This document shows, piece by piece, positions 1 to 64,000 of a DNA stretch of 64,000 nucleotides (position 1 is the first letter of the stretch; the number at the start of each line of letters is the position of its first letter). Below the pieces are notes generated by a model. The model was not told the origin of the DNA. It did not search any database and worked only from the letters and a program-made list of their open reading frames with translations. Made by a program: the position numbers and the translations under genes. The stretch comes from Chthoniobacteraceae bacterium (lineage in GTDB: Bacteria > Verrucomicrobiota > Verrucomicrobiia > Chthoniobacterales > Chthoniobacteraceae): the NCBI GenBank assembly GCA_031409655.1, contig JANNXQ010000195.1, positions 1 to 64,000 on the forward strand, read 5' to 3'.

Positions 1-2
1 CC

Positions 3-866
3 GACGCGCCCACCCCGGCCAACCTCCCGTTCCTCTTCCACCCGTCCTACGCCATCCCCCCCGCCGACCTCCGCAAATCCATCCTCACCCTCGCCGTCCA
101 AGGCAAACTCGTCCCCCAAGACCCCAACGACGAACCGGCGGCCCGAGTTCTTGAACGCATTGATGCTGCGCCGAAACGTGCAATGCGGACGAGGGTCACG
201 GACGAAGAAGAGGGCGCCGAACCGACCGAGCTCGAACCTGTGTTCGAGCTACCTCCTAGCTGGGAGTGGGCACCGTTCCGAAGACTGCCGTTGCAAGCCT
301 CCGTCGGAATTGACCGAGGACGTTCCATGCAAGGGCCAGACAAGGCGGTTGGTTACTTCAAGATGAACAACATTCGGAACTCAGGCGGAGTCGATCTCTC
401 CGACCTTACCCGAATCGACGCGACGCCCGATGAAGTCGAAGCGTTCGCGCTGGCCGATGGGGATTTCTTGTTCAACACGAGAAACAGCAGAGAACTGGTT
501 GGTAAGACATGTGTGTTTCGCGCCCCGTCCGACGACCCCGTTCTCTACAACAACAACATCCTCCGTGTCCGATTCATCGAAGGATTCTCTCCAGACTTTC
601 TCGACTTCTGGTTTCGCAGCCCGGAAGGGAGCGCAGAACTTGAGAAGCTGAAATCCAACACGACGAACGTGTGCGCCATCTACCAAGGAAAACTCTCAGG
701 CTTTCCGTGCGTCATCCCACCCCTCGCCGAACAACGCCGGATCGTGGCCAAAGTGGAGCAACTGATGGCCTTGGTGGACGCGTTGGAAACGCAGCTCGCC
801 GCCTCCCGCGCCACCGCCGCGAACCTCCTCTCCGCCCTCGTCGCCGAACTCACGACCAAGGATTGA
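3..866 (+). CDS. hsdS: Type I restriction-modification specificity subunit (5'-truncated by the window edge)
   Basis: Frame is open from position 3. It reads LRKSILTLAVQGKLVPQDPNDEPA (central conserved region), FELPPSWEW, a TRD, and the C-terminal IPPLAEQRRIVAKVEQLMALVDALE. Confidence 0.93.
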   Translation, partial: DAPTPANLPFLFHPSYAIPPADLRKSILTLAVQGKLVPQDPNDEPAARVLERIDAAPKRAMRTRVTDEEEGAEPTELEPVFELPPSWEWAPFRRLPLQASVGIDRGRSMQGPDKAVGYFKMNNIRNSGGVDLSDLTRIDATPDEVEAFALADGDFLFNTRNSRELVGKTCVFRAPSDDPVLYNNNILRVRFIEGFSPDFLDFWFRSPEGSAELEKLKSNTTNVCAIYQGKLSGFPCVIPPLAEQRRIVAKVEQLMALVDALETQLAASRATAANLLSALVAELTTKD

Positions 867-869
867 CCC

Positions 870-1979
870 ATGCCACCGCTGATATTTGACCCGGAAGCCA
901 CCGTCGAAGAAATCGCCGGCATCGGCCGCCACGCCGCCTTTGATGCCGTCCTCGACGACAAAGATGACGACACGATCCAAGTGGTCTGCCGACGCGCCGA
1001 CGGCACGGAGATTCCCTTGGCCAATCCGGCCCGCGCCTTCTACTTCGGCGACCGCATTCTCTACACGGAAGAGTCGAAGCGCTACGACCTCGGCGAGAAG
1101 CAGCAAATCCTCAACACCGACACCTTCAACCGCAACGAGCGCCGGTTCGACGAACTCAAACGCGCCTGCCAGCGAGGTTTCGTGATTCCCTTCATCGGCG
1201 CGGGCATGTCGAAGAGCGCCGGATGTCCCGAGTGGAAGGAATACCTGCTCAATCTCTGCCCCGAGGCCGGATTCGACCAGGACGCCATGCGCCAGCGCCT
1301 CGAAGACCTGGGCGATTACGAAGGCGTGATGCACGATCTCGTCACCAAGCTCGGCGAGCCGCGCTTCAACCTCGATTTCGAGCGGGACTTCAACCCGCCG
1401 GGCGATTTTTCCGGTGCAGTGATGCGTCTGCCCGACCTGTTCGACAGTTGCGCCATCACCACCAATTTCGACCGCGTGCTGGAGAAAGCCTACGATAAGA
1501 GCGGCAAGGCCTTCGTCGAAAAGACCACCGGACGCGCACCCACGGGATCAATCAACGCGTTCTACCGTGCGATACCGGCTGGCGACCGCCACCTGCTCAA
1601 GCTGCATGGCAATCTGACCAACGTCGAAGAGCGCGTGCTGAACAAAGCCGAATACGACGACGCCTACGGCAACGACGGCAACATCCACTTTGAGCGCCCC
1701 GTGCCGAAGCTGCTGAAACGGCTCTACACCAGCTTCAGCTTCCTCTTTCTCGGCTGCAGCCTGAGCTTTGATCGCACCATCCAGACCTTCACCAAGATCG
1801 CCCAAGACGTCGGAGCCGACTCTCTCCCGCATCACTACGCCATCCTCGCCTGCCCGAGTGATCCCGACCGGAAAGCCAAACTCGAACAGCGCCTCGCCGA
1901 CGCGCACATCTCCGCCATCTGGTTTCCCGAAGGCGAGTATGAGCACATCGACCAGATGCTGGAACTCCTGCTCGCCTGA
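870..1979 (+). CDS. SIR2-family (SIR2_2-like) putative NADase, defence-associated
   Basis: Motifs VIPFIGAGMS, ITTNFD, LLKLHG and FLFLGCSL; about 85-aa unassigned N-terminal region; starts 3 nt after the hsdS stop. Confidence 0.88.
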   Translation: MPPLIFDPEATVEEIAGIGRHAAFDAVLDDKDDDTIQVVCRRADGTEIPLANPARAFYFGDRILYTEESKRYDLGEKQQILNTDTFNRNERRFDELKRACQRGFVIPFIGAGMSKSAGCPEWKEYLLNLCPEAGFDQDAMRQRLEDLGDYEGVMHDLVTKLGEPRFNLDFERDFNPPGDFSGAVMRLPDLFDSCAITTNFDRVLEKAYDKSGKAFVEKTTGRAPTGSINAFYRAIPAGDRHLLKLHGNLTNVEERVLNKAEYDDAYGNDGNIHFERPVPKLLKRLYTSFSFLFLGCSLSFDRTIQTFTKIAQDVGADSLPHHYAILACPSDPDRKAKLEQRLADAHISAIWFPEGEYEHIDQMLELLLA

Positions 1980-2057
1980 ACCTCGGTCTGACCGATCAGC
2001 CCAAGCAGGCGCTCATCATCTACACCGAGAGCGGCGGCCAGGGACGAGCGGGGGATG

Positions 2058-2125
2058 TCGAATGACGAATTCGGAATGACGATCGGGCTGAACTTTGAAA
2101 TTCGGACTTCTGCATTCGCACTTCG
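2058..2125. repeat. Degenerate 7-nt periodic inverted repeat (CGAATGA-type)
   Basis: cgaatga-cgaattc-ggaatga-cga ... ttcggac-ttctgca-ttcgcac-ttcg. Confidence 0.55.
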
Positions 2126-2218
2126 CCTGCCACCTTTCCACAGCCGCTCAGGCCGGGGAACGACATCCCGCTTGACTGAGAACCGGGCCTTGCGGCACGA
2201 ACGAAGGCGGATCACTTT

Positions 2219-2842
2219 ATGCCCGATGAAACTCCGCACCGACCTGCTGAAATTCGCGACGCCCGAGGAGGCGATGAAGGAGGGGCTGGCGCAGAATCAC
2301 CGCTACAAGCCCGAGCCGCTTTTCTCGCAAACTGGGACTGGGAGTCTGTCGTCGGCCACAACCGAGGAATGTGCGCAAGAGGAGGCGCGCAGCACGGAGC
2401 GAATTCAGAAAGCACTGCGCGAGTCGCAGCAGAGTGGGGCGGACGGCACGCCGTAGAGACCACGCTGGGCGAGACGCTCGACTATCTGCGTGGCTGCCAC
2501 CGGGCGGCACCGTTTCTCTTTTTCAACGGTAATACTTTCGCGGACATTGGGCGGACCTTCAGCGATTATCTTTTTGCCGAACTCCCGACGACGCGCCGCC
2601 GGCAGGCGACTTCCGCCGTCGCCCACTACATCGCAGGCGTGCTGGATCGGGAAGCCATGGCGGCGATCCTGACTGAACTCTGCCAAGCGGCGTCCTTTCA
2701 GGCTGGTGATCGCGTGAAGACCTTGCGCGGTTCGCTGCGGGGGACGATCACCCGAGTCCTGGAGGACGGTCGTGTGGCCGTGCGCGCGGATGGCAGCGCG
2801 AGTGAACTGCTTTGCCTCCCGGAAAGTCTCCCGCCCGATTGA
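2219..2842 (+). CDS. Degenerate Fic/Doc-like protein with C-terminal KOW/SH3-like domain (true start uncertain)
   Basis: APFLFFNGNT aligns without gaps to the Fic motif HPFxDGNGRT. C-terminus FQAGDRVKTLRGSLRGTITRV is KOW/SH3-like. Codons become GC3-rich after about 2456. Confidence 0.55.
   Translation: MPDETPHRPAEIRDARGGDEGGAGAESPLQARAAFLANWDWESVVGHNRGMCARGGAQHGANSESTARVAAEWGGRHAVETTLGETLDYLRGCHRAAPFLFFNGNTFADIGRTFSDYLFAELPTTRRRQATSAVAHYIAGVLDREAMAAILTELCQAASFQAGDRVKTLRGSLRGTITRVLEDGRVAVRADGSASELLCLPESLPPD
2226..2456 (+). CDS. 76-aa protein nested in the +1 frame of the Fic-like ORF (candidate antitoxin/partner)
   Basis: ATG 2226 to TAG 2456, MKLRTDLLKFATPEEAMKEGLAQ...; by hand count about 59 of 76 codons end in G/C, versus about half in the overlapping long frame. 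Confidence 0.6.
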   Translation: MKLRTDLLKFATPEEAMKEGLAQNHRYKPEPLFSQTGTGSLSSATTEECAQEEARSTERIQKALRESQQSGADGTP

Positions 2843-3042
2843 GTGAGGGTTTTCGCCGCCGCGAGCGCGGGATTTTTCGCCCTCCGAACTCGGATGCGAG
2901 GCAAGGCCGTCGACAGGCGTGGTCCCGGGCGGAAGTGCCGGGGTGGGGCGGATTCGCAGAATGCGAGGGGGATTCTGCAAAATGAGAGAAAGGCCGGGAC
3001 GAACGGGTGCCTGATAAGGGGGATTTGCTGGGGATGGGGGAG

Positions 3043-3060
3043 TTGGCACGGGTCCAGCTA
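3043..3060 (+). promoter_or_regulatory. Putative sigma-54 (-24/-12) promoter
   Basis: TTGGCACGGGTCCAGCTA has GG-N10-GC spacing and a perfect TGGCACG; about 80 nt upstream of the FN3 gene. Confidence 0.5.
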
Positions 3061-3137
3061 TGGACTGCGGAATCTTTGCACCCCGGCGTGTGCCGGGGAT
3101 CTGCGAAGGTTTTAAACCAAACCGAAACTAACCGACG

Positions 3138-3857
3138 ATGATCCGACCAACCGCCGTATGGGGGAAGAGCACTTGGAATTCACCAAGTGCCTACTGGTCA
3201 GGACCAAAGCCGGTAAAGAAAGGAGCAACGAAAGTGGGAAAAATAGCCACATATACATCGGGTCTTACTCCGGCTGAAAAATGCCTTCGTGGGGAGACCA
3301 TCTACACGCTCAGTCTGAACAATCAGAAATTGCCGGGCAATGGTCCGGCGCTGACGGAATTCAAGGCCGCCAATACGAAATTGACGGCGGCCTGTGCCAA
3401 GGTGGAGGTCTTGCGCGAGCGATTGGCCGACGCCGTCACTGATCGCGATGAGACGGAAGCGGCATGGGATGTGCAAATCACCTCCCTGGCCGGCGTGACC
3501 TACGGGATCGCGAACGGTGACCCTGCCGTCTATGAAAGCGCGGGCTTTGGCAGCACGCGTCCACCGACCCCGCCGCAGCCGCTGGAAGCGCCGCAGAATC
3601 TGACGGTGCAGACCAATGGCTCGCCGGGCGTGAGCAAGGTGAAGTGGAAGAACGATCCGGAGGCGGATTCGTATCTCATCCAATGCAGCCTGGACCCGAC
3701 CTCGCCGGCAAACTGGGGTCCATCCATGCCGACGGTGAAGGCCTCCTTTGAGGCGACCGGTGGCGAACCGGGGAAGGTGTGCTGGTTCCGCGTGTGCGGA
3801 GTGAATGCGCTGGGGCAGGGGCCCTGGAGCGAGCCGGCGCGGCGCCCGGTAATGTGA
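3138..3857 (+). CDS. Helical/coiled-coil N-terminal region plus C-terminal fibronectin type III domain protein
   Basis: EAPQNLTV...VKW...SYLIQ...WFRVCGVNALGQGPWSEP is an FN3 signature; no signal peptide. Confidence 0.8.
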   Translation: MIRPTAVWGKSTWNSPSAYWSGPKPVKKGATKVGKIATYTSGLTPAEKCLRGETIYTLSLNNQKLPGNGPALTEFKAANTKLTAACAKVEVLRERLADAVTDRDETEAAWDVQITSLAGVTYGIANGDPAVYESAGFGSTRPPTPPQPLEAPQNLTVQTNGSPGVSKVKWKNDPEADSYLIQCSLDPTSPANWGPSMPTVKASFEATGGEPGKVCWFRVCGVNALGQGPWSEPARRPVM

Positions 3858-3863
3858 CTGCCA

Positions 3864-4038
3864 AAAGTTGAGAGTTGAGAGCTGAGTGTTGAGAGCCGGT
3901 GATCGCGCTCTTAACACTCACTCTCAGCCCTCGGCTTCTTTACTGACCGATCGTTTCTAAAAGATAAGTCACCTTTCCCAGCGGCCCGCACATCGTCACC
4001 CGCGCGGCTCTCAACCATCAACGCTCCACTCTCAACTT
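3864..4038. repeat. 7-nt periodic repeat element (AGAGTTG / CTCTCAA arms)
   Basis: aaagttg-agagttg-agagctg-agtgttg-agagccg (3864-3898), with complementary runs at 3908-3936 and 4008-4038. Confidence 0.8.
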
Positions 4039-4049
4039 CCCCTCCTCCC

Positions 4050-4484
4050 ATGCCTTTCAACCCTAACCTGCCCATAGACGAGACGCTCTGCGATGCGGGG
4101 CAGATGCGTGATCAACTCAATAGTCTGAATAGTAAGATAGAAGCCATCCCGGCGGGACCGCCGGGGCCGGTGGGACCGCAAGGTCCGCAGGGGGATCCGG
4201 GGCCGCAGGGTGACGCGGGACCGGAAGGGCCGATGGGGCCGGAAGGTGCGCAGGGGCCGCAAGGCGAGCCGGGGCCGGCGGGTGGTCCGCCGGGACCGGA
4301 AGGTCCGCAAGGTCCGCCGGGCGAGGTGACGCTGGCGCAACTGGAGGAGGCGATCGCGGGGACGGCGCTGAACCCGAGCGGGGTGGGGCCATATACCGGG
4401 ACTTTCAGCGATCCGCCGACGCAGGCGGAGATGCAGGATTTCGCCGGCTATGTGGAAACGCTGCGGGTGACGCTGGTGCGATAG
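4050..4484 (+). CDS. Small collagen-like protein
   Basis: About 19 Gly-X-Y triplets with one interruption, flanked by short amphipathic helices; no signal peptide. Confidence 0.88.
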
Positions 4485-4502
4485 GGGCGGGCGCCTGGGT
4501 GC

Positions 4503-5129
4503 TCAGTGGGCGGCGGGGGCGGGGACGGAGGCGATGAAGTTACTCAGGATGCGGAGGCCGACGGTCTGGCTTTTCTCGGGATGGAACTGGACGGCGGAGA
4601 CGCGGCCGCGGGCGGCGCTGGCGGCGAAGGTTTCGCCGTAGGTGGTGCGCGCGGTGACGATGCCAGGGTCCGTGGGCTCGGGATAAAAGGAGTGGACGAA
4701 GTACACGTACGGCCGGGCGGGGAGTCCGCTCCAGAGGGGCAGGGTGGGGGGCGTGAGGTCGAGTTCGTTCCAGCCGATCTGCGGGACTTTGAGGCCGAGG
4801 CTGCGGAACTTTTTCACTTTGCCTCCAAAGAAGCCGAAGCCGCGGATGCCGGGGGATTCTTCGCTTTCCTCGAAGAGCATCTGGTAGCCGACGCAGATGC
4901 CGAGGAAGGGTTTGTCCGCGGCGAGCCAGGCGCGCAGGGGTTCCCAGAGGCCGCGGCTTTGCAGGCCGCGCACGCAGTCGCCAAAGGCGCCGACGCCCGG
5001 AAGCACGATGCCGTCCGCTTCGGCGAGGCGCTCGGGGGTGCTGATCAACTCCACGGCGGCCCCTTGATTCGCGAGGGCGTTCATGACGCTGCAGATATTG
5101 CCGCTCCCGTAGTCGATGAGGGCGATCAT
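4503..5129 (-). CDS. hisH: Imidazole glycerol phosphate synthase glutaminase subunit
   Basis: IDYGSGN, LPGVGAF, LGICVGYQ, YFVHSFY, QFHPEKS. Confidence 0.97.
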   Translation of the reverse strand: MIALIDYGSGNICSVMNALANQGAAVELISTPERLAEADGIVLPGVGAFGDCVRGLQSRGLWEPLRAWLAADKPFLGICVGYQMLFEESEESPGIRGFGFFGGKVKKFRSLGLKVPQIGWNELDLTPPTLPLWSGLPARPYVYFVHSFYPEPTDPGIVTARTTYGETFAASAARGRVSAVQFHPEKSQTVGLRILSNFIASVPAPAAH

Positions 5130-5132
5130 GGG

Positions 5133-5215
5133 GATTTCAGATTGGCGATTTCAGATTTCAGATCTGAAGTCTCCCGCCGCGCGCAATCTCCCATCTGCAA
5201 TCTGCCATCTGAAAT
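5133..5215. repeat. 7-nt periodic inverted repeat filling the hisB-hisH spacer
   Basis: gatttca-gattggc-gatttca-gatttca-gatctga ... caatctc-ccatctg-caatctg-ccatctg-aaat. Confidence 0.85.
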
Positions 5216-5803
5216 TCAAAGGGTTCCCTTGGTGCTCGGGATGCCTTCGACGCGGGGGTCGAGCTGGCAGGCTTGATCGATGGCGCGGGCGAGACCTTTG
5301 AAGACGGCTTCGGCCATGTGGTGGCCGTCGCGGCCGTAGAGGATTTCGACGTGGAGATTGATGCCGGCGTGGACGGAGAAGGCACGCAGGAATTCCTCGA
5401 GGAGGGTGAAGGGAAAGGTGCCGATGGCGGCGGGCGGATTGGCGGCGCGGAATTCGAGGAAAGGGCGGCCGCTGAAATCGACGACCACGCGGGCGAGGGT
5501 TTCATCCATGGGCACGTAGCACCAGCCGTAGCGGCGGATGCCGCGCTTTTCGCCGAGGGCGCGGCCAAAGGCCTGCCCGAGGGTGATGCCGGTGTCTTCC
5601 ACGGTGTGATGGAGATCGACCTGAATGTCGCCGTCGGCCTGGACCACGAGATCCACGAGGCTGTGCCGCGTAAAGAGGGTGAGCATGTGATCGAAGAAGG
5701 GAATCTTCGTCGCGATGTTCGCCTTGCCGCGGCCGTCGATGTTGAGTTCGACGGTGATGTCCGTTTCTCCGGTGACGCGTTCGATGCGGGCGTTGCGGTT
5801 CAT
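5216..5803 (-). CDS. hisB: Imidazoleglycerol-phosphate dehydratase
   Basis: FFDHML, DLHHTVED, PMDETL, HHMAEAVFK, IPSTKGTL. Confidence 0.97.
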   Translation of the reverse strand: MNRNARIERVTGETDITVELNIDGRGKANIATKIPFFDHMLTLFTRHSLVDLVVQADGDIQVDLHHTVEDTGITLGQAFGRALGEKRGIRRYGWCYVPMDETLARVVVDFSGRPFLEFRAANPPAAIGTFPFTLLEEFLRAFSVHAGINLHVEILYGRDGHHMAEAVFKGLARAIDQACQLDPRVEGIPSTKGTL

Positions 5804-5814
5804 AAAAGCGAGGG

Positions 5815-7116
5815 CTAGGCGCCGTCGTCGTCGCGGTTGCGCATCTTATTGTACACATTCAGGCCGATGAGCGCGGCGGCGATGGCGACGACGATCGTGA
5901 TCCAGCCGGGCACGGTCATGAAGAAGGACTTCTTTTCCTCTTCGACGGGGGCGGCGACGGCGACGCGCGCGACTTTCTTGGGCTCTTCCTTTGGCGGCGG
6001 AGTGGCCTTGGCGGCGGCAGCCTCGGTGGCGGCCGCGGCCGCGGCGAGGGTGGTGGCTTCCTTGGCGGCGATCTTCGCGTCGGCGAGTTCTGCGGTGAGG
6101 CGCTTGGCGATTTCGTTGGGCGCCCAGAGTTTGATGGCGGATTGGATCGCGGCGTCGGCCCCCGCGATGTCGTTCGAGGCGAGCTGGCTGCGCGCGCCTT
6201 CGGCGACTTTCAGCGATTCGCGGATGCTTGGGACAGGGAGTGCGGCGATGCGTTTGCTCTCGGTGCCGATCTTCTCGGCGATCTTTGCGAGTACCTTGCT
6301 GCTCCGCGCGGTCAGCAGTGGCCACTTCCGTCCGGCGCGGTCCGATGCCGCCATCGAGTCGAGCCCGGCGTCTTCGTCGCGTTTGGCGGCGGCTTCGAGT
6401 TCGGTGCGGGTGAGCGGTGCGGCCTGGAGGCGACCCGCGGCGTCGGTTTGCAGGGTCTTGTAGTTGCGTTCGACCACGGCCCGCAGATTCGGCAGGACTT
6501 GCTGCGCGAGTTCGATGGCGTCGGGGAAGGACTTGGCGCCGGGGAAGTTTTTCTCGATCTGGTCAAAGGTATTCAGCGCGCCGATGAGGTCGCCGCCAGC
6601 GGCCTGGCTGCGCATGTAGTTCAGCGCGATCAAGCCGTTGATCTGGTAGCGCTCTTTCTCGGCCTCGTCTTTGGAGAGCCACTTTTCCGCGATCTTCACT
6701 TCCCCGCCATCGACGCGCTTTTTCTCCGCGGTGACCGCTTCGGCGATCTTTTTGGCCCCGGCGACATTGGCGCTCTGCGGGAAGTTATTGATGAAGCTAT
6801 TGAGCGGACGCAGCAGGTCATCGTACTGCGCGGCAGGGAGCGAATTCGCGCCGAGCCTGAGGCCCTTGATGGCCGCCCACGGCGCGGCGTCCGGTGCTTC
6901 CTTTTCGATGCTCGCGATCTCGGCGCGTTTGATGGTCTTCCGATCCACGATGCTCGCAGATTCTTGGTACTCGATGGTGATGGAGGTGGCGTTTTCTTCG
7001 AGGATTTTACCCTCGATCTTCGCGCCGGATTTTAAGACGACGATTTCGCCAAAGGCCGACCACGAAAGGACGAGCCCGGCGGCGACGGAAAGCCAGGTGG
7101 GGGAGAGTTTCAGCAT
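5815..7116 (-). CDS. Exported helical protein with C-terminal membrane anchor (resembles verrucomicrobial PTPDL-like family)
   Basis: Signal peptide MLKLSPTWLSVAAGLVLSWSAFG, then VLKSGAKIEGKI, a TPR-like helical body and a C-terminal TM helix. Confidence 0.7.
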   Translation of the reverse strand: MLKLSPTWLSVAAGLVLSWSAFGEIVVLKSGAKIEGKILEENATSITIEYQESASIVDRKTIKRAEIASIEKEAPDAAPWAAIKGLRLGANSLPAAQYDDLLRPLNSFINNFPQSANVAGAKKIAEAVTAEKKRVDGGEVKIAEKWLSKDEAEKERYQINGLIALNYMRSQAAGGDLIGALNTFDQIEKNFPGAKSFPDAIELAQQVLPNLRAVVERNYKTLQTDAAGRLQAAPLTRTELEAAAKRDEDAGLDSMAASDRAGRKWPLLTARSSKVLAKIAEKIGTESKRIAALPVPSIRESLKVAEGARSQLASNDIAGADAAIQSAIKLWAPNEIAKRLTAELADAKIAAKEATTLAAAAAATEAAAAKATPPPKEEPKKVARVAVAAPVEEEKKSFFMTVPGWITIVVAIAAALIGLNVYNKMRNRDDDGA

Positions 7117-7186
7117 GGGGCGGGGAATAGAGCAGAGCATCGCGGGCGGCGGAAGAAAGAAAGCGTCCGGGGGTGAATGCCGATCC

Positions 7187-7265
7187 TCTTCCTCTTAATC
7201 TTCCTCTTTCTCTTCCTCATTTCCACTCAGCGGGAGGAAGAGGAAGAGGAAGATTAAGAGGAAGA
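7187..7265. repeat. 32-bp near-perfect inverted repeat of (TCTTCC)n/(GGAAGA)n hexamers
   Basis: Arms 7187-7218 and 7234-7265 differ at one position; 15-nt loop. Confidence 0.9.
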
Positions 7266-7323
7266 AATCACGGACGCCGGGACGGCTGTGCTCCGCTGAG
7301 CGATTGGGTCTTTCAACCGGCTG

Positions 7324-8569
7324 CTAAGGTCTTAGGTCCAGGCAGACGAGTTCGCGGGCGTCGCGGAGATAGAGCCGGCCATCGACATAGGCGGGATTGC
7401 ACCAGGTATTGCCGCAGGCTTGGGTCCGGCCGAGTTCCTGATATTCGTGCGGGTTCGCGGCGAAGAGGACGAGTTGGCCACCATCCGTGAGCGTGAGAAT
7501 GGTGCCGCCGAGCACGAGGAATCCGGCCTCGGCTCCCGCCTTCCGTCTGGATGAGTCCGGTCTTTTCCCACACTTGCTCGCCGGTCGCGAGGTCCAGGCA
7601 GACGATGTTCTTCGCCGGGCCGAGGCCGTAGAGATGTTCGCCGACGACGACGGGGCTGGAGAAGTTGATGGTCATCTTTTTGTTCACCCAGGCTTCGCTG
7701 GCGGTGAGGCCATCGGCGGACTTGGTGAGGCGCGTGGCGACGAGGCCGAGCTGATGGGAGCCCACGAGGACGAGATCTTGCCAGACGACGGGCGTGGTGA
7801 CATTGCGGCCGAGTCGCGTGACCGCCGGAACGCGCCAGAGCAGGCGGCCATCCGCGGGATCGAGGCCGATGAGCGCCTCGGCGGTGAAGCTGACGAATTG
7901 GCGCACGCCAGCGACCGTCGCGAGGATGGGAGCGGCGTAAGCGGACTGATCGCTCTGCGATTTCCAGACGACCTTGCCGGTGGCCTTTTCAAAAGCGACC
8001 ACGCTCGCGCCTTTGGTGCCGCCCACTTGTGCGATGATATTTTCACCGTCCACGATGGGGGAACCTGACGCGCCGTGGCGGCTCGCGCCCGCTGCCGTGC
8101 CACTTTCGCCGATGTAGCTGGCGCCGAAGTCCTCGACGAAATTCGTCCGCCAGAGCTGCTTGCCGGTCGCCGCGTCGAGGCACTGAAATTCACCCTTGGC
8201 CGTCTGCACAAAGATGCGCGAGCCATCGGCGACCGGCGTGCAGCGCGGGCCGATGCCAAAGCCGTCGCGGTGCGAGGAGCCGAGCGGCGGGGTGCGCCAG
8301 AGTTCCTGACCAGTGGCGGCATCGACGGCGTGGGCGACTTCCTGGTCCGCTTGGTTATCCAGGAAGTAAACGCGCCCATCCGCGACGACCGGTGAGGCAA
8401 AGCCGTCGCCGATCGGCAGGCGCCAGACGGCCTTTGGCTCCGCGGGCAGCGTGGTCATCGCCGGCCCTCCCGCCGGAACGTGACCGGTGCGCTCGGGGCC
8501 GCGCCATTGCGGCCAATCGGCTGCGGTGGCGGAAACACCGAAGGTGAGCAGTGCGAAGAGGCGAAGCAT
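7324..8569 (-). pseudogene. PQQ-like beta-propeller (BamB-like) exported protein, frameshifted near 7535 (or sequence error)
   Basis: Signal peptide, DWPQWRGP and propeller repeats. The proper C-terminus (AEAGFLVLGGTILTLTDGG...WCNPAYVDGRLYLRD) continues in another frame, ending at 7324. Confidence 0.8.
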
Positions 8570-8696
8570 GCGCAGACGAATGCCGAAATCCGCGGAGCGA
8601 AGCAATGAGCCAATGGGCCTCGCTGCCCGACGCGATTCGGGAATTGCTTCGGCTGGCGTTCCCCCTTAGCGGAGAGCGCTACCTTTCTTCCCGCCC

Positions 8697-9773
8697 ATGA
8701 AACTCCCGCTTTTCCTCGTCATCCTCCTCACTGCCGCGTCCTCGCTCTCCGCCGCCCAGATCAGCACTTTCGCCGGCACCGGCGTGCGCGGTTCCTCCGG
8801 CGATGGCGGACCGGCCACCGCGGCGCAGATCAATGATCCCTTTGGCCTCACGCGTGGACCGGATGGCGCGCTCTACTTCTGCGAATACGGTGGGCAGCTC
8901 ATTCGCAAAGTGACCCCTGACGGCAAAATCTCGACCGTCGCCGGTACCGGTAAGACGGGTTACACCGGTGACGGCGGGCCCGCCCTCGCCGCCACTTTCA
9001 ATAAGCCGCACGAGCTGCGCTTTGACCAAGCGGGCGACCTTTTCATCGCCGACATGGTCAACCACGCGATCCGCAAGGTGGACCTGAAACGGGGCACGAT
9101 CTCGACCATCGCCGGCACCGGACAGCCAGGCTACAGCGGCGACGGCGGTCCGGCGCACCAGGCGCAACTCAAGCAACCCCACAGCATCCAGTTCGACGCA
9201 GCGGGCGATCTTTTCATCTGCGACATCGGGAATAACGTCGTCCGCAAGGTGGCGATGAAGACGGGCGCGATCAGCACCTTTGCCGGCACTGGCACCGCGG
9301 GACCGACGCCCGATGGAGCCCCCATCGCCGGCACCCCGCTGAAGGGGCCGCGCTCGCTGGACTTCGATGCCGCGGGGAATCTCTGGCTCGCGACCCGCGA
9401 AGGAAATCAGCTCCTCAAGTTTGACCTGAAGGCCGGGAAAATCTTCCTCGTCGCCGGTAACGGAAAGAAAGGCTTCGGAGGAAACGGTGGTCCGGCGAAA
9501 GACGCGACGCTCTCCGGTCCCAAAGGCGTGGCGATCGCAAAGAACGGCGACGTTTATCTCGTGGATACCGAGAGCCACAGCATCCGCATGGTGGATGCGA
9601 AAAAGGGCACGCTCGAACTCATCGTCGGCACTGGAGAAAAGGGCGACGGCCCCGACGGCGACCCGCTCCGCTGCAAGCTCGCCCGCCCGCACGGCATCTT
9701 CATCGACCCCGATGGGGCCATCTTTATCGGCGACAGTGAAACGCACCGGGTGCGAGTGCTGCGCATGAAATGA
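8697..9773 (+). CDS. Secreted NHL-repeat beta-propeller protein
   Basis: Signal peptide; six repeats of ISTxAGTGxxGxxGDGGPAxxAxxxxP. Confidence 0.92.
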   Translation: MKLPLFLVILLTAASSLSAAQISTFAGTGVRGSSGDGGPATAAQINDPFGLTRGPDGALYFCEYGGQLIRKVTPDGKISTVAGTGKTGYTGDGGPALAATFNKPHELRFDQAGDLFIADMVNHAIRKVDLKRGTISTIAGTGQPGYSGDGGPAHQAQLKQPHSIQFDAAGDLFICDIGNNVVRKVAMKTGAISTFAGTGTAGPTPDGAPIAGTPLKGPRSLDFDAAGNLWLATREGNQLLKFDLKAGKIFLVAGNGKKGFGGNGGPAKDATLSGPKGVAIAKNGDVYLVDTESHSIRMVDAKKGTLELIVGTGEKGDGPDGDPLRCKLARPHGIFIDPDGAIFIGDSETHRVRVLRMK

Positions 9774-9883
9774 ATGTCGGGAACTTTGCCCGAGGAGCGT
9801 GCGCCAGTGATCGAACGATCCTGCGGCTTCCCTGTTTATAGGGACAACCCCCACGCGGCACGATATCCGCACAGACATCTTTT

Positions 9884-12181
9884 ATGGCCACCATCACTAT
9901 CCCCCAAGCACTCGAATTCGCGCGGCAACAACTGCAAAACGGACAGTTGGCGGATTCCGAAGCGATCCTCCGCCAGGTGCTCGCGCAGGATGCGCAGCAG
10001 CCGGAAGCGTTTCATCTGCTCGGAATCATCGCGCATCAGGTGGGTCGGCACGATGTCGCTGCGGAGATCGTGAAGCAGGCCATTTTCCTCGATCCGATCT
10101 CGGCGCAATATCGGAATACGCAGGGGCTCGTGCGCCACGCGCGCGGGGAGATCGACGAGGCGATCGCGGAGTTTCGCTGCGCGCTGAAGATCGAGCCTGC
10201 GCTGGTGGAGGCACAGAATAATCTCGGTAATGCGCTGCGCGCGCAGGGACGATTGCAGGAGGCGCTGGAGTGTTTTCGAGCGGGGTTGCGGCGGCGACCG
10301 GACTACATCGAAGCGCGCAACAATCTCGGCAACTTACTCCGGGATCTCGGGCAGCCGGCGGAGGCCGTGGCGGAGTATCGCGCGGTCCTTGCGGCGGTCC
10401 CGGGTTCGGCGCCCGTCCACAATAACCTCGGCACCGCGCTGGGCGATCTCGGGGAGCATGAAGCGGCCGTGGCCGAGTTTCGGGTGGCGCTGGCGTTGAG
10501 CCCGATTTTTCCGCAGGCCCAATTCAATCTCGGCAATACGCTCCGGCAACTCGGTCAGTTCGGCGCGGCTGCGGAGGCCTATCGTGGCGTCCTCGCCGTG
10601 CAGCCGGACTTGGTGGAAGCGCATCTCGCTTTGAGCGCCGCGCTCCGGGCGGTAGGGGAATCGGAGTCAGCCATCGCCTCCGCGAAAACGGCGGTGCGGC
10701 TGCGGCCCGATCTGGCGGCGACGCACAATACCCTGGGCAATGCGCTCCAGGAGGGGCATCAGCCCGCGGAGGCGATTAGCGCGTATCGCATCGCGATTGA
10801 GCGGCAGCCAGACTTCTCCGATGCCCACAACAACCTGGGTAATGCCCTCAAGGATCAGGGCGAAATCGCCGAGGCGCTGGTCTGCTACCGGCAGGCTCTT
10901 ACCCACACGCCGGACGATGCCGCGATGCACAGCAATCTCGTGTACTCCATGCTTTTCGATCCCAGCGCCGATCCGGAGGCTTTGCGGGCGGAATGCGAGA
11001 GGTGGGATCGTCGGCACGCGGCGCCGCTTCGCGCGGCGATCACGCCGCACCGCAATGCCCCGGACGCCAGCCGCCGACTGCGCATTGGTTACGTGTCGCC
11101 CAATTTTTCCCGCCATGTGATCTCCCACTTTCTGACGCCCTTGCTGGAGGCGCATGACAAGGAGAACTTCGAAATCTTCTGCTACGCCAGCGTGAAGCGA
11201 CCGGACCATGTCACCGGGCGGTTGCGCACGGCCGCGAATGTGTGGCGGGACGTGATTGCCCTGACGGATGAGGAACTTGCCGAGTGCATTCGCAAAGACG
11301 AGATCGACATCCTCGTGGACCTGACCCAGCACCTGGCGGGCAACCGCCTGTTGGTGTTTGCGCGCAAGCCGGCTCCGATTCAAATCGCCTGGGTCGGTTA
11401 CCCGGGCACCACGGGACTTCGAACGATGGACTATCGCTTCACCGATGCCTTTCTCGAACCGGAAGACGCGCCGTGGTCAAAGTCGGTGGAAAATGCGGTG
11501 CGTTTGCCGGACTCGTGGTTCTGCTTCGATCCGCTGGAGGAGTACCCAGCGGCGGGCGCGTTGCCGGCGGCACGCGAAGGTTACGTGACCTTCGCGAGTC
11601 TGAATAACTTCTGCAAAATGAATGACGCCGTGCTGGCACTCTGGGCGCGGGTGCTTCTCGCGGTCGAAGGATCGCGCCTGCTCCTGCAATGCCCGGAAGG
11701 CGGACACGCGGATCGTGCTCGGCAATACTTCGCGTCGCGGGGAGTCGATCCAGAGCGGGTGCAACTCATCGCCCGCACGGCGACTCGGGAGGAATTCCTG
11801 GAGGTCTTCCAGAAGATCGATATCGCCCTCGACCCATTTCCCTACAATGGCGGGACGACGACGTGCGAGGCGCTGTGGATGGGGATTCCGGTGCTGACGC
11901 TCCCTGGCTCGCTGATTGTTTCGAGGATCGGGCTCAGCATCTTATCCTCCGTCGGGCTGCCAGAATTGGCAGCCGACTCGGAAGAGGATTTTGTGAGGCT
12001 GGCTGCGAACCTGGCCGGCGATCTCGCCCGACTTGCGGAACTGCGGGCCACTTTGCGCGAGCGCCTGAAAGCGTCGCCGTTTATGGACGGAGCGCGCTTC
12101 GCCATGGGCGTCGAGCAAGGCTATCGAAAAATGTGGGGCGTCTGGTGCGCGGGCGCGGCTGGTCGGAACGCCACGGCGTGA
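9884..12181 (+). CDS. TPR-containing GT41 (SPINDLY/OGT-like) protein O-glycosyltransferase
   Basis: About 10 TPRs (AHNNLGNAL), RLRIGYVSPNFSRH, IDILVDL, WVGYPGTTG, LDPFPYNGGTTTCEALWMG. Confidence 0.93.
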   Translation: MATITIPQALEFARQQLQNGQLADSEAILRQVLAQDAQQPEAFHLLGIIAHQVGRHDVAAEIVKQAIFLDPISAQYRNTQGLVRHARGEIDEAIAEFRCALKIEPALVEAQNNLGNALRAQGRLQEALECFRAGLRRRPDYIEARNNLGNLLRDLGQPAEAVAEYRAVLAAVPGSAPVHNNLGTALGDLGEHEAAVAEFRVALALSPIFPQAQFNLGNTLRQLGQFGAAAEAYRGVLAVQPDLVEAHLALSAALRAVGESESAIASAKTAVRLRPDLAATHNTLGNALQEGHQPAEAISAYRIAIERQPDFSDAHNNLGNALKDQGEIAEALVCYRQALTHTPDDAAMHSNLVYSMLFDPSADPEALRAECERWDRRHAAPLRAAITPHRNAPDASRRLRIGYVSPNFSRHVISHFLTPLLEAHDKENFEIFCYASVKRPDHVTGRLRTAANVWRDVIALTDEELAECIRKDEIDILVDLTQHLAGNRLLVFARKPAPIQIAWVGYPGTTGLRTMDYRFTDAFLEPEDAPWSKSVENAVRLPDSWFCFDPLEEYPAAGALPAAREGYVTFASLNNFCKMNDAVLALWARVLLAVEGSRLLLQCPEGGHADRARQYFASRGVDPERVQLIARTATREEFLEVFQKIDIALDPFPYNGGTTTCEALWMGIPVLTLPGSLIVSRIGLSILSSVGLPELAADSEEDFVRLAANLAGDLARLAELRATLRERLKASPFMDGARFAMGVEQGYRKMWGVWCAGAAGRNATA

Positions 12182-12193
12182 GAGAATCGCGCC

Positions 12194-12970
12194 ATGGTGA
12201 TTTATCCCCGCACTCGGGAGAGCCAGCAGTTGATGATTTCTTTTGCCCAGAATCATGAAGACGTCCTGATCGACCGGGTCTTCCGCAAAAACAGCGGATT
12301 CTTCATCGATGTCGGGGCCTTTCACTCGATCGGCGATTCCGTGACCAAATACTTCAACCTGTCCGGTTGGCGCGGGATCAATATCGAGCCTGACGCCGAG
12401 GTCTTTGCGGAACTCGTGCGCGACCGGCCGCAGGATGTGAATCTGTGCTGCGCGGTTGGGCGGAGCCGTGGGATGGCCACGTTTCATCGGCTGCCCAACC
12501 GCGCGATGTCCACGATTTCGACGAGCCACCTGGCGGGAATTGCGCCGGGCGATCGTGCGGGCGCGGAAAGCGGTGAAGTGGAGATGCGCAGCCTGGCAGA
12601 CATCTGCGCCGAGTTTGCCAGCAGCGAGATCGACTTCCTCAAAATCGACGCCGAGGGCGCGGAAGCGGACGTGGTCGCGGGGGGCGACTGGCGGCAGTTT
12701 CGCCCACGACTCGTCGTGATCGAAGCGACGAAGCCCTGGTCTTCGGAACTGAATTGCGCGGAGTGGGAACCCGCGCTCCTCGCGCACGACTATCTGTTCC
12801 AGCACTTCGACGGCATCAACCGATACTACCTGCGGCGCGAGGATGAAGCCTTGGCGCCCCAGTTGTCCGTGCCGGTGAATGTTTTGGATTTCTGCGTCAC
12901 CCATCGGGAGCTGCAAATGAAGGAGGAGTTGCAGCGCTGGCGGATGGCCGCAGCCGGAGCGCAAGCTTAA
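12194..12970 (+). CDS. FkbM-family methyltransferase
   Basis: SFAQNHED, FFIDVGA, GWRGINIEP, IDFLKIDAEGAE, FDGINRYY. Confidence 0.9.
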   Translation: MVIYPRTRESQQLMISFAQNHEDVLIDRVFRKNSGFFIDVGAFHSIGDSVTKYFNLSGWRGINIEPDAEVFAELVRDRPQDVNLCCAVGRSRGMATFHRLPNRAMSTISTSHLAGIAPGDRAGAESGEVEMRSLADICAEFASSEIDFLKIDAEGAEADVVAGGDWRQFRPRLVVIEATKPWSSELNCAEWEPALLAHDYLFQHFDGINRYYLRREDEALAPQLSVPVNVLDFCVTHRELQMKEELQRWRMAAAGAQA

Positions 12971-13037
12971 CTATCTTAAGGCAGGGTCGCAGCCGGGGGC
13001 TTGCGTCGGCGGTTGCTTGAGGGCGAGAGTGGCGGAA

Positions 13038-13268
13038 ATGACTGAGCCACGCCTGATGACCTGTCCGATCTGCGGGAAGACCGTGGCGTTTTCCGCGCCG
13101 CCGCTTGGCTCCTTCTGCTCGGAGCGGTGCAAGCTCATCGATCTCGGGAAGTGGCTCGGTGAAGAGTATCGCGTCTCGGAGCCCCTGAGCCCGGAGCACT
13201 TCGCGGAGTTTGAAGAACTCGGCGGTGGGGAGGAACTCGATCGGCCGCGCGAGACGGACGAGGACTGA
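13038..13268 (+). CDS. yacG: DNA gyrase inhibitor YacG
   Basis: CPICGK...FCSERCKLIDLGKWLGEEYRV zinc finger. Confidence 0.9.
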   Translation: MTEPRLMTCPICGKTVAFSAPPLGSFCSERCKLIDLGKWLGEEYRVSEPLSPEHFAEFEELGGGEELDRPRETDED

Positions 13269-13274
13269 TCGAAC

Positions 13275-13778
13275 TTACAGCAGCAGTTGCAGAGTCAGCA
13301 CGTCGAGCCAGCGGTCGTGCTTGTAGCCCACTTCGCGCAGGTGGCCACACGGCGCAAAACCGAAGGCTTCGTGCAGGGCGATGCTGGGCACTTGATCGGA
13401 CGAAATGCCGGCGAGGATGGTGTGGTGACCGAGAGAGCGCGCGCGGGCGATGAGGTCCGCGAGGAGCGCGCGACCGAGTCCGCGCCGTTGCTGGTCGTGC
13501 CGGATATAGACGGAGTTCTCCACGGTGCGCGCGTAAGCTTCGCGGGCATTGAAGACATTGAGCGAGGCCCAGCCCAGAATCTCGCCGGCATCTTCAACGA
13601 CGGTGACAGGGTGGAGCGTATCGTGTCTCCGAAACCAGGCGAGCCGGGCTTCGGCTGTCTCCGGCGCCATCTGGTAGGTACACGTCGAGTGTTCGACGTT
13701 GTAGTTGTAGATGGCGTTGATCGCGGGCAGGTCCGCCTCGGTGGCGGCGCGAATGAGTAATCCTTCCACTGCCGTCAC
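13275..13778 (-). CDS. GNAT acetyltransferase (phosphinothricin/methionine-sulfoximine type)
   Basis: IRAATEADLPAINAIYN, ENSVYI, RRGLGRALL, SIALHEAFGF, VGYKHDRWLD; GTG start overlaps the upstream TGA. Confidence 0.9.
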   Translation of the reverse strand: MTAVEGLLIRAATEADLPAINAIYNYNVEHSTCTYQMAPETAEARLAWFRRHDTLHPVTVVEDAGEILGWASLNVFNAREAYARTVENSVYIRHDQQRRGLGRALLADLIARARSLGHHTILAGISSDQVPSIALHEAFGFAPCGHLREVGYKHDRWLDVLTLQLLL

Positions 13779-15538
13779 TTGGCCTTCGGTACGATCTGCA
13801 CGTCGGCAATCAGGCAATCCCCAAGATACTGGGTAAGCTGAAACTTGAACTCGAGGATGGCCAGAGTCGTCGTGTCGAGCGCGCGGATGCCCTTTTTCCG
13901 AAAGTGGACGGTGAAAGTCTTTTCCACGGGTTTCCATGCATCGGTGCTGCTGAAGGTCACGTTTTCCTCCTTCTCCTCGTGGATCTCGTCCTTGATGGCT
14001 TTAGCCGCGCCCCGCTCGCCCTTTTCAAACTTCGTCGGCTTGCCTTCATTCGCTCCGATGTAAGCCACGGTCGCAGTGCCATTCTGGATGGTGCGCCCTT
14101 TCACCTTAAAGGTAAGTTGATAGGTCGTATCGGTCTTGAGAGGTGGGAGAAGCTGGCGGATGACAAAGGTGTCGGCCGAGCGGCTGGCACCGGCCCAGGT
14201 CGCGTCGATGGGGATCCATTCATCGAGCCAGTAGCGGAAGTAGTCCGTGGCGTCTCGGCCATCCACGGAAAGATCAGCCAGCTTGAAGACCTTGTTTGGC
14301 GAAGGAAAGTAACCTGACTTCAGGACCTTGCCGCCGGACGGGCTGGGCTCCTCGTCCACTCCGATGTAGCCATAGAGATTTCCCCGATTAGTCCCGGGGT
14401 CGATGGTCCATTGGGCGGGGATGCGGATGTTATTTGTCCAGATGCCCGTGCCCTTGAGTTCTGTGGGTGTTTGAAACTTCGGCTCCGTCGCGGTGCCCTT
14501 GTTCAGGGAGAGCGCGATGCGGCCATTCGTTTTGCCGATGAGGAGATCAAAAAGGCCGTCGCCATCGTAGTCCGCCGCATGCGGAGCCACCGCACTGCCA
14601 AAGGTCTTTACATTACCGAAAGTAATCATCGTGCTCAGCGGCAGTTCCGTGCCGGGCTTCCAACCTCCGGGATTTAGATACACGCCGACAGTCCCGAGGC
14701 GATCGCCGACGATGACGTCGAGGTTCCCGTCGCCGTTCCAGTCCGCGACCGTCGGCACGAGTTGCTCGCGCCCATCGCCGTAGCAGAGGTAGTAGCGCTC
14801 TTCTTCGGTGAACTTTGGCTCCGAGCCGGCGGATTGATTGAGCAGAACATAGACGGCATTTGCCGAGTAGGAACCTTCGCCGATGAGCAGGTCCGTCTTT
14901 CCGTCCTTGTTCCAGTCCACCGCGCAGGGCGCGAAAAGATTGCCCCACGGTTGCTTCAGACTGATCGGCAGGCGGACCTTGGCGTAGGCTGTCGGCTGCG
15001 GATAGGTGGGCGCGGTCGGAGTACCGCCGTTACCGATCATGACGATATCGCCCGCATAGTTTCCGAAGATCAGGTCTGCCATCCCTCGCTTGCTCCAGTC
15101 AAACAGCGCAATCTTCGGGATGCCGTGGCGCCAGGTCCAGGTCCCGCGATCCCACTTTTCGTCCTTCGCGACCATCGGCGGGAAAATCGGGACGACTTCT
15201 GCGTGCGTGAACTTCGGCTCGGTGTTCGTCCCACTATTGATATAGGCGCGGAGGATCCCGTCCGGGTCCGCCGTCACGAGATCCGGCAGGCGATCCCCGC
15301 TCACATCGAGGAAGTTCACCGAGAGCGGCATCGGCAGAGAGCCCACTTTTCCGCTTTCCGTCACCGCATAGGCGGCGCGCGTATCTCCGGCGATAAAGTT
15401 CTGTCCATCCACCCCATCCCAAAAGTTTTCCAGAGGCTTAAAGGAGGCGAAGTCCCCATTCTTCACCACATTCTGCGAGAGAGCATGGGCTGAGAGGGCG
15501 AGCAGGGCGGCGACGGTGCGTAGTGAATAAGCGAACAT
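13775..15538 (-). CDS. Secreted FG-GAP/VCBS repeat protein with carbohydrate-binding-like domain
   Basis: Signal peptide from ATG 15538; repeats DWNKDGKTDLLIG, DWNGDGNLDVIVG and DYDGDGLFDLLIG; NVVKNGDF start and jelly-roll-like C-terminus. Confidence 0.82.
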   Translation of the reverse strand: MFAYSLRTVAALLALSAHALSQNVVKNGDFASFKPLENFWDGVDGQNFIAGDTRAAYAVTESGKVGSLPMPLSVNFLDVSGDRLPDLVTADPDGILRAYINSGTNTEPKFTHAEVVPIFPPMVAKDEKWDRGTWTWRHGIPKIALFDWSKRGMADLIFGNYAGDIVMIGNGGTPTAPTYPQPTAYAKVRLPISLKQPWGNLFAPCAVDWNKDGKTDLLIGEGSYSANAVYVLLNQSAGSEPKFTEEERYYLCYGDGREQLVPTVADWNGDGNLDVIVGDRLGTVGVYLNPGGWKPGTELPLSTMITFGNVKTFGSAVAPHAADYDGDGLFDLLIGKTNGRIALSLNKGTATEPKFQTPTELKGTGIWTNNIRIPAQWTIDPGTNRGNLYGYIGVDEEPSPSGGKVLKSGYFPSPNKVFKLADLSVDGRDATDYFRYWLDEWIPIDATWAGASRSADTFVIRQLLPPLKTDTTYQLTFKVKGRTIQNGTATVAYIGANEGKPTKFEKGERGAAKAIKDEIHEEKEENVTFSSTDAWKPVEKTFTVHFRKKGIRALDTTTLAILEFKFQLTQYLGDCLIADVQIVPKAK

Positions 15539-15628
15539 CGAACGTCGAACATCGAACCTCGAACATCGAACGCTAAGCGCCGGACCCCGGTTCGATGTTC
15601 GAGGTTCAATGTTCAATGTTCGATGTTC
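15532..15628. repeat. About 40-bp-arm inverted repeat of CGAACAT heptamers
   Basis: cgaacat-cgaacgt-cgaacat-cgaacct-cgaacat-cgaac ... gttcg-atgttcg-aggttca-atgttca-atgttcg-atgttc. Confidence 0.92.
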
Positions 15629-15650
15629 TTTCATGGCGCTCTTCCGGTCC

Positions 15651-16958
15651 TTACATCCGCGGCACCGTCTTGATCTTCTCCTCCCACCGCGTCAGGAGAT
15701 GCACGATGATATTGGTGCCAAACTTATAGGTATCGAAGAGCGCCCGCTCCTCGATGTTGCGGAAGTAAAGGTTCCGCCGATGCCACATCGGCTCATTCAT
15801 CGCCACCATGCGATGCTTCTCGTCGCGACTGACGTCAAACTTACCTTTCTCATCGATGCCAAACTGCCACATATCCCCGTAGTCATTGGCCGTGTAGATC
15901 ACCGCGATCTCCCCCCCGTGGCCATAGAGCACGTGGATCGGCTCGTCGTAGAAGTTAATCCCCGGCGGCACCGTCTTGATATCCTCGTAGTAAGTCTTGA
16001 GAAAGATCGGATGATTCGCTGGCAGCGTCTGCCAGCGCGGATTCAGCTCCTGCATCACCCGGAGCATTTCCCGGCGAAAGGCGATGTCAAAGCGCGACCT
16101 TTGTCCCGGCAGCGAACTGTCTCCCCAGATGCATCCGCCGTGGCGCAGATACTCGGCCATATTGACCAGCTCATCATTGGTGAGCACAAAGTCGCGATGC
16201 CCGGTGAACCAAATGAAGGGTGGCTTTTGATCAAAGATCTCCTGACTCGCCAGATCCAGCGGCACCGCCTGCGGATGCGCGGTGATCTTATCCTTCGAGA
16301 GCTTCGTGATGATGAAAAGCAGGTTGGGCAGACTTCCGCCCGTGATCTTACCGGCTTCCATCCGCACCGTGCTATCCCAGTCGCCCCCCTGATACTTGGC
16401 CAGATACGCCGTGAACTCAAACTCCCGGCTCTTCAGCGGTCCGCTCATCGAACCCTTGCCGCCCTTCTTCACCCAGCCCTTGGTAAAGCCCGCGATCTTC
16501 TGCCCGATCTCCTTGCTCAGCCCCGTGCTCACCGTCGGGGCCGGCGCCACTGCCTTGAGGTCCACATTTGGATTCACCGACATCGTCGGCGTCTGCGCCG
16601 CCGCCATGGTGAAGGTGTTCTGCGTCGGGGTATTCGCGGCGATCGCGGTCAGCGAGGGCGTCGCCACGGAGGCCGAGGCATTGGGCGTCGTCGGGGCAAA
16701 TTGCGACTGCTGCATCTGCGGCTCGGTCTGCGGCGGTGCTACCGAAGTATCCGTGCTGAAAAGGCTGCCCGGCTCGGACTCAAAGTCCGGCGGCTCGGTC
16801 ATGTTTTTGATCAGCACCGTACTCCCCGCAAGGACGAGGATGATCAGGTGGACCATCGCGGAAAAGGTGAAGTAACGCATCCGCCCCACCCAGAGAAAGA
16901 ATGCCTCCCGCCGGGAGTGCGTCATCGGCATGGCAGTGGGGGCGGTTTCGAAATTCAT
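15651..16958 (-). CDS. Membrane-anchored DUF4159-domain protein
   Basis: N-terminal TM (SAMVHLIILVL), Pro/Thr linker, GGDWD, PFIWFTGHRDF, YLRHGGCIWGD, LPANHPIF, GTNII. Confidence 0.82.
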   Translation of the reverse strand: MNFETAPTAMPMTHSRREAFFLWVGRMRYFTFSAMVHLIILVLAGSTVLIKNMTEPPDFESEPGSLFSTDTSVAPPQTEPQMQQSQFAPTTPNASASVATPSLTAIAANTPTQNTFTMAAAQTPTMSVNPNVDLKAVAPAPTVSTGLSKEIGQKIAGFTKGWVKKGGKGSMSGPLKSREFEFTAYLAKYQGGDWDSTVRMEAGKITGGSLPNLLFIITKLSKDKITAHPQAVPLDLASQEIFDQKPPFIWFTGHRDFVLTNDELVNMAEYLRHGGCIWGDSSLPGQRSRFDIAFRREMLRVMQELNPRWQTLPANHPIFLKTYYEDIKTVPPGINFYDEPIHVLYGHGGEIAVIYTANDYGDMWQFGIDEKGKFDVSRDEKHRMVAMNEPMWHRRNLYFRNIEERALFDTYKFGTNIIVHLLTRWEEKIKTVPRM

Positions 16959-17199
16959 GGGGAGTGGTGGCCGAGAGCTGGCGCGACCCGGTGCGAGAGC
17001 TAAACCCTGGATCACCGGATTTGAAAGCCAGAAACCTGCGGCGTCCCACCCCTTCTGCCCATCTGCTTGCTCGCGTCCCGGACCTCTGCCAGAGTCTTTG
17101 GGATGGCCAAAGGAGACAAACCCATTCCTCGTGCGGGAGCTAGTGGTCAGCAGTACAAAAGTGGCGGGCGACCGCTCAATTCTTAACCCAAGTTTCTGG

Positions 17200-19113
17200 A
17201 TGCCCCCCAAACTCCGCATTCTACTTCCCGTCGCCGCTTCGATCGCGGCCTTCGCTGTCGGTTACATTTTCGGCGGCGGTTCCTCGCTTCCGCAGAGCCG
17301 AGCGGAGGTCGCCGCGTCCACCTCCAATGCGGGTACCGCCACGCAAGGGCGGACGGGTGGGGCGTTTGGCGACACTGATTCGCCCGCCGAGCGGCGCGGG
17401 CGCTCGCTTTCCGCACTGCTGGATGCAACCCGCTCAACCAACCAGATGGTCCGCTGGCAAAAGGTGGCCGTGGCGATCAACGGCATCGGCCCCGACGACA
17501 TCGCTGCCGCGCTCGAGATGGCGCTTCGCTTAAAGGGCGAGGATATGCGTTCGGTGGTGTGGTCGATCATCGGGCGCTGGGCGGAGTTTGACCCCCAGGC
17601 AGCGGCGGCCTACGCGCTCACGGCCAAGACGGGATCAGTCTGGGAGCGCACCTACGCGCTGACTGCCGCAGCCCACGCCTGGGCGAAAAAGGACATCGCC
17701 GGGGCAAAGGCGTGGGCGCTCGCGATCCCAGATGCGGCGCAGCGCCAGGGTGCCGTGTCCGGCGTCGCGACCGGGCTCACCGAGAGCGATCCCGCGGGCG
17801 CGGTCGCGTGGCTGCAGGCCTTGCCCGCCGAGCTGCGCGGACGGGATACTTACGGCAGCGTTTTTAGCAGTTGGGCCATGCGCGATCCCACCACCGCTGC
17901 CCAGCAGGTGCTTTCGCTGCCCGCTGGGTCGGCACGAGCCGGTGCCATTTCCACGGTGGCCGCGAAGTGGGCCGCCACCGATCCGCAGGCCGCCCTTGCC
18001 TGGGCCTCCGGCCTCAGCGAGTTGGGCGTGCGCGCCAACGCCACGGCGCAGATTTTCGAAAACTGGGCCTTGTCCGAACCCGATGCCGCGCTTGCGGTCG
18101 CGCGGCAACTTCCCGACGAAGCGCAGCGCCGCCGGGCGCTCGCCGATATCATCGAAGCCGTGGCCCTCACCGACCTGCCTCGCGCCCAGCAACTCATCGC
18201 CGAAATCCCTGCCGGTCCGCGGCGGAATGAAGCACTCGGCCGTCTCGCGCAAAACCTCGCGTACACTGACCCTGCCGCTTCCGTGAAGGTCGCCGCCACG
18301 CTCCCCGCCGGAGACGCCCGGGCGCGCGCCATCCAGTGGGGGTTGCGGCAGTGGACGCAAACATCGCCCTCGGAAGCGATCGCCTTTGCCGAAAAGGAAC
18401 TGGGGGTCGGTGAAGAGCGGGTGCAAGCGCTGCAAATGGCCATGCAATCGTGGGTCTATTCCGATCCGCAAGCCGCGCTCACCTACGCCGCCAAGAGCGC
18501 CGATGCCAAGCCTGACAATCTGCGCGAACTCGTCAAAACCTGGGCCCGCCAGGATCCCGATGGTGCCCTCGCGTGGTCCCGCAACCAGCCCGCGAGCGCG
18601 GCTCGGGACGCCTATATCGCCGGTGCCATGTCCGGTCTCGCTGGACACGAGCCGCAACGCGCTGCCGAACTGCTCACGAAAGTCCCCGCCGGCGAACTGC
18701 AACGCAAAGCCGCCGCGGACATCGCCGGTTCCTGGGCCGATCAAGATCCCTCGCAAGCCGCCACCTGGGTCGCGCAACTCACCGACCCGATCAGCCAGCG
18801 GGATGCCGCCTCCCGGATCGCGCACTCCTGGGCCCGGCAGGATCCCGTACAAGCCGCCGCCTGGATCGAGCGGATTCCCGGAGGAGAAGTGCGTGATTCC
18901 GCGGTCGGTGGTTACGCGGATGAAATCGCGGGCGTGGACCCCGCAGGTGCGATGCAGTGGGCCGAGACGATCGCCGAACAAACCCGCCGCGAAAACGTGC
19001 TCAAGCGCAACTTCGACCGCTGGCGCCGCAGCGACGAAACCGCCGCCACCACCTGGCTCACCTCGAAGACCACGTTCGGCGAAGCCCTCCGTAAGCGCCT
19101 CGACGCCAAGTGA
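17200..19113 (+). CDS. Membrane-anchored alpha-solenoid protein with about 31-aa WAxxDPxAAxxW repeats
   Basis: N-terminal TM; more than 15 repeats such as WAEFDPQAAAAY, WAATDPQAALAW and WARQDPVQAAAW. Confidence 0.85.
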   Translation: MPPKLRILLPVAASIAAFAVGYIFGGGSSLPQSRAEVAASTSNAGTATQGRTGGAFGDTDSPAERRGRSLSALLDATRSTNQMVRWQKVAVAINGIGPDDIAAALEMALRLKGEDMRSVVWSIIGRWAEFDPQAAAAYALTAKTGSVWERTYALTAAAHAWAKKDIAGAKAWALAIPDAAQRQGAVSGVATGLTESDPAGAVAWLQALPAELRGRDTYGSVFSSWAMRDPTTAAQQVLSLPAGSARAGAISTVAAKWAATDPQAALAWASGLSELGVRANATAQIFENWALSEPDAALAVARQLPDEAQRRRALADIIEAVALTDLPRAQQLIAEIPAGPRRNEALGRLAQNLAYTDPAASVKVAATLPAGDARARAIQWGLRQWTQTSPSEAIAFAEKELGVGEERVQALQMAMQSWVYSDPQAALTYAAKSADAKPDNLRELVKTWARQDPDGALAWSRNQPASAARDAYIAGAMSGLAGHEPQRAAELLTKVPAGELQRKAAADIAGSWADQDPSQAATWVAQLTDPISQRDAASRIAHSWARQDPVQAAAWIERIPGGEVRDSAVGGYADEIAGVDPAGAMQWAETIAEQTRRENVLKRNFDRWRRSDETAATTWLTSKTTFGEALRKRLDAK

Positions 19114-19144
19114 ACCCGACCTGGCCGAATTGGCGGAGGGGGGC

Positions 19145-20875
19145 TCAGTGAATCGCCGGTTCGGGCATCGGGGAGCCGGCGTGCAGGAAGCGGAAGTCGC
19201 AGCCTTCGTCGGCCTGGGTCACTTCATTCAGAAAGAGGGAAAGGTAGCCGCGCACGGCGTGGGGTGGGCGGGCTTTCCACTCGGCGCGGCGGATGGCGAG
19301 TTCGGCTTCGGGGACTTCCAGGGTGAGGGTGCGGGCTTCGATGTCGAGGGAGATGAGGTCGCCGTCGCGGACGAGGGCGAGCGGGCCGCCGATGGCACTC
19401 TCGGGGGCGACGTGCAGGACGCAGGCGCCGTAGCTGGTGCCGCTCATGCGGGCGTCGGTGATGCGGAGCATGTCGCGCACGCCGGTTTCGAGCAGCTTTT
19501 TGGGGATCGGGAGCATGCCCCACTCGGGCATGCCGGGAGCGCCGATGGGGCCGGCGCTTTGGAGCACGAGGACGCTGTCGGCGGTGACGGGCAGCGTGGG
19601 ATCATCGATGCGGGCGGCGAGATCGTCGTAGTCGCGGAAGACGACAGCCGGGCCGGTGTGCTTGAGGAAGCGCTCTTCCATGGCCGCGTGTTTGATCACC
19701 GCACCGCGGGGACAAAGGTTGCCGTGGAGGATGGCAGTGCCGCCTTCTTCGGACAGGGCGGTGGCGGGGGTGCGGATGACTTCGCGGTTGAAGATTTCGG
19801 CGCCGGAAAGATTCTCGCGCAGGGTGCGACCGTTCACGGTCATCTCGTCGCTGGCGAGGGAATCGAGGAGTTGCGCGAGCAGCGCGCGCAGGCCGCCAGC
19901 GAAATAGAAATCCTCCATCAGAAAACGTCCCGCTGGACGCAGATCCGCGAGGCGCGGGGTGCGGCGGGAGATTTCGTCAAACTTCGCGAGCGGCAGCTTG
20001 AAGCCCGCGCGCCCGGCCATCGCGACGAGATGCACGATGGCATTTGTCGAACCGCCGACGGCCATCTCCGCGACGATGGCGTTTTCAAACGACGCCATGG
20101 TGAGGAAGCGCGAGGGCCGCAGATCCTGCCACACATTCTCCACGATCTGCCGTCCGCTCTGCGCGGCCATGCGCCAGTGCTCGGCGTCACTCGCGGGGAT
20201 GCTCGACGCGCCGGGCAGGGTGAGCCCGAGCGTCTCGGCGATCGCGGTCATCGTCGAGGCCGTGCCCATGGTCATGCAGTGTCCGTGCGAGCGCGCGATG
20301 CCCGCCTCGATCTCCTGCCACTGCTCTTCGCTGATGTTGCCCGCGCGTTTCTCCGCCCAGTACTTCCAGGCATCCGAGCCCGAGCCGAGCGTCTGCCCAT
20401 GCCAGTTTCCCCGGAGCATCGGCCCGCCAGGCACGAAGATGAAGGGCAGCGCCGCGGAGAGCGCGCCCATGATCAGCGCGGGGGTGGTTTTATCGCACGC
20501 GCCGAGCAGCACGGCGCCATCGCACGGATGGCAGCGCAGGACCTCCTCCGCCTCCATGGCGAGGAGATTGCGATAGAGCATCGTCGTCGGCTTCATGAAA
20601 TTTTCGCTCAACGAAAGCACCGGAATCTCGACCGGCATCCCGCCCGCCTGGAGCACGCCCTTCTTCACATTTTCCGCGAGCACCTTGAAATGCAGGTGAC
20701 AGGGATTGATCTCCGACCAGGTATTGAGGATCGCGATGACCGGCTTGCCTTCCCAGTCTTCGGGCCCCAGCCCCATCTGCCGCGCGCGCGAGCGATGGCC
20801 GAAGCTGCGCAGATCATTCGGGCCGAACCAGCGATAGGAGCGGAGTTCGGTGGGAGTGAGACGGGTGGGGATCAT
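19145..20875 (-). CDS. IlvD/Edd-family sugar-acid dehydratase (L-arabinonate dehydratase-like)
   Basis: INPCHLH, GACDKTTP, HCMTMGTAS, GGSTNA, GMPEWG, TDARMSGT. Confidence 0.93.
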   Translation of the reverse strand: MIPTRLTPTELRSYRWFGPNDLRSFGHRSRARQMGLGPEDWEGKPVIAILNTWSEINPCHLHFKVLAENVKKGVLQAGGMPVEIPVLSLSENFMKPTTMLYRNLLAMEAEEVLRCHPCDGAVLLGACDKTTPALIMGALSAALPFIFVPGGPMLRGNWHGQTLGSGSDAWKYWAEKRAGNISEEQWQEIEAGIARSHGHCMTMGTASTMTAIAETLGLTLPGASSIPASDAEHWRMAAQSGRQIVENVWQDLRPSRFLTMASFENAIVAEMAVGGSTNAIVHLVAMAGRAGFKLPLAKFDEISRRTPRLADLRPAGRFLMEDFYFAGGLRALLAQLLDSLASDEMTVNGRTLRENLSGAEIFNREVIRTPATALSEEGGTAILHGNLCPRGAVIKHAAMEERFLKHTGPAVVFRDYDDLAARIDDPTLPVTADSVLVLQSAGPIGAPGMPEWGMLPIPKKLLETGVRDMLRITDARMSGTSYGACVLHVAPESAIGGPLALVRDGDLISLDIEARTLTLEVPEAELAIRRAEWKARPPHAVRGYLSLFLNEVTQADEGCDFRFLHAGSPMPEPAIH

Positions 20876-21011
20876 AGGAGCCGAGGGCGAAAAAACGAGG
20901 CGGCAGACTAGGGGCGTGTGAAAGAGGAGTGAAAGGGGAAAGTCGGCGCTGGCGGAGGGAGCGCGGCGGGACGCGGGATTGCATGGCGGTCGCGACCTCG
21001 ACGGGCCGGGG

Positions 21012-21103
21012 AAAACGCAAAACTTCAAACGCCAAAGGTCGGAGTTTCGGGGCCTGATGGTCCGTTTGGAGTTTGGCGTTTGAAGTTTGAAGTTCGGCGT
21101 TTT
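21012..21103. repeat. 7-nt periodic inverted repeat (CAAACGC / GCGTTTG family)
   Basis: aaaacgc-aaaactt-caaacgc-caaa ... gtttggc-gtttgaa-gtttgaa-gttcggc-gtttt. Confidence 0.8.
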
Positions 21104-21204
21104 CCGCTGCGCCACACGCGATCGAACGCCGCTCGCCCTACCCTTCAAGGTTTCCGCCTTGCGTGCGTGCGAGCCCCCTCCTTTAGTCGGGCCTTCTTCG
21201 TCCC

Positions 21205-21789
21205 ATGAAATACCGCACTTATCTCCTCATCGGCGCGCCGGGCAGCGGCAAAGGCACGCAGGGAAAAATCCTCGGAACGGTCCCGCGCTTTTTCCACTGC
21301 GCCTGCGGCGATGTCTTCCGTTCGCTGGATACGCGGACGCCAGTCGGTCAGGCTTTCCTCGAATTTTCCAGCCGCGGAGAACTCGTGCCCGATGAGATCA
21401 CGGTGAAGCTCTGGATGGCGCGGATCGGGGACACCGTGGGCGCGCACACTTTCAAACCGGACATCGATTCGCTGGTCCTCGACGGCATCCCGCGCAATGT
21501 GCCGCAGGCCGAGATCATGCGGGACGTGATCGTCGTGAAAAAGGTCTTCCATCTATCCTGCCCGGATCGCTCAGCGCTGATCTCGCGCTTGAAAAAGCGG
21601 GCGCTGAAGGAGAACCGTTTCGACGACGCAAATGAGGAAACCATCCGCCGCCGCCTCGCGACCTACGATGAGGAATCCAAGCCGGTGCTGGAATTCTACG
21701 GGCCGGAGATGGTGAAGACGATCGACGCGACGCAGACGCCGGTGAGGGTGCTCACGGAGATCCTCCAGTCCATCAATGCGGATGAGTGA
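21205..21789 (+). CDS. adk: Adenylate kinase family (short LID)
   Basis: GAPGSGKGTQ, GDVFR, GELVPDE, LDGIPRN, RFDDANEETIRRRL. Confidence 0.88.
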   Translation: MKYRTYLLIGAPGSGKGTQGKILGTVPRFFHCACGDVFRSLDTRTPVGQAFLEFSSRGELVPDEITVKLWMARIGDTVGAHTFKPDIDSLVLDGIPRNVPQAEIMRDVIVVKKVFHLSCPDRSALISRLKKRALKENRFDDANEETIRRRLATYDEESKPVLEFYGPEMVKTIDATQTPVRVLTEILQSINADE

Positions 21790-21819
21790 ACGGGGGGGCG
21801 GGTTTCGGATTTTCCCCTG

Positions 21820-22761
21820 ATGTTTCGCGCGATCTTCATGGGCACGGGCGAGATCGGCCTGCCCGCGTTCCGCTGGCTGCTCGGCGCGAGCGACGTCGTG
21901 GCCGTGGTGACCCAGCCGGATAAGCCAGTGGGCCGCCGGCAGGAGTTGCAGGCTTCGGCGATCAAGCAACTCGCGATCGAACGCGGCGTGCCCGTTTTGC
22001 AACCCGTGAAGATGCGCGCTCCCGAAGCCGTCGCGGAACTCGTGGCGCTGCGTGCGGACATGATCGTGGTGATGGCTTACGGCCAGATTTTACCCCGCCC
22101 GGTGCTCGCTGCGGCGCGCATCGCCTGCCTGAATTTGCACGCGTCGCTGCTCCCGCGCTGGCGCGGTGCGGCGCCGATCCAGGCGGCGATCGAAGCTGGC
22201 GATGCGGTGAGCGGGATCACCGTCATGCACATGGCGGAAGGGCTCGATACCGGCGACATGGTCCTCGCGAAAGTGACAAAGCTGCGCCGTCGGGAGACCG
22301 GTGGTTCCTTGCACGATCGCCTCGCCGGACTCGCCGCCGAAGCGCTTGCGGCAGCGTGGACGATGATCGTCGCGGGAAATGCGCCGCGCCTTCCGCAGGA
22401 GGAAAGGCTCGCCACGCACGCCGGAAAACTTTCGCGCGAACATGGCGAGATCGACTGGCGCGCGCCGCAGGTGACGATCGATCGACGCATCCGCGCGATG
22501 AATCCGTGGCCCGCCGCGCACACCTGGCTGCCGACTCCGGAAGGGCCGCGCAAGCTGAAAGTCTTCTCGTGCATCCAGCATCGGCGCGAGAGCGGGGCGC
22601 CGGGAGTGGTGCTGGCGGCGGACCGGCGCGGGTTGCTCGTCGCGGCTGGGGAGGGCGCGATTTTGCTGCGCGACATCCAGCTCGAAGGCAAGCGGCGGAT
22701 GCCGACGCGGGACTTCCTGCTCGGCCATCCTGTGACGCCGGGGACGTTGCTCGGCAAATGA
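21820..22761 (+). CDS. fmt: Methionyl-tRNA formyltransferase
   Basis: IFMGT, VVTQPDKPVGR, AYGQIL, NLHASLLPRWRGAAPIQ, GLDTGD. Confidence 0.96.
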   Translation: MFRAIFMGTGEIGLPAFRWLLGASDVVAVVTQPDKPVGRRQELQASAIKQLAIERGVPVLQPVKMRAPEAVAELVALRADMIVVMAYGQILPRPVLAAARIACLNLHASLLPRWRGAAPIQAAIEAGDAVSGITVMHMAEGLDTGDMVLAKVTKLRRRETGGSLHDRLAGLAAEALAAAWTMIVAGNAPRLPQEERLATHAGKLSREHGEIDWRAPQVTIDRRIRAMNPWPAAHTWLPTPEGPRKLKVFSCIQHRRESGAPGVVLAADRRGLLVAAGEGAILLRDIQLEGKRRMPTRDFLLGHPVTPGTLLGK

Positions 22762-23366
22762 GCCGCGTGCAGGCCACTCTCGACCGGCATGTCGCGGAGA
22801 TCCGCGCCTGCACCCGGTGTCCGAAGATGCATCGCCCCGCCGTGTCTGGCGGCGCCGTGGTGAGCCGCGTGATCTCGGTCGGTCAGGCTCCTGGGGTCAA
22901 GGAGCCGGTGCTCGGGCGTCCCTTTGCGTGGACGGCGGGGAAGACGCTCTTCGGCTGGTTTCAGCGGGCGTGCGGGATGACCGAAGCGGAGTTTCGGGCG
23001 ACGATCTACATGGCCGCGGTCTGTCGCTGTTTCCCTGGGAAGACGAAGGTCGGTGGAGATCGCGTGCCGGACCCGACCGAGATCGCGACGTGCCGCGGCT
23101 GGCTCGATGCGGAGATCGCCCTGCTGCGTCCCGCACTGGTGCTCCCGATTGGCAAACTCGCGATCCAACAATTTCTCCCCGCCGACAAACTCACGGAGAT
23201 CATCGGGAAAAAATTCACCGCCAAGGCCGGACGCCACACCTTCGACATCGTGCCGCTGCCGCATCCGTCCGGGGCGTCACCATGGCACCGCATGGAACCC
23301 GGACTCACGCTGCTCGACGAGGCGCTGAAACTCATTGTGCGCCACCCCGCATGGCCGGTTCGATGA
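22758..23366 (+). CDS. Uracil-DNA glycosylase superfamily protein (Fe-S type Cys pattern)
   Basis: CTRC, GQAPG, CRCFPG, LPHPSGAS; ATG overlaps the fmt stop. Confidence 0.88.
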   Translation: MSRVQATLDRHVAEIRACTRCPKMHRPAVSGGAVVSRVISVGQAPGVKEPVLGRPFAWTAGKTLFGWFQRACGMTEAEFRATIYMAAVCRCFPGKTKVGGDRVPDPTEIATCRGWLDAEIALLRPALVLPIGKLAIQQFLPADKLTEIIGKKFTAKAGRHTFDIVPLPHPSGASPWHRMEPGLTLLDEALKLIVRHPAWPVR

Positions 23367-24349
23367 AGCTCGCGCGGCATCGGCAAGCGGTGCTTTGGCT
23401 CATCCTCGCGACGGCGTGGTGGGGCTTCAGTTTTCCGCTCACCAAGGCGCTCTACGCCGGCCAGCGCGCGATCGAACCGGCGTCGAGTTCCTGGTTTCTT
23501 GCCGCCTCCGGTCACGCGGCGCGGTGCGCGCTCGGAGGGTTGCTGCTGCTGCCTTTCGTGCTCCACGCCGGTCGCATCCGGCGGAGTGAATGGCGCCAGG
23601 GCGCGGCGCTCGGACTCGCGGCTTCGGGCGGACTTTTTTTCCAGGCCGACGGCCTCGATCACACCCTGGCTTCGACGAGCGCCTTCCTCACGCAATTCTG
23701 CTGCGTGCTCGTCCCGCTCTGGCTCGGGCTGGCGCATCGACGAAAGCTCGGTCTGCAGGCCGCAGGCTGCGTGGCGCTGGTTCTCGTCGGCTCGGCGGTG
23801 CTGGCGGAGTTCGATCCGCGCGCTCTTCGACTCGGGCGGGGCGAAGCGGAGACGCTTTTTGCGACCGCCTTTTTCACCTGGCAGATCCTGCTCCTGGATC
23901 GCGCGGACTATTCCGAAAATCGCGCCGCCGCCTCGACCCTGATCATGTTTGCCGTCGTTGCCGTGGTGCTCGGCAGCGTCGCCCTTTTCGCGGCACCCTC
24001 ACCCGCGGCGATGTGGACGGTCTGGCAGCGTCCGGGAAATGTCGCCCTGCTCGTCGCCGAGACGCTCTTCTGTTCGCTCTTTGCCTTTCTGCTCATGAAC
24101 TACTGGCAGCGCCACGTCACCGCGACGGAGGCCGGCATCATCTACTGCTTCGAACCCGTCTTCGCCTCGGTGTGCGCGCTCATCCTGCCGGGCTGGCTGA
24201 GCGGACTGATGGCCACGGAATACGGGAATGAAAAGCTCACCTGGCGGCTGCTCGTCGGCGGAGGTTTGATCTTGCTCGCCAATGTGGCGCTGCAACTCGG
24301 CGCCAAAAAAACGTCGCCGGATCAGGACACCGCCTGGCGCCAGCAGTAG
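23363..24349 (+). CDS. EamA/DMT transporter
   Basis: About 10 TM helices; WGFSF, SAFLT, AGIIYCFEPVFA. Confidence 0.9.
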   Translation: MKLARHRQAVLWLILATAWWGFSFPLTKALYAGQRAIEPASSSWFLAASGHAARCALGGLLLLPFVLHAGRIRRSEWRQGAALGLAASGGLFFQADGLDHTLASTSAFLTQFCCVLVPLWLGLAHRRKLGLQAAGCVALVLVGSAVLAEFDPRALRLGRGEAETLFATAFFTWQILLLDRADYSENRAAASTLIMFAVVAVVLGSVALFAAPSPAAMWTVWQRPGNVALLVAETLFCSLFAFLLMNYWQRHVTATEAGIIYCFEPVFASVCALILPGWLSGLMATEYGNEKLTWRLLVGGGLILLANVALQLGAKKTSPDQDTAWRQQ

Positions 24350-24858
24350 TCGAGCAGGCCGTGGAATTCCACGCGGAGCAGCGCCACGCACTCCGCACGG
24401 CTTTCCTCCGCACCGTGCGCGGCCTGCTCGCATTCGCCGGTGAGCACATACGGATCCCAGGTGCTTTGCCTGGCCATGAGTGGGGAAACGTGGGCGGATT
24501 CCCCGTGCAGGCTGCCGGCGATGGGAAGCTCTCCCGTGCGGCGAAACCAGTAGCGGGCATTGTCAAAGTCACCCTCGCGGCGGTGCATCATGCCGTGCCA
24601 GTAGGAACCGAGGTCGGTGTGATCTTCCTGAAAGATGCGGTGGCCCTGGTCGAGCGCATCGACGGCGTAGTAGAGCCCGCCGCGGACGAGGGCCAGACGG
24701 TCCGCGGCCACGATCTTCCGGCCGCCGGAAAGTGCCGCATCGTCGGCCTCGCGGATGCGCTGCACGAGATCGTAGCCGAGCGGCGCCTTGGGCAGGAGCG
24801 TCGTGAGCAGGTCGTCGCGGAAGAGCAGGCGGTCGATGAAATCGGAGTAGCTTTTCAC
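24322..24858 (-). CDS. Conserved hypothetical helical protein (YWHGxxHRREGDFDNARYWF motif)
   Basis: Widespread uncharacterised motif; GTG start; 28-nt convergent overlap with the EamA gene. Confidence 0.75.
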   Translation of the reverse strand: MKSYSDFIDRLLFRDDLLTTLLPKAPLGYDLVQRIREADDAALSGGRKIVAADRLALVRGGLYYAVDALDQGHRIFQEDHTDLGSYWHGMMHRREGDFDNARYWFRRTGELPIAGSLHGESAHVSPLMARQSTWDPYVLTGECEQAAHGAEESRAECVALLRVEFHGLLDYCWRQAVS

Positions 24859-24943
24859 GCGGCGAACGCTGCCGGGACGAGACCGCAGCGCCAAGAAAAT
24901 TGACCGCCAGTGGCAAGCTGGATGCTCAGCAGGGGAGGTTGCC

Positions 24944-26095
24944 ATGAATGCCAAAGCCCTCAGTTTCCTCGTCGTCCCTGCAGCCATCGTCGGCGGATAC
25001 GCCCTCTGGCCGAAGCACGCTCCGGTAGCGCCCGCCGCGCCAGTTGCCCCGCCCACTGAGCGGGCGGTGACCGAAGCCGCGCCCGCGAACCATGGGCAGC
25101 CATCGGCGGAAGTTTACGAACTCATGGACGCGATCGCCGCGAACAAGGTGAAGGTCGAGTGCAAGGGGAACGGACGCGACCGGCTCTGGTTGACGATCGC
25201 CAACCAGACCAGCACGCAGATCGCGCTGAAATTTCCCGTCGGACAGATGTTTGAAAGCGAGCGCAATGCCGTGGTGGTGGTGCGGGCGGAAGGCAAGGAA
25301 CTCGCGGCGCGCGGCGCGCTCGAGGTGAGCCTCCAGACCGCCGCGACACGCTCGCTGAACAAAGTGGCCGAGGTCGTCTATCGCCCGACCTACAACGACG
25401 TCCCGAAGATCGAACTCTTCCTCACCTACGTGCAGGATCACCTCGAGCTTTCGCCCGGCGCAATCCAGACCGCGATCCTTGCTCTCGCGGAAAATCTCCC
25501 CGTGAGCGCCCTTGCGAAATTCACGCCGACGGGGGGCGCCATCCCGAGCCGCTTTAATACCGATGCTTTTCGGGTCGAGACTTTCGACCTCATCCAGGCG
25601 CTCGCCGCGCTCCGCGAGATCGGGGTGAAAGATCGCGACCTCGCGTTGACCATCGATCCGCAGCTCAAGATCGAAGCCATGATCGAGCCGCTCTGCCGCG
25701 CCGCCGCGATGCGCTACTACGGCATCGCCGCCGAGACGGAGTGGGAGTACTGGCGTGCGGAATTGCTGGAAGGCGACCCGAGCACGCGGCACTACGCACT
25801 CTTCGGCATCGCCCGCTTTTATCCCGAGATCGCGCTGGAAATGCTCCCGCGCTGGGTGCGGGAAAAGAAGACGAACCCGGCCTATCGCCTCGCGGCGATT
25901 CAGGCGCTCGCCGATACCCAGCGGACGGAAGCACTCACCATGCTGGAGTCGCTCGTCGATGAACTCGGCGCGGACACCGATCTCGGCAAAGCCGCAGCGG
26001 CGGCCGCGAAGTATCTCGATTCGCATCTCGCGAAGGTCGCGGCGATCCGCACGAAGGTGGTCTTCCGCTCGGCGAGCGGGCCCGCCGGATTTTAA
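24944..26095 (+). CDS. Membrane-anchored hypothetical protein with C-terminal HEAT-like repeats
   Basis: N-terminal TM, Ig-like middle, TRHYALFGIA and YRLAAIQALA repeats. Confidence 0.72.
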   Translation: MNAKALSFLVVPAAIVGGYALWPKHAPVAPAAPVAPPTERAVTEAAPANHGQPSAEVYELMDAIAANKVKVECKGNGRDRLWLTIANQTSTQIALKFPVGQMFESERNAVVVVRAEGKELAARGALEVSLQTAATRSLNKVAEVVYRPTYNDVPKIELFLTYVQDHLELSPGAIQTAILALAENLPVSALAKFTPTGGAIPSRFNTDAFRVETFDLIQALAALREIGVKDRDLALTIDPQLKIEAMIEPLCRAAAMRYYGIAAETEWEYWRAELLEGDPSTRHYALFGIARFYPEIALEMLPRWVREKKTNPAYRLAAIQALADTQRTEALTMLESLVDELGADTDLGKAAAAAAKYLDSHLAKVAAIRTKVVFRSASGPAGF

Positions 26096-26109
26096 GGGGA
26101 CGGTGTCAG

Positions 26110-26171
26110 CAAGGAGTTGGGGCGCCCTCGCCCCAAGTAGCGACTCGGGGCGAGGGCGCCCCTGCTCCTTG
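26110..26171. repeat. Long GC-rich hairpin (REP-like element or terminator)
   Basis: caaggag-ttggggcgccctcgcccc-aagt-agcg-act-cggggcgagggcgcccc-tg-ctccttg. Confidence 0.75.
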
Positions 26172-26223
26172 GTTTGCACTCTTAGAGTTGTTCTCGGGCT
26201 CAAGCGTTGGATAGGTTCGCGCT

Positions 26224-27084
26224 ATGTTGCGCGATTCTTCATGGCTTGCCCCCCGCATCGATCTCCGGCGTTTTTTCGCCGCGCTTGTCGCGATCAGCAT
26301 TGGGATTTTCACCACGCCATCCAGGGCGGCGGATACGGAGTACAAGCGCATCCGCATCGAGGCTTGGGAAAAGGCGGTCACCGCGCGCCTGCCGCTGACG
26401 GACGTGAGTGGCGCCGCGCGGGTGAAACGCATAGAGAGCGCCGGCGTCGGCGTCCCGGTCGCGCCGACCAAGACGCAGCTCGATGAGACCGCCTTCCTCG
26501 AATGGCAGATCAGCTACGACACCCCGAGTTTGCAGCATGAGTCGGCGGTTCCGGGTATCCGCTTCGAGCGCGATGGCCGCACGAAATACGGCTGCGAACT
26601 TTCCAAGCTCCTCGCTGAATCGCGCCGCCTCGGATTGGTGAGCGAAGCGCAGCTCCGGGCCTTGCGGAAAGAATTGGACACGCTGCGCGAGCACACGCTG
26701 GAGGAGAAGGAAAAGCTCGCGGTGGCTCCTGATAGCGAGGCCGCGGCGACGGACTTGCCGGAAGGTTTCGCGCGCTTCGTCGAGAAGGTGCCCGTCTTTC
26801 AAAAAATCACGCCGGACGGACGCATCGAGATCCGGCTCAAGCAAAAGCAGCGCGCCGTGGGCTATCAGGCAATGGTCTATGCGTGCGTGCCGCTGGCCCG
26901 CTGGAGCTTGCCGGATGGCGCGCCGCGCGGTCCCGGCGCTGCGCGCACGAAGGAAACCGTGACCGTGCATTTCACCACGGAGAATGTGGGCTACCTGCTC
27001 GATCTGGTGCGCGCCTTTGGCCTGGCGTCCCGCGAGCACAACGACGATCTCGGCAAGATCCTCGACGCCATCCTCGCCTTGTGA
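26224..27084 (+). CDS. R.PabI-family (HALFPIPE) restriction DNA glycosylase with an N-terminal signal peptide
   Basis: Motifs LPLT, RVKR, GVPVA, LEWQISYD, ELSKLL, EIRLKQKQRAVGYQAMVYACVP and FGLASREHNDD; residues 15-36 RRFFAALVAISIGIFTTPSRAA. Confidence 0.85.
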   Translation: MLRDSSWLAPRIDLRRFFAALVAISIGIFTTPSRAADTEYKRIRIEAWEKAVTARLPLTDVSGAARVKRIESAGVGVPVAPTKTQLDETAFLEWQISYDTPSLQHESAVPGIRFERDGRTKYGCELSKLLAESRRLGLVSEAQLRALRKELDTLREHTLEEKEKLAVAPDSEAAATDLPEGFARFVEKVPVFQKITPDGRIEIRLKQKQRAVGYQAMVYACVPLARWSLPDGAPRGPGAARTKETVTVHFTTENVGYLLDLVRAFGLASREHNDDLGKILDAILAL

Positions 27085-27860
27085 ACGGCGAGATCGTGCC
27101 GGGCGACGCCATCGCCGAATTGCAGAATCTCCCCGACGACTCCGCGCAGCTCGTCTTCGCTGATCCGCCCTATTTCCAGGTGCTCGACGAAACGTGGGAC
27201 CAGCAGTGGACCGATGCCCGCGCCTATCTCGACTGGACGATGCAGTGGCTCGCCGAGGGGATGCGGGTGCTGCGCCGGGACGGCGTGCTCTACTGCTGCG
27301 GCCAGCTCGGCAAGCGCGAGCACACCTTCCTCCACCTGATGAGCGAAGCCACGCGCCGCTGGCAATTTCACGATCTCATCACCTGGGATCGCGTGGTCGG
27401 CTACAATGTGCGGCGCGACAGTTTCACGCCCGCCACCGAACTCCTGCTGGTCTTGCGGAAAAGCGATACGGTGAAATTTCACAAGGACGCCGTCCGTGAG
27501 CCCTACGACGCCGCGACCATCGCCACTTACCTGAAGGACCCGCGCTACAAAGACCGCGAAGCGCGCGCCGAGTATCTGCAGGCGGGAAAATTTGCGACGA
27601 ACCTCTGGCGCATCCCGAGCCTCAAAGGCACCTCCAAGGAGAAGTGCGGCCACCCTTCGCAAAAGCCTCTCGCCTTGCTCGATCGCGTGATCCGCTCCGC
27701 CACCGATCCTGGCGATCTCGTCGTCGATCCTTTCCTCGGCTCCGGCACCACCGCGCTCGCCGCGGAGCGCACTGGACGCCGCTGGTTCGGGATCGAGAGC
27801 GACCCGAAATATTGCGCCATGGCGATCGAGCGCCTGGAGGCGGAAGCAGCGCTGCTCTAG
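27081..27860 (+). CDS. Beta-class N6-adenine (or N4-cytosine) DNA methyltransferase
   Basis: DPPY precedes HPSQKP and DPFLGSGTT; GTG start overlaps the upstream TGA (GTGA). Confidence 0.93.
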   Translation: MNGEIVPGDAIAELQNLPDDSAQLVFADPPYFQVLDETWDQQWTDARAYLDWTMQWLAEGMRVLRRDGVLYCCGQLGKREHTFLHLMSEATRRWQFHDLITWDRVVGYNVRRDSFTPATELLLVLRKSDTVKFHKDAVREPYDAATIATYLKDPRYKDREARAEYLQAGKFATNLWRIPSLKGTSKEKCGHPSQKPLALLDRVIRSATDPGDLVVDPFLGSGTTALAAERTGRRWFGIESDPKYCAMAIERLEAEAALL

Positions 27861-27914
27861 CGGTCGGAGGCGGGTGTTGCCGGGAATTTTGACAACTGCA
27901 TTAGCATCCCGCCA

Positions 27915-30068
<2,154 letters not shown>

Positions 30069-30138
30069 CCGGATTGTCCTTGGAAACCGCTTTCTAGCCG
30101 GAGGCGGGCTGCTACCTTCGGCGGTTTTCCCTCCTGCC

Positions 30139-30855
30139 TTGCCTGCCGTCTCCATCATCGTGCCCTTCTTCAATGAAGCGGAAAGTTGCCGCGCCCTCCT
30201 CGCGGAGGTGCGGACGACGACGGAAGCGCTGGGCCAGGAAGTGGAAGTGATCGCGGTCGATGATGGCAGCGGCGACGCGACGCTGAGCATCTTGCGGGAA
30301 ATCGCGGGGGCGTGGCCTGCGCTGCGGGTGCTGCCGCTCCTCCGCAATAGCGGCCAGGCTGCGGCGCTCTACACGGCGCTGCGCGCGGCCCGGGCGCCGG
30401 TGCTCGTGACCATGGATGGCGATGGGCAAAACGTCCCCGGCGACATTCCGCTGCTCCTCAGCCGACTGAGCGAAGCGGACATGGTCGCGGGGGTGCGGGC
30501 CGCGCGGAACGACTCGTGGCTGCGGCGCTCGATGTCGCGTTTCGCCAATGGCATTCGCGGCCGCTTGCTGCGCGATGGCATGAGCGATAGCGGCTGCGCG
30601 CTGAAGGCGTTTCGGCGCGAAGTGGTGGACGCCTTTCTGCCCATGCGCACGCTTTATTCCTTCATGCCTGCGCTGGCCGTGGCGGCGGGCTTCACCGTGG
30701 TCGAGCAGCCCGTGCAGCATCGCGAACGCAAGGCGGGGGTCTCGAAATACGGACTCCTGGTGATGCTCTGGCGGCCCGCGCTGGACATGCTCGGAGTGTG
30801 GTGGTGGCGGCAGCGGCGTTTCCGTTTGCCCGAAGTGGCTCCGGAAAAATCATGA
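30139..30855 (+). CDS. GT2 polyprenol-phosphate glycosyltransferase (ArnC/DPM-like)
   Basis: SIIVPFFNE, VDDGSGD, MDGDGQN, DSGCALK, HRERKAGVSKY. Confidence 0.9.
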   Translation: MPAVSIIVPFFNEAESCRALLAEVRTTTEALGQEVEVIAVDDGSGDATLSILREIAGAWPALRVLPLLRNSGQAAALYTALRAARAPVLVTMDGDGQNVPGDIPLLLSRLSEADMVAGVRAARNDSWLRRSMSRFANGIRGRLLRDGMSDSGCALKAFRREVVDAFLPMRTLYSFMPALAVAAGFTVVEQPVQHRERKAGVSKYGLLVMLWRPALDMLGVWWWRQRRFRLPEVAPEKS

Positions 30856-32501
30856 CGACTCCACGCTGGCAGCCCGTCGCGCTCTTCGCCTTTGCCTGCG
30901 CCGCGTTGCTCCTCTTTCTCGGGAGTCGCGGCCTGAATGAACCGGACGAAGGCCGCTACGCCGAGATCGGCCGCGAGATGGCGGCCTCGCGCAACTGGCT
31001 CGTGCCCCACCTGAACGGCATCCCGCATTTTCAAAAACCTCCGCTCCTCTACTGGGCGACGGCCGCGTCCATCCGCGGTTTCGGAGTGAACGAATGGGCC
31101 GCGCGCCTGCCGTCGGCACTCGCGGCGCTCGGGGTGGTCGCCTGCACCTATTTCATTGGCACGTTGCTCTTTGGCAAAAGGACCGGCATCGCCGCTGCGC
31201 TGATCTTGCTTTCGATGCTCGGCTTCTTCGTCACGGCGCGGCTGCTCACGCCGGACATGCTGATGACTTTCTGGATCACCGCCGCGATCGCCTGCCTCGT
31301 GAAAGCGGAGCGCACCGGAAGTCGCAGTTGGGGCTGGTTGTTTTTTGTCGCGATGGGTCTCGGCTTTCTCACCAAGGGACCGATGGCCTTCGTCGTGCCG
31401 ATCTCCGCCGCGCTCGCTTGGCGCTACAGCTTTCGGAAAAGCGAAAAGCCGCTGCGCCTGCCGTGGCTCGGTGGCGTGGGGCTGATGCTGGCCATCGGCC
31501 TCTCGTGGTTCATCGTCCTCAGCCTGCAAGACCGCGACCTTTTCGCCTACTTCGCCGGGGAAGAACTGGTGAAGCGTTTCGCGTCAAAAGGCCACGGGCG
31601 CAGCAAGCCTTTCTGGTTCTTCTTCTGGGTGCTGCCGGCGGCGATTTTTCCGTGGACCTTTTTCCTCCTCATCATGCTCGCGGGAAAAGTGCGGCGCTGG
31701 CGTGAGAGCTGGCGGCTGCGGCCCGAGCAGGCGCTGCTCGCGGGCTGGGTGCTGATCCCGCTGCTCGTCCTCTCAGGCAGCGGATCAAAGCTGCCCACCT
31801 ACATCCTGCCGCTCCTGCCCGCGCTCGCTCTGGCCATCGGTCACTGGACGCGCACCCGCGAGAATCATCGCCTCTGGAATGCCGCCGTGGTGACGAGCAT
31901 CCTCAGCCTCGCCATCATCCCCGTGGGCATCGAGGCCTTCGAGCACCGCGCCCAAACGGATCTGCCGGATTCCTACATGATCCTCCCGGGCCTCGTCGCC
32001 TGTCTGGTGATGCTGCGCTCCCACCCGATCACGGCGCGGCTGATCGCCGCCATGAGCACCGTCGTCGTCTGGCTGGCCTGCATGGAGAATCTCGACAAGC
32101 TCAGCGACCACCTCGAACAGCAGGCCTCGGTGAAGCCCATCGCCGAGCATCTGCGCACGGCGTCGGACTTTGATCGCGCGACCATCTTCGCCTGCGAAGT
32201 CCGCGCCCACGGCTGGGAATTTTACCTCCAGCGGCTCACGTTCATGACCCGCGTCGATGCCGATGTGGTGCTGCCGCTCACGGACGAACAGCGCGGACGG
32301 ATGATCGCCAAACCATCCCAATGCTCGGAGGAAATGCTCAAGCGCGCGCCCGCCTACGGCCTGGTGCGGGTCGAGCGCTTCCGGCGCAGCTTTCCAAAGG
32401 AGCAGTGGACCGTGCTCGAAAACGCCGGCGACTTTCTGCTCATCGGCTCGAACGACACCGCGCTCGCGGTGGCGGCGACCGCTAAAACTGGAAGTAGATA
32501 A
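30852..32501 (+). CDS. ArnT/PMT-family (GT39/83) membrane glycosyltransferase
   Basis: DEGRYAEIGREM, KPPLLYW, ARLPSA, LTKGP, SKLPTYILP. Confidence 0.92.
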   Translation: MTTPRWQPVALFAFACAALLLFLGSRGLNEPDEGRYAEIGREMAASRNWLVPHLNGIPHFQKPPLLYWATAASIRGFGVNEWAARLPSALAALGVVACTYFIGTLLFGKRTGIAAALILLSMLGFFVTARLLTPDMLMTFWITAAIACLVKAERTGSRSWGWLFFVAMGLGFLTKGPMAFVVPISAALAWRYSFRKSEKPLRLPWLGGVGLMLAIGLSWFIVLSLQDRDLFAYFAGEELVKRFASKGHGRSKPFWFFFWVLPAAIFPWTFFLLIMLAGKVRRWRESWRLRPEQALLAGWVLIPLLVLSGSGSKLPTYILPLLPALALAIGHWTRTRENHRLWNAAVVTSILSLAIIPVGIEAFEHRAQTDLPDSYMILPGLVACLVMLRSHPITARLIAAMSTVVVWLACMENLDKLSDHLEQQASVKPIAEHLRTASDFDRATIFACEVRAHGWEFYLQRLTFMTRVDADVVLPLTDEQRGRMIAKPSQCSEEMLKRAPAYGLVRVERFRRSFPKEQWTVLENAGDFLLIGSNDTALAVAATAKTGSR

Positions 32502-33990
32502 ACGCCTTGTACTTCGCCGGGACGAAGAAGAGGGCGACGGCAGTGCCCGCGCCGAGCAAGGCGGCAAAGGCCCAACTCGGAATCCGCCGCCACCAAGTCG
32601 CCAGCAGCCCGCGCGAATTCATCCAATGGACCGCCGCGAGCGCGACGAAGACCCACAGACTTTCGACGGCAAAAGCGCGCTTGCCGTGGCTGTCAAAGAG
32701 GACAAAGGAATCGAGGATCGTGCTCGCGGTTTTGAAGCCGGTGCGGGTGACGTGGCCATCGGCGTCCTTGATGTCCTGAGAGCGGAAAAAGATCCAGGTG
32801 ATGCAGACCCAGTAAAAAGTGAGCGGCACCGCGATCCAGCGCATCACCGTCTGGAAAGCCCTCCCCGCATATTCGATCCGCTGCCACTCGCGATGCACGA
32901 TGAGCGCCAGTCCGTGCAGCCCACCCCAGATGACGAAGGTCCACGAGGCCCCGTGCCAGAGCCCGCCGAGGAGCATCGTGAGCATGAGGTTGCGATAGGT
33001 GAAGAGCTTCGTACCGCGATTTCCGCCGAGCGGAATGTAGAGGTAATCGCGCAGCCAGGTGCTCAGCGAAATGTGCCAGCGCCGCCAGAATTCCGTGATG
33101 TGCTGGGCGAAGTACGGGAAGGAAAAATTAACCGTGAGCTCGTAGCCGAGCAGCCGCGCCGTCGCGAGGGCCATGTCCGTGTAGCCGGAGAAGTCGCAGT
33201 AGATCTGGACCGCGTAGAAGAGCACCCCGATCCAAGTGCTGAAGAGATTGTACTTCTGCGGATCGGCGAAGAGCGCGTCCACGACGGGCGCCACATTTTC
33301 CGAGATGCAGGCCTTCTTCACAAAGCCGAGGAAGAAGAGCGCGAGACACGCGCGGACATCCACCTTCGCCCAGACCCGCTTCTCATAGACCTGCGGCAGG
33401 AAGGTCATCGCGCGGACGATCGGGCCGGCGACGAGTTGCGGGAAAAAGGAGATGAAGAACGCCAGATCGAGGAAGCTGCGCACCGGTTCGAGCCGCCGCC
33501 GATACACGTCGATCGAATAACTCATCGACTGGAAGGTGTAGAAACTCACGCCATACGGCAGGATGATTTGCAGCGTCCAATCCGAAGCGGGCAGGCCAAA
33601 CCAAGCGAGGAAAGCAGACGCTGAGGTGAGGAAGAAATTGAAATACTTGAAGAAGCAGAGCACGCCGAGATTCGCGAGGATGCTCGCCAGCAGCCAGGCG
33701 CGGCGCCGGGCTTCCGTGGTCGAGTTCCCGAGCCCGAGCCCGACCGCGTAGTCCATGCAAGTCGAAGCCCAGAGCACTGCGGGAAACCACCAGCCCGCGG
33801 GCAACTTCTCCCAATGCCCGCCGGTGATGTTTTCCCAAAAAGTCAGCGGCTCACCGACGAAGAAGCAGGCGTAGAAAAAGTGATTCGCGACGAGCAGCCA
33901 GAGTTTGCGCGAAGTATTGCCACGCAGCGCCCAGTGGACCCCGAAGACGAGAAGGAAAAAGAAGAGGAAACGAAACTCGACGAAAAGCAC
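32482..33990 (-). CDS. MBOAT O-acyltransferase (AlgI/DltB-like)
   Basis: GVSFYTFQ, FFPQLVAGPI, YCDFSGY, FWRRWHISLSTWLRDY, GLWHGA. Confidence 0.95.
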   Translation of the reverse strand: MLFVEFRFLFFFLLVFGVHWALRGNTSRKLWLLVANHFFYACFFVGEPLTFWENITGGHWEKLPAGWWFPAVLWASTCMDYAVGLGLGNSTTEARRRAWLLASILANLGVLCFFKYFNFFLTSASAFLAWFGLPASDWTLQIILPYGVSFYTFQSMSYSIDVYRRRLEPVRSFLDLAFFISFFPQLVAGPIVRAMTFLPQVYEKRVWAKVDVRACLALFFLGFVKKACISENVAPVVDALFADPQKYNLFSTWIGVLFYAVQIYCDFSGYTDMALATARLLGYELTVNFSFPYFAQHITEFWRRWHISLSTWLRDYLYIPLGGNRGTKLFTYRNLMLTMLLGGLWHGASWTFVIWGGLHGLALIVHREWQRIEYAGRAFQTVMRWIAVPLTFYWVCITWIFFRSQDIKDADGHVTRTGFKTASTILDSFVLFDSHGKRAFAVESLWVFVALAAVHWMNSRGLLATWWRRIPSWAFAALLGAGTAVALFFVPAKYKAFIYFQF

Positions 33991-34099
33991 AGGTGGGGCA
34001 GGGGATCAGCGGCGGGCAGGGATGCGGGAGAGCCGCGGAGTTTCAGCGCGTCTGCGGCTGACTGGCGAGAAAACGTTCCGGGAACGAAGCCTCGGGGTG

Positions 34100-34492
34100 C
34101 TAAGCCGGACGGACGACTGGCACGCGATCATTTCCCAGTCGCGCGATTTGCTCCGCGGTCGCGGCCTGGGTCACCACTTTCAGCAGCCGGTAGTGTTTGC
34201 CCGGCGGCGTCGGGAGGAGCAGCCCCTCCAGCGCCGAACCCGCGGGCACGTCCTCCCAATGCTGCTCTCCCGTGGCCTGGTCTTTCTCTCCGAAGCGCTC
34301 GATGCCCGGCACGAGCACTGGCTCGGCGCCCTCGCGTTTGATCCAGTAGTTCCGGCTCTCCGCGCGCGCCGGCCCGCCAAAGACGGCCTCCGCAAACGGG
34401 AGTTCAAACTCGCCCGCCGGTCCGCGCAGGAGCACCGTGGCCTGCTGCCCGGGTTTCACCTCCTGGCCTTTTTGGATGAAGCGATTGCACAT
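34100..34492 (-). CDS. Minimal SRAP/HMCES(YedK)-like protein, 130 aa
   Basis: Starts MCNRF (cf. MCGRF); ARAES (cf. NARAET); VLVPGIERFGE (cf. LVPADGFYE); VVTQAA...NDRVPVV (cf. ILTT...HDRMPVI). Confidence 0.68.
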   Translation of the reverse strand: MCNRFIQKGQEVKPGQQATVLLRGPAGEFELPFAEAVFGGPARAESRNYWIKREGAEPVLVPGIERFGEKDQATGEQHWEDVPAGSALEGLLLPTPPGKHYRLLKVVTQAATAEQIARLGNDRVPVVRPA

Positions 34493-34505
34493 GGCGGAAA
34501 CGAAA

Positions 34506-35735
34506 CTAGACCTCGCAGGCGGCCTGGAAGGCGGGGAGGGCGTGGGTGAAGGTGGCTTCATCGCGGGCGTGGATGCGGAGGAAGGGGGCGCCTTTCTCGA
34601 TCGGCTCGCCGACTTTGCGGAGGTGGTCGCAGCCGACGGCGAAGTCGATGGAGTCGGTGGCGCGCGCCCGACCAGCGCCGAGGGTCACGCAGGCGCGGCC
34701 GATGTGGCCGGCGTCCATCTTTGAAATGATCCCGGAGCGCGGGGCGGGGAGGTCGCGGATGATGGGGGCGCGGTGGATCTCGAGGAGGCGCTCGAAGGCG
34801 CTGGCGTCGCCGCCCTGGGCTTCGACGAGGGCGATCCATTTGCGCCACGCGGTGCCGTCGGCGAGCCAGCCCGCGAGTTGGGCGCGCGGGGAGTGGGCGA
34901 CTTGCTCGCAGAGGTCGAGGGTGAGCGCGACGAGGTCGCGCGGGCCGCGGCCTTGCAGAGTGGCGACGGCTTCGGAGACTTCGAGGGCATTGCCGACGGT
35001 GGTGCCGAGGGGTTCATCCATGGGCGTGAGGAGCGGGGTGACTCGCACGCCCATCTCGCGGCCCACAGCGCAGAGACTCGCGGCGAGGGACTCGGCTTCG
35101 GTACGCGTTTTCATAAAGGCACCGCTGCCGAATTTCACGTCGAGGACGAGGCGGTCGAGGGATTCCGCGAGCTTCTTGCTCATGATGCTGGCGACGATGA
35201 GCGGCTGGGAGGGGACGGTGGCGGTGACGTCGCGCAGGGCGTAGAGCTTTTTGTCGGCTGGGCAGATGTCCGCGGTCTGGCCGATCATGGCGACACCGAG
35301 GCGGGCGAGCTGGGCCATGGTTTCCGCTTCGCTGAGGCCGACGCGGAAGCCGGGGATGCTTTCGAGTTTATCCAGGGTGCCGCCGGTGATGCCGAGGCCG
35401 CGGCCGGAGATCATGGGAACCCAGAGGCCGTCGCAGGCCAGGAGGGGAGCGAGGATGAGGGAGACTTTGTCGCCGATGCCGCCGGTGCTGTGTTTATCGA
35501 CCTTCGGCGGGGAGCCGGGGGGATGGGCGAGGCAGCGGCCACTGTGCATCATGGCCTGGGTGAGCGCGCCGGTCTCGGCAGCGGTCAGGCCTTGGAAATA
35601 GACGGCCATGGCCCAAGCGCTGACCTGGTAGTCGGGGATCTCGCCGCGGGTGTAGCCGCGGATAAAGTCCTGGATTTCGGAGGCGGTGAGTTCGCCGCCG
35701 TCGCGTTTTTTCTCGATGAAGGTGGGGACGTGCAT
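34506..35735 (-). CDS. deoA: Thymidine/pyrimidine-nucleoside phosphorylase
   Basis: IEKKRDG, DKHSTGGIGDK, SGRGLGITGGTLDKLES, LYALRDVT, SIMSKK. Confidence 0.93.
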   Translation of the reverse strand: MHVPTFIEKKRDGGELTASEIQDFIRGYTRGEIPDYQVSAWAMAVYFQGLTAAETGALTQAMMHSGRCLAHPPGSPPKVDKHSTGGIGDKVSLILAPLLACDGLWVPMISGRGLGITGGTLDKLESIPGFRVGLSEAETMAQLARLGVAMIGQTADICPADKKLYALRDVTATVPSQPLIVASIMSKKLAESLDRLVLDVKFGSGAFMKTRTEAESLAASLCAVGREMGVRVTPLLTPMDEPLGTTVGNALEVSEAVATLQGRGPRDLVALTLDLCEQVAHSPRAQLAGWLADGTAWRKWIALVEAQGGDASAFERLLEIHRAPIIRDLPAPRSGIISKMDAGHIGRACVTLGAGRARATDSIDFAVGCDHLRKVGEPIEKGAPFLRIHARDEATFTHALPAFQAACEV

Positions 35736-35737
35736 TG

Positions 35738-36601
35738 TCACACCCCCACCGGGTGCCAGGCGGTCTTCATCTCCACGGTGTCGAGGATCCAGTAGGGGTC
35801 TTCGGCTTTCGCGGTGGACCAGTCCTTTTCGGCAAGGGTGCGGGTGGCGATGCGCTTGAGATTGAGGGCGGTGCCGGCGCGCAGGGCGGTGGTGGTCCCG
35901 GGGTCGCCGCTGCCGTCGATGACGGCATTGATGTCCATGTGAGTGGCGAAGTGCGGGACGAGTTCGGCGCGGGTGCCGGTGAGGAGATTGATGACGCCGC
36001 CGGGGAGGTCACAGGTGGCGAGGACTTCGGCAAAGGCGAGGGCGGGCAGCGGGCTGGTCTCGCTGGCGAGGACGATGGCAGCATTGCCGCTCAAGATGGC
36101 GGGCGCGACGAGGGAGATGAGGCCGAGCAGGGCGGGGCGATCCGGGGCGACGACGACGACGATGCCGGTGGGTTCGGGGAAGGTGAAATTGAAGTGCGAA
36201 CTGGCGACTGGATTCACGGACGAGAAGAGCTGGGGAAACTTATCCGTCCAGCCGGCGTAGTGGACGAGGCGGTCGATGCTCTGCTCGACCTCCCGCTCCG
36301 CATTGCGGCCTCCGGCGTGGCGCAATTCTGCGACCAGTTCGCTGGCCCGATTTTCGAGCATCTCGGCGGCGCGGTAGAGGATCTGGCCGCGCAGATAAGC
36401 GGTGGCTTTCGCCCAGCCGGGTTGCGCTTTGCGGGCCGCCACGGCGGCGTCGCGGAAGTCCTTGCGCGAGGCCACGCAGTAGTTTGCGAGCAGGGTCTGG
36501 CCATCGGCGGCAAGGGCCGGGGCGACGCGACCACTTTCACCGCGCGGGAATTTTCCCCCGATGAAAAGTTTGCGGGTCTTGAGGACGGAGAGGCGGGGCA
36601 T
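35738..36601 (-). CDS. Short (about 287 aa) aldehyde dehydrogenase-family protein
   Basis: KLFIGGKFPRGESGR, LRGQILYR, YAGWTDK, EPTG, KTAWHPVG; catalytic Cys domain not seen. Confidence 0.85.
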   Translation of the reverse strand: MPRLSVLKTRKLFIGGKFPRGESGRVAPALAADGQTLLANYCVASRKDFRDAAVAARKAQPGWAKATAYLRGQILYRAAEMLENRASELVAELRHAGGRNAEREVEQSIDRLVHYAGWTDKFPQLFSSVNPVASSHFNFTFPEPTGIVVVVAPDRPALLGLISLVAPAILSGNAAIVLASETSPLPALAFAEVLATCDLPGGVINLLTGTRAELVPHFATHMDINAVIDGSGDPGTTTALRAGTALNLKRIATRTLAEKDWSTAKAEDPYWILDTVEMKTAWHPVGV

Positions 36602-36724
36602 AAGTGGGGGGAACTTGGGAGTTGAGTGCGGGTGGCCAGTCTTGGCAAAGTGCGGTTGAGCGCGACGGGCGAGCATTCCCTACGCAGCCCTGCCGGTTCA
36701 ATCCTCAACTCTTCCCAAACCCCC

Positions 36725-37660
36725 GTGACGAAATCGGAGACCACATTCATCGCCGGCCATCGAGGTCTGGCCGGCGGGGCGATCACGCGCGAGCTGCAGG
36801 CTCAGGGCTACAGCCGTCTGGTCACGCGCACCCGCTCCGAGCTGGACCTGCTGGACCGCGAGGCGGTGCGGCGTTTTTTCGAGGAGACGCGGCCGGTCAT
36901 CGTGGTCGTCGCGGCGGCGAGGGTGGGTGGCATCAAGGCGAATAACGACTACCCCGTGGAGTTCCTGCTCGAGAATCTGCGGGTGCAAAACAACGTCATC
37001 GAAGCGGCGCACGACTTTGCTGTGCGCAAGCTGCTCTTCCTCGGGAGCTCGTGCATTTATCCAAAGTTCGCACCGCAGCCGATCCCCGAGTCGTCGCTGC
37101 TGACGGGTCCGCTGGAGCCGACAAATGAACCCTACGCGCTGGCGAAGATCGCGGGCATCCGGCTCTGCCAAAGTTACGCGCGTGAGTATGGCCGGAATTT
37201 CATCAGCGCGATGCCAACGAATCTTTACGGCCCGGGGGATAACTTCGATCTCGCGAAATCGCATGTGCTCCCGGCGCTGCTGCGGAAGGTGCATGAGGCG
37301 AAAGTGGCGGGTGCGACGGAGGTGCTGGTCTGGGGCACGGGTGCGCCGCGGCGCGAATTTCTCCACGTGGAGGATCTGGCGTCGGCCTGCCGATTCCTGA
37401 TCGAGCACTACGACTCGCCGGAGATCATCAATGTCGGCTTTGGCGATGACGTGACGATCCGCGAACTGGCGGAAACGATCTGTGAGGTGGTGGGCTTCAA
37501 AGGAGCCCTGGTCTTCGATGCCACCAAGCCGGATGGGACGCCGCGCAAGCTGCTGGATACTTCGCGGCTGCGGGCGCTGGGCTGGAGCCCGCAGATTTCG
37601 CTGCGCACTGGCATTCAGCGGACCTACGAGTGGTTCGTCCGTGAGGTGGCAACCACTTAA
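36725..37660 (+). CDS. fcl: GDP-L-fucose synthase
   Basis: AGHRGLAG, AARVGGIKAN, LGSSCIYP, YALAK, PTNLYG, REFLHV, KPDGTPRK. Confidence 0.96.
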   Translation: MTKSETTFIAGHRGLAGGAITRELQAQGYSRLVTRTRSELDLLDREAVRRFFEETRPVIVVVAAARVGGIKANNDYPVEFLLENLRVQNNVIEAAHDFAVRKLLFLGSSCIYPKFAPQPIPESSLLTGPLEPTNEPYALAKIAGIRLCQSYAREYGRNFISAMPTNLYGPGDNFDLAKSHVLPALLRKVHEAKVAGATEVLVWGTGAPRREFLHVEDLASACRFLIEHYDSPEIINVGFGDDVTIRELAETICEVVGFKGALVFDATKPDGTPRKLLDTSRLRALGWSPQISLRTGIQRTYEWFVREVATT

Positions 37661-37666
37661 ACGAAG

Positions 37667-39169
37667 ATGCCGACCGGGGCTGAGGATCGTGCGCGCGAAG
37701 TCGAAGGGCTGGCTGGGGAGCAGGCTGGTGGGGTGGATGATCTGGATGCGTTGCGGGTCTTGCGGGACATTTCTCCCGTGGGGATCTACCGGACGGATCA
37801 CGACGCGCGCTGCATTTTCGTGAATGCGCGCTGGTGCGAACTGACGGGCCTGACGTCCGAGGAAGCGATGGGCAACGGGTGGCTCCGGGCGATCCATCCT
37901 GCGGATCGCGAGCGGGTGGGTCGGGAGTGGGAGAAGGGGCACAAAGTCAGCCAGGTCTTCAAGTCGGAGTATCGCTATCTGCGGCCGGATTTGACGGTCG
38001 TCTGGATCTTTGGCCAGACGGCGGCGCTGCGCAGTGCGGAGGGCGCGCTGCTTGGGTACGTCGGGTCCGCCACGGATGTCACGGAGCTGCATCTGATGCG
38101 GGAAAAACTGCAACGCTCGGCCGAGCAGCTCGAGGTGACGGTGGGTGAGCGGACGCAGAAACTCTTTCACATAGCGCTGGCCGTGGAATCGATCGGCGAC
38201 GCGGTGATCACGATCGATTCCGACCGGAAGATTGTCTCCTGGAATAAAGCGGCCGAGGTGATGTTCGGATGGACAGCCGCAGAGATGATCGGGGGCTCCA
38301 CGGAGAGGCTCACGCCACCGGAGTTGCTCGCGGAGGCTGCGAAGATCAAGGATCGCGTGTGCCGGGGTGAGCGGGTGGATGGCTTTGAAACGATGCGGAA
38401 GACGAAGAGTGGCGCCATCGTCGAAGTCTCGCTAAGCGCCTTTCCCCTCCGCGATGCGCGGAGCAAAATCATCGGCACGTGCGCAGTGATCCGCGATCAA
38501 ACGCAGATGCGGGTCGCGGAGCGGCGTCTGCGGAAACTTGCCTGGCGCCTGCTGCAGGTGCAGGACGAAGAGCGGCGGCGGCTCGCGCGGGAATTGCACG
38601 ACTCCACGGCCCAGACGGTGGTCGCTGTGTCGCTCAATCTCGCGCAGCTCATCCAGGCGGGACCGCTCATGACCGATGCCCGGCGGAGCGAACTGCTCAT
38701 GGACAGCATGGACCTTGCGGAAAGCGCGATGCGGGATCTTCGCACCACGTCCTATCTCCTGCATCCGCCGCTGCTCGACGAGCGCGGTTTGCGCTCGGCG
38801 CTCGAATGGTTTGTCGAAGGGTTTCGGATCCGGAGTTTGATCGAGGTTTCCACCAATATCGATCCAAGTGTGGAGAGCATGCCCGAGGCACTGAAGCTCG
38901 CGATCTTCCGCATCGTGCAGGAGTGCCTCTCAAATGTGCATCGGCATGCCCGGACCAAGACCGCTGCCCTGAGTCTGCTCACGGACGGCGAAGCCTGGGT
39001 GCTGACGATTCGTGATGGTGGCAGCGGGCTCGCGGTGCCCGTGGAGATCGAGGAAGGCACGGGCATCTCTGGGATGAGAGAGCGTCTTGCGCAGTTCGGA
39101 GGAACGCTCGAAGTTATCCCCAGCCAAAACGGCACCACGGTGGTGGCCCGCATCCCTCTCGAACCATGA
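37667..39169 (+). CDS. Cytoplasmic PAS-PAS HisKA_3 sensor histidine kinase
   Basis: Two PAS domains, ERRRLARELHD, QECLSNVHRHA, IRDGGSG, GISGMRER. Confidence 0.93.
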   Translation: MPTGAEDRAREVEGLAGEQAGGVDDLDALRVLRDISPVGIYRTDHDARCIFVNARWCELTGLTSEEAMGNGWLRAIHPADRERVGREWEKGHKVSQVFKSEYRYLRPDLTVVWIFGQTAALRSAEGALLGYVGSATDVTELHLMREKLQRSAEQLEVTVGERTQKLFHIALAVESIGDAVITIDSDRKIVSWNKAAEVMFGWTAAEMIGGSTERLTPPELLAEAAKIKDRVCRGERVDGFETMRKTKSGAIVEVSLSAFPLRDARSKIIGTCAVIRDQTQMRVAERRLRKLAWRLLQVQDEERRRLARELHDSTAQTVVAVSLNLAQLIQAGPLMTDARRSELLMDSMDLAESAMRDLRTTSYLLHPPLLDERGLRSALEWFVEGFRIRSLIEVSTNIDPSVESMPEALKLAIFRIVQECLSNVHRHARTKTAALSLLTDGEAWVLTIRDGGSGLAVPVEIEEGTGISGMRERLAQFGGTLEVIPSQNGTTVVARIPLEP

Positions 39170-39819
39170 GCACTGAGACCCGTATCCTCCTCGCCGATGA
39201 TCATCCAATCGTGCGCCGTGGTCTGCGCAGCCTGCTCGAACAGGCGGGCTGGACGGTCTGCGCTGAGGCGGACGACGGACGCAGCGCCGCGAAGCTGGCG
39301 CGCGAACATCTGCCGGACATCGTCGTCATGGACATCAGCATGCCCGGCATGAACGGGCTCGATGGAACGACGGCGGTGCGCAAGGCCTGCCCGACCGCGC
39401 AGGTGCTCATCCTTTCGATGTATGAGAGTGAGCAGTTTGTGCGGGAAGTCCTGGCGGCGGGAGCCCGGGGCTATGTGATGAAATCCGACGCGCCCCTGGA
39501 ACTCGTCGCCGCGGTCAACGCGCTGCGGGCGGGGAAGACTTTTTTCAGCAGCAGCGTCGCCAAGACCGTGGCGCGGAGTGGGTGGGAGCCGCAGACACCG
39601 CTGACGCAAAAGCGTCCGCCGGGCGGGCTCACGCATCGCGAGCGCGAAGTCGTCCAACTGCTGGCCGAAGGCGAGACGAATAAAGGCGTGGCGGACAAGC
39701 TGCAGATCAGCGTGAAGACGGTGGAGACCCACCGCGCGCGCATCATGAGTAAACTGAGTCTGAAGACGGTGGCCGATCTCGTGCGCTACGCGATCCGCAA
39801 TCTGATGGTGGAGCCGTGA
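39166..39819 (+). CDS. NarL/LuxR-family response regulator
   Basis: LADDH, VMDISMP, GYVMK, LTHREREV, TVETHR. Confidence 0.95.
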   Translation: MSTETRILLADDHPIVRRGLRSLLEQAGWTVCAEADDGRSAAKLAREHLPDIVVMDISMPGMNGLDGTTAVRKACPTAQVLILSMYESEQFVREVLAAGARGYVMKSDAPLELVAAVNALRAGKTFFSSSVAKTVARSGWEPQTPLTQKRPPGGLTHREREVVQLLAEGETNKGVADKLQISVKTVETHRARIMSKLSLKTVADLVRYAIRNLMVEP

Positions 39820-39841
39820 GGTCTTTCGAGGGCCGGCGCAC

Positions 39842-40243
39842 TCACGCCCCGTAGTCCTTCGCCAGGCGCAGTTCCGTGCCTTCTTTCATGAGGCGATAGT
39901 CGATCTCGGTGAAAGCGCGCCGGATCAGATGAATCCCGAGACCACCGGGCTGCACGAGATCGAGCGGGCGGCCTCGCAGACACGAGGGATCACACTGCCG
40001 GCCGAAATCGCGGAGCACAAAGGCGATCCCGTCGGCGCGGCGTTCGCAGAGCAGGCAGATCGGCTGATCGGGCGCGTGCTGATAGGCGTAGCGGATGATG
40101 TTCGTGCAGGCTTCATCGAGGCCGAGGATCATCAGATCTTTTTCCGCCGTGCTGAAATCGGTGGTGGCGAGAAATTCGCGGGCGAAGTCGCGCACCAGGG
40201 AAAGATTCGCGGGATGGCTCGCGAACTCGATTTCGCGCTTCAT
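39842..40243 (-). CDS. RsbW-like anti-sigma factor / serine kinase
   Basis: DEACTNIIRYAY, LRDFG, GGLGIHLI. Confidence 0.9.
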   Translation of the reverse strand: MKREIEFASHPANLSLVRDFAREFLATTDFSTAEKDLMILGLDEACTNIIRYAYQHAPDQPICLLCERRADGIAFVLRDFGRQCDPSCLRGRPLDLVQPGGLGIHLIRRAFTEIDYRLMKEGTELRLAKDYGA

Positions 40244-41514
40244 TGGAAACCGAAAGTCAGCAGGGTGAGATCATCGTGCGGATCGACATCGCCGCGGTGC
40301 TTGAGTTCGCCGTCGGTGAGCGTGCGGATCACTTCCACGGCGCTGGGGAAGGGTCGGCCGAGGAGCGCGGCCACGCCGCTGGCGTCGAGCGATTCGTCCT
40401 TCGCGTTGAAGGATTCGACGAGCCCATCGGTGTAAAGGACGAGCCATTCTCCTTTGGCCAGGGTGATGGCGTGCGGACGGCTGAGCAGCTCGGGCAAAAG
40501 GCCCAGCGGGGGCGAACCGGGGATGGCGATCTCGGTAACCGTGCCATCGGCCCGCGCGATGAAAGGGTGGCAGTGACCCGCGCTGCAGAGCTCGACGTGC
40601 CGGGTGGAGAGCGTGATCCGCCCGACGATGGCGGTGATGAACATGCCGCGCACGGTGTGCCCGGTGAGCATTGCATTCCACCGCGCGATGGCGGCCACTG
40701 GCGAGATGCCCGGCTTCACGATGAGCCGGAGCATGCTCAGCGCCTGCGCCATGAGGAGCGCGGCGGGCATGCCTTTCCCCGAGACGTCGCCGATTACAAA
40801 ATGGATCTCGTTCGGCCCGGCCTCCAGGACATCGAAGAAATCGCCGCCCACATTATTTGCCGGGCGATAGGTGGACGCAAAGCTCAGGTGCGGATGCTGG
40901 GGGAGCGACTGCGGGAGGAAGCTCGACTGGATCTCCCGGGCAAAAGCGAACTCCTGCGCCACGCGGTCCTGTTCCCGCTGGCGTTCGATGGTCCGCAGCT
41001 TCTCGATGGCCGTGGCGGCCAGATTTCCGTAGGCCGCAAAGACTTCGAGATCCTCTGGTTGAAAGGCTTCGCGCCCAATCGGGTTGAGCACCTGGAGCAC
41101 GCCGATTTCCTTGGAGTCGCGCCGCAGCGGCACACACAGGATCGACCGTGTGCGAAAGCCCGTGATTTGATCCGCCTCCTGATAAAAGCGCGGATCGGCG
41201 TAAGCATCCGGGACCAGCAAGGACTGCCCGTGCTCCAGCACCCAGCCGGAAATGCCGCGTCCGCGCGGCACGATGAGGGTCTCCCCCGACCGCCCTTCGG
41301 CGGCGGCTCCGCTGGCGCAGGCCAGTTCCAGATCCGCCGATGGAGTGACGAGGAAAAGGGACGCCGCCTCGACTTCCAAAACGCGCCGCGCCACGGCGAG
41401 GATCGCGGGCAGCAGCTCGCTGGATTCCGTGATTGCGTTGATCAGCGCGCTCACTTCCACAAGCCCTTTGTAGAGGGTGAGCTGACGCTGGAGGTCGGAG
41501 AGATCGGCGGGCAT
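40240..41514 (-). CDS. GAF + PP2C (SpoIIE/RsbU-like) phosphatase
   Basis: GAF (VPDAYADPRF), VGGDFFD, GDVSGKG, SAGH, YTDGL, DDLT. Confidence 0.93.
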   Translation of the reverse strand: MPADLSDLQRQLTLYKGLVEVSALINAITESSELLPAILAVARRVLEVEAASLFLVTPSADLELACASGAAAEGRSGETLIVPRGRGISGWVLEHGQSLLVPDAYADPRFYQEADQITGFRTRSILCVPLRRDSKEIGVLQVLNPIGREAFQPEDLEVFAAYGNLAATAIEKLRTIERQREQDRVAQEFAFAREIQSSFLPQSLPQHPHLSFASTYRPANNVGGDFFDVLEAGPNEIHFVIGDVSGKGMPAALLMAQALSMLRLIVKPGISPVAAIARWNAMLTGHTVRGMFITAIVGRITLSTRHVELCSAGHCHPFIARADGTVTEIAIPGSPPLGLLPELLSRPHAITLAKGEWLVLYTDGLVESFNAKDESLDASGVAALLGRPFPSAVEVIRTLTDGELKHRGDVDPHDDLTLLTFGFQ

Positions 41515-41678
41515 CAGGAGCGGAGTGTAGCGAGTGGAGTGGGGGAGTAAAGGCGGGTGGCGCGTGGTGAAATTCCCGGAGGTGAGATCACGGTTGAGAG
41601 TTGAGAGCGGCGCGCGCAGAATGGAAAACGCGCGTCGGAAATTCCGCGCCGCGCCCTTTTCCACCATCCCATCCCGCT

Positions 41679-42590
41679 GTGCAATATAAGGACTACTACG
41701 CAACTCTCGGCGTGCCAAAGACGGCCACGCCGGACGAAATCCGCAAAGCTTTCCGCAAACTTGCGCGCCAGCATCACCCCGACGTTGCCAAGGATAAGAA
41801 GAGCGCGGAGGCGAAATTTAAGGAGATCAACGAGGCCAATGAAGTCCTCAGCGACCCCGAGAAGCGGGAGAAATACGACACCCTCGGCGCGGATTGGGAA
41901 CAAGGTGGCCGCCGGCCGCCGCCGCCTGGACGCGGTGGGCGTGGCGGGGGGGAAGAGTTCAGTTTTGGCGGCACCGGCTTCAGCGATTTCTTCGAGCAAT
42001 TCTTTGCCGGCGGAGCACCGCGCGGGCGGGCCGGTGGCGGTGGCTTTGGCTTTCCGGAGGAGCCGGAAGCGAGTGGCGATGTGGAGGCGGATCTGCTCGT
42101 GAGCATTGAGGAGGCGCTCCATGGATCGAAAAAGAAAATCTCCCTGCGTCGGAGCGGCGCCGCGAAGGTCGAAAACTATGAAGTGCGCATCCCGCAAGGC
42201 GTGCGCCCCGGGCAACGCATCCGCCTCGCTGGCCAGGGTGAGGCCGCGGGCGCTCGCCGCCCCGCGGGCGATCTCTACCTGCGCGTCCGCTTCGAGCAGC
42301 ACCCGGACTATCGCGTCGATGGCAGCGACATCCTCTCCGAGATCGAACTGCCGGCCGCGCGTCTCGTGCTCGGGGGCGAAGTGGAAGCGCCAACCCCGGA
42401 AGGTTCCGTGCGCTTGAAAATTCCGCCCGGCACCCAACCCGGCCGCAAGTTTCGCCTGAAGGCCCGCGGCATGTTCACGAGCGCGACCGTGCGGGGTGAT
42501 CTCTACATTCAGGTGACGGCCATGCTCCCGACTACGCTCTCCGACGAAGAGCGCAAACTCTGGGAAGCTCTGGCCCGGCTGCATCCCTGA
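41679..42590 (+). CDS. DnaJ-class co-chaperone without zinc finger (CbpA-like)
   Basis: DYYATLGV, HPD, G/F-rich linker, C-terminal domains; GTG start. Confidence 0.92.
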   Translation: MQYKDYYATLGVPKTATPDEIRKAFRKLARQHHPDVAKDKKSAEAKFKEINEANEVLSDPEKREKYDTLGADWEQGGRRPPPPGRGGRGGGEEFSFGGTGFSDFFEQFFAGGAPRGRAGGGGFGFPEEPEASGDVEADLLVSIEEALHGSKKKISLRRSGAAKVENYEVRIPQGVRPGQRIRLAGQGEAAGARRPAGDLYLRVRFEQHPDYRVDGSDILSEIELPAARLVLGGEVEAPTPEGSVRLKIPPGTQPGRKFRLKARGMFTSATVRGDLYIQVTAMLPTTLSDEERKLWEALARLHP

Positions 42591-42599
42591 TGCCGGGGG

Positions 42600-42672
42600 A
42601 GGCGGGGGCAGGATTCGAACCTGCGATACGGAGTTTTGCAGACCCCGGCCTTACCGGCTTGGCTACCCCGTC
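42600..42672 (-). tRNA. tRNA-Cys(GCA), copy with an A2:C71 mismatch; CCA not encoded
   Basis: Minus strand GACGGGG-TA-GCC-AAGCCGGTAA-GGC-C-GGGGT-CTGCAAA-ACTCC-GTATC-GCAGG-TTCGAAT-CCTGC-CCCCGCC-T. Confidence 0.88.
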
Positions 42673-42760
42673 TTTTACCGACGCCTAGACAAGTGAGCAA
42701 ACCGCGGGCCAAGCCAGGCGAGTGCCCGGGAGGCCACGTTTCCGCTCGCGTGGCAAGGGG

Positions 42761-42832
42761 AGGCGGGGGGGGGAATCGAACCCCCGGATAGGGGTTTTGC
42801 AGACCCCGGCCTTACCACTTGGCTACCCCGCC
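42761..42832 (-). tRNA. tRNA-Cys(GCA), canonical copy; CCA not encoded
   Basis: Minus strand GGCGGGG-TA-GCC-AAGTGGTAA-GGC-C-GGGGT-CTGCAAA-ACCCC-TATCC-GGGGG-TTCGATT-CCCCC-CCCCGCC-T. Confidence 0.94.
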
Positions 42833-42849
42833 GTGCTTTGAGGACGCGG

Positions 42850-42878
42850 AAGATGGGTGAGGAAATGCCAAAGCGCAA
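42850..42878 (-). promoter_or_regulatory. Possible sigma-70 promoter for the tRNA pair
   Basis: TTGCGC-N17-CATCTT just upstream of the first tRNA. Confidence 0.4.
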
Positions 42879-42927
42879 GTGTCGCGGTGGATTTCCGCGC
42901 GGAAAAATCCGCCCCGAAATCGCTACC

Positions 42928-43623
42928 TCAATACACCACCAGAAACGGCGCGGGAACGAGCTTCACGCGGGCGTCTCGTTCCAGGTTTCCTTCGCTCAGT
43001 TCCAGCGCGGAGACGAGGTTGTTGTGAAAGCTCACGGACAACTTTCCCGAAGGCACCTTCACGTAAATAATGCTCTGGACGAGGCGGCCGGTGCGGTCGT
43101 AGCCAGTGACCTCCTGCGGCACGCGTTCGTAGCGGATGAACTCCCACGTCTCGTCGCGGCCTTGGGCGTCGAGGCGCGAGGATTTCTTGCCCGGTTTGCC
43201 GAGGGCGCGAGAGACTTCCTCGGGCGTCATATTGATGGCTGCTTCATTTTTTGCGATCAGCACATCGACCTCGGTCTTCCGCGCGGCGTTCTGCTGCACG
43301 CTTTCGATGAATTCCCGCTTCAGCGGGCTGAGAAACTTCGGGTCCACCCAGCCCGCGACCTGCCCCTGGCGCGCAGCCCCGCGCACTCGATACGCGCCGT
43401 CCGAGATGGCTTGCAGCTCCACGAGCTGGCCGCGCTTCAGCGTCCCGAGGTAGCGCTCCAGATCGATCTTGTAGAAGATTTGCGCGTCGGCGGTGATCGC
43501 GAGTTTCACGGGCCGCGGGATCAAGTCCTCGAGATAGACGGCACCTTCCTCGCGGATGACGGCACCGGAGGGCGCGGCGGCGGCGGGGAGCAGGAGGAAG
43601 AGCAGAAAAGCGAGGGCTTTCAC
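42928..43623 (-). CDS. Exported hypothetical protein (SH3-like plus SmpA/OmlA-like segments)
   Basis: GTG start, signal peptide KALAFLLFLLLPAAAA, GQVAGWV, NMTPEEVSRALGKP...ETWEF. Confidence 0.72.
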   Translation of the reverse strand: MKALAFLLFLLLPAAAAPSGAVIREEGAVYLEDLIPRPVKLAITADAQIFYKIDLERYLGTLKRGQLVELQAISDGAYRVRGAARQGQVAGWVDPKFLSPLKREFIESVQQNAARKTEVDVLIAKNEAAINMTPEEVSRALGKPGKKSSRLDAQGRDETWEFIRYERVPQEVTGYDRTGRLVQSIIYVKVPSGKLSVSFHNNLVSALELSEGNLERDARVKLVPAPFLVVY

Positions 43624-43726
43624 GGGGCGAATGTGGCGCGAAGTGGTCGGGAGGGAAATCGCTTTCTGCCGCGGGCCAGGGGAGCGTGGCGCTTGGACGG
43701 GCGCCGCGGGTTTTCTCTTCGACGAA

Positions 43727-43810
43727 AGTTCGATGTTCAATTTTCGCCGGGGAGTGTTCGATGTTCGTAACGCTCCTCGCGTAGCAGACACCGAACCTCG
43801 AATCTTGAAC
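43727..43810. repeat. Degenerate ATGTTCG/CGAACNT heptamer element
   Basis: aagttcg-atgttca...gtgttcg-atgttcg ... cgaacct-cgaatct-tgaac; same unit as 15532-15628, and again at 48284-48304. Confidence 0.6.
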
Positions 43811-43812
43811 CC

Positions 43813-45096
43813 ATGAACGCCCGCCCGCTCTCTCACGAACTTTTCACCGAAGCCCGTCGCTACATCCCCGGCGGCGTGAATTCCCCCGTCCGCGCCTTTC
43901 GCTCCGTGGGTGGCGAACCCTTCTTCGTCGAGCGCGCGAGTGGCGCGCACATCTGGGATGTCGATGGCCGCGAACTCATCGACTACGTGGGCACCTGGGG
44001 CCCGGCCATTCTCGGGCATGCGCCCAAGGTCATCCGCGACGCCATCACCGCCGCCGCGGAGAAAGGCGTGAGCTTTGGCATCCCGAATCCCCTCGAAGTC
44101 CAGATGGCGCGCACCATCTGCGAGTGGGTGCCGAGCGTGCAGAAAGTGCGCATGGTGAATAGCGGCACCGAGGCCACGATGTCCTGCATCCGCCTGGCGC
44201 GCGGTTTCACGGGGCGCGATCGCGTGGTAAAATTTGAAGGCTGCTACCACGGCCACGTCGATTCGCTGCTCGTGAAAGCTGGCTCGGGCGCGCTGACCCA
44301 CGGCCAGCCAGACTCCGCTGGCGTCCCCGGCGCGTTGGCTGCCCTCACCACCACGCTGCCTTTCAATGACCCCGACGCCCTCCGCGCCGTCTTTGCCGCC
44401 GAAGGCCGCGAGATCGCCTGCGTCATCGTCGAAGCCGTGCCCGCCAATGCCGGCCTCTACCTCCCTCGCCCTGGCTTTCACGAGCTCCTCCGCGCACTCT
44501 GCACCCAGCACGGTGCCCTGCTCATTTTCGACGAAGTGATGACCGGCTTCCGGCTCGCCCGCGGCGGCTACCAGCAGCTCTGCGACATCGTCCCGGACCT
44601 CTCCGCCTTTGGTAAAGTCATCGGGGGCGGGCTGCCCGTCGGCGCTTTCGGGGGCCGCGCCGAGATCATGGACCAGCTCTCGCCCGACGGCCCCGTCTAT
44701 CAAGCCGGCACGCTCAGCGGAAATCCGCTCGCCATGGCCGCCGGCCTCGCCCAGCTCCGCGAACTCGACCGGCTCGACGGCTGGTCAAAGCTCGACGAAA
44801 TCGGCGCCGCTTTTGAAGACGCCACTCGCGCCGCGCTCCGCCGCACTGGCCGCGACTACTGTTTCCAGCGCATCGGCTCCATGTTCTGCCTCTATTTCAC
44901 CAGCGGCCAGGTCCACAATCTTGCCGACGCCCAGCGTGCCGATCGCCCCGCTTTCAATGCCTTCTTCCACCACTGCCTCGACGCCGGCGTTTACTTCGCC
45001 CCCTCGCAATTCGAGGCCGGCTTCCTCAGCCTCGCGCACACTTCGGCAGACTTGGAAAGGACCGCCGAGATCGTCGTCCAGGCACTTGCTGCTTGA
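43813..45096 (+). CDS. hemL: Glutamate-1-semialdehyde 2,1-aminomutase
   Basis: PGGVNSPVRAF, NSGTEA, GCYHGH, FDEVMTGFR, GKVIGGG, QAGTLSGNP. Confidence 0.97.
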   Translation: MNARPLSHELFTEARRYIPGGVNSPVRAFRSVGGEPFFVERASGAHIWDVDGRELIDYVGTWGPAILGHAPKVIRDAITAAAEKGVSFGIPNPLEVQMARTICEWVPSVQKVRMVNSGTEATMSCIRLARGFTGRDRVVKFEGCYHGHVDSLLVKAGSGALTHGQPDSAGVPGALAALTTTLPFNDPDALRAVFAAEGREIACVIVEAVPANAGLYLPRPGFHELLRALCTQHGALLIFDEVMTGFRLARGGYQQLCDIVPDLSAFGKVIGGGLPVGAFGGRAEIMDQLSPDGPVYQAGTLSGNPLAMAAGLAQLRELDRLDGWSKLDEIGAAFEDATRAALRRTGRDYCFQRIGSMFCLYFTSGQVHNLADAQRADRPAFNAFFHHCLDAGVYFAPSQFEAGFLSLAHTSADLERTAEIVVQALAA

Positions 45097-45133
45097 GGGA
45101 AAGCAGACCCGGCCAACGGATTTACGGCGACTC

Positions 45134-45892
45134 CTACCCGGAGAAGTTCACCGTCGAGGTCCAGCCCGGCACCGAGGTGAGGGTTTTCTGGTCGAGAGAC
45201 CGGCGTGCGGCCCAGCGCACCTCCCGCGGGTGCAGGTGGTCGCAGCCCGTCTCCTGGAGCAGATAGCCGCGGGCGGTCGGGATCGGGTCGTCGCCGCAGC
45301 GCGGCACCATCACCGAGGCTTGGGCAAAGGCCGCCGGGGAAAGCACCCGTAGATTGGGCGGCCCTTCGGCAAAACGGGTGGCCTCCTCCGGCGTCTCAGG
45401 CCCGGTGCGCCCGTAGTCATTGTCGGAGACGAGCCACGCCTCGAGTTCGCAGGCAAAGTGGATTCCATCACGGGTGCCAAAGCGCAGGATGAAATCTTCG
45501 CCAGTCCACGAGGAAAACTCGAGGGTCTCGACCTCGCCGTCGGGTTTCCGGCGGATCTCGTGGACGCGCGCCGTGATCACCGCGCGGGCCAGTCGGCCGT
45601 AGTCCGTGATGGATTCATGGGCGTCCTGCCAGGCCGGGTCCGAGCGCACTTCGTAGCCCGAAAAACGGCGCCAATCCTTTTCCCGAAAGTGCAGTTCGGA
45701 GATCTCGATCGCCAGGGCCCGGTAGTATCGAAAGGGCCCCGATGGCAAATCCTTCTCGTGGATCGAATGATCCAGGCGCAGGCTCCACGACGGCCGCTGG
45801 CCGCAGGTATCCAGGGGCCAGAGCAGCACCGAGAGATCTGCCTCGTCCGTGGTGGTCGGCCAGGTTTCGCCGCGCCATTCTACCCAGCTCAT
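45134..45892 (-). CDS. Hypothetical protein, distant paralog of 45896-46651
   Basis: 252-aa ORF coupled to the upstream gene; shared motif order (see findings). Confidence 0.7.
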   Translation of the reverse strand: MSWVEWRGETWPTTTDEADLSVLLWPLDTCGQRPSWSLRLDHSIHEKDLPSGPFRYYRALAIEISELHFREKDWRRFSGYEVRSDPAWQDAHESITDYGRLARAVITARVHEIRRKPDGEVETLEFSSWTGEDFILRFGTRDGIHFACELEAWLVSDNDYGRTGPETPEEATRFAEGPPNLRVLSPAAFAQASVMVPRCGDDPIPTARGYLLQETGCDHLHPREVRWAARRSLDQKTLTSVPGWTSTVNFSG

Positions 45893-45895
45893 CGT

Positions 45896-46651
45896 CTAGT
45901 TCTCGTAGTAGCCATTGAAGTGGAGGAGCACATACAGGTCGTTGTGCAGCGATTCGCCCGATTTGTCGTACTTGGAAAAGTCGGTCATCTCGAAGTGCTC
46001 GGGCTGGTTCACGCCGATGAGCGCCTGCGCCCGGGCCAGCGCATATTGCTCCGGATCTTTCGCATTTCGCGGCACCCGCACCGTCACGGTCCCGAAGGGC
46101 ACCGGTTCGATGAGATAGACCTGCGCATTCGCTTTCCAAAATTCCGCCTCCGGCTCCGCGCGCTCCTCGGTGCCGTCGGTGGCCACGACCACCGGTTGCT
46201 GGTCAAAAGCATCATGGAGACTCTGCCCATCCGCAAAGCCGGCCAGTTCGATATTGAAGAAGCGCCCCTCGCGCTCGATCACCCGCCAAGTGAAGGCACT
46301 GGAGAGCGTCGTCGAATCACCGTCATCGTCCTCCGCAGGCTTGAAGTGTACATCGACCGACCCGCAATGGCCGATCGACGAGACTTCCTCCTCGTCGTCC
46401 TCGACGTTCCAGAAGTTGAGCTTTTCGAGATCTTTCCAAGTGCGTTCCGGCGCCCGAAAGCCGGAGAGCGACAACGAAAAGCTCGCGCGTTTCCAAACTG
46501 GCACCCGCCGCCACTGGGCACCCCCGGCCACGTATTCGAGTTCCAGTTCCCAATGCACATCCTTCCGCTCCCGATCCTTCGGCCCGATCATGGCGCTGAT
46601 CCGCGTGGAGCCACGATTGCAGAGCCAATGGTAGTCGAGGAAGTAGAGCAT
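45896..46651 (-). CDS. Hypothetical protein, distant paralog of 45134-45892
   Basis: 251-aa acidic, Trp-rich ORF. Confidence 0.72.
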   Translation of the reverse strand: MLYFLDYHWLCNRGSTRISAMIGPKDRERKDVHWELELEYVAGGAQWRRVPVWKRASFSLSLSGFRAPERTWKDLEKLNFWNVEDDEEEVSSIGHCGSVDVHFKPAEDDDGDSTTLSSAFTWRVIEREGRFFNIELAGFADGQSLHDAFDQQPVVVATDGTEERAEPEAEFWKANAQVYLIEPVPFGTVTVRVPRNAKDPEQYALARAQALIGVNQPEHFEMTDFSKYDKSGESLHNDLYVLLHFNGYYEN

Positions 46652-46680
46652 TTAGAGGAGCACTGGTGCGTCCGACTGGT

Positions 46681-47160
46681 TCAGCCCTGCACCTTCTTCG
46701 CCACGTCCACGATCGCGCTATTCAGCGCCTCGAAGCTGAATGGCTTCGTCAGCACCGTGGCATCCACGCGCTGAAAGAAACTCTGCACCTTCGGATCATT
46801 CCGATGCCCCGTGACGAAAAGAAAACGCCGCCGCGCCGCCGGCCGGATCCGGGTCACCGCCCAGTAAAACATCTCCCCATCCACCTGCGGCATCATCATA
46901 TCGCAGATGATGAGATCAAAGGGCTCGGTCAAGATCTCCTTGAGCCCCTCGGCCCCATTGGTCACCGAGGTGACCTTGAAAAAGCGCGATTCCAGATAGT
47001 CTCCGATGGCCTGGCGAAAGTCGTCATCGTCATCGAGCAGGAGCACGCGTTGCGTTGCGATCTTTTGCGGCGCGGGCTTCTCGACCAGCGCCTTCGCCGG
47101 CGCGACTTCGGACTCAGGATCGATGCAGAGAATATCGGGGGAATCGGAGGAGTATTTCAT
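46681..47160 (-). CDS. Single-domain response regulator
   Basis: VLLLDDD, DLIICDMMMPQVDG, FVTG, LTKPF. Confidence 0.9.
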   Translation of the reverse strand: MKYSSDSPDILCIDPESEVAPAKALVEKPAPQKIATQRVLLLDDDDDFRQAIGDYLESRFFKVTSVTNGAEGLKEILTEPFDLIICDMMMPQVDGEMFYWAVTRIRPAARRRFLFVTGHRNDPKVQSFFQRVDATVLTKPFSFEALNSAIVDVAKKVQG

Positions 47161-47188
47161 GATGGGGCATTTGGTTGGCTTTGAGAGC

Positions 47189-47204
47189 AGCAGCGCCGGT
47201 GCCA
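47189..47204 (-). promoter_or_regulatory. Putative sigma-54 promoter
   Basis: Minus strand TGGCACCGGCGCTGCT (GG-N10-GC), about 30 nt upstream of the ATG at 47160. Confidence 0.55.
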
Positions 47205-47320
47205 CGCTCGCAACATCTCACCGGGCGCGATCCTCCATCCACAGACTCGCGCTTGCGATCCGCGTCACCTGCGTGACGCTATTTCATGGTGGTGCAGGAA
47301 ACCTGGCAGCGCGGCCTCGA

Positions 47321-48211
47321 TCACCCGACCACATTTCCCGCCGGTTGCTTGCGGGTGCAGAAGTAGAAGGCCAGAGCGAAGAGGATGAGCAGGGTCATCC
47401 CGAGGGCCGAGCCAAAGGGCCAGTCGCGGGCGCTGAGGAATTGATCCTGGATCACTTCGCCGATGGTCGGTTCGCGACCGCCACCCATCAGTTGGGTGAT
47501 GGCAAACATGCCAATCGCCGGGATGAAGACGAGCAGGGTGCCGGCGATGATGCCGGGGCGGGTGAGGGGGACAATGACACTTTGAAAAGCGCGCAGCGGA
47601 CCCGCGCCGAGATCGAAGGCGGCTTCGACGAGGGAGTTGTCGAGTTTTTCCACGCTGCCATAGACCGGCAGGATCATGAAAGGCAGGTAGGAGTAAATGA
47701 GACCGAGGACGACGGCGCCGGGCGTGTAGAGCATCTCCCAAGGCTCGCTGATCAGCCGCGTGTATTGGGCAAAACCGTTGAGCAGGCCGTTATTGCTGAG
47801 GATGATGATCCACGCGTAGGTGCGGATGAGGAAACTCGTCCAGAAGGGGATCATCACGAGCATCAGCAGGAGATTGCGCCGCTTCTCCGGAGCCCGCCCG
47901 ATGAACCACGCGACGGGATAGCCGACGATAATGCAGACGATCGTCGTGATCGCGGCATAGAGCACCGAACGCCAGAGCACTCGGATGTAGATGGGATCGA
48001 AAACGCGCCGGTAATTTTCCCACGAGAAATCGTAAACGATCTGCCCGAGTTCATCCCGCTGGCAGAAGCTATAGACGGCCAGGATGGCGGTGGGTGCGAC
48101 GACGAAGGCGAAGAGCCAGACGAGCATTGGTGCCATCACCAGCCAGCCGAACAAGCCAGGTCGGCGCGTCGCTGGCTCGAAGTTCTGGGCGATGGGAGCG
48201 AGGCCAGCCAT
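47321..48211 (-). CDS. Polyamine ABC transporter permease (PotB-like)
   Basis: GYPVA, PFWTSFLIRTYAW, YLPFMILP, EAAFDLGA, DWPFGSA. Confidence 0.92.
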   Translation of the reverse strand: MAGLAPIAQNFEPATRRPGLFGWLVMAPMLVWLFAFVVAPTAILAVYSFCQRDELGQIVYDFSWENYRRVFDPIYIRVLWRSVLYAAITTIVCIIVGYPVAWFIGRAPEKRRNLLLMLVMIPFWTSFLIRTYAWIIILSNNGLLNGFAQYTRLISEPWEMLYTPGAVVLGLIYSYLPFMILPVYGSVEKLDNSLVEAAFDLGAGPLRAFQSVIVPLTRPGIIAGTLLVFIPAIGMFAITQLMGGGREPTIGEVIQDQFLSARDWPFGSALGMTLLILFALAFYFCTRKQPAGNVVG

Positions 48212-48318
48212 GGGTCAGGCGAGTCGGCGAAACCTGGAGTCGTTGCGAGCGAACGCCGAAATCCCAGCAGCGGGCCCCGAATCAGAGTTCAATGTTCGAT
48301 GTTCCTCAAAGGTGCGTC

Positions 48319-49356
48319 TTATTTACCGCCCTTCATATCCGTCACCAACTTATCGATGTCCGACGCCACCTTCCCGATGTCGCGGAAGGTTTCGAGTTTC
48401 GGCTCGCCGGGCGGGTAGCTTGCAGGATTCGAGAGTTCGGCAGTGCCAAGGAGCTTGCGGCCTTCGACGTTCGGATTCGTGTAAGGGAAGTCGGCGGAGA
48501 TCTTCACGCTGACTTCAGGCCTAAGGACGTAGTCGATGAATTTCTCGGCGTTCTCCTTATTCGGTGCGCCCTTGGGAACGGCCAGGCTGTCGATGAATTG
48601 ATGGGCGCCTTCTTTCGGCAGCACGTATTGGAATTTCTTGTCTTCCTTCCAAAGGATCGCGGCCTCGCCGCTCCAGACCAGCCCCACATTCACATCACCA
48701 TTGAGCAGTGCGGTCTTCGGACTATCCGAATCATAGACCTTCACCTGCGGGAGCCATTGCTTGAGGATGGGTTTCACCTTTTCGAGGTTCTCCGGGGTAA
48801 CGTCGTTGGCCCCGATGCCGAGGGTGGCCAAGGCCCAGGTGACGATCTCTCGGGCGTCTTTCAGGACGACGATGCGCCCCTTGTGCTTTCCGGAAAAGAC
48901 ATCCGCATAACCTTCGACCGGCTCTTTCACTTTTGCCGTATTCACCACGATGCCGACGGTGCCGACCATCCACGGCACGGTGTATTTCCCATCGGGATCG
49001 TGGGCCAGCTTCATATATTTCGGGTCAATATTCCTGGCATTGGGAATGTTGGCGAAGTTGAGTTCCTCGAGTTTCCCGGCTTTGACCAAGGCTTCGATGG
49101 TGTACTCCGAAGGTTGCACCAGGTCATACTTGGCCGCGCCGCCGAGGAGCTTCGAGAGCATCTCTTCGTTGGAGGCGTAGTTTTCCACGTTGACCTTGAT
49201 CCCGGTCTCTTTCTCAAAGCCCTTGATCACGGATTCCGGGACATATTCGGACCAACAAAATAAGTTGAGGACCGACTTCTTTTTCGGGGCTGCCGAGGCC
49301 GTGATGGTGATGGCGCAGACGAGTGCGGTGATGAGGAGATGGCGGATGGTTTTCAT
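48319..49356 (-). CDS. Polyamine ABC transporter substrate-binding protein (PotD/PotF-like)
   Basis: Signal peptide, WSEY, FEKETGIKV, YDLVQPSEY, WSGEA, PKEGA. Confidence 0.92.
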   Translation of the reverse strand: MKTIRHLLITALVCAITITASAAPKKKSVLNLFCWSEYVPESVIKGFEKETGIKVNVENYASNEEMLSKLLGGAAKYDLVQPSEYTIEALVKAGKLEELNFANIPNARNIDPKYMKLAHDPDGKYTVPWMVGTVGIVVNTAKVKEPVEGYADVFSGKHKGRIVVLKDAREIVTWALATLGIGANDVTPENLEKVKPILKQWLPQVKVYDSDSPKTALLNGDVNVGLVWSGEAAILWKEDKKFQYVLPKEGAHQFIDSLAVPKGAPNKENAEKFIDYVLRPEVSVKISADFPYTNPNVEGRKLLGTAELSNPASYPPGEPKLETFRDIGKVASDIDKLVTDMKGGK

Positions 49357-49372
49357 AAGTTAGATGAGTTGC

Positions 49373-50428
49373 TTACCGATTGAGTTTCCTCGCACTTTCA
49401 CTGACGACCACGAGGAGTGCAGTCGCAAGTACAAAGACGGCGGAAATGGCGTTCAGCGAGGGATCCAGTCCCTTTTTTGCGAGCCCGAAGACTTTGATCG
49501 GCAGCGTCTCCGAGGCGGGGCTTTTGACGAAGTAAGTCACGATGACTTCGTCCATCGAAAGAGTGAAAGACATGAGCGCGCCGGAGACGATCGCGGGCAG
49601 GAGGTAAGGAACCATGACCAGCCAGAAGGCTTTGAGTGGCGGCGCACCGAGGTCCATGGCGGCTTCCTCGAGAAAGGGATCGACGCCGGCAAGCCGCGCC
49701 TGCACCGCCACGAGGACAAAGGGGAAGCAAAAGGTGACGTGCGCGATGATGATCGTCGCGAAACCGAGGCCGAAACCGTCTTGATTGACCGTCGCGAAAC
49801 TTCCCGCCAAACCCGGTGAGGCGGCGCGATAGACCCAGACCGCGGCGGCGAGCCCGGCAGCCAGACTGACCCCGAGCCACCAACTGGCTCCGCGACCGAA
49901 GCGGTTCAGCACCCAGGCGACCAGCGCGCCAATGCCGCCGGCGAGCAGGCCCGCGGAGATCAGGCCGGCGCCGGAGAAGACCGTGTCCGGCCAGTCCAGT
50001 TTGATGAGGAAATCGGTCAGCGGAGTGGCGAGCGTGGAAAAGAGGATCATGAGGCTCACACCCATGATGATCTCCGGGATGACCATGGGGATGAAGATGA
50101 GCGTATTCAGGGCGCGCAGGGCAGGGTAGCGGTAGCGGTGGAGGAGCCAGGCGCCGATGGTGCCGAAGAAGACGGAAAGGATCGTCGTGGCGGTGGCGAT
50201 GATGAGGCTGTTGTGCATCGCTTCGATGAGCGAGTCGCTCTCCGCGAGCTTGCGATACCAATCAAAAGTGAACCCCGTCCACTGGGTGAGGAGGCGCGAC
50301 TTATTAAAAGAATAGACGATCAGCAGGACGATCGGGAGATAGAGGAAGGCGAACACCAGAGCGGTCCAGCCGCCGCAGAGGAGATTCACCAGACGCATGC
50401 CAGTAGGAAGTCGTAAGGCGCGGCTCAT
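49373..50428 (-). CDS. Polyamine ABC transporter permease (PotC-like) with internal TM insertion
   Basis: FLYLPI, PEIIMGVSL, IAHVTF, EEAAMDLGA, FTLSMDE, TLPI. Confidence 0.9.
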   Translation of the reverse strand: MSRALRLPTGMRLVNLLCGGWTALVFAFLYLPIVLLIVYSFNKSRLLTQWTGFTFDWYRKLAESDSLIEAMHNSLIIATATTILSVFFGTIGAWLLHRYRYPALRALNTLIFIPMVIPEIIMGVSLMILFSTLATPLTDFLIKLDWPDTVFSGAGLISAGLLAGGIGALVAWVLNRFGRGASWWLGVSLAAGLAAAVWVYRAASPGLAGSFATVNQDGFGLGFATIIIAHVTFCFPFVLVAVQARLAGVDPFLEEAAMDLGAPPLKAFWLVMVPYLLPAIVSGALMSFTLSMDEVIVTYFVKSPASETLPIKVFGLAKKGLDPSLNAISAVFVLATALLVVVSESARKLNR

Positions 50429-50510
50429 GAAAGTGCCGCGAGTCTGAAGCGGAAATGGAACGCAATCTCAACCTCCAATGGAGCGGATCGCTGAGATGGG
50501 CGCGAAGCGA

Positions 50511-51884
50511 TCATGGCTCCAGTGCCCTCCACTGCATCGCCTGCTCGACGGTGGTGAAGCGGACGAAGCCGCGGCCGCCGGGGCGTCCGTTTCCGGATTG
50601 GCCGAGGCCGCCGAAGGGCAGCGTGGAGGGCGAGAAGGTGGTGGGGAGGTTTGCGTAGAGATTTCCAACGGGCAGTTCGTCCGCGAGACGGTGGAAGGTC
50701 TCGCTGGAGCGCGTGAAGATGGAGGCGGTGAGGCCAAAGGGAGAGGTGTTGTGCCTGGTCACGGCCTCGTCGAGATCGGTGAAGGTTTCGTATTCGACGA
50801 CGGGCGCGAAGCACTCGGTATCGGGCGCGGTGCTGCCGCGGCGTACCCCAGGACGGACGTAGTGGCCACGTTTTCCACCCACCTCGCCGACGACTCCGCC
50901 GGGGATGATCCAGTCGGCCCGCACGGCGGTGAGCGCCTGGAATCGGGTGAAGGCAGCGGCGCTGATCAAGGGGCCGAGTTTCGTCTCTGGCTTGAGGGGA
51001 TCGCCGGGCTGAAACTTGGCGAACGCAGTGGCGAGTAACTCCTCAAACTTCGCAGAAACTCGCGCATCGACGAGCACGCGACTGGTGGCATTGCAACGCT
51101 GGCCGCAGGTGAGGCAGGCACCGTCGGCGACGGCTTCGGCGGCGAGGGCGAGATCGGCATCGGCGCAGACGATGGCGGCGTTGCGACCGCCGAGTTCGAG
51201 GGCGAGTTCTTTGGAAAAATCCGCCGCGAGGGACTGAGCCAGCGCCCGACCGACGGGCACCGAACCGGTGAAGCACACCGCGCGGACGTGGGGATCGAGG
51301 CAGAGCGCCTGCCCTTCATGAGCACCACCTTGCACGATCTGAAAGACGCCGGGCGGCAGACCGTGTTGCAGGATCTCGGCGTAACGTCCGGCGACCACCG
51401 CGGCGAGTGGCGAGGGTTTGAGGATCGTGGGATTGCCCGCGAGCAAATGCGCGAGCACGGCCCCATTGCCGAGGTGCAGGGGAAAGTTGAACGGTGCGAT
51501 CACGACTGCCGGTCCGCGGGCCAGTCGCCGGACAAGCGCGGGATGCGGTCCGCCGGTTACGTCGGGCTGCGCGAGGTGCTGTGCAACGTCTTCAAAGGTC
51601 AGGTCAAATTTTGCCAGCACCGCGCCGACTTCACCGAGCGCTTCGGTGATCGGCTTGCCGGTCTCGATCGCGATGCCGCGGGCGAGTTCGTCTTTGTGGC
51701 GCGCGAGTTCTGTCTGGATGGCGCGGAGACTCTCGATGCGTTGAGGCAGCGGTGTCCGCGACCACATTTTCGCCGCTCCCACGGCCGCGACGATCGCTGG
51801 CGCGACGGGTGTCGCCTGCATCTCGGGGAGTGCCACCGAAAGATCGCCTGGGCTGCGGTTGATCCACGGTGGCGTCATCTTCAT
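50511..51884 (-). CDS. Aldehyde dehydrogenase (AstD-like C-terminal motif)
   Basis: PFNFP, KPS, FTGS, ELGG, GQRC, PFGGLGQSGNGRP. Confidence 0.9.
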   Translation of the reverse strand: MKMTPPWINRSPGDLSVALPEMQATPVAPAIVAAVGAAKMWSRTPLPQRIESLRAIQTELARHKDELARGIAIETGKPITEALGEVGAVLAKFDLTFEDVAQHLAQPDVTGGPHPALVRRLARGPAVVIAPFNFPLHLGNGAVLAHLLAGNPTILKPSPLAAVVAGRYAEILQHGLPPGVFQIVQGGAHEGQALCLDPHVRAVCFTGSVPVGRALAQSLAADFSKELALELGGRNAAIVCADADLALAAEAVADGACLTCGQRCNATSRVLVDARVSAKFEELLATAFAKFQPGDPLKPETKLGPLISAAAFTRFQALTAVRADWIIPGGVVGEVGGKRGHYVRPGVRRGSTAPDTECFAPVVEYETFTDLDEAVTRHNTSPFGLTASIFTRSSETFHRLADELPVGNLYANLPTTFSPSTLPFGGLGQSGNGRPGGRGFVRFTTVEQAMQWRALEP

Positions 51885-51887
51885 ACG

Positions 51888-52808
51888 TCAGCCGGGATAG
51901 ACGCTCCGCCACGCGGCAAACGTGTTCAGATGCACCCGGACGACTTTGGTCACGTCTTCCGTATAGCCCCCGGCGAGCACCCACGCGACGGGAATTCCGT
52001 GCGATCGCGCAAATTCAAAAACAAAGCGATCGCGCGCCAGGAGGTCGTCGTGATCGAGAGCGAGCGGCGAGTAGGGGTCTTCAAAATACGGATCCGCACC
52101 GGCCTGATAGATCAGCAACTCGGGCCGGCGCGCGGCGATCAGCGGCAGCGCTTCCCGCATGACGTCGAGCATCTCCTGCCGATCGCAGCCGCCCGGCAGC
52201 GCGCAGGAGCGATGATTCACCCCGTCCTCGTGGTGCCGCACGGAGACATCGCGGTAGGGGACGTTTTCCCAGTAGTCGTTGCCGTAGATGGAGAGGGCGA
52301 AAAGGTGCGGACGTTCGGCGACGAGCTGGGCGGTGCCATTGCCGTAGTGCAGGTCCATGTCGAGGATCGCGGCGGTTTCCAGATCACCGGACGCGACCAG
52401 CGCATCGAGCGTGACGACGAGGCCATTGAAAGTGCAGAAGCCTTCGCCGTGATCCTCGCAGGCGTGATGGAAGCCACTGACGAGCGCTGCCGACGCGCCG
52501 TCGCGGAGGGCCTGCCGGGCCGCGGCCAGGCAGCCGCCGCTGGTCAGACACACACTCGGAAAGAGTTCCGGCGACCACGGGAATTTCTGCGACTCGGCGA
52601 GCCAGTCCGGTTCGCCGCTGCTGATCGCGGTGATGTATTCGGGAGTGTGGACCCGGAGTAAATCCTGCGGCGTGACCGGCGTTGGTTCGACGAGCCGGAT
52701 GTCTGAAGCGTCGCGCAGGCCCTCGGCCACGAGGCCGAACTTGCGGATCGGCATGACGTGGTCGCCGATCGGAGCGGCGTAGCCGGGGTGGTAAAATGCG
52801 GTCAGCAT
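51888..52808 (-). CDS. Histone deacetylase-family amidohydrolase
   Basis: GFHHA, GFCTFN, DMDLHYGNGT, AGADP, AGGY. Confidence 0.92.
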   Translation of the reverse strand: MLTAFYHPGYAAPIGDHVMPIRKFGLVAEGLRDASDIRLVEPTPVTPQDLLRVHTPEYITAISSGEPDWLAESQKFPWSPELFPSVCLTSGGCLAAARQALRDGASAALVSGFHHACEDHGEGFCTFNGLVVTLDALVASGDLETAAILDMDLHYGNGTAQLVAERPHLFALSIYGNDYWENVPYRDVSVRHHEDGVNHRSCALPGGCDRQEMLDVMREALPLIAARRPELLIYQAGADPYFEDPYSPLALDHDDLLARDRFVFEFARSHGIPVAWVLAGGYTEDVTKVVRVHLNTFAAWRSVYPG

Positions 52809-52861
52809 CCTGGCACGAAGCTACGCGGGCGGAGTGGGCGCGGGCGAGCAGTTCTGCTCGG

Positions 52862-54412
52862 CTAGGCGCTGGGCGGGTCCTCGCGGCTGGACGGAGGAGG
52901 CGCAGTCTCCTCCGCCGCGGGCAACTGGATCGCGACTTCGAGCCCGTGCGGTTCGCGGTTGTGCGCGGTGACGGTGCCGCAGCAGGAGTCGATACAGGCT
53001 TTCACGATCGCGAGTCCGAGTCCGGTGCCGCCCGTCTCCCGGGTGCGTGCGGTGTCGAGCCGGTAGAAGGCGTCGAAGATGCGCAGCAGTTCGGCGTCGG
53101 GCACTCCGGGGCCGCAGTCCGTGACGGTGATCGTTGCTTCATCGCCGGTGCGCTCGGCGCGGATCACGATCGGGCCAGCTTGGCCGGCGTGGCGGATGGC
53201 ATTGCGCAGGAGATTGGCGAGCGCCCGGATGAGCAGGTCCGAATCGGCGGACACGAAGAGTTCGGCGGGCACGGCGATGCGCAGGTCGGCGTCTTCCGTC
53301 TGCTCGCGGCGCACGGCTTCCTCGGCCGCGGCGCGCACGCTCAGCGGCTGCAGCTTCACGGTCTGCGCGCCATACGAGGCTTTGGAAAAAGAGAGCAACT
53401 CGCACACCAGGGTGGCGATCTGCTCGGCCTTCTCGCTGGCGGATTTTACAAATGCCGCGTCGCCGCCCGTGACGCGCTGCTCCAGCACGCCGAGCGCGAG
53501 TTGCAGTCGCGCGAGCGGCGAACACAACTCGTGGGCCACATCCCCGAGGAAACGTTTTTGCCCGGTGATGAGGCCGTCGAGCCGGGTGGCCATCTGGTCG
53601 ATCGACGTGCCGAGCGCGCCGAGTTCGTCGTGGCGGCGCATGTTCAGCCGCACATCGAAGCGACCTTCGGCGATCCGCCGCGTGGCCTGCATCATCCGGC
53701 CCACGGTGCGCGTGATACCGCGGACCAGCGGCAGCCAGAAGACGAGGGAAAAGACGAAGGCCCCCAGACCGAGAGCGAGCCACGGTTTGGGGTCGAAGAT
53801 CAGCCCGCCGGCGCTGATCGAATTCGACCGCGCCACCACGACGACGCGCATCGGATCGCCAGCCAGTGGATTATCGAGCCGGGAACTCGTGAGCAGCCAG
53901 TAGTAGGTGGGGCTCGTCGTGCGCATGATCGCGCGCAGCGGAGGGCGCATCCACCAGCGGCGCTGCGGGTCGCCAGGGCGGACCGCAGGCACCGCCGGGG
54001 GCGCCGAAGTCGCATCCGTCGCGCGTGGCTCTGGCGGGCGCGGTTCCGGAGTGCGCCGCCCCGCATAGGGCAGCGGGCGCTCGACGATCCGCTGCCGCAC
54101 CTCAGCGGGGATCTCGGCGATGTCGCCGACGAGGAGATTTCCGTCATCGTCGCAGAGCGCGAAGGTCACATGGTGGGCTTCGCTGTAGCGCTGGAGCACG
54201 CGCTGCCACTCATCGGGCGCGGTGTATTCCACTTCGCCGATGATCAGATCGCGCATCGCCTCCATCCGCTCGCGCGCGCCGGAGGCCAGCAGCCAGTCGA
54301 GGTGAAAATGAAACTGCGCGTCGAAGAGCAGCGCCACGACGACGCCGAGCACGACGAGATTCAGGAAGAACCAGCCGAGGATCTTCGCGTAGAGGGGGAG
54401 AGGGACGCGCAT
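52862..54412 (-). CDS. Membrane sensor histidine kinase (HAMP-HisKA-HATPase)
   Basis: Two TMs, HAMP (DELGALG), DVAHELCSPL, NLLRNA, DCGPG, GGTGLGLAI. Confidence 0.94.
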   Translation of the reverse strand: MRVPLPLYAKILGWFFLNLVVLGVVVALLFDAQFHFHLDWLLASGARERMEAMRDLIIGEVEYTAPDEWQRVLQRYSEAHHVTFALCDDDGNLLVGDIAEIPAEVRQRIVERPLPYAGRRTPEPRPPEPRATDATSAPPAVPAVRPGDPQRRWWMRPPLRAIMRTTSPTYYWLLTSSRLDNPLAGDPMRVVVVARSNSISAGGLIFDPKPWLALGLGAFVFSLVFWLPLVRGITRTVGRMMQATRRIAEGRFDVRLNMRRHDELGALGTSIDQMATRLDGLITGQKRFLGDVAHELCSPLARLQLALGVLEQRVTGGDAAFVKSASEKAEQIATLVCELLSFSKASYGAQTVKLQPLSVRAAAEEAVRREQTEDADLRIAVPAELFVSADSDLLIRALANLLRNAIRHAGQAGPIVIRAERTGDEATITVTDCGPGVPDAELLRIFDAFYRLDTARTRETGGTGLGLAIVKACIDSCCGTVTAHNREPHGLEVAIQLPAAEETAPPPSSREDPPSA

Positions 54413-54468
54413 CGGGTGGGCTTAGCGAGGCCGTGGAAAATGCGGGATCCCGGTTCCGAGCGAAGGGG

Positions 54469-54549
54469 AAAACGTCAAACGCCAAACGACCCGGCGACCG
54501 TGGGCTTCAGCGTTTGGCGTTTGGCGTTTGGCGTTTGAAGTTTGGCGTT
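54469..54549. repeat. 7-nt periodic inverted repeat (CAAACGC / GCGTTTG family)
   Basis: aaaacgt-caaacgc-caaacg ... (gcgtttg)x4-aagtttg-gcgtt; lies between the regulator and kinase genes. Confidence 0.85.
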
Positions 54550-54620
54550 CAATTCCCCACATCCCGAAATCGCGGTGTCGGTTTTCGGCCATAAAATGTT
54601 CGATGTCCGGCATCTCTTCC

Positions 54621-55364
54621 TCACTCCGCTTCCGGATTGATCAGCATGTACCCCACCGCCCGAATCGTCCGGATAAAGTGCGGCGCTTTCGGATCGTCCC
54701 CGAGCTTCCGCCGGAGCGCGACGATGTGGACGTCGATCGAGCGATCCAGGCCGTCGTATTCGCGATCGGCGATCGTCGCGATGAGTTGCTCCCGCGATTT
54801 CACCCGGCCGCGGGAGCGCGCGAGGCAGGCGAGTAATTCAAACTCCAGCATCGTTAGGGTCAGTGGCTTGTCGCCGAGGATGGCGACACGGGCGTTGGGA
54901 TTGATTCGGAGTTTGCCGACGACGATCTCTGGTTCGGGAGCGTCGGTCTTCGTTTCGGAATTGCGCGACACGCGGCGGGTCACGGCGCGGAGCCGGGCGA
55001 GCAATTCGCGGGATGAAAATGTCTTCGGCAGATAATCGTCCGCACCCATTTCGAGGCCCACGATGCGATCCGTTTCTTCGCCGCGCGAGGTGAGCATGAG
55101 GATCGGCACATTCGAGCGCGCGCGCAATTTCCGGAGCACTTCAAAGCCATCGAAGCCCGGCAGATTCACATCAAGGATGACGGCGTCGAATTTCTCCGCC
55201 AGCGCGCGTTCCGTGCCACCCGGTCCGGTGTGCTCGGCGAGCACCTGGTAGCCGAGCGGTTCGAGATACGCGTGAATGAGAGAGCACAGCTCCCGGTCAT
55301 CGTCGATCACCAGCACGCGCGTCGGACTGTCGGCGGTGTGCGGATTGGCAGTGATGTGAGACAT
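54621..55364 (-). CDS. OmpR/CpxR-family response regulator
   Basis: VIDDD, ILDVNLPGFDG, GADDYLPK, EFELL, DRSIDVHI, IRTIRAVGY. Confidence 0.95.
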   Translation of the reverse strand: MSHITANPHTADSPTRVLVIDDDRELCSLIHAYLEPLGYQVLAEHTGPGGTERALAEKFDAVILDVNLPGFDGFEVLRKLRARSNVPILMLTSRGEETDRIVGLEMGADDYLPKTFSSRELLARLRAVTRRVSRNSETKTDAPEPEIVVGKLRINPNARVAILGDKPLTLTMLEFELLACLARSRGRVKSREQLIATIADREYDGLDRSIDVHIVALRRKLGDDPKAPHFIRTIRAVGYMLINPEAE

Positions 55365-55453
55365 GGGTGGAGAGAGGCGGCGCAAAGCCTTAGCAAATCA
55401 TGAATCGCCCGGAAGGAAACACTGCGCGCGCAGCCCGCGTCGCGGGCGGCAAG

Positions 55454-58400
55454 CTAAGGTGCGGGTGCGGTCTGCAACTCCACCGCGCCCGCGGACGCCG
55501 GGCCGGAGAAGCAGCCGGCACCGCGGTTTTCGTCGGATAGGATCACCCCTTGCACACGTGTGCTGCGCTGTGTCGCAGGATGCTGAAAGCGGCCGGTGAA
55601 AAGCCCCGTCGCCGGTTGCAGCGTGAGCGTGAGAGCGAGCGGGCCGGTGAGCGTCGTCGCCCGCGGCCGCGCGAGCGGAGCGGAGACGACGGGCTGCGGG
55701 AGACCGCCGCCGGTGAGTGTCACCTGCACGGCGGCAGCGGCGGGGAAAAGCGGCGCAGTGGCCGGCAGCGCGGACCCTGCGATGACGATCGGCGTGTCCC
55801 AGCCGAAGTCGGTGGCGCTCGCGGGTTTGTACCAGGTGGCCTCACCGGCTACATCCCACGGCAGCGCGGCACTGAGCCGCACCTCGCCGCGGAAGGTGCC
55901 GCGGCGCGTGGAGAGCGGGAGGAAAATGGCCCAGCCTCCATCGTGCCCGAGCATCGAGCCGTGCGTGAAAGGCGTGCCATCACCCAGCTTGCCACTCATC
56001 CACACCCGGCCACCCTTGTTGACCGATACGAGCGCAAACCCGTGGCCGGCGGGCGCGTGATCACCGGTGCCGGGAGCGAAGGCCAGTGTGTAGCGGCCCG
56101 CGGCCGGCGCGGGATTGCGCGCGGCGTGGAAGGTCTGGCGCGCGGCGTCGAAAGTGGACGAAACAAAATCGTGATCCACCGAGCCAGTAATGCGCGGGTG
56201 CTCCGGGTCGGTGAGATCCACGTCGAGTTGCAAGATGAGCGGCTCCTGCCCGGCGCGTGGTAGCAGCAGCTCGAGCCGACGCCGTGCGTCGAGCTCTCCG
56301 CGCCAGCTCCAGCGCCGCCCTTCCAGAGCGAGTGTGCCCGTGACCGCGCCGCGCGCTCCCACCGTGAAATCCACCAGGCCGCTGGAGTTCCACGACCCGG
56401 TCGGGCTTTCGACCAGGGCGCGGTAGCGGCCGCGCGTGGCCTCGATCGCGGGCTGGTCGCCGTCGAGGATGGTGACCGTGACGGTGGGGGGCAGTTCGAG
56501 CATCGGGGGAAAGGCCGGAGGCGAAAGCGTGATCACGAACTGCTCCGCCGGCTCGAACTTGCCGTCGCGGGAGATCGGGATGTCGAACGCGCGGCTGGTC
56601 TGGCCGTCCAGGAAAGTGACCGCGGCAGTGGTGAGCGAAAAGTCGGAGCCCGCGGCGGCCACATTCTTCCCGGTGCGGGGCGCGATCGCGAGACTCACGG
56701 TAGCGTCCCCATCGCTTCCGTGGCTGCGCTCGATCCGGAGCCGCACTACGCCCGCATCTTCCGACACCGTGATCGCGTCGGTGGAAAAGTGCAGCACGCC
56801 CCGCTGCGGCAGGTCGTTGTCCTGGATGGTGACGAACCGCGTGCGATCCGATGGCCAGAGCTGTGCGCCCTCCGCCTCCGAGAGCTGCACCGAGAATGCT
56901 TCGGCCTGCTCGTAAGCGAAATCGTCGGTGATCGCGATCGGGATGGTGTGCGCGCTCTCGCCGTCCTCGAAAGTGAGCGTGCCGCTCACGGGCGTGAAAT
57001 CTTCCCCGCTCAGCGCCTTGCCCGGCAGCGTCTCGTAGCGCACCGAGGCGCGGCCCTGCGTGGAGCCGATGCGCTGCACGCTTACCGCAAAGCTCGTGGT
57101 GCCTTCGCGCACGAGGTCGCCGGTGCCGGGCGGGAAGCGGAACGCGCCGCGCTGCGGCCCGAGCAGGAGCAGGGCGGTGTCTTCCTGCGCCACGCGATCG
57201 ATTTCAAAAAAGTCGCCACCGACGAGCAGCCCGGCCGCGGGCAGCACGGCCAGCGCGGTGAAACGCCCCTGTCCATTGGGCTGCCCCGGCGGCAAGTCGA
57301 AAGTCGGATCGTGCGCGCCGGTCGGCTCCAGTCGCAAGAGCCCGCCGCGGCTGCGGTAGTCGAAAAACGCCGCCAGGATTCCGCCGTCGGCCTGCAAGGC
57401 GATCGCCTCCACCGCCGAGGTCAGCACCGCGCTCGGCTTGAAGGTAGGATCGACCCGCCCTGTCGGGAGCAGCCGCACGAGGCTCGCGCGCGGCACGCCA
57501 TTCACCCCCTCGAATGAGCCGCCCACGAGCAGGCGCCCATCGGCATCGAGCTGCAGGCACGTGGGCTGGTTCGCGGCCGACGTCGGGATGGTCGGCATCT
57601 CCCAGGCAGGATCCGCCGTCCCATCCGCACGCAAATGCGCCACCCGAGTGTTCGGGGCGCCGTGGTAGATCGAACCGTCGGGGGCGACGATCATTTTCCG
57701 GATGCCGCTCGCCACCGTGGGTTGGAAGGTCGGATCGAGCGTGCCATCGGCGAGCAGCCGCGCGAGAAAGCGCCGCGGCACGCCGCCGACGGTGCCGAAA
57801 ACTCCCGCAAAGACGATCCGGCCATCCGGCTGCGCGCCGACCCCGTACACGGGGCCATTGGGCCCGGGCGTCGGCGGGTGGAAGGCGGCGTCTAGCGTGC
57901 CATCGGACGCCAGCCGCACAAAGCTGGCTCGCTCCAGCGTGAGGCTTTGCCCGGCGAGGATCAGCGTGCCGTCGGTATACACCGCCATCGACTGGGCGAA
58001 GCCGGCATAGTGGAAGATGGTGAAAGTCGGATCGAGCTGCCCATCCGCATTCAAGCGCACGACCGCGTGCGGCGCGTCCACCGTGCCCGGCGCCACCGTG
58101 AAAGTGCCCGCGACCACGACTTTGCCATCCCGCTGCGCCACCAGCGCGTCGATGTGCGGATTCACCCCGAGCCCCGCGGTCCCGGCAAACGAGCCTGGAT
58201 CGTCGATGTCGTAGATGGTCACCAAGGCGCTCGGGACCGGATCGAGGCTGGCCCCGCCGGCGCCGCCGCCGAGCGAGATGAAAAACACTTCATCGCCCTC
58301 GTTCACACCGTCGGTGGCGATCGGGATCGCCACCGTCTGCTCCGTCACTCCGTCTTCAAAAATGAGCGTGCCCGTGGTCGCTGCGAAATCCGCGCCCGCC

Positions 58401-61400
58401 TTCGCCGAGCCGTCGGCAGTCTCGAATTGCACCGTGCTGCGCCCTTCGGTGCCGAGCGTGCGTCGCACTTTCAGCGTGATCGCGCCCGCGCCTTCGCGCA
58501 CCGCCGCCGGCTCCGTCTCCCACGCGAGATGGCCGGGCCGCGCGTCGTCTTCGATCGTCACGATGACTGACGGGCGCAATCCCGCGGCCGGTTCCGCGCC
58601 GAGCACGACATAGAAGCTGCGCGCGCCTTCGATGGTCGCATTGTCGGCGATGGGGATCTCGATTTCGTGCAGCACCTCGCCCGGCCCGAAAGTGAGCGTG
58701 CCCGAGCGCGCGGTGTAATCGACGCCCTCACGCGCCTCGCGGTCGAGCGTGTAGTAATCCACCGTGAGCGTCCCCGCAGTGCCGCCGCGGCGGACCACCT
58801 CCAGGCGCGCGCTGCCGCCCGCTTCACTCACGTGATGGCCGGCCCACACGAAACTCGCTGTGCCCGCTCCCGGCAGATCGAGCGGCCCGCCGCCCACCCC
58901 CAGGACCGCCGTCTACTCGCTCGTGGCCACGACCCTCGCCCCGCTGCGCAGCAGCGTGAGCACGCCGCTGGGCGAGTAGCCGCGGACCTCATAGGCGGGG
59001 TCCACCGTGCCATCCGCCCGCAAACGCAGCAGGCCCGCCGCGCCCGTGACGATCGCCCCATCGCGCTCGAGGAAAAGGCTCGCAAGCGGCAGCGCATTCA
59101 CCACCGGCAGCGCCGCGGCGTCGAAGCTCCGATCGAGCTGGCCGTCGGGTGCGAAACGCACGAGCGCGCGTGTGCCGCCGGCGCGCAGCGTGAATTCGCC
59201 AGCCGCGAGCAGGCGGCCATCGGGCTCCAGCGCGAGGGCGTGGGCGGTGCAGACGTTTTCATTCAGCCGCGCGTCGGTGACAAAGCTCGCATCGAACTCC
59301 CCGCCTGGATGCAGCCGCGCCACGCCAGGCAGCACGCGATCGCCCAGCCGCAGACTCCCGCCCCCGACCACCACGCGCCCATCGGGTTGCACCGCCAGGG
59401 CTTCGATGAAGCCCGTGATCGCGCAGGTGAAAGTGGGATCGAGCGACCCATCGGCCCGCAGGCGCGCGAGCGTCGTCTGCGTGTTGCTTCCGGGCGCGAA
59501 CAAGCTGCTCACCACGAGCACTCGCCCGTCGAGTTGCAGGGCCATCTTCTGCACGCTATCGCCGATCGAGGCTGGCGCAAAGCTCGGGTCGCGCGCTCCA
59601 TCGGGGAGCAGCCGCGTGAGTTCCTGCTGGTAGGAGCGCAAGCCCGACGCCACCACCAGCAGCCGGCCATCGGGCTGCGCGACGATCTGCGCCACGCGCG
59701 CCGTGAGCGGAAACTGCACCAGGCCCGGGACGAACGGGAGCCCCCCCGGGGAACCCGGAAGCGGAAACTGCGCATCGAAGGTCTCGTCCGGCGTTCCATC
59801 CGCCAGCAGCCGCACCAGCGAGTGCCGCACGAGGCCGCCGTAGCGGGTGAACCTTCCGCCCACGATCACGCGGCCATCGGGCAACTCCACCGCTGCGGCG
59901 ATCGAGCCGTAGATGTCATCGAGCGAGCCGGTCGGGGCAAAGCCCGGATCGCGCGAACCGGCGCTGTCATTGTCGCGGATCGTCACCACCGCCATGGTCG
60001 CCGCGCCGAGCGTCGCGCCACCGGTGGGCGAAGAGAGCGTCACGGTGAAAGTCTCGGAGCCTTCGCGCAGCCCATCGTCGAAGATCGGCACGCGCACCGT
60101 CTTCACATTCTCGCCATCGGCCAGCGTGAGCGTGCCCCGCGCGGCCGCGTAGTCCACGCCTTCGGTGGCGGTGCCGGAGGTCGGGGTGAAATCGACAGCG
60201 ACGCTCCCCACTGTGTGGCCATTGCGCGTGGCGGTGAGTTCGATTTCTCCCGCTCCTTCCGTCGTCTCGATCGCCGAGACCCGCCACTCGATGACCCCCG
60301 GCCGGTCGTCATCCACGATCGTCGCGGTAGCCGTGGACTCGAAGCCGAGGGTCGCGCCGCCGGTCGGCGAGTGCAGCGTCACGAGCACCGTTTCGTCCGG
60401 CTCGGTGAGCGTATCGTCGAAGATCGGAATGGTGATCGTGTGCACGGTCTCTCCCGGCGCAAAGACCAGCGTGTCGCCGAGTGCGCCGAAGTCACCCGCG
60501 CCCGCCGTGCCGCCGGTCACTGCATATGCCACCGAAACCGTGCCCGCATTTCCTCCCTCGCGCACCACCGCGACCGTGAGCGACCCGGCCGCTTCCGGCG
60601 CCGCATAGACGGGCCACGCCATGCGGAGAGTCCCTGCGCCCGGCAGTGGCGCAGCGCCCCCGAGCACGCGTGCGAGCACGTTTCCCGTAATGGAATCGGC
60701 GGCCACCACGACCCGCCCTGCCACATCCAGCGCGAGCGTCTTGAGCTCTGGCGTGGCCGCGACATCGCCTACAAAAGTGCCGTCGTGCGTGCCATCGCGC
60801 AGCAGCCGGACCATTCCCAGATGCGACCCCGCCGCGATGATCGCGCCGTCCGGCTGGAGCGCCAGCTTGCGATAGATGCCCGCCGTGAGAAACGAGCTCA
60901 GGGCAAAGGTGGGATCAAACGCTCCGCCCGGCAGAAGACGATACACACCCTGCGATGCGGCGATCAGCATGCGCCCGTCAGGCAGGGCCGTGAAGCTCCG
61001 TACATAGTCCACCCTGTCCAGGCAGAAGGTGGGATCGTGCGTGCCATCGCGGCGCAGGCGCACCATGCCCGAGGCCGCGACGCCCGGTGGCTGGAGGTTA
61101 AATCCCGCGACGAGGATGCGGCCATCGGGCAGCACCTCGAGCCCCGTGAACCCCGGCGCCGAGAGCTGCGCGTCGAACGAGCGATCCACGCGCCCATCCG
61201 CAAAGAGGCGATCCACCGTGCGATCCACCTCCTCGCCGCGCCGGAGGAAACGCCCCGCGATGACGATGCGCCCATCCGCCTGCACGGCCACCTTCGTCAC
61301 ATCGCTATAGAGGGGGCCCAGCTCGATTTCCGCGTCGAAGGCCGCATCCACCGCGCCATTGGCCAGCAGCCGCACCAGCATGGGACGGGCAACTTCGGAG

Positions 61401-61729
61401 AAGCGGGTGAACGCACCCGCGACCAGCACTTTTCCATCGCGCAGCGGGAACGCCTCCACTCCGAGGTGCACATCCGGCCCTGTGCCCGCATCGAAGCTCG
61501 CATCGCGCGCCCCGTCCGGCATTAGCCGCGCGACTCGTCCGCACGGCGCTCCATCGTACGCCGTGAACGAACCCGCGATCAGTGATTTCCCATCCGGCAG
61601 CGCGGCGATCGTCCTCACCGAGTCGTTCGGCCCTCCGCCGACTTGAAACGTCGCATCCCGCGCTCCCGGCGCCGCATTCCCGACCGCCCCGCACAGGATC
61701 CCCAGACAGACCGCGGCCCCCCGGATCAT
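55454..61729 (-). pseudogene. Large secreted Calx-beta / delta-60-repeat adhesin-like protein split by one in-frame TAG (58913-58915)
   Basis: ORFs 58913-61768 and 55454-58897 share a frame (ATSE*TAVLGVGG). Alternating delta-60 propeller blocks (QPDGRIV, RLxxDGxLDPTF) and Calx-beta pairs (ATxGxDY...GTLTF...DD). Confidence 0.85.
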
Positions 61730-61859
61730 CCGCGCAGCATTTCGAGCGATTTGGGGGGCCGGCGACACCGCCGGAGGATGTCCGCTGCCTCCGCGTGAGT
61801 CAATTCAATGCGTGGCACTCAATCCCCCTCGCGATGGGAGCGCGGCGAAAGGCGTGAGA

Positions 61860-61910
61860 CTTAACCGACTCTTAACAATTTTCCCCGCCCGGCGAAGCCG
61901 ACTCTTAACA
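61860..61910 (+). promoter_or_regulatory. Phased CTTAAC direct repeats (candidate OmpR-family binding site)
   Basis: CTTAAC at 61860, 61871 and 61904 (11 and 33 nt spacing); 13-mer CCGACTCTTAACA at 61865 and 61898. Confidence 0.55.
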
Positions 61911-61996
61911 GTGGTGGCGTCTATTGTTTGCAAGCAACCGCGGCAACTCGCGGCCCGCTGTGCGAAAAACCCGATAACTCCAAAAACAATCCGACA

Positions 61997-62596
61997 ATGA
62001 AAACGACTGCAAAACTCCTCCTCCCGATCCTAGCGTTCAGCGCCTCGATCATCTGCGCCAGTGCGCAAGAAAAGAAAGACGAACAGAATTCTGATCGCCG
62101 CCGTGGCGGTGACCGCGGCAGCTTCAATCCCGACGAATTCCGCAAGCAAATGTCCGAGCGGCTCAAGACCTCGCTCAAAGTCACCGACGATGAATGGGCC
62201 GTCATTTCTCCTCTCATCGAGAAAGTGCAGACCAAAATGCGGGAGTCGATGGGCAGCCGCGGCTTCGGTGGTGGAGGCCCGGGAGGGCAGGGTGGCCCCG
62301 GTGGTGGCGGCGATCGTCGTCGCGGTGAAGGTGGCGGTAGCCCGACTGCGGGAGCGCCCGGCGGTGGTGGCGACAGTCAGCGTCCTGATCGGGCCGCTTC
62401 GCCGGAACGCGATGCTCTCCGCACCGCGCTCGAAGATGAGAAGACCTCGCCGGAGGATATTCAAGCCAAGCTCACGGCGCTGCGCGAAGTGCGGAAGAAG
62501 TCCGAAGCCGATCTCAATGCCGCTCGCGAAGAGCTCCGCAAGGTGCTCTCCGTCCGTCAGGAAGCCGCGCTCGTCGGCATGGGGATGCTCGAATAG
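61997..62596 (+). CDS. Periplasmic helical, Gly-rich protein (Spy/CpxP-like architecture)
   Basis: Signal peptide MKTTAKLLLPILAFSASIICASA; LKVTDDEW and VLSVRQEA resemble LTxxQ motifs; Gly-rich linker. Confidence 0.7.
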   Translation: MKTTAKLLLPILAFSASIICASAQEKKDEQNSDRRRGGDRGSFNPDEFRKQMSERLKTSLKVTDDEWAVISPLIEKVQTKMRESMGSRGFGGGGPGGQGGPGGGGDRRRGEGGGSPTAGAPGGGGDSQRPDRAASPERDALRTALEDEKTSPEDIQAKLTALREVRKKSEADLNAAREELRKVLSVRQEAALVGMGMLE

Positions 62597-62602
62597 CTCT
62601 TC

Positions 62603-64000
62603 ATGATCGGGACCCCTCCAGTCTCTGTGAGTGCATCCAGCCAGGCTCTTCTGGCGTCCATGGTGGAGCGGCAACAGCTCTCCGCCATGGACGCCGAAGC
62701 GCTGGAGCGCGAGTGCGCGCTCGGCTTCCGGGCAGATACGGAAGAGGCCGTGCTGCGCTGGCTGGCCCAGGAGTACGGTCTCGGCTTCACCGCGCTGGAG
62801 GGCATCGAGCCAGATCGCGCGCTGCTCGCCAAATTCTCCGCGCGCATCCTGCTCAAGGAAGAGCTGCTCCCGCTCTCCGAGAAAGATGGCGTGGTCGAGG
62901 TGGCCGCGAGCCGGCTCTTCGCGACGCCAGGACTCGATAGTCTGCGCGCGGTTTCCGATCTGAAGTTTCAGCCGATCCTCGCGCCGAGCGAAGCGCTCCA
63001 GCGGGAGATCAAAAAGCACCTCGGCGTCGGCGCCGATACGCTCAATCTGCTCGAACAGGAGGAAGGCTTCCAAGTCGTCTCCGAAGATCGCGAAGATTCT
63101 GGCGATCTCGACAAAGCCGCGGAAGACGCGTCGATCATCCGTTTCGTCAACCAAGTGCTCGGCGACGCCATCTCGCTGCGGGCTTCGGATATTCACGTCG
63201 AGCCTTTCGAGCACGAGCTGCGCATCCGTTATCGCATCGACGGGCTTTTGCAGGAAGTGCCCGTGCCCACGCAGATCAAGCGCTTCCAGCCGGCGATCGT
63301 TTCGCGCATCAAAATCTTGAGCAATCTCGATATCGCGGAGAAGCGCGTGCCGCAGGACGGTCGCATCAAGATCCGCGTGAAAGCGACGGAGGTGGACATC
63401 CGCGTTTCGGTGATCCCGATGCTCCATGGCGAAGCGGTGGTGCTGCGTTTGCTCCGCCAGGAGGCTGGGGTGCTCGGCCTCGATAGTCTCGGGATGGCCG
63501 AGCGGGAGCGCGGGCTTTTCTCCCAAGTCCTCGAAATGCCGCACGGCATCGCGCTCGTCACTGGTCCCACCGGCAGCGGCAAGACGACCACGCTCTACAG
63601 CGCGCTCCATCAGATCAATGATGCGGTACGCAAGATCATCACCATCGAAGACCCGGTGGAATATCAGCTCAAGGGGATCAACCAGATCCAGGTCGCGGAA
63701 AAGGCCGGGCTGACTTTTGCCCGCGGACTCCGCGCGATTTTGCGCCACGACCCGGATGTCGTGCTCATCGGAGAAATTCGCGACCGCGAGACCGCGCAGA
63801 TCGCCGTGCAGGCATCGCTCACGGGGCACATGGTCTTTTCCACGCTCCACACCAATGACGCGCCCGGCGCGCTGACGCGGCTCGTGGACATGGGCGTGGA
63901 GCCGTATCTGGTCGCCTCCTCGCTCGAGGCCGTGATCGCGCAACGTCTCGTCCGTGTGCTCTGCCCGGATTGCAAAGAGCTGGATACCACCGCGCGGACC
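62603..64000 (+). CDS. GspE/PulE/PilB-family secretion ATPase (3'-truncated by the window edge)
   Basis: Hand translation: ASDIHVEP, RYRIDG, LDIAEKRVPQDGR, VTGPTGSGKTTTLY, TIEDPVEY, LRHDPDV, GEIRD, TGH, STLHTNDA. Confidence 0.93.
   Translation, partial: MIGTPPVSVSASSQALLASMVERQQLSAMDAEALERECALGFRADTEEAVLRWLAQEYGLGFTALEGIEPDRALLAKFSARILLKEELLPLSEKDGVVEVAASRLFATPGLDSLRAVSDLKFQPILAPSEALQREIKKHLGVGADTLNLLEQEEGFQVVSEDREDSGDLDKAAEDASIIRFVNQVLGDAISLRASDIHVEPFEHELRIRYRIDGLLQEVPVPTQIKRFQPAIVSRIKILSNLDIAEKRVPQDGRIKIRVKATEVDIRVSVIPMLHGEAVVLRLLRQEAGVLGLDSLGMAERERGLFSQVLEMPHGIALVTGPTGSGKTTTLYSALHQINDAVRKIITIEDPVEYQLKGINQIQVAEKAGLTFARGLRAILRHDPDVVLIGEIRDRETAQIAVQASLTGHMVFSTLHTNDAPGALTRLVDMGVEPYLVASSLEAVIAQRLVRVLCPDCKELDTTART

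Follow-up and report, generated by a model that had tools for sequence, protein, structure and literature searches.

The described systems closest to the locus reported here are Phd-Doc of P1, a type II toxin-antitoxin (TA) system with a toxin of the Fido fold, and the class I, II and III Fic toxins with an inhibitory helix (VbhT-VbhA, FicT-FicA). According to the excerpts of PMC5651007, Fic proteins carry the motif HPFx(D/E)GNGRxxR with a catalytic His, a Lys in place of the second Gly of the motif makes Doc a kinase, and published overlaps of Fic toxin and antitoxin genes measure 1 to 15 bp, compared with 231 bp here. A parallel for the gene arrangement is Thermus rnpA/rpmH, in which a small gene is nested out of frame, the two starts lie a few nucleotides apart and the outer gene is N-terminally extended; the excerpted account calls it the only bacterial case of its kind described by then, in 2022 (PMC9841429).

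The window analysed is a stretch of 64,000 nucleotides from a Chthoniobacteraceae bacterium (contig JANNXQ010000195.1), and Table 1 lists the features considered. We consider it probable (about 0.6) that the locus is a type II-like TA cassette of an undescribed Doc-related family, with the antitoxin gene wholly inside the toxin gene in the +1 frame. As in Thermus rnpA/rpmH, the inner gene is fully nested, the out-of-frame starts are a few nucleotides apart and the outer gene is extended. Unlike that pair, which in the excerpted account shares one Shine-Dalgarno (SD) site as well as one mRNA, the promoter here points at the inner start, binding between the two products is predicted, and both genes have relatives that do not overlap.

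Table 1. Features of the nested locus and its upstream region (window coordinates; aa, residues of the encoded protein)
Feature	Positions	Strand	Remarks
Type I R-M specificity subunit, 3' part	3..866	+	Context; upstream of SIR2-like gene
SIR2-like gene	870..1979	+	Pfam SIR2_2, E 1.4e-24; co-oriented, possible read-through source
Putative -35 hexamer, sigma70-type	2190..2195	+	TTG at -36..-34 from short ATG; same element upstream of tandem small genes
SD-like purine run	2203..2210	+	8 nt before long ATG; weak candidate
-10 hexamer	2213..2218	+	Putative; 17 nt after -35
Long ORF	2219..2842	+	207 aa; candidate toxin, with a Doc-like Fic fold between an N-terminal extension and a KOW/Tudor-like domain
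N-terminal extension of long ORF, aa 1-26	2219..2296	+	Stops purged, sequence not conserved, dictated by short frame; absent from tandem relatives
Short ORF	2226..2456	+	76 aa, +1 frame, wholly nested in long ORF; candidate antitoxin
Short-protein core, aa 14-48	2265..2369	+	Homologous to separate upstream gene of tandem relatives and to tail of Cas3 fusions
Doc-like helical domain, aa 34-157	2318..2689	+	Predicted model and fold search
Degenerate Fic/Doc motif loop, aa 94-106	2498..2536	+	Ala replaces catalytic His, with a conserved His three positions before it; P-F-x-x-x is followed by N-G-N
KOW/Tudor/SH3-like beta barrel, aa 157-207	2687..2839	+	KOW/Tudor domains matched by VIA-align at Z 7-8.5; most tandem relatives lack it

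A preliminary description of this DNA had noted two overlapping open frames with ATGs at 2219 and 2226. These coordinates were reproduced, and its GC3 counts were recovered exactly: 59/76 codons for the short ORF (28 of the first 31) and, for the long ORF, 40/79 codons in the overlap and 92/128 beyond it. In the source genome the open short frame reaches further upstream, as far as an ATG at 2055; this extension is not conserved. Three explanations had been offered, namely a small antitoxin dual-coded over a Fic-like toxin, a -1 shift at a CCG-CTT-TTC stretch (located at 2316-2324) and a later start of the long ORF at ATG 2369.

The locus was compared with 80 relatives from one-per-species genomes (81 loci in total). 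The short ORF could be placed by motif in 74 loci; the other seven gave no motif match, some being partial or at contig ends and some carrying indels. The short ORF was intact, at 75 to 87 codons, in 73 of the 74 Verrucomicrobia loci and frameshifted in one. Of the 74 long frames, 55 were full length and 17 were broken, while two ran into a contig end. Avoidance of long-frame stops was assessed at those short-frame codons where a synonymous T would create such a stop (53 loci, non-redundant at 90%). Among short codons 2-23, T was used at 2 of 283 stop-risk sites, where 25 to 42 were expected, and at 105 of 544 non-risk sites; the control values were 107/715 in the single-coding part and 20,899/234,348 genome-wide. 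Over the same codons the third frame contained a stop in 50 of the 53 loci, and the long frame in two.

Selection on the two frames changed along the locus. In 41 colinear loci, pN/pS over long codons 4-25 was 0.46 in the short frame and 1.6 in the long frame; over codons 26-50 the values were 0.34 and 1.0, with long-frame synonymous change down to 0.18 (compared with 0.74 downstream), and over codons 51-77 they were 0.87 and 0.54. Past the overlap the long frame had a pN/pS of 0.30; the loci share kinship, and P values and significance levels overstate. This switch suggests that the first 26 residues of the long protein are kept open but free in sequence, that the middle serves both proteins and that the short tail is largely dictated by the long frame. 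Mean amino acid identity in the extension region was 43% in the long frame and 63% in the short frame. Judging from this pattern, the locus is almost certainly a case of conserved dual coding with both frames under selection.

That one frame only is a gene and the other a shadow, or that the long ORF starts late at ATG 2369, is hardly credible. Gene callers do annotate one frame at a time, and neither protein has a family match, but tandem relatives encode a homologue of each frame as a gene of its own. Met is found at the position of ATG 2369 in just one of 53 loci, and the long frame has invariant residues upstream of that position.

A long-frame ATG lies 7 or 4 nt upstream of the short ATG in 68 of 74 loci. 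It is at -7 in 56; 12 of the other 18 have an ATG at -4, in the same frame, as does none of the 56. Judged by these comparisons, the ATG at -7/-4 is clearly the start codon of the long frame. The possibility that it is a promoter element was also considered and was rejected: a start codon at -7/-4 accompanies 54 of 61 nested but 2 of 67 tandem promoters, an ATG follows the -10 box in none of 41 leaderless-type promoters of the source genome, and the ATG at -4 is compensating. SD matches of at least 4 nt were present in 22 of 61 nested and 3 of 67 tandem promoters, a difference to which kinship and, in tandem loci, an extended -10-like G pair are confounders. Genome-wide, SD-like 4-mers formed only a shallow peak in the source genome, and a crude pattern search for its 16S 3' end gave no convincing match. 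Two nested loci, L205 and L041, have a stop at the expected place of the long ATG; in L205 the long frame is otherwise open, with no evident start.

A programmed -1 frameshift at U_UUC (2321-2324), within the stretch singled out in the preliminary description, would join the short N-terminus to the Doc-like domain. The T before TTC/TTT is nearly invariant, and in-frame fusions of both proteins exist in relatives. In addition, five of 74 loci have a stop within the first 40 long-frame codons and a largely intact remainder, as a leaky shift might allow, although we read them as probable recent toxin knock-outs sparing the inner gene. Such a shift is nevertheless very improbable: long-frame stops are purged upstream of the site, from about codon 8, a start codon is kept at -7 or, in compensation, at -4, and the same T is needed for the invariant Phe35 of the long frame. 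No conserved downstream structure that could stimulate a shift was found (consensus energy -1.3 kcal/mol), nor was conserved RNA structure supported as the cause of the nucleotide conservation.

The long protein had 1500 database homologues, the best 120 of which were mostly 207-213 aa long at 99-100% coverage; named homologues were almost all from Verrucomicrobiota. Distant members obtained by profile search are about 130 aa long and have neither the extension nor the barrel. No family match to the long or the short protein was found in Pfam, NCBIfam or PADLOC, and the Pfam Fic profile did not match the window protein or 21 distant members at E up to 1. Sequence searches of the PDB gave a weak Tudor match and chance matches only. 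Matches to the KOW domain took up the fold searches with the full-length protein, and a separate model was therefore made of the helical domain (residues 27-157, pLDDT 97.5). The best VIA-align match of this model was P1 Doc (3dd7; Z 7.3, below the tool's caution level; rmsd 4.0; 114 aligned), with Doc residue 1 aligning near long residue 34. Fifteen of the 19 top VIA-align rows are Fic/Doc by title, and the other four are Bep1, BepA, AnkX and AvrB, which we take to be Fido-fold proteins. The top three Foldseek rows were Doc (E 0.5-1.3), and Fic was found in 45% of the members of an Atlas neighbour cluster. The long product is accordingly predicted to adopt a Doc-like Fic (Fido) fold, with scores that are middling and a ranking that is consistent.

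The catalytic motif has been altered throughout the family. At the position of the catalytic His (register inferred from the pattern), Ala is present in 109 of 120 family sequences and Ser, Asn, Gln or another residue in the rest; none has His. A His three residues before this position is found in 116 of 120 and NGN replaces NGR in 118 of 120, while the acidic residue and the Arg of the Fic motif are also replaced family-wide. The likeness to P1 Phd-Doc lies in the best fold match of the helical domain, the small upstream partner gene of the tandem form and a minimal domain of about 125 aa. Unlike P1 Doc, the long protein is without the catalytic His, appears to have Gly rather than Lys at the kinase position and carries an extra KOW/Tudor-like domain. 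The long product is a candidate toxin; with the catalytic His lost, it would be expected to act through altered chemistry (involving conserved Cys, His or Asn) or through binding, and not by standard AMPylation or phosphorylation. In two nested loci, L067 (~4001-4492) and L071 (~1192-1683), the long ORF ends at 163 aa without the KOW-like domain, adjoining cas4 and cas1. In another relative (P0238) the Doc-like domain stands behind a GntR-type helix-turn-helix.

A profile search with the short protein found 2687 database homologues, and the Atlas gave no usable match. Its core aligned with the upstream gene of tandem loci over 35 columns (hhalign probability 97%, E 7.3e-11). A profile built from tandem sequences only recovered the nested ORF in the source genome (E 5.2e-8), where the small domain occurs only at the window locus. 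Neither the short protein nor a tandem homologue matched any Pfam, NCBIfam or Atlas entry, antitoxins of the Phd/YefM family with their DNA-binding domain included, and the (S/T)xxxE(G/N) inhibitory motif was not conserved in the short-protein alignments examined. One relative (P0299, 148 aa) consists of two tandem copies of the nested-type small protein.

Modelling of the long and short proteins as a complex, also suggested in the preliminary description, gave a score of 0.88, compared with 0.00 for the best control; runs agreed in at least 86% of contacts and the partner had a pLDDT of at least 72. Among solved pairs 116 of 157 attain the mark used for this score, and among mismatched pairs 2 of 215 do; the mark is roughly applicable since own alignments were used. 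In the model the short protein is predicted to wrap the Doc-like protein and touch its motif loop, the interface including long residues 91-105. Such a contact is a likeness to class I, II and III Fic toxins, and a candidate inhibitor supplied in trans (in tandem and nested loci) or fused N-terminally (L196, L201) is a likeness to classes I and II. Unlike the inhibitory-helix Fic toxins, however, the small protein has no (S/T)xxxE(G/N) motif and the active site is degenerate; unlike Phd, the partner has no recognisable DNA-binding domain and its gene is nested out of frame. As the catalytic-motif, Phd and inhibitory-helix features are absent, the pair is not placed in the Phd-Doc or class I Fic families.

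Of 401 genomes sampled from the class, 71 carried the family, and no relative was found in 13 candidate stretches of viral contigs. Among 206 loci with a Doc-like match (a redundant set), the script labelled 102 as tandem, 89 as nested and six as partnerless, and nine had too little upstream DNA. On inspection, the 102 'tandem' loci include one frameshifted nested locus and two Cas3 fusions (leaving about 99 tandem), and the 89 'nested' loci include two in-frame fusions. The small gene accompanies the Doc-like gene in 191 of these 206 redundant loci. In tandem loci the Doc-like gene directly follows a small gene of mostly 57-69 aa, which usually has the same type of leaderless promoter. In L196 and L201 (P0220, P0207) the small domain is fused in frame N-terminal to the Doc-like domain, as in class II Fic. 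The small domain also forms the C-terminus of Cas3 in L189, L192 and four further proteins (P0295-P0298; 910-947 aa, helicase and C-terminal HD), and in L189 and L192 the Doc-like gene directly follows the Cas3 fusion. Comparison of these architectures shows that relatives encode the two proteins in adjacent but separate genes or in fused form. No small partner was detected upstream of the Doc-like genes L087, L190 and L193, two of which fall in a separate subclade. The loci L007 and L051, labelled Bifidobacteriaceae, are typical nested loci; probably the labels are wrong or the bins mixed.

The same DNA encodes short residues 33-48 and long residues 35-49, and each stretch resembles its own separately encoded counterpart. 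All 55 nested rows grouped together in a first quick tree (support 89). In a more careful tree the nested toxins form one side of a branch with 100/100 support and a stem of 1.38 changes per site. That tree, made from 64 of 121 rows (those dropped being eight of protein or long-branch type, 13 tandem near-duplicates and roughly two thirds of the nested set), is unrooted with no usable outgroup, and the overlap itself could bias its grouping. The direction from tandem to nested is favoured, because tandem toxins start where Doc starts and the non-nested forms are more varied; the alternative is un-nesting by duplication. A tandem antitoxin-toxin pair may thus have telescoped once, leaving some 15 codons in use by the two ancestral proteins together. 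The tail of the antitoxin would then be a new overprint on the toxin, and the first 26-33 residues of the toxin a new overprint on the antitoxin.

As a consensus promoter scan of 1900-3200 made no call, even for the box at 2213..2218, assignment of the promoter rests on conservation; the -10 box of the source genome is a poor match to the consensus. Upstream sequences share just TTG at -36..-34 (T 53, T 62 and G 47 of 73 loci), A at -12 (62 of 73), T at -8 (67 of 73) and ATG. The spacing of -35, 17 nt and -10 is equally conserved in nested and tandem loci, and it keeps a constant distance from the short ATG but not from the long ATG. Transcription from sigma70 promoters starts 6-8 nt downstream of the -10 box. 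From this geometry a start at about 2225-2226 is predicted, giving an mRNA that is leaderless for the short ORF and does not contain ATG 2219, so that the long ORF would need a longer transcript. We infer that the cassette promoter yields a leaderless, antitoxin-only mRNA, and this is the least certain step. In the source genome (G000), promoter-like motifs peak 6-10 nt before first ATGs, which suggests that leaderless mRNAs are common. The spacer at 1980-2218 has short, imperfect repeated and self-complementary words around 2059-2125.

In the mechanism proposed, antitoxin alone would be made from the leaderless mRNA, whereas toxin would be translated only from a longer read-through mRNA of the host operon (here hsd-SIR2, often a cas operon). 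Every toxin mRNA would then also encode the antitoxin, which would stay in excess. The antitoxin-only promoter has a counterpart in the toxin-first operon mqsRA, where antitoxin transcription is uncoupled from that of the toxin by its own promoters (excerpts of PMC6918082); there, mqsR and mqsA are adjacent and not nested, and the proteins are unrelated to those described here. The upstream gene had the same orientation at 43 of 58 nested loci, compared with 17 of 33 tandem loci (P 0.039, from crude ORF calls and kin loci). It was divergent in 15 of 58 nested loci, several with an intact long ORF, so read-through from a neighbour is not the whole answer. A second conserved upstream promoter was not enriched (12/58 compared with 10/58), and no terminator-like site was found in 1900-3200. 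The RNA data came from one metatranscriptome (0.05 of words), in which a relative was represented by two contig pieces over 2297-2410; these gave no information on strand, start or level.

Both proteins might instead be made from one mRNA, with two AUGs competing at a shared initiation site and the promoter-like motif vestigial or misread. The start codons are 7 or 4 nt apart, the 4-nt form having the spacing given for Thermus in the excerpted account, SD-like runs lie upstream in a subset of loci, and intact long ORFs occur behind divergent genes. This arrangement is nonetheless improbable, as the promoter geometry fixed to the short ATG is kept in nested and tandem loci alike and offers no space for a start upstream of ATG 2219.

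Breakage of the long frame in 17 of 74 loci, against one of 74 for the short frame, fits the asymmetry that would be expected for a toxin and its antidote. Dual coding and binding could also be real in a system that is not a TA, in which the Doc-like long product would be a pseudo-enzyme or would have a regulatory role, perhaps as a CRISPR accessory factor, with the small protein as its subunit. Replacement of the catalytic His, acidic residue and Arg of the Fic motif across the family would suit such a role, as would the position of the cassette between cas genes and a KOW/Tudor-like domain suggestive of binding to nucleic acid, RNA polymerase or the ribosome. We regard this as unlikely, since the patchy distribution (71/401 genomes), the variable neighbours and the breakage counts fit a toxin, and a non-toxic pair gives no reason for a promoter favouring the small gene alone. 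Taken together, the preliminary idea of a small antitoxin dual-coded over a Fic-like toxin stands firmly as regards dual coding and is moderately favoured as regards the TA role. That description made no mention of the putative internal leaderless promoter, of tandem and fused relatives, of the lost catalytic His or of the link to cas operons. The R-M/SIR2 neighbourhood, which had been cited for a defence or TA role, is not a conserved context: neighbours vary among relatives, PIN and AbiEii genes among them. For the SIR2-like gene itself, the best PADLOC matches were the ThsA and LmuA models.

A cas gene was found within about 1.7 kb, always co-oriented, at 16 of 58 non-redundant nested loci and at none of 38 tandem loci; these counts are a lower bound, and the cas queries were taken from the nested loci themselves. 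The cassette often lies between cas9, cas12b, cas7 or cas4 and downstream cas genes. It is possible, though doubtful, that the pair acts as a protein-based guard of defence operons, with the small domain as a portable antidote tag. On Cas3 the tag would tie survival to an intact Cas3; nested between type I, II or V cas genes, the cassette would supply constant antidote from the leaderless mRNA and toxin only upon transcription of the operon. In this case a single set of 15 codons would have come to hold two pre-existing, mutually binding proteins, while their ancestral tandem arrangement survives. CreTA/CrePA, TA systems inside cas loci that have been proposed as safeguards, use as antidote CreA, a crRNA-like RNA (excerpts of PMC12737573). 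Placement among cas genes is alike, but the antidote candidate here is a protein, fused in one lineage to the Cas3 C-terminus, and could point to a protein-based TA safeguard of CRISPR-Cas.

Long conserved same-strand overlaps are rare in bacteria, and annotation pipelines call just one of the two genes at such loci. As both overlapping proteins have separately encoded homologues, the origin and cost of the overlap can be tested across tandem, fused and nested forms. The locus may also be seen as a natural counterpart of the toxin entanglement designed in synthetic biology, in which relE was engineered inside ilvA (excerpts of 10.1101/2023.02.27.530340). In both a toxin shares DNA with another gene across frames; relE and ilvA are not a cognate TA pair. 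A long/short pair from genes within genes of Synechocystis, with a TA-like effect, belongs to a different protein system (excerpts of 10.64898/2025.12.20.695498). A literature search returned no report of the family and none describing an out-of-frame antitoxin nested in this way or an antitoxin fused to Cas3, and supplements of TA and CRISPR surveys could list the family. The findings point to an unannotated Doc-related family with a new active-site pattern.

Elsewhere in the source genome, contig C279 carries a cas locus (cas3, cas4-cas1, cas2). Downstream of the cassette in the window are a fibronectin-type-III-like ORF (3138-3857) and a collagen-repeat ORF (4050-4484), followed by his genes.

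Follow-up and report, generated by a model that had tools for sequence, protein, structure and literature searches.

Probably exported R.PabI-family glycosylases of Verrucomicrobiota: an apparently undescribed restriction variant that largely dispenses with methylation

R.PabI, R.CcoLI and also R.HpyAXII (PF09522) are the described enzymes closest to the glycosylase gene studied here. PabI homologues have been described as always adjoining a methyltransferase gene, and the family is presented without secretion features (PMC10273834, available text). The known M.PabI homologues are of the gamma type (PMC4615327, in part). A supercoiled plasmid exposed to R.PabI loses its transforming ability; base excision alone disables the plasmid, and host AP endonucleases promote restriction (PMC5388411, in part). 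In H. pylori, where the pair is cytoplasmic, GTAC is more than 50-fold below expectation and many of the sites lie in rRNA (PMC2588503, PMC5388411, both in part). Deletion of the methylase is lethal in this host when the cytoplasmic R is active (PMC2588503, in part).

The locus lies in a window of 64,000 nucleotides, the whole stretch of Chthoniobacteraceae DNA that was analysed. Its glycosylase shares with these enzymes the common fold, the triad, the mesophilic-type lyase lysine and insertion, and 9 of 10 base-reading residues, and long-term hosts of the R.PabI family likewise avoid GTAC (PMC5388411, PMC2588503, both in part). Unlike the known PabI systems, the Verrucomicrobiota clade to which it belongs has a predicted export signal, a beta-class partner or mostly none, and stable housekeeping loci. 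The canonical PabI R-M system has an adjacent gamma-type M.PabI homologue, whereas the partner here, P0002, is of the beta class (PF01555); and whereas H. pylori retains M while R decays, the clade retains R and loses M. This is a real, conserved and apparently undescribed variant, a clade of restriction glycosylases with a predicted export signal that largely dispenses with methylation. A literature search that lacked most subscription journals and REBASE gave no paper on a PabI homologue that is solitary or carries a signal. Word searches for a signal-bearing or verrucomicrobial PabI found none in PMC4615327 (text and five supplements), PMC12366791, PMC4081073 and PMC4687349, nor in the available part of PMC3482391. 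The features of the locus are as follows.

26224..27084, plus strand: P0001, putative adenine DNA glycosylase of GTAC sites in the R.PabI/HALFPIPE family, probably also an AP lyase, with a predicted export signal (PF09522, PDB, PADLOC, Foldseek)
26224..26328, plus strand: predicted Sec-type signal peptide, residues 1-35, with predicted cleavage between S-R-A and A-D (heuristic on n-region, h-run and homologues)
26340..26343, no strand assigned: GTAC site within the glycosylase gene, one of 40 in the window (site scan)
26515..26517, plus strand: Tyr98, equivalent of catalytic R.PabI Tyr68 (alignment; PMC7806768, in part)
26584..26586, plus strand: Lys121, equivalent of R.CcoLI Lys71 (the AP-lyase lysine), in the mesophile-type insertion (7cfa alignment)
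27037..27048, plus strand: His272-x-x-Asp275, equivalents of catalytic R.PabI His211/Asp214 (alignment; PMC7806768, in part)
27081..27860, plus strand: P0002, beta-class amino-DNA methyltransferase of 259 aa, probable GTAC methylase (PF01555), with a 4-bp overlap (GTGA) with the glycosylase stop

P0001 belongs to the R.PabI/HALFPIPE family by sequence, fold and residues, as an earlier note on this DNA had proposed from its motifs. The 286-aa protein scores 39.7 bits against Pfam PF09522 (curated cut-off 25), matches the PDB sequences of R.PabI (2dvy, E 3.5e-19) and R.CcoLI (7cfa, E 7.2e-19), and matches the PADLOC model REase_II (E 1.4e-22). Its AlphaFold model (pLDDT 91.8) has the HALFPIPE fold; the best Foldseek match is R.PabI (E 1.3e-17, TM 0.86 on the target), and the matches listed at E <0.001 are exclusively R.PabI or R.CcoLI. 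The EWQISY tyrosine, Tyr98, aligns with R.PabI Tyr68, and His272 and Asp275 with His211 and Asp214, the residue roles in R.PabI and R.CcoLI being those given in PMC7806768 (in part). A homologue search with P0001 found 628 proteins, and among the 120 listed, which all leader and residue counts cover, Tyr98, Lys121, His272 and Asp275 are each kept in 120/120; His272 is also kept in 79 of 80 translations of related loci. The one GTAC-reading residue of R.CcoLI that P0001 lacks is the guanine-reading Lys17, replaced by Ala64 in the subclade of the query (Lys in 84, Pro in 26 and Ala in 10 of the 120 homologues). Catalytic and most recognition residues are invariant across clade proteins that are only about 45-55% identical. 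P0001 may act as a homodimer and would excise adenine at unmethylated GTAC, of which the GTAC-specific depletion in carriers (see below) is an indirect sign.

The leader of P0001 is predicted by our own heuristic to be a Sec/SPase I-type export signal. The reading frame constrains the start as had been noted earlier: an in-frame TAG at 26212 is followed by ATG 26224 and TTG 26227, and the next ATG/GTG/TTG is GTG 26404, codon 61, beyond the LPLT strand. Alternative starts before codon 61 are all non-canonical, and from ATC 26257 the hydrophobic stretch is still present. The leader has 35 aa, an n-region with a net charge of +2 and an uncharged run of 17 residues. A hydrophobic leader, meaning that 11 uncharged residues in a row upstream of the core average a hydropathy of 1.5 or more, is present in 115 of the 120 homologues; of the five without it, one scores 1.3, three are shortened gene calls and one is a mis-anchored pattern, as judged by eye. 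Where a usable Met is present (n=107), the median leader length is 26 and the median h-run 16, and the n-region is positive in 96/107. The leaders vary in sequence and not in type, and they join a conserved mature start, A-D-(T/A)-(E/D)-Y-K. At this boundary, position -3 is Ala in 85/120, -1 is Ala, Gly or Cys in 117/120, +1 is Ala in 110/120 and +2 is Asp in 102/120. The leaders of the homologues end in A-x-A/G/C followed by A-D, and the earlier note had pointed out a cleavage-like P-S-R-A/A site in P0001. The hydropathy threshold by itself also admits 15 of 121 methylase N-termini, and the case for a signal is therefore made by the n-h-c order together with the fixed boundary. A character conserved while the sequence varies suggests a leader beyond chance, and a mis-called start or a chance hydrophobic stretch is excluded by this conservation and the fixed boundary between leader and mature protein. 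Because of the positive n-region and the conserved A-x-A/G/C site, N-in, cleaved export is favoured.

Of the export signal in the earlier note, the hydrophobic leader stands, while its Tat character gives way to a Sec/SPase I-like type. Tat export was rejected, with S/T-RRxF in 0/120 leaders, RRxF in 1/120 and RR in 11/120, and the twin Arg is not a feature of the clade, as P0003 and P0004, 84-86% identical to P0001, have a single Arg at this position. A lipoprotein (SPase II) was also rejected, with a lipobox-like pattern in only 5/120 homologues and +1 being mostly Ala.

Signal-bearing PabI proteins form a single branch, almost all of it in Verrucomicrobiota, a clade whose existence the earlier note had left to be checked. 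A quick, midpoint-rooted tree built from 83 chosen rows puts the 41 that bear a signal together on the same side of one branch (SH-aLRT 98), and the 42 signal-less rows lie outside it. Searched with a profile, 1.84 billion representatives yielded 375 matches; among the 126 listed new matches of at least 190 aa, six have the clade leader and the rest mostly start at the core. The relatives are encoded in 255 genome stretches, of which 80, almost all from Verrucomicrobiota, were kept for analysis.

The reading preferred here, with a probability of roughly 0.55, is that P0001 is a GTAC glycosylase/AP lyase which is exported through Sec and damages double-stranded DNA as it enters through the envelope. 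Self would be safe by compartment together with methylation (in this genome) or site loss (in most relatives). The unfolded precursor would cross the inner membrane and be cleaved by signal peptidase, and the HALFPIPE dimer, needing no metal, ATP or SAM, would fold in the periplasm or be released further out. Where double-stranded DNA such as phage genomes or environmental DNA taken up in transformation crosses the envelope, the enzyme would excise adenine at unmethylated GTAC and probably nick the DNA; once inside, the abasic sites would be cleaved by AP endonucleases of the host. Self protection would be first by compartment and second, in this genome, which keeps GTAC, by methylation through the adjacent beta-class methylase. 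In most relatives, chromosomal GTAC loss would replace methylation and make the methylase dispensable, the putative order of events being an ancestral R+M pair, signal gain and then repeated M loss. Selection on the site may come from leakage, or from a filter favouring site-free kin DNA. This order of events is a prediction, and so are the cleavage and location of the protein, its activity on GTAC, the specificity of the methylase and incoming DNA as the target. The conserved leader type, the single branch, the invariant residues, the purge and the leaders of family X (see below) count for the exported-glycosylase reading. Phage DNA may cross the periplasm shielded, which counts against it, as do the loss of the guanine-reading Lys in the subclade of the query and the GTAC level of this genome, which is no lower than in some non-carriers (see below).

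P0002 is probably the cognate GTAC methylase of P0001, and the partnership assigned to it in the earlier note is probable in this genome. It has DPPY at residues 28-31 (27162-27173) and DPFLGSG at 27726-27746, scores 166 bits against PF01555, and its closest solved structure is M.RsrI (E 4e-37); as reported before, it overlaps the stop of P0001 and has no leader. A cognate role is suggested by three observations. In locus L123 (genome G599), a signal-less R.PabI is overlapped by a methylase 58% identical to P0002, the only orthologue among 201 genomes of that order; among 23 GTAC-poor non-carriers, six have a P0002 orthologue; and in GTAC-poor DNA a P0002-type methylase is paired with family X as well. 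Against this role, none of eight short metagenome loci that hold the methylase has R nearby, and G473 and G478 are GTAC-purged despite a P0002 orthologue elsewhere in the genome. P0002 has no match in phages, and in plasmids its matches reach only 36% identity (E 1e-30).

The earlier note had taken a compartment-split R-M pair to be the defining system, and this was not supported. Ten methylase queries and motif scans found no DNA methyltransferase in 77 of the 80 related loci, 62 of which have at least 1.5 kb on both sides for this search. A P0002 orthologue is adjacent in two: that of L002 is intact and overlaps R in the same way, and that of L061 is broken. L059 carries an unrelated methyltransferase next to R. 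Among 54 carrier genomes, an orthologue is present in six (G000 and G444, broken in G314 and G443, unlinked in G473 and G478) and lacking in 48, and none of the 54 contains a full-length match to the gamma partner from L083. R-M pairing as a rule of the clade was rejected on these counts; restriction is probably paired with methylation in this genome, and among the relatives such pairing is the exception, the target site being lost instead. Carrier genomes hold other N6/N4 methylases elsewhere, which makes unlinked protection possible and counts against a reading by site loss and compartment; in G439 the PF01555 matches are only broken ones. The decayed methylases, both adjoining R and away from it, would also suit an enzyme that is a relic, its export an escape from addiction to an old cytoplasmic R-M pair that had caused the purge, and that now gives little defence or salvages adenine from outside DNA. 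A signal-less R with a beta methylase does exist (L123), and purging is known from cytoplasmic systems (PMC2588503, PMC5388411, both in part). Such a relic is very improbable, given that catalytic and recognition residues are invariant at such low identity, that deletion is simpler than export, that a four-base-specific enzyme is a poor scavenger, and that purge state and present carriage go together in the order of G453.

No GTAC occurs in 71 of the 80 loci, with 100 sites observed against 1577 expected on both strands. For genomes, the measure is the ratio of CGTACC to a reversed-word control. The 54 carriers (this genome and 53 chosen among the genomes of the 80 loci, including all GTAC-keeping loci) have a median ratio of 0.004, with 41 below 0.015, against a median of 0.18 in 20 non-carriers. 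The purge state follows present carriage in the order of G453, where the ratio is below 0.015 in 13/17 carriers (median 0.004) and in 3/182 non-carriers (median 0.21), although related genomes share kinship and such counts overstate significance. This sample is even, with G599 set apart and one unpublished genome left out; 13 of its 17 carriers overlap the 54-carrier set, and for four, profile coverage alone is the basis for calling them signal-type. By direct count there is no GTAC in 200 kb of G439 (222 expected) and none in 200 kb of G453 (242 expected), while two non-carriers of the window's own family have 82/179 and 138/218 observed/expected. The sites that survive lie in rRNA (13 in G439, 10 in G472), the sarcin-ricin loop included, with more on islands. 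After a G-ending codon, Tyr is encoded by TAT in 118/118 and 127/127 cases by rough gene calls, against TAC:TAT ratios of 633:375 and 663:216 elsewhere. This switch from TAC to TAT after G needs selection against the GTAC site. A purely mutational purge by adenine loss was rejected, as it leaves the switch unexplained. This genome itself has a GTAC observed/expected of 0.40 and a ratio of 0.128, like G444 (0.128) and G599 (0.11), and its depletion falls inside the non-carrier range.

A complete and selected purge of coding DNA is most easily explained if the chromosome meets the enzyme. The leader may then only lower the cytoplasmic dose of an ordinary restriction enzyme, with a retained fraction restricting DNA at or just inside the inner membrane, as in SNIPE, and steady low exposure of the chromosome driving the purge. 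The intact methylase overlapping R in this genome and in G444 suits this explanation, and membrane tethering of SNIPE can replace marking (PMC13190303, in part). It is nevertheless unlikely, since the n-region charge and A-x-A/G/C site favour N-in cleaved export, the topology of SNIPE is opposite (PMC13190303, in part), and unavoidable rRNA sites persist in genomes without a recognisable partner methylase.

The exceptions bear on the exported-glycosylase reading in both directions. G459, G463 and G471 carry the gene with residues intact and keep GTAC at a ratio of about 0.20, and no shared protective methylase is evident in them; the other site-keeping carriers are G314 (0.49), G443 (0.07) and G477 (0.69, likely mis-binned). 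G314 combines normal GTAC with an intact-looking glycosylase gene and a broken methylase. Its GTAC, like the rRNA sites of purged genomes, would be tolerable if the enzyme is kept away from the chromosome. Conversely, 17 of 146 non-carriers in the window's own order are equally GTAC-poor (<0.015). No PabI homologue was found in 23 GTAC-poor non-carrier genomes with A1, PF09522 and the broad profile A2, and no PabI remnant near polX in G306. The purged non-carriers, the site-keeping carriers and the purge of G473 and G478 with a methylase count against the exported-glycosylase reading, and since H. pylori is purged with an ordinary cytoplasmic pair, the purge in Verrucomicrobiota may predate export.

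Purged non-carriers such as genus g7 would also be accounted for if the enzyme were a secreted weapon or a poison of extracellular DNA that damages competitor or environmental DNA, with a GTAC-free genome or methylation as immunity and gene-less neighbours purging under the same pressure. A role of this kind has been speculated for the family (PMC10273834 section 5.1, in part). Lost systems account for these genomes equally well, and P0001 has no receptor-binding or translocation domain. Recurrent neighbours at the related loci are housekeeping genes (aconitase, RsmB, rpsL/rpsG and a TPR protein), with no immunity or secretion gene in the recurrent neighbour clusters of the 80 loci, and no long signal-bearing member is among the best 150 matches of an all-length profile search. 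A secreted weapon is quite improbable on these grounds.

Family X is a second restriction family with leaders. It is encoded in 9 of the 23 GTAC-poor non-carriers, whereas 27 other genomes have only two fragments, and it was not found with its own profile in ten purged non-carriers. In two of the nine genomes it is signal-less and beside a methylase. In the other seven, a hydrophobic leader is seen by eye just before the conserved first residues and there is no methylase in the locus, five of these genomes being of one genus and five holding a beta methylase elsewhere. Family X matches the PADLOC REase_II model, and has no Pfam, NCBIfam or PDB sequence match and no Foldseek match at E <0.001. 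Its structural model (pLDDT 91.3) aligns best, though weakly, to PD-(D/E)xK restriction nucleases (VIA-align Z up to 7.2). It is unrelated to PabI, and two enzyme families appear to share an export route. A tentative extension, for which the odds are a little short of even, is that in Verrucomicrobiota GTAC enzymes of two unrelated folds (HALFPIPE and PD-(D/E)xK-like) are Sec-exported and form an envelope filter. Self would be defined by compartment and purge and not by methylation, so that kin DNA gets through and foreign DNA is poisoned ahead of the cytoplasm.

PacI is solitary, as most of the clade may be, and its host is protected by lacking the site (PMC3488263, in part). It is however an HNH enzyme with an 8-bp site, whereas carriers in the clade have mostly lost a 4-bp site that is expected thousands of times, some sites remaining, and the enzyme has a predicted export signal. 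Even in the relatives it is the core that is site-free, while rRNA and islands keep GTAC, and a PacI-like solitary state does not fit this genome, where methylase and GTAC sites are present. SNIPE resembles the reading proposed for the clade in telling self from non-self by envelope location (PMC13190303; review PMC12904381, both in part). SNIPE is a GIY-YIG nuclease with an N-out anchor and the nuclease in the cytoplasm (PMC13190303, in part). The clade has instead a predicted sequence-specific glycosylase with a cleavable-type N-in leader. EndA, Dns and Nuc are periplasmic and secreted nucleases, exported through Sec, whose damage to DNA occurs outside the cytoplasm and can limit its uptake; they depend neither on sequence nor on methylation, and do not give rise to a site purge.

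Restriction enzymes are taken to be cytoplasmic and methyltransferase-dependent, and an exported solo clade would amount to restriction without modification, in which self and non-self would depend on location and genome composition. The clade makes testable periplasmic attack on incoming DNA, the speculated extracellular role of restriction glycosylases and the drivers of extreme word avoidance. This genome, with methylase and sites kept, is a natural control and the easiest member to clone.

Carriage of the gene is patchy, with 4 of 151 genomes in the window's own order and 18 of 201 in the order of G453; G340 is in the same family as the window (Chthoniobacteraceae). A phage-borne gene was considered and rejected, as no relative of the PabI clade or of family X was found in viral contigs. 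Ku was not found in this 95%-complete genome. ComEC is present in 5/5 carriers tested, weak support from a common gene. The enzymes of a large group of bacteria from soil and freshwater have the predicted export signal throughout.

The GTAC sites that survive in purged genomes (CGTACC ratio to a reversed-word control under 0.015) lie in rRNA and in apparent recent islands, the islands carrying integrase-like genes and long enzyme genes (loci L165-L169 of genome G439, and L172-L174). The GTAC word thus maps acquired DNA. GTAC content could also check binning in Verrucomicrobiota. Locus L050 has no GTAC against 32 expected; the genome bin that holds it, G477, is GTAC-rich (ratio 0.69), and the contig was probably mis-binned. 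The labels Klebsiella, Akkermansia and Bifidobacteriaceae on several records appear wrong.

L018, L023 and L040 (genomes G459, G463 and G471) form one subclade with GTAC at ordinary levels. The exported-type glycosylase gene appears intact in these loci and has no methylase linked to it. In all three, Gly replaces Ala211 and residue 191 is Arg.

Family X, met in GTAC-poor genomes that lack the glycosylase, is an unnamed restriction-like family of 211-214 aa and a candidate second exported GTAC enzyme. Examples are:

L115:199-843, family X gene
L194/L202 (G356), family X
L203-L210, family X
L213, family X

The PADLOC REase_II model matches 52 of 52 members, and PD-(D/E)xK nucleases are the top VIA-align rows for the family X model, with a best Z of 7.2 and weak alignment. 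Members without a signal adjoin the same beta methylase that overlaps the glycosylase stop in the window (P0002 type), or a gamma-like methylase. Those with a hydrophobic leader are solitary and occur in seven GTAC-poor genomes, five of them from one genus.

The glycosylase, family X and the beta methylase were not found in the listed GTAC-poor genomes G243, G317, G369, G385 and G393 (genus g7), nor in the GTAC-poor G306, G323, G373, G310, G337, G348, G527, G677 and G558. GTAC poverty in these genomes may reflect a lost system, a third enzyme or outside pressure.

The window's own genome, G000, strongly avoids GTNNAC words throughout (GTCGAC 0.05, GTAGAC/GTCTAC 0.11, GTGCAC 0.13) and likewise CAGCTG (0.09), which suggests additional long-lived R-M specificities. 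This avoidance is weaker in related loci. Other systems occur in carrier genomes and in other Verrucomicrobiota:

L059:299-2300, L099 and L105, unrelated beta-class methylase and restriction-like gene pairs, carrier genomes
L082-L087 (G073, G152, G229, G262, G272, G276), PabI genes without a signal, other Verrucomicrobiota

An NPPY gamma methylase lies upstream of five of the six signal-less genes, the L082 sequence ending before that position. The canonical PabI system reaches beyond the range known so far.

Near the glycosylase gene in the window are:

22761-23366, family-4 uracil-DNA-glycosylase-like gene, upstream of the glycosylase
24944-26095, HEAT-repeat protein whose N-terminus has a hydrophobic stretch, upstream of the glycosylase
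26217-26234, six-pair hairpin with the glycosylase start codon in its loop

The recurrent neighbour clusters at related loci consist of genes other than the first two. The hairpin might damp glycosylase translation, and is possibly due to chance, because such hairpins gave 3 matches against 1.5 expected.
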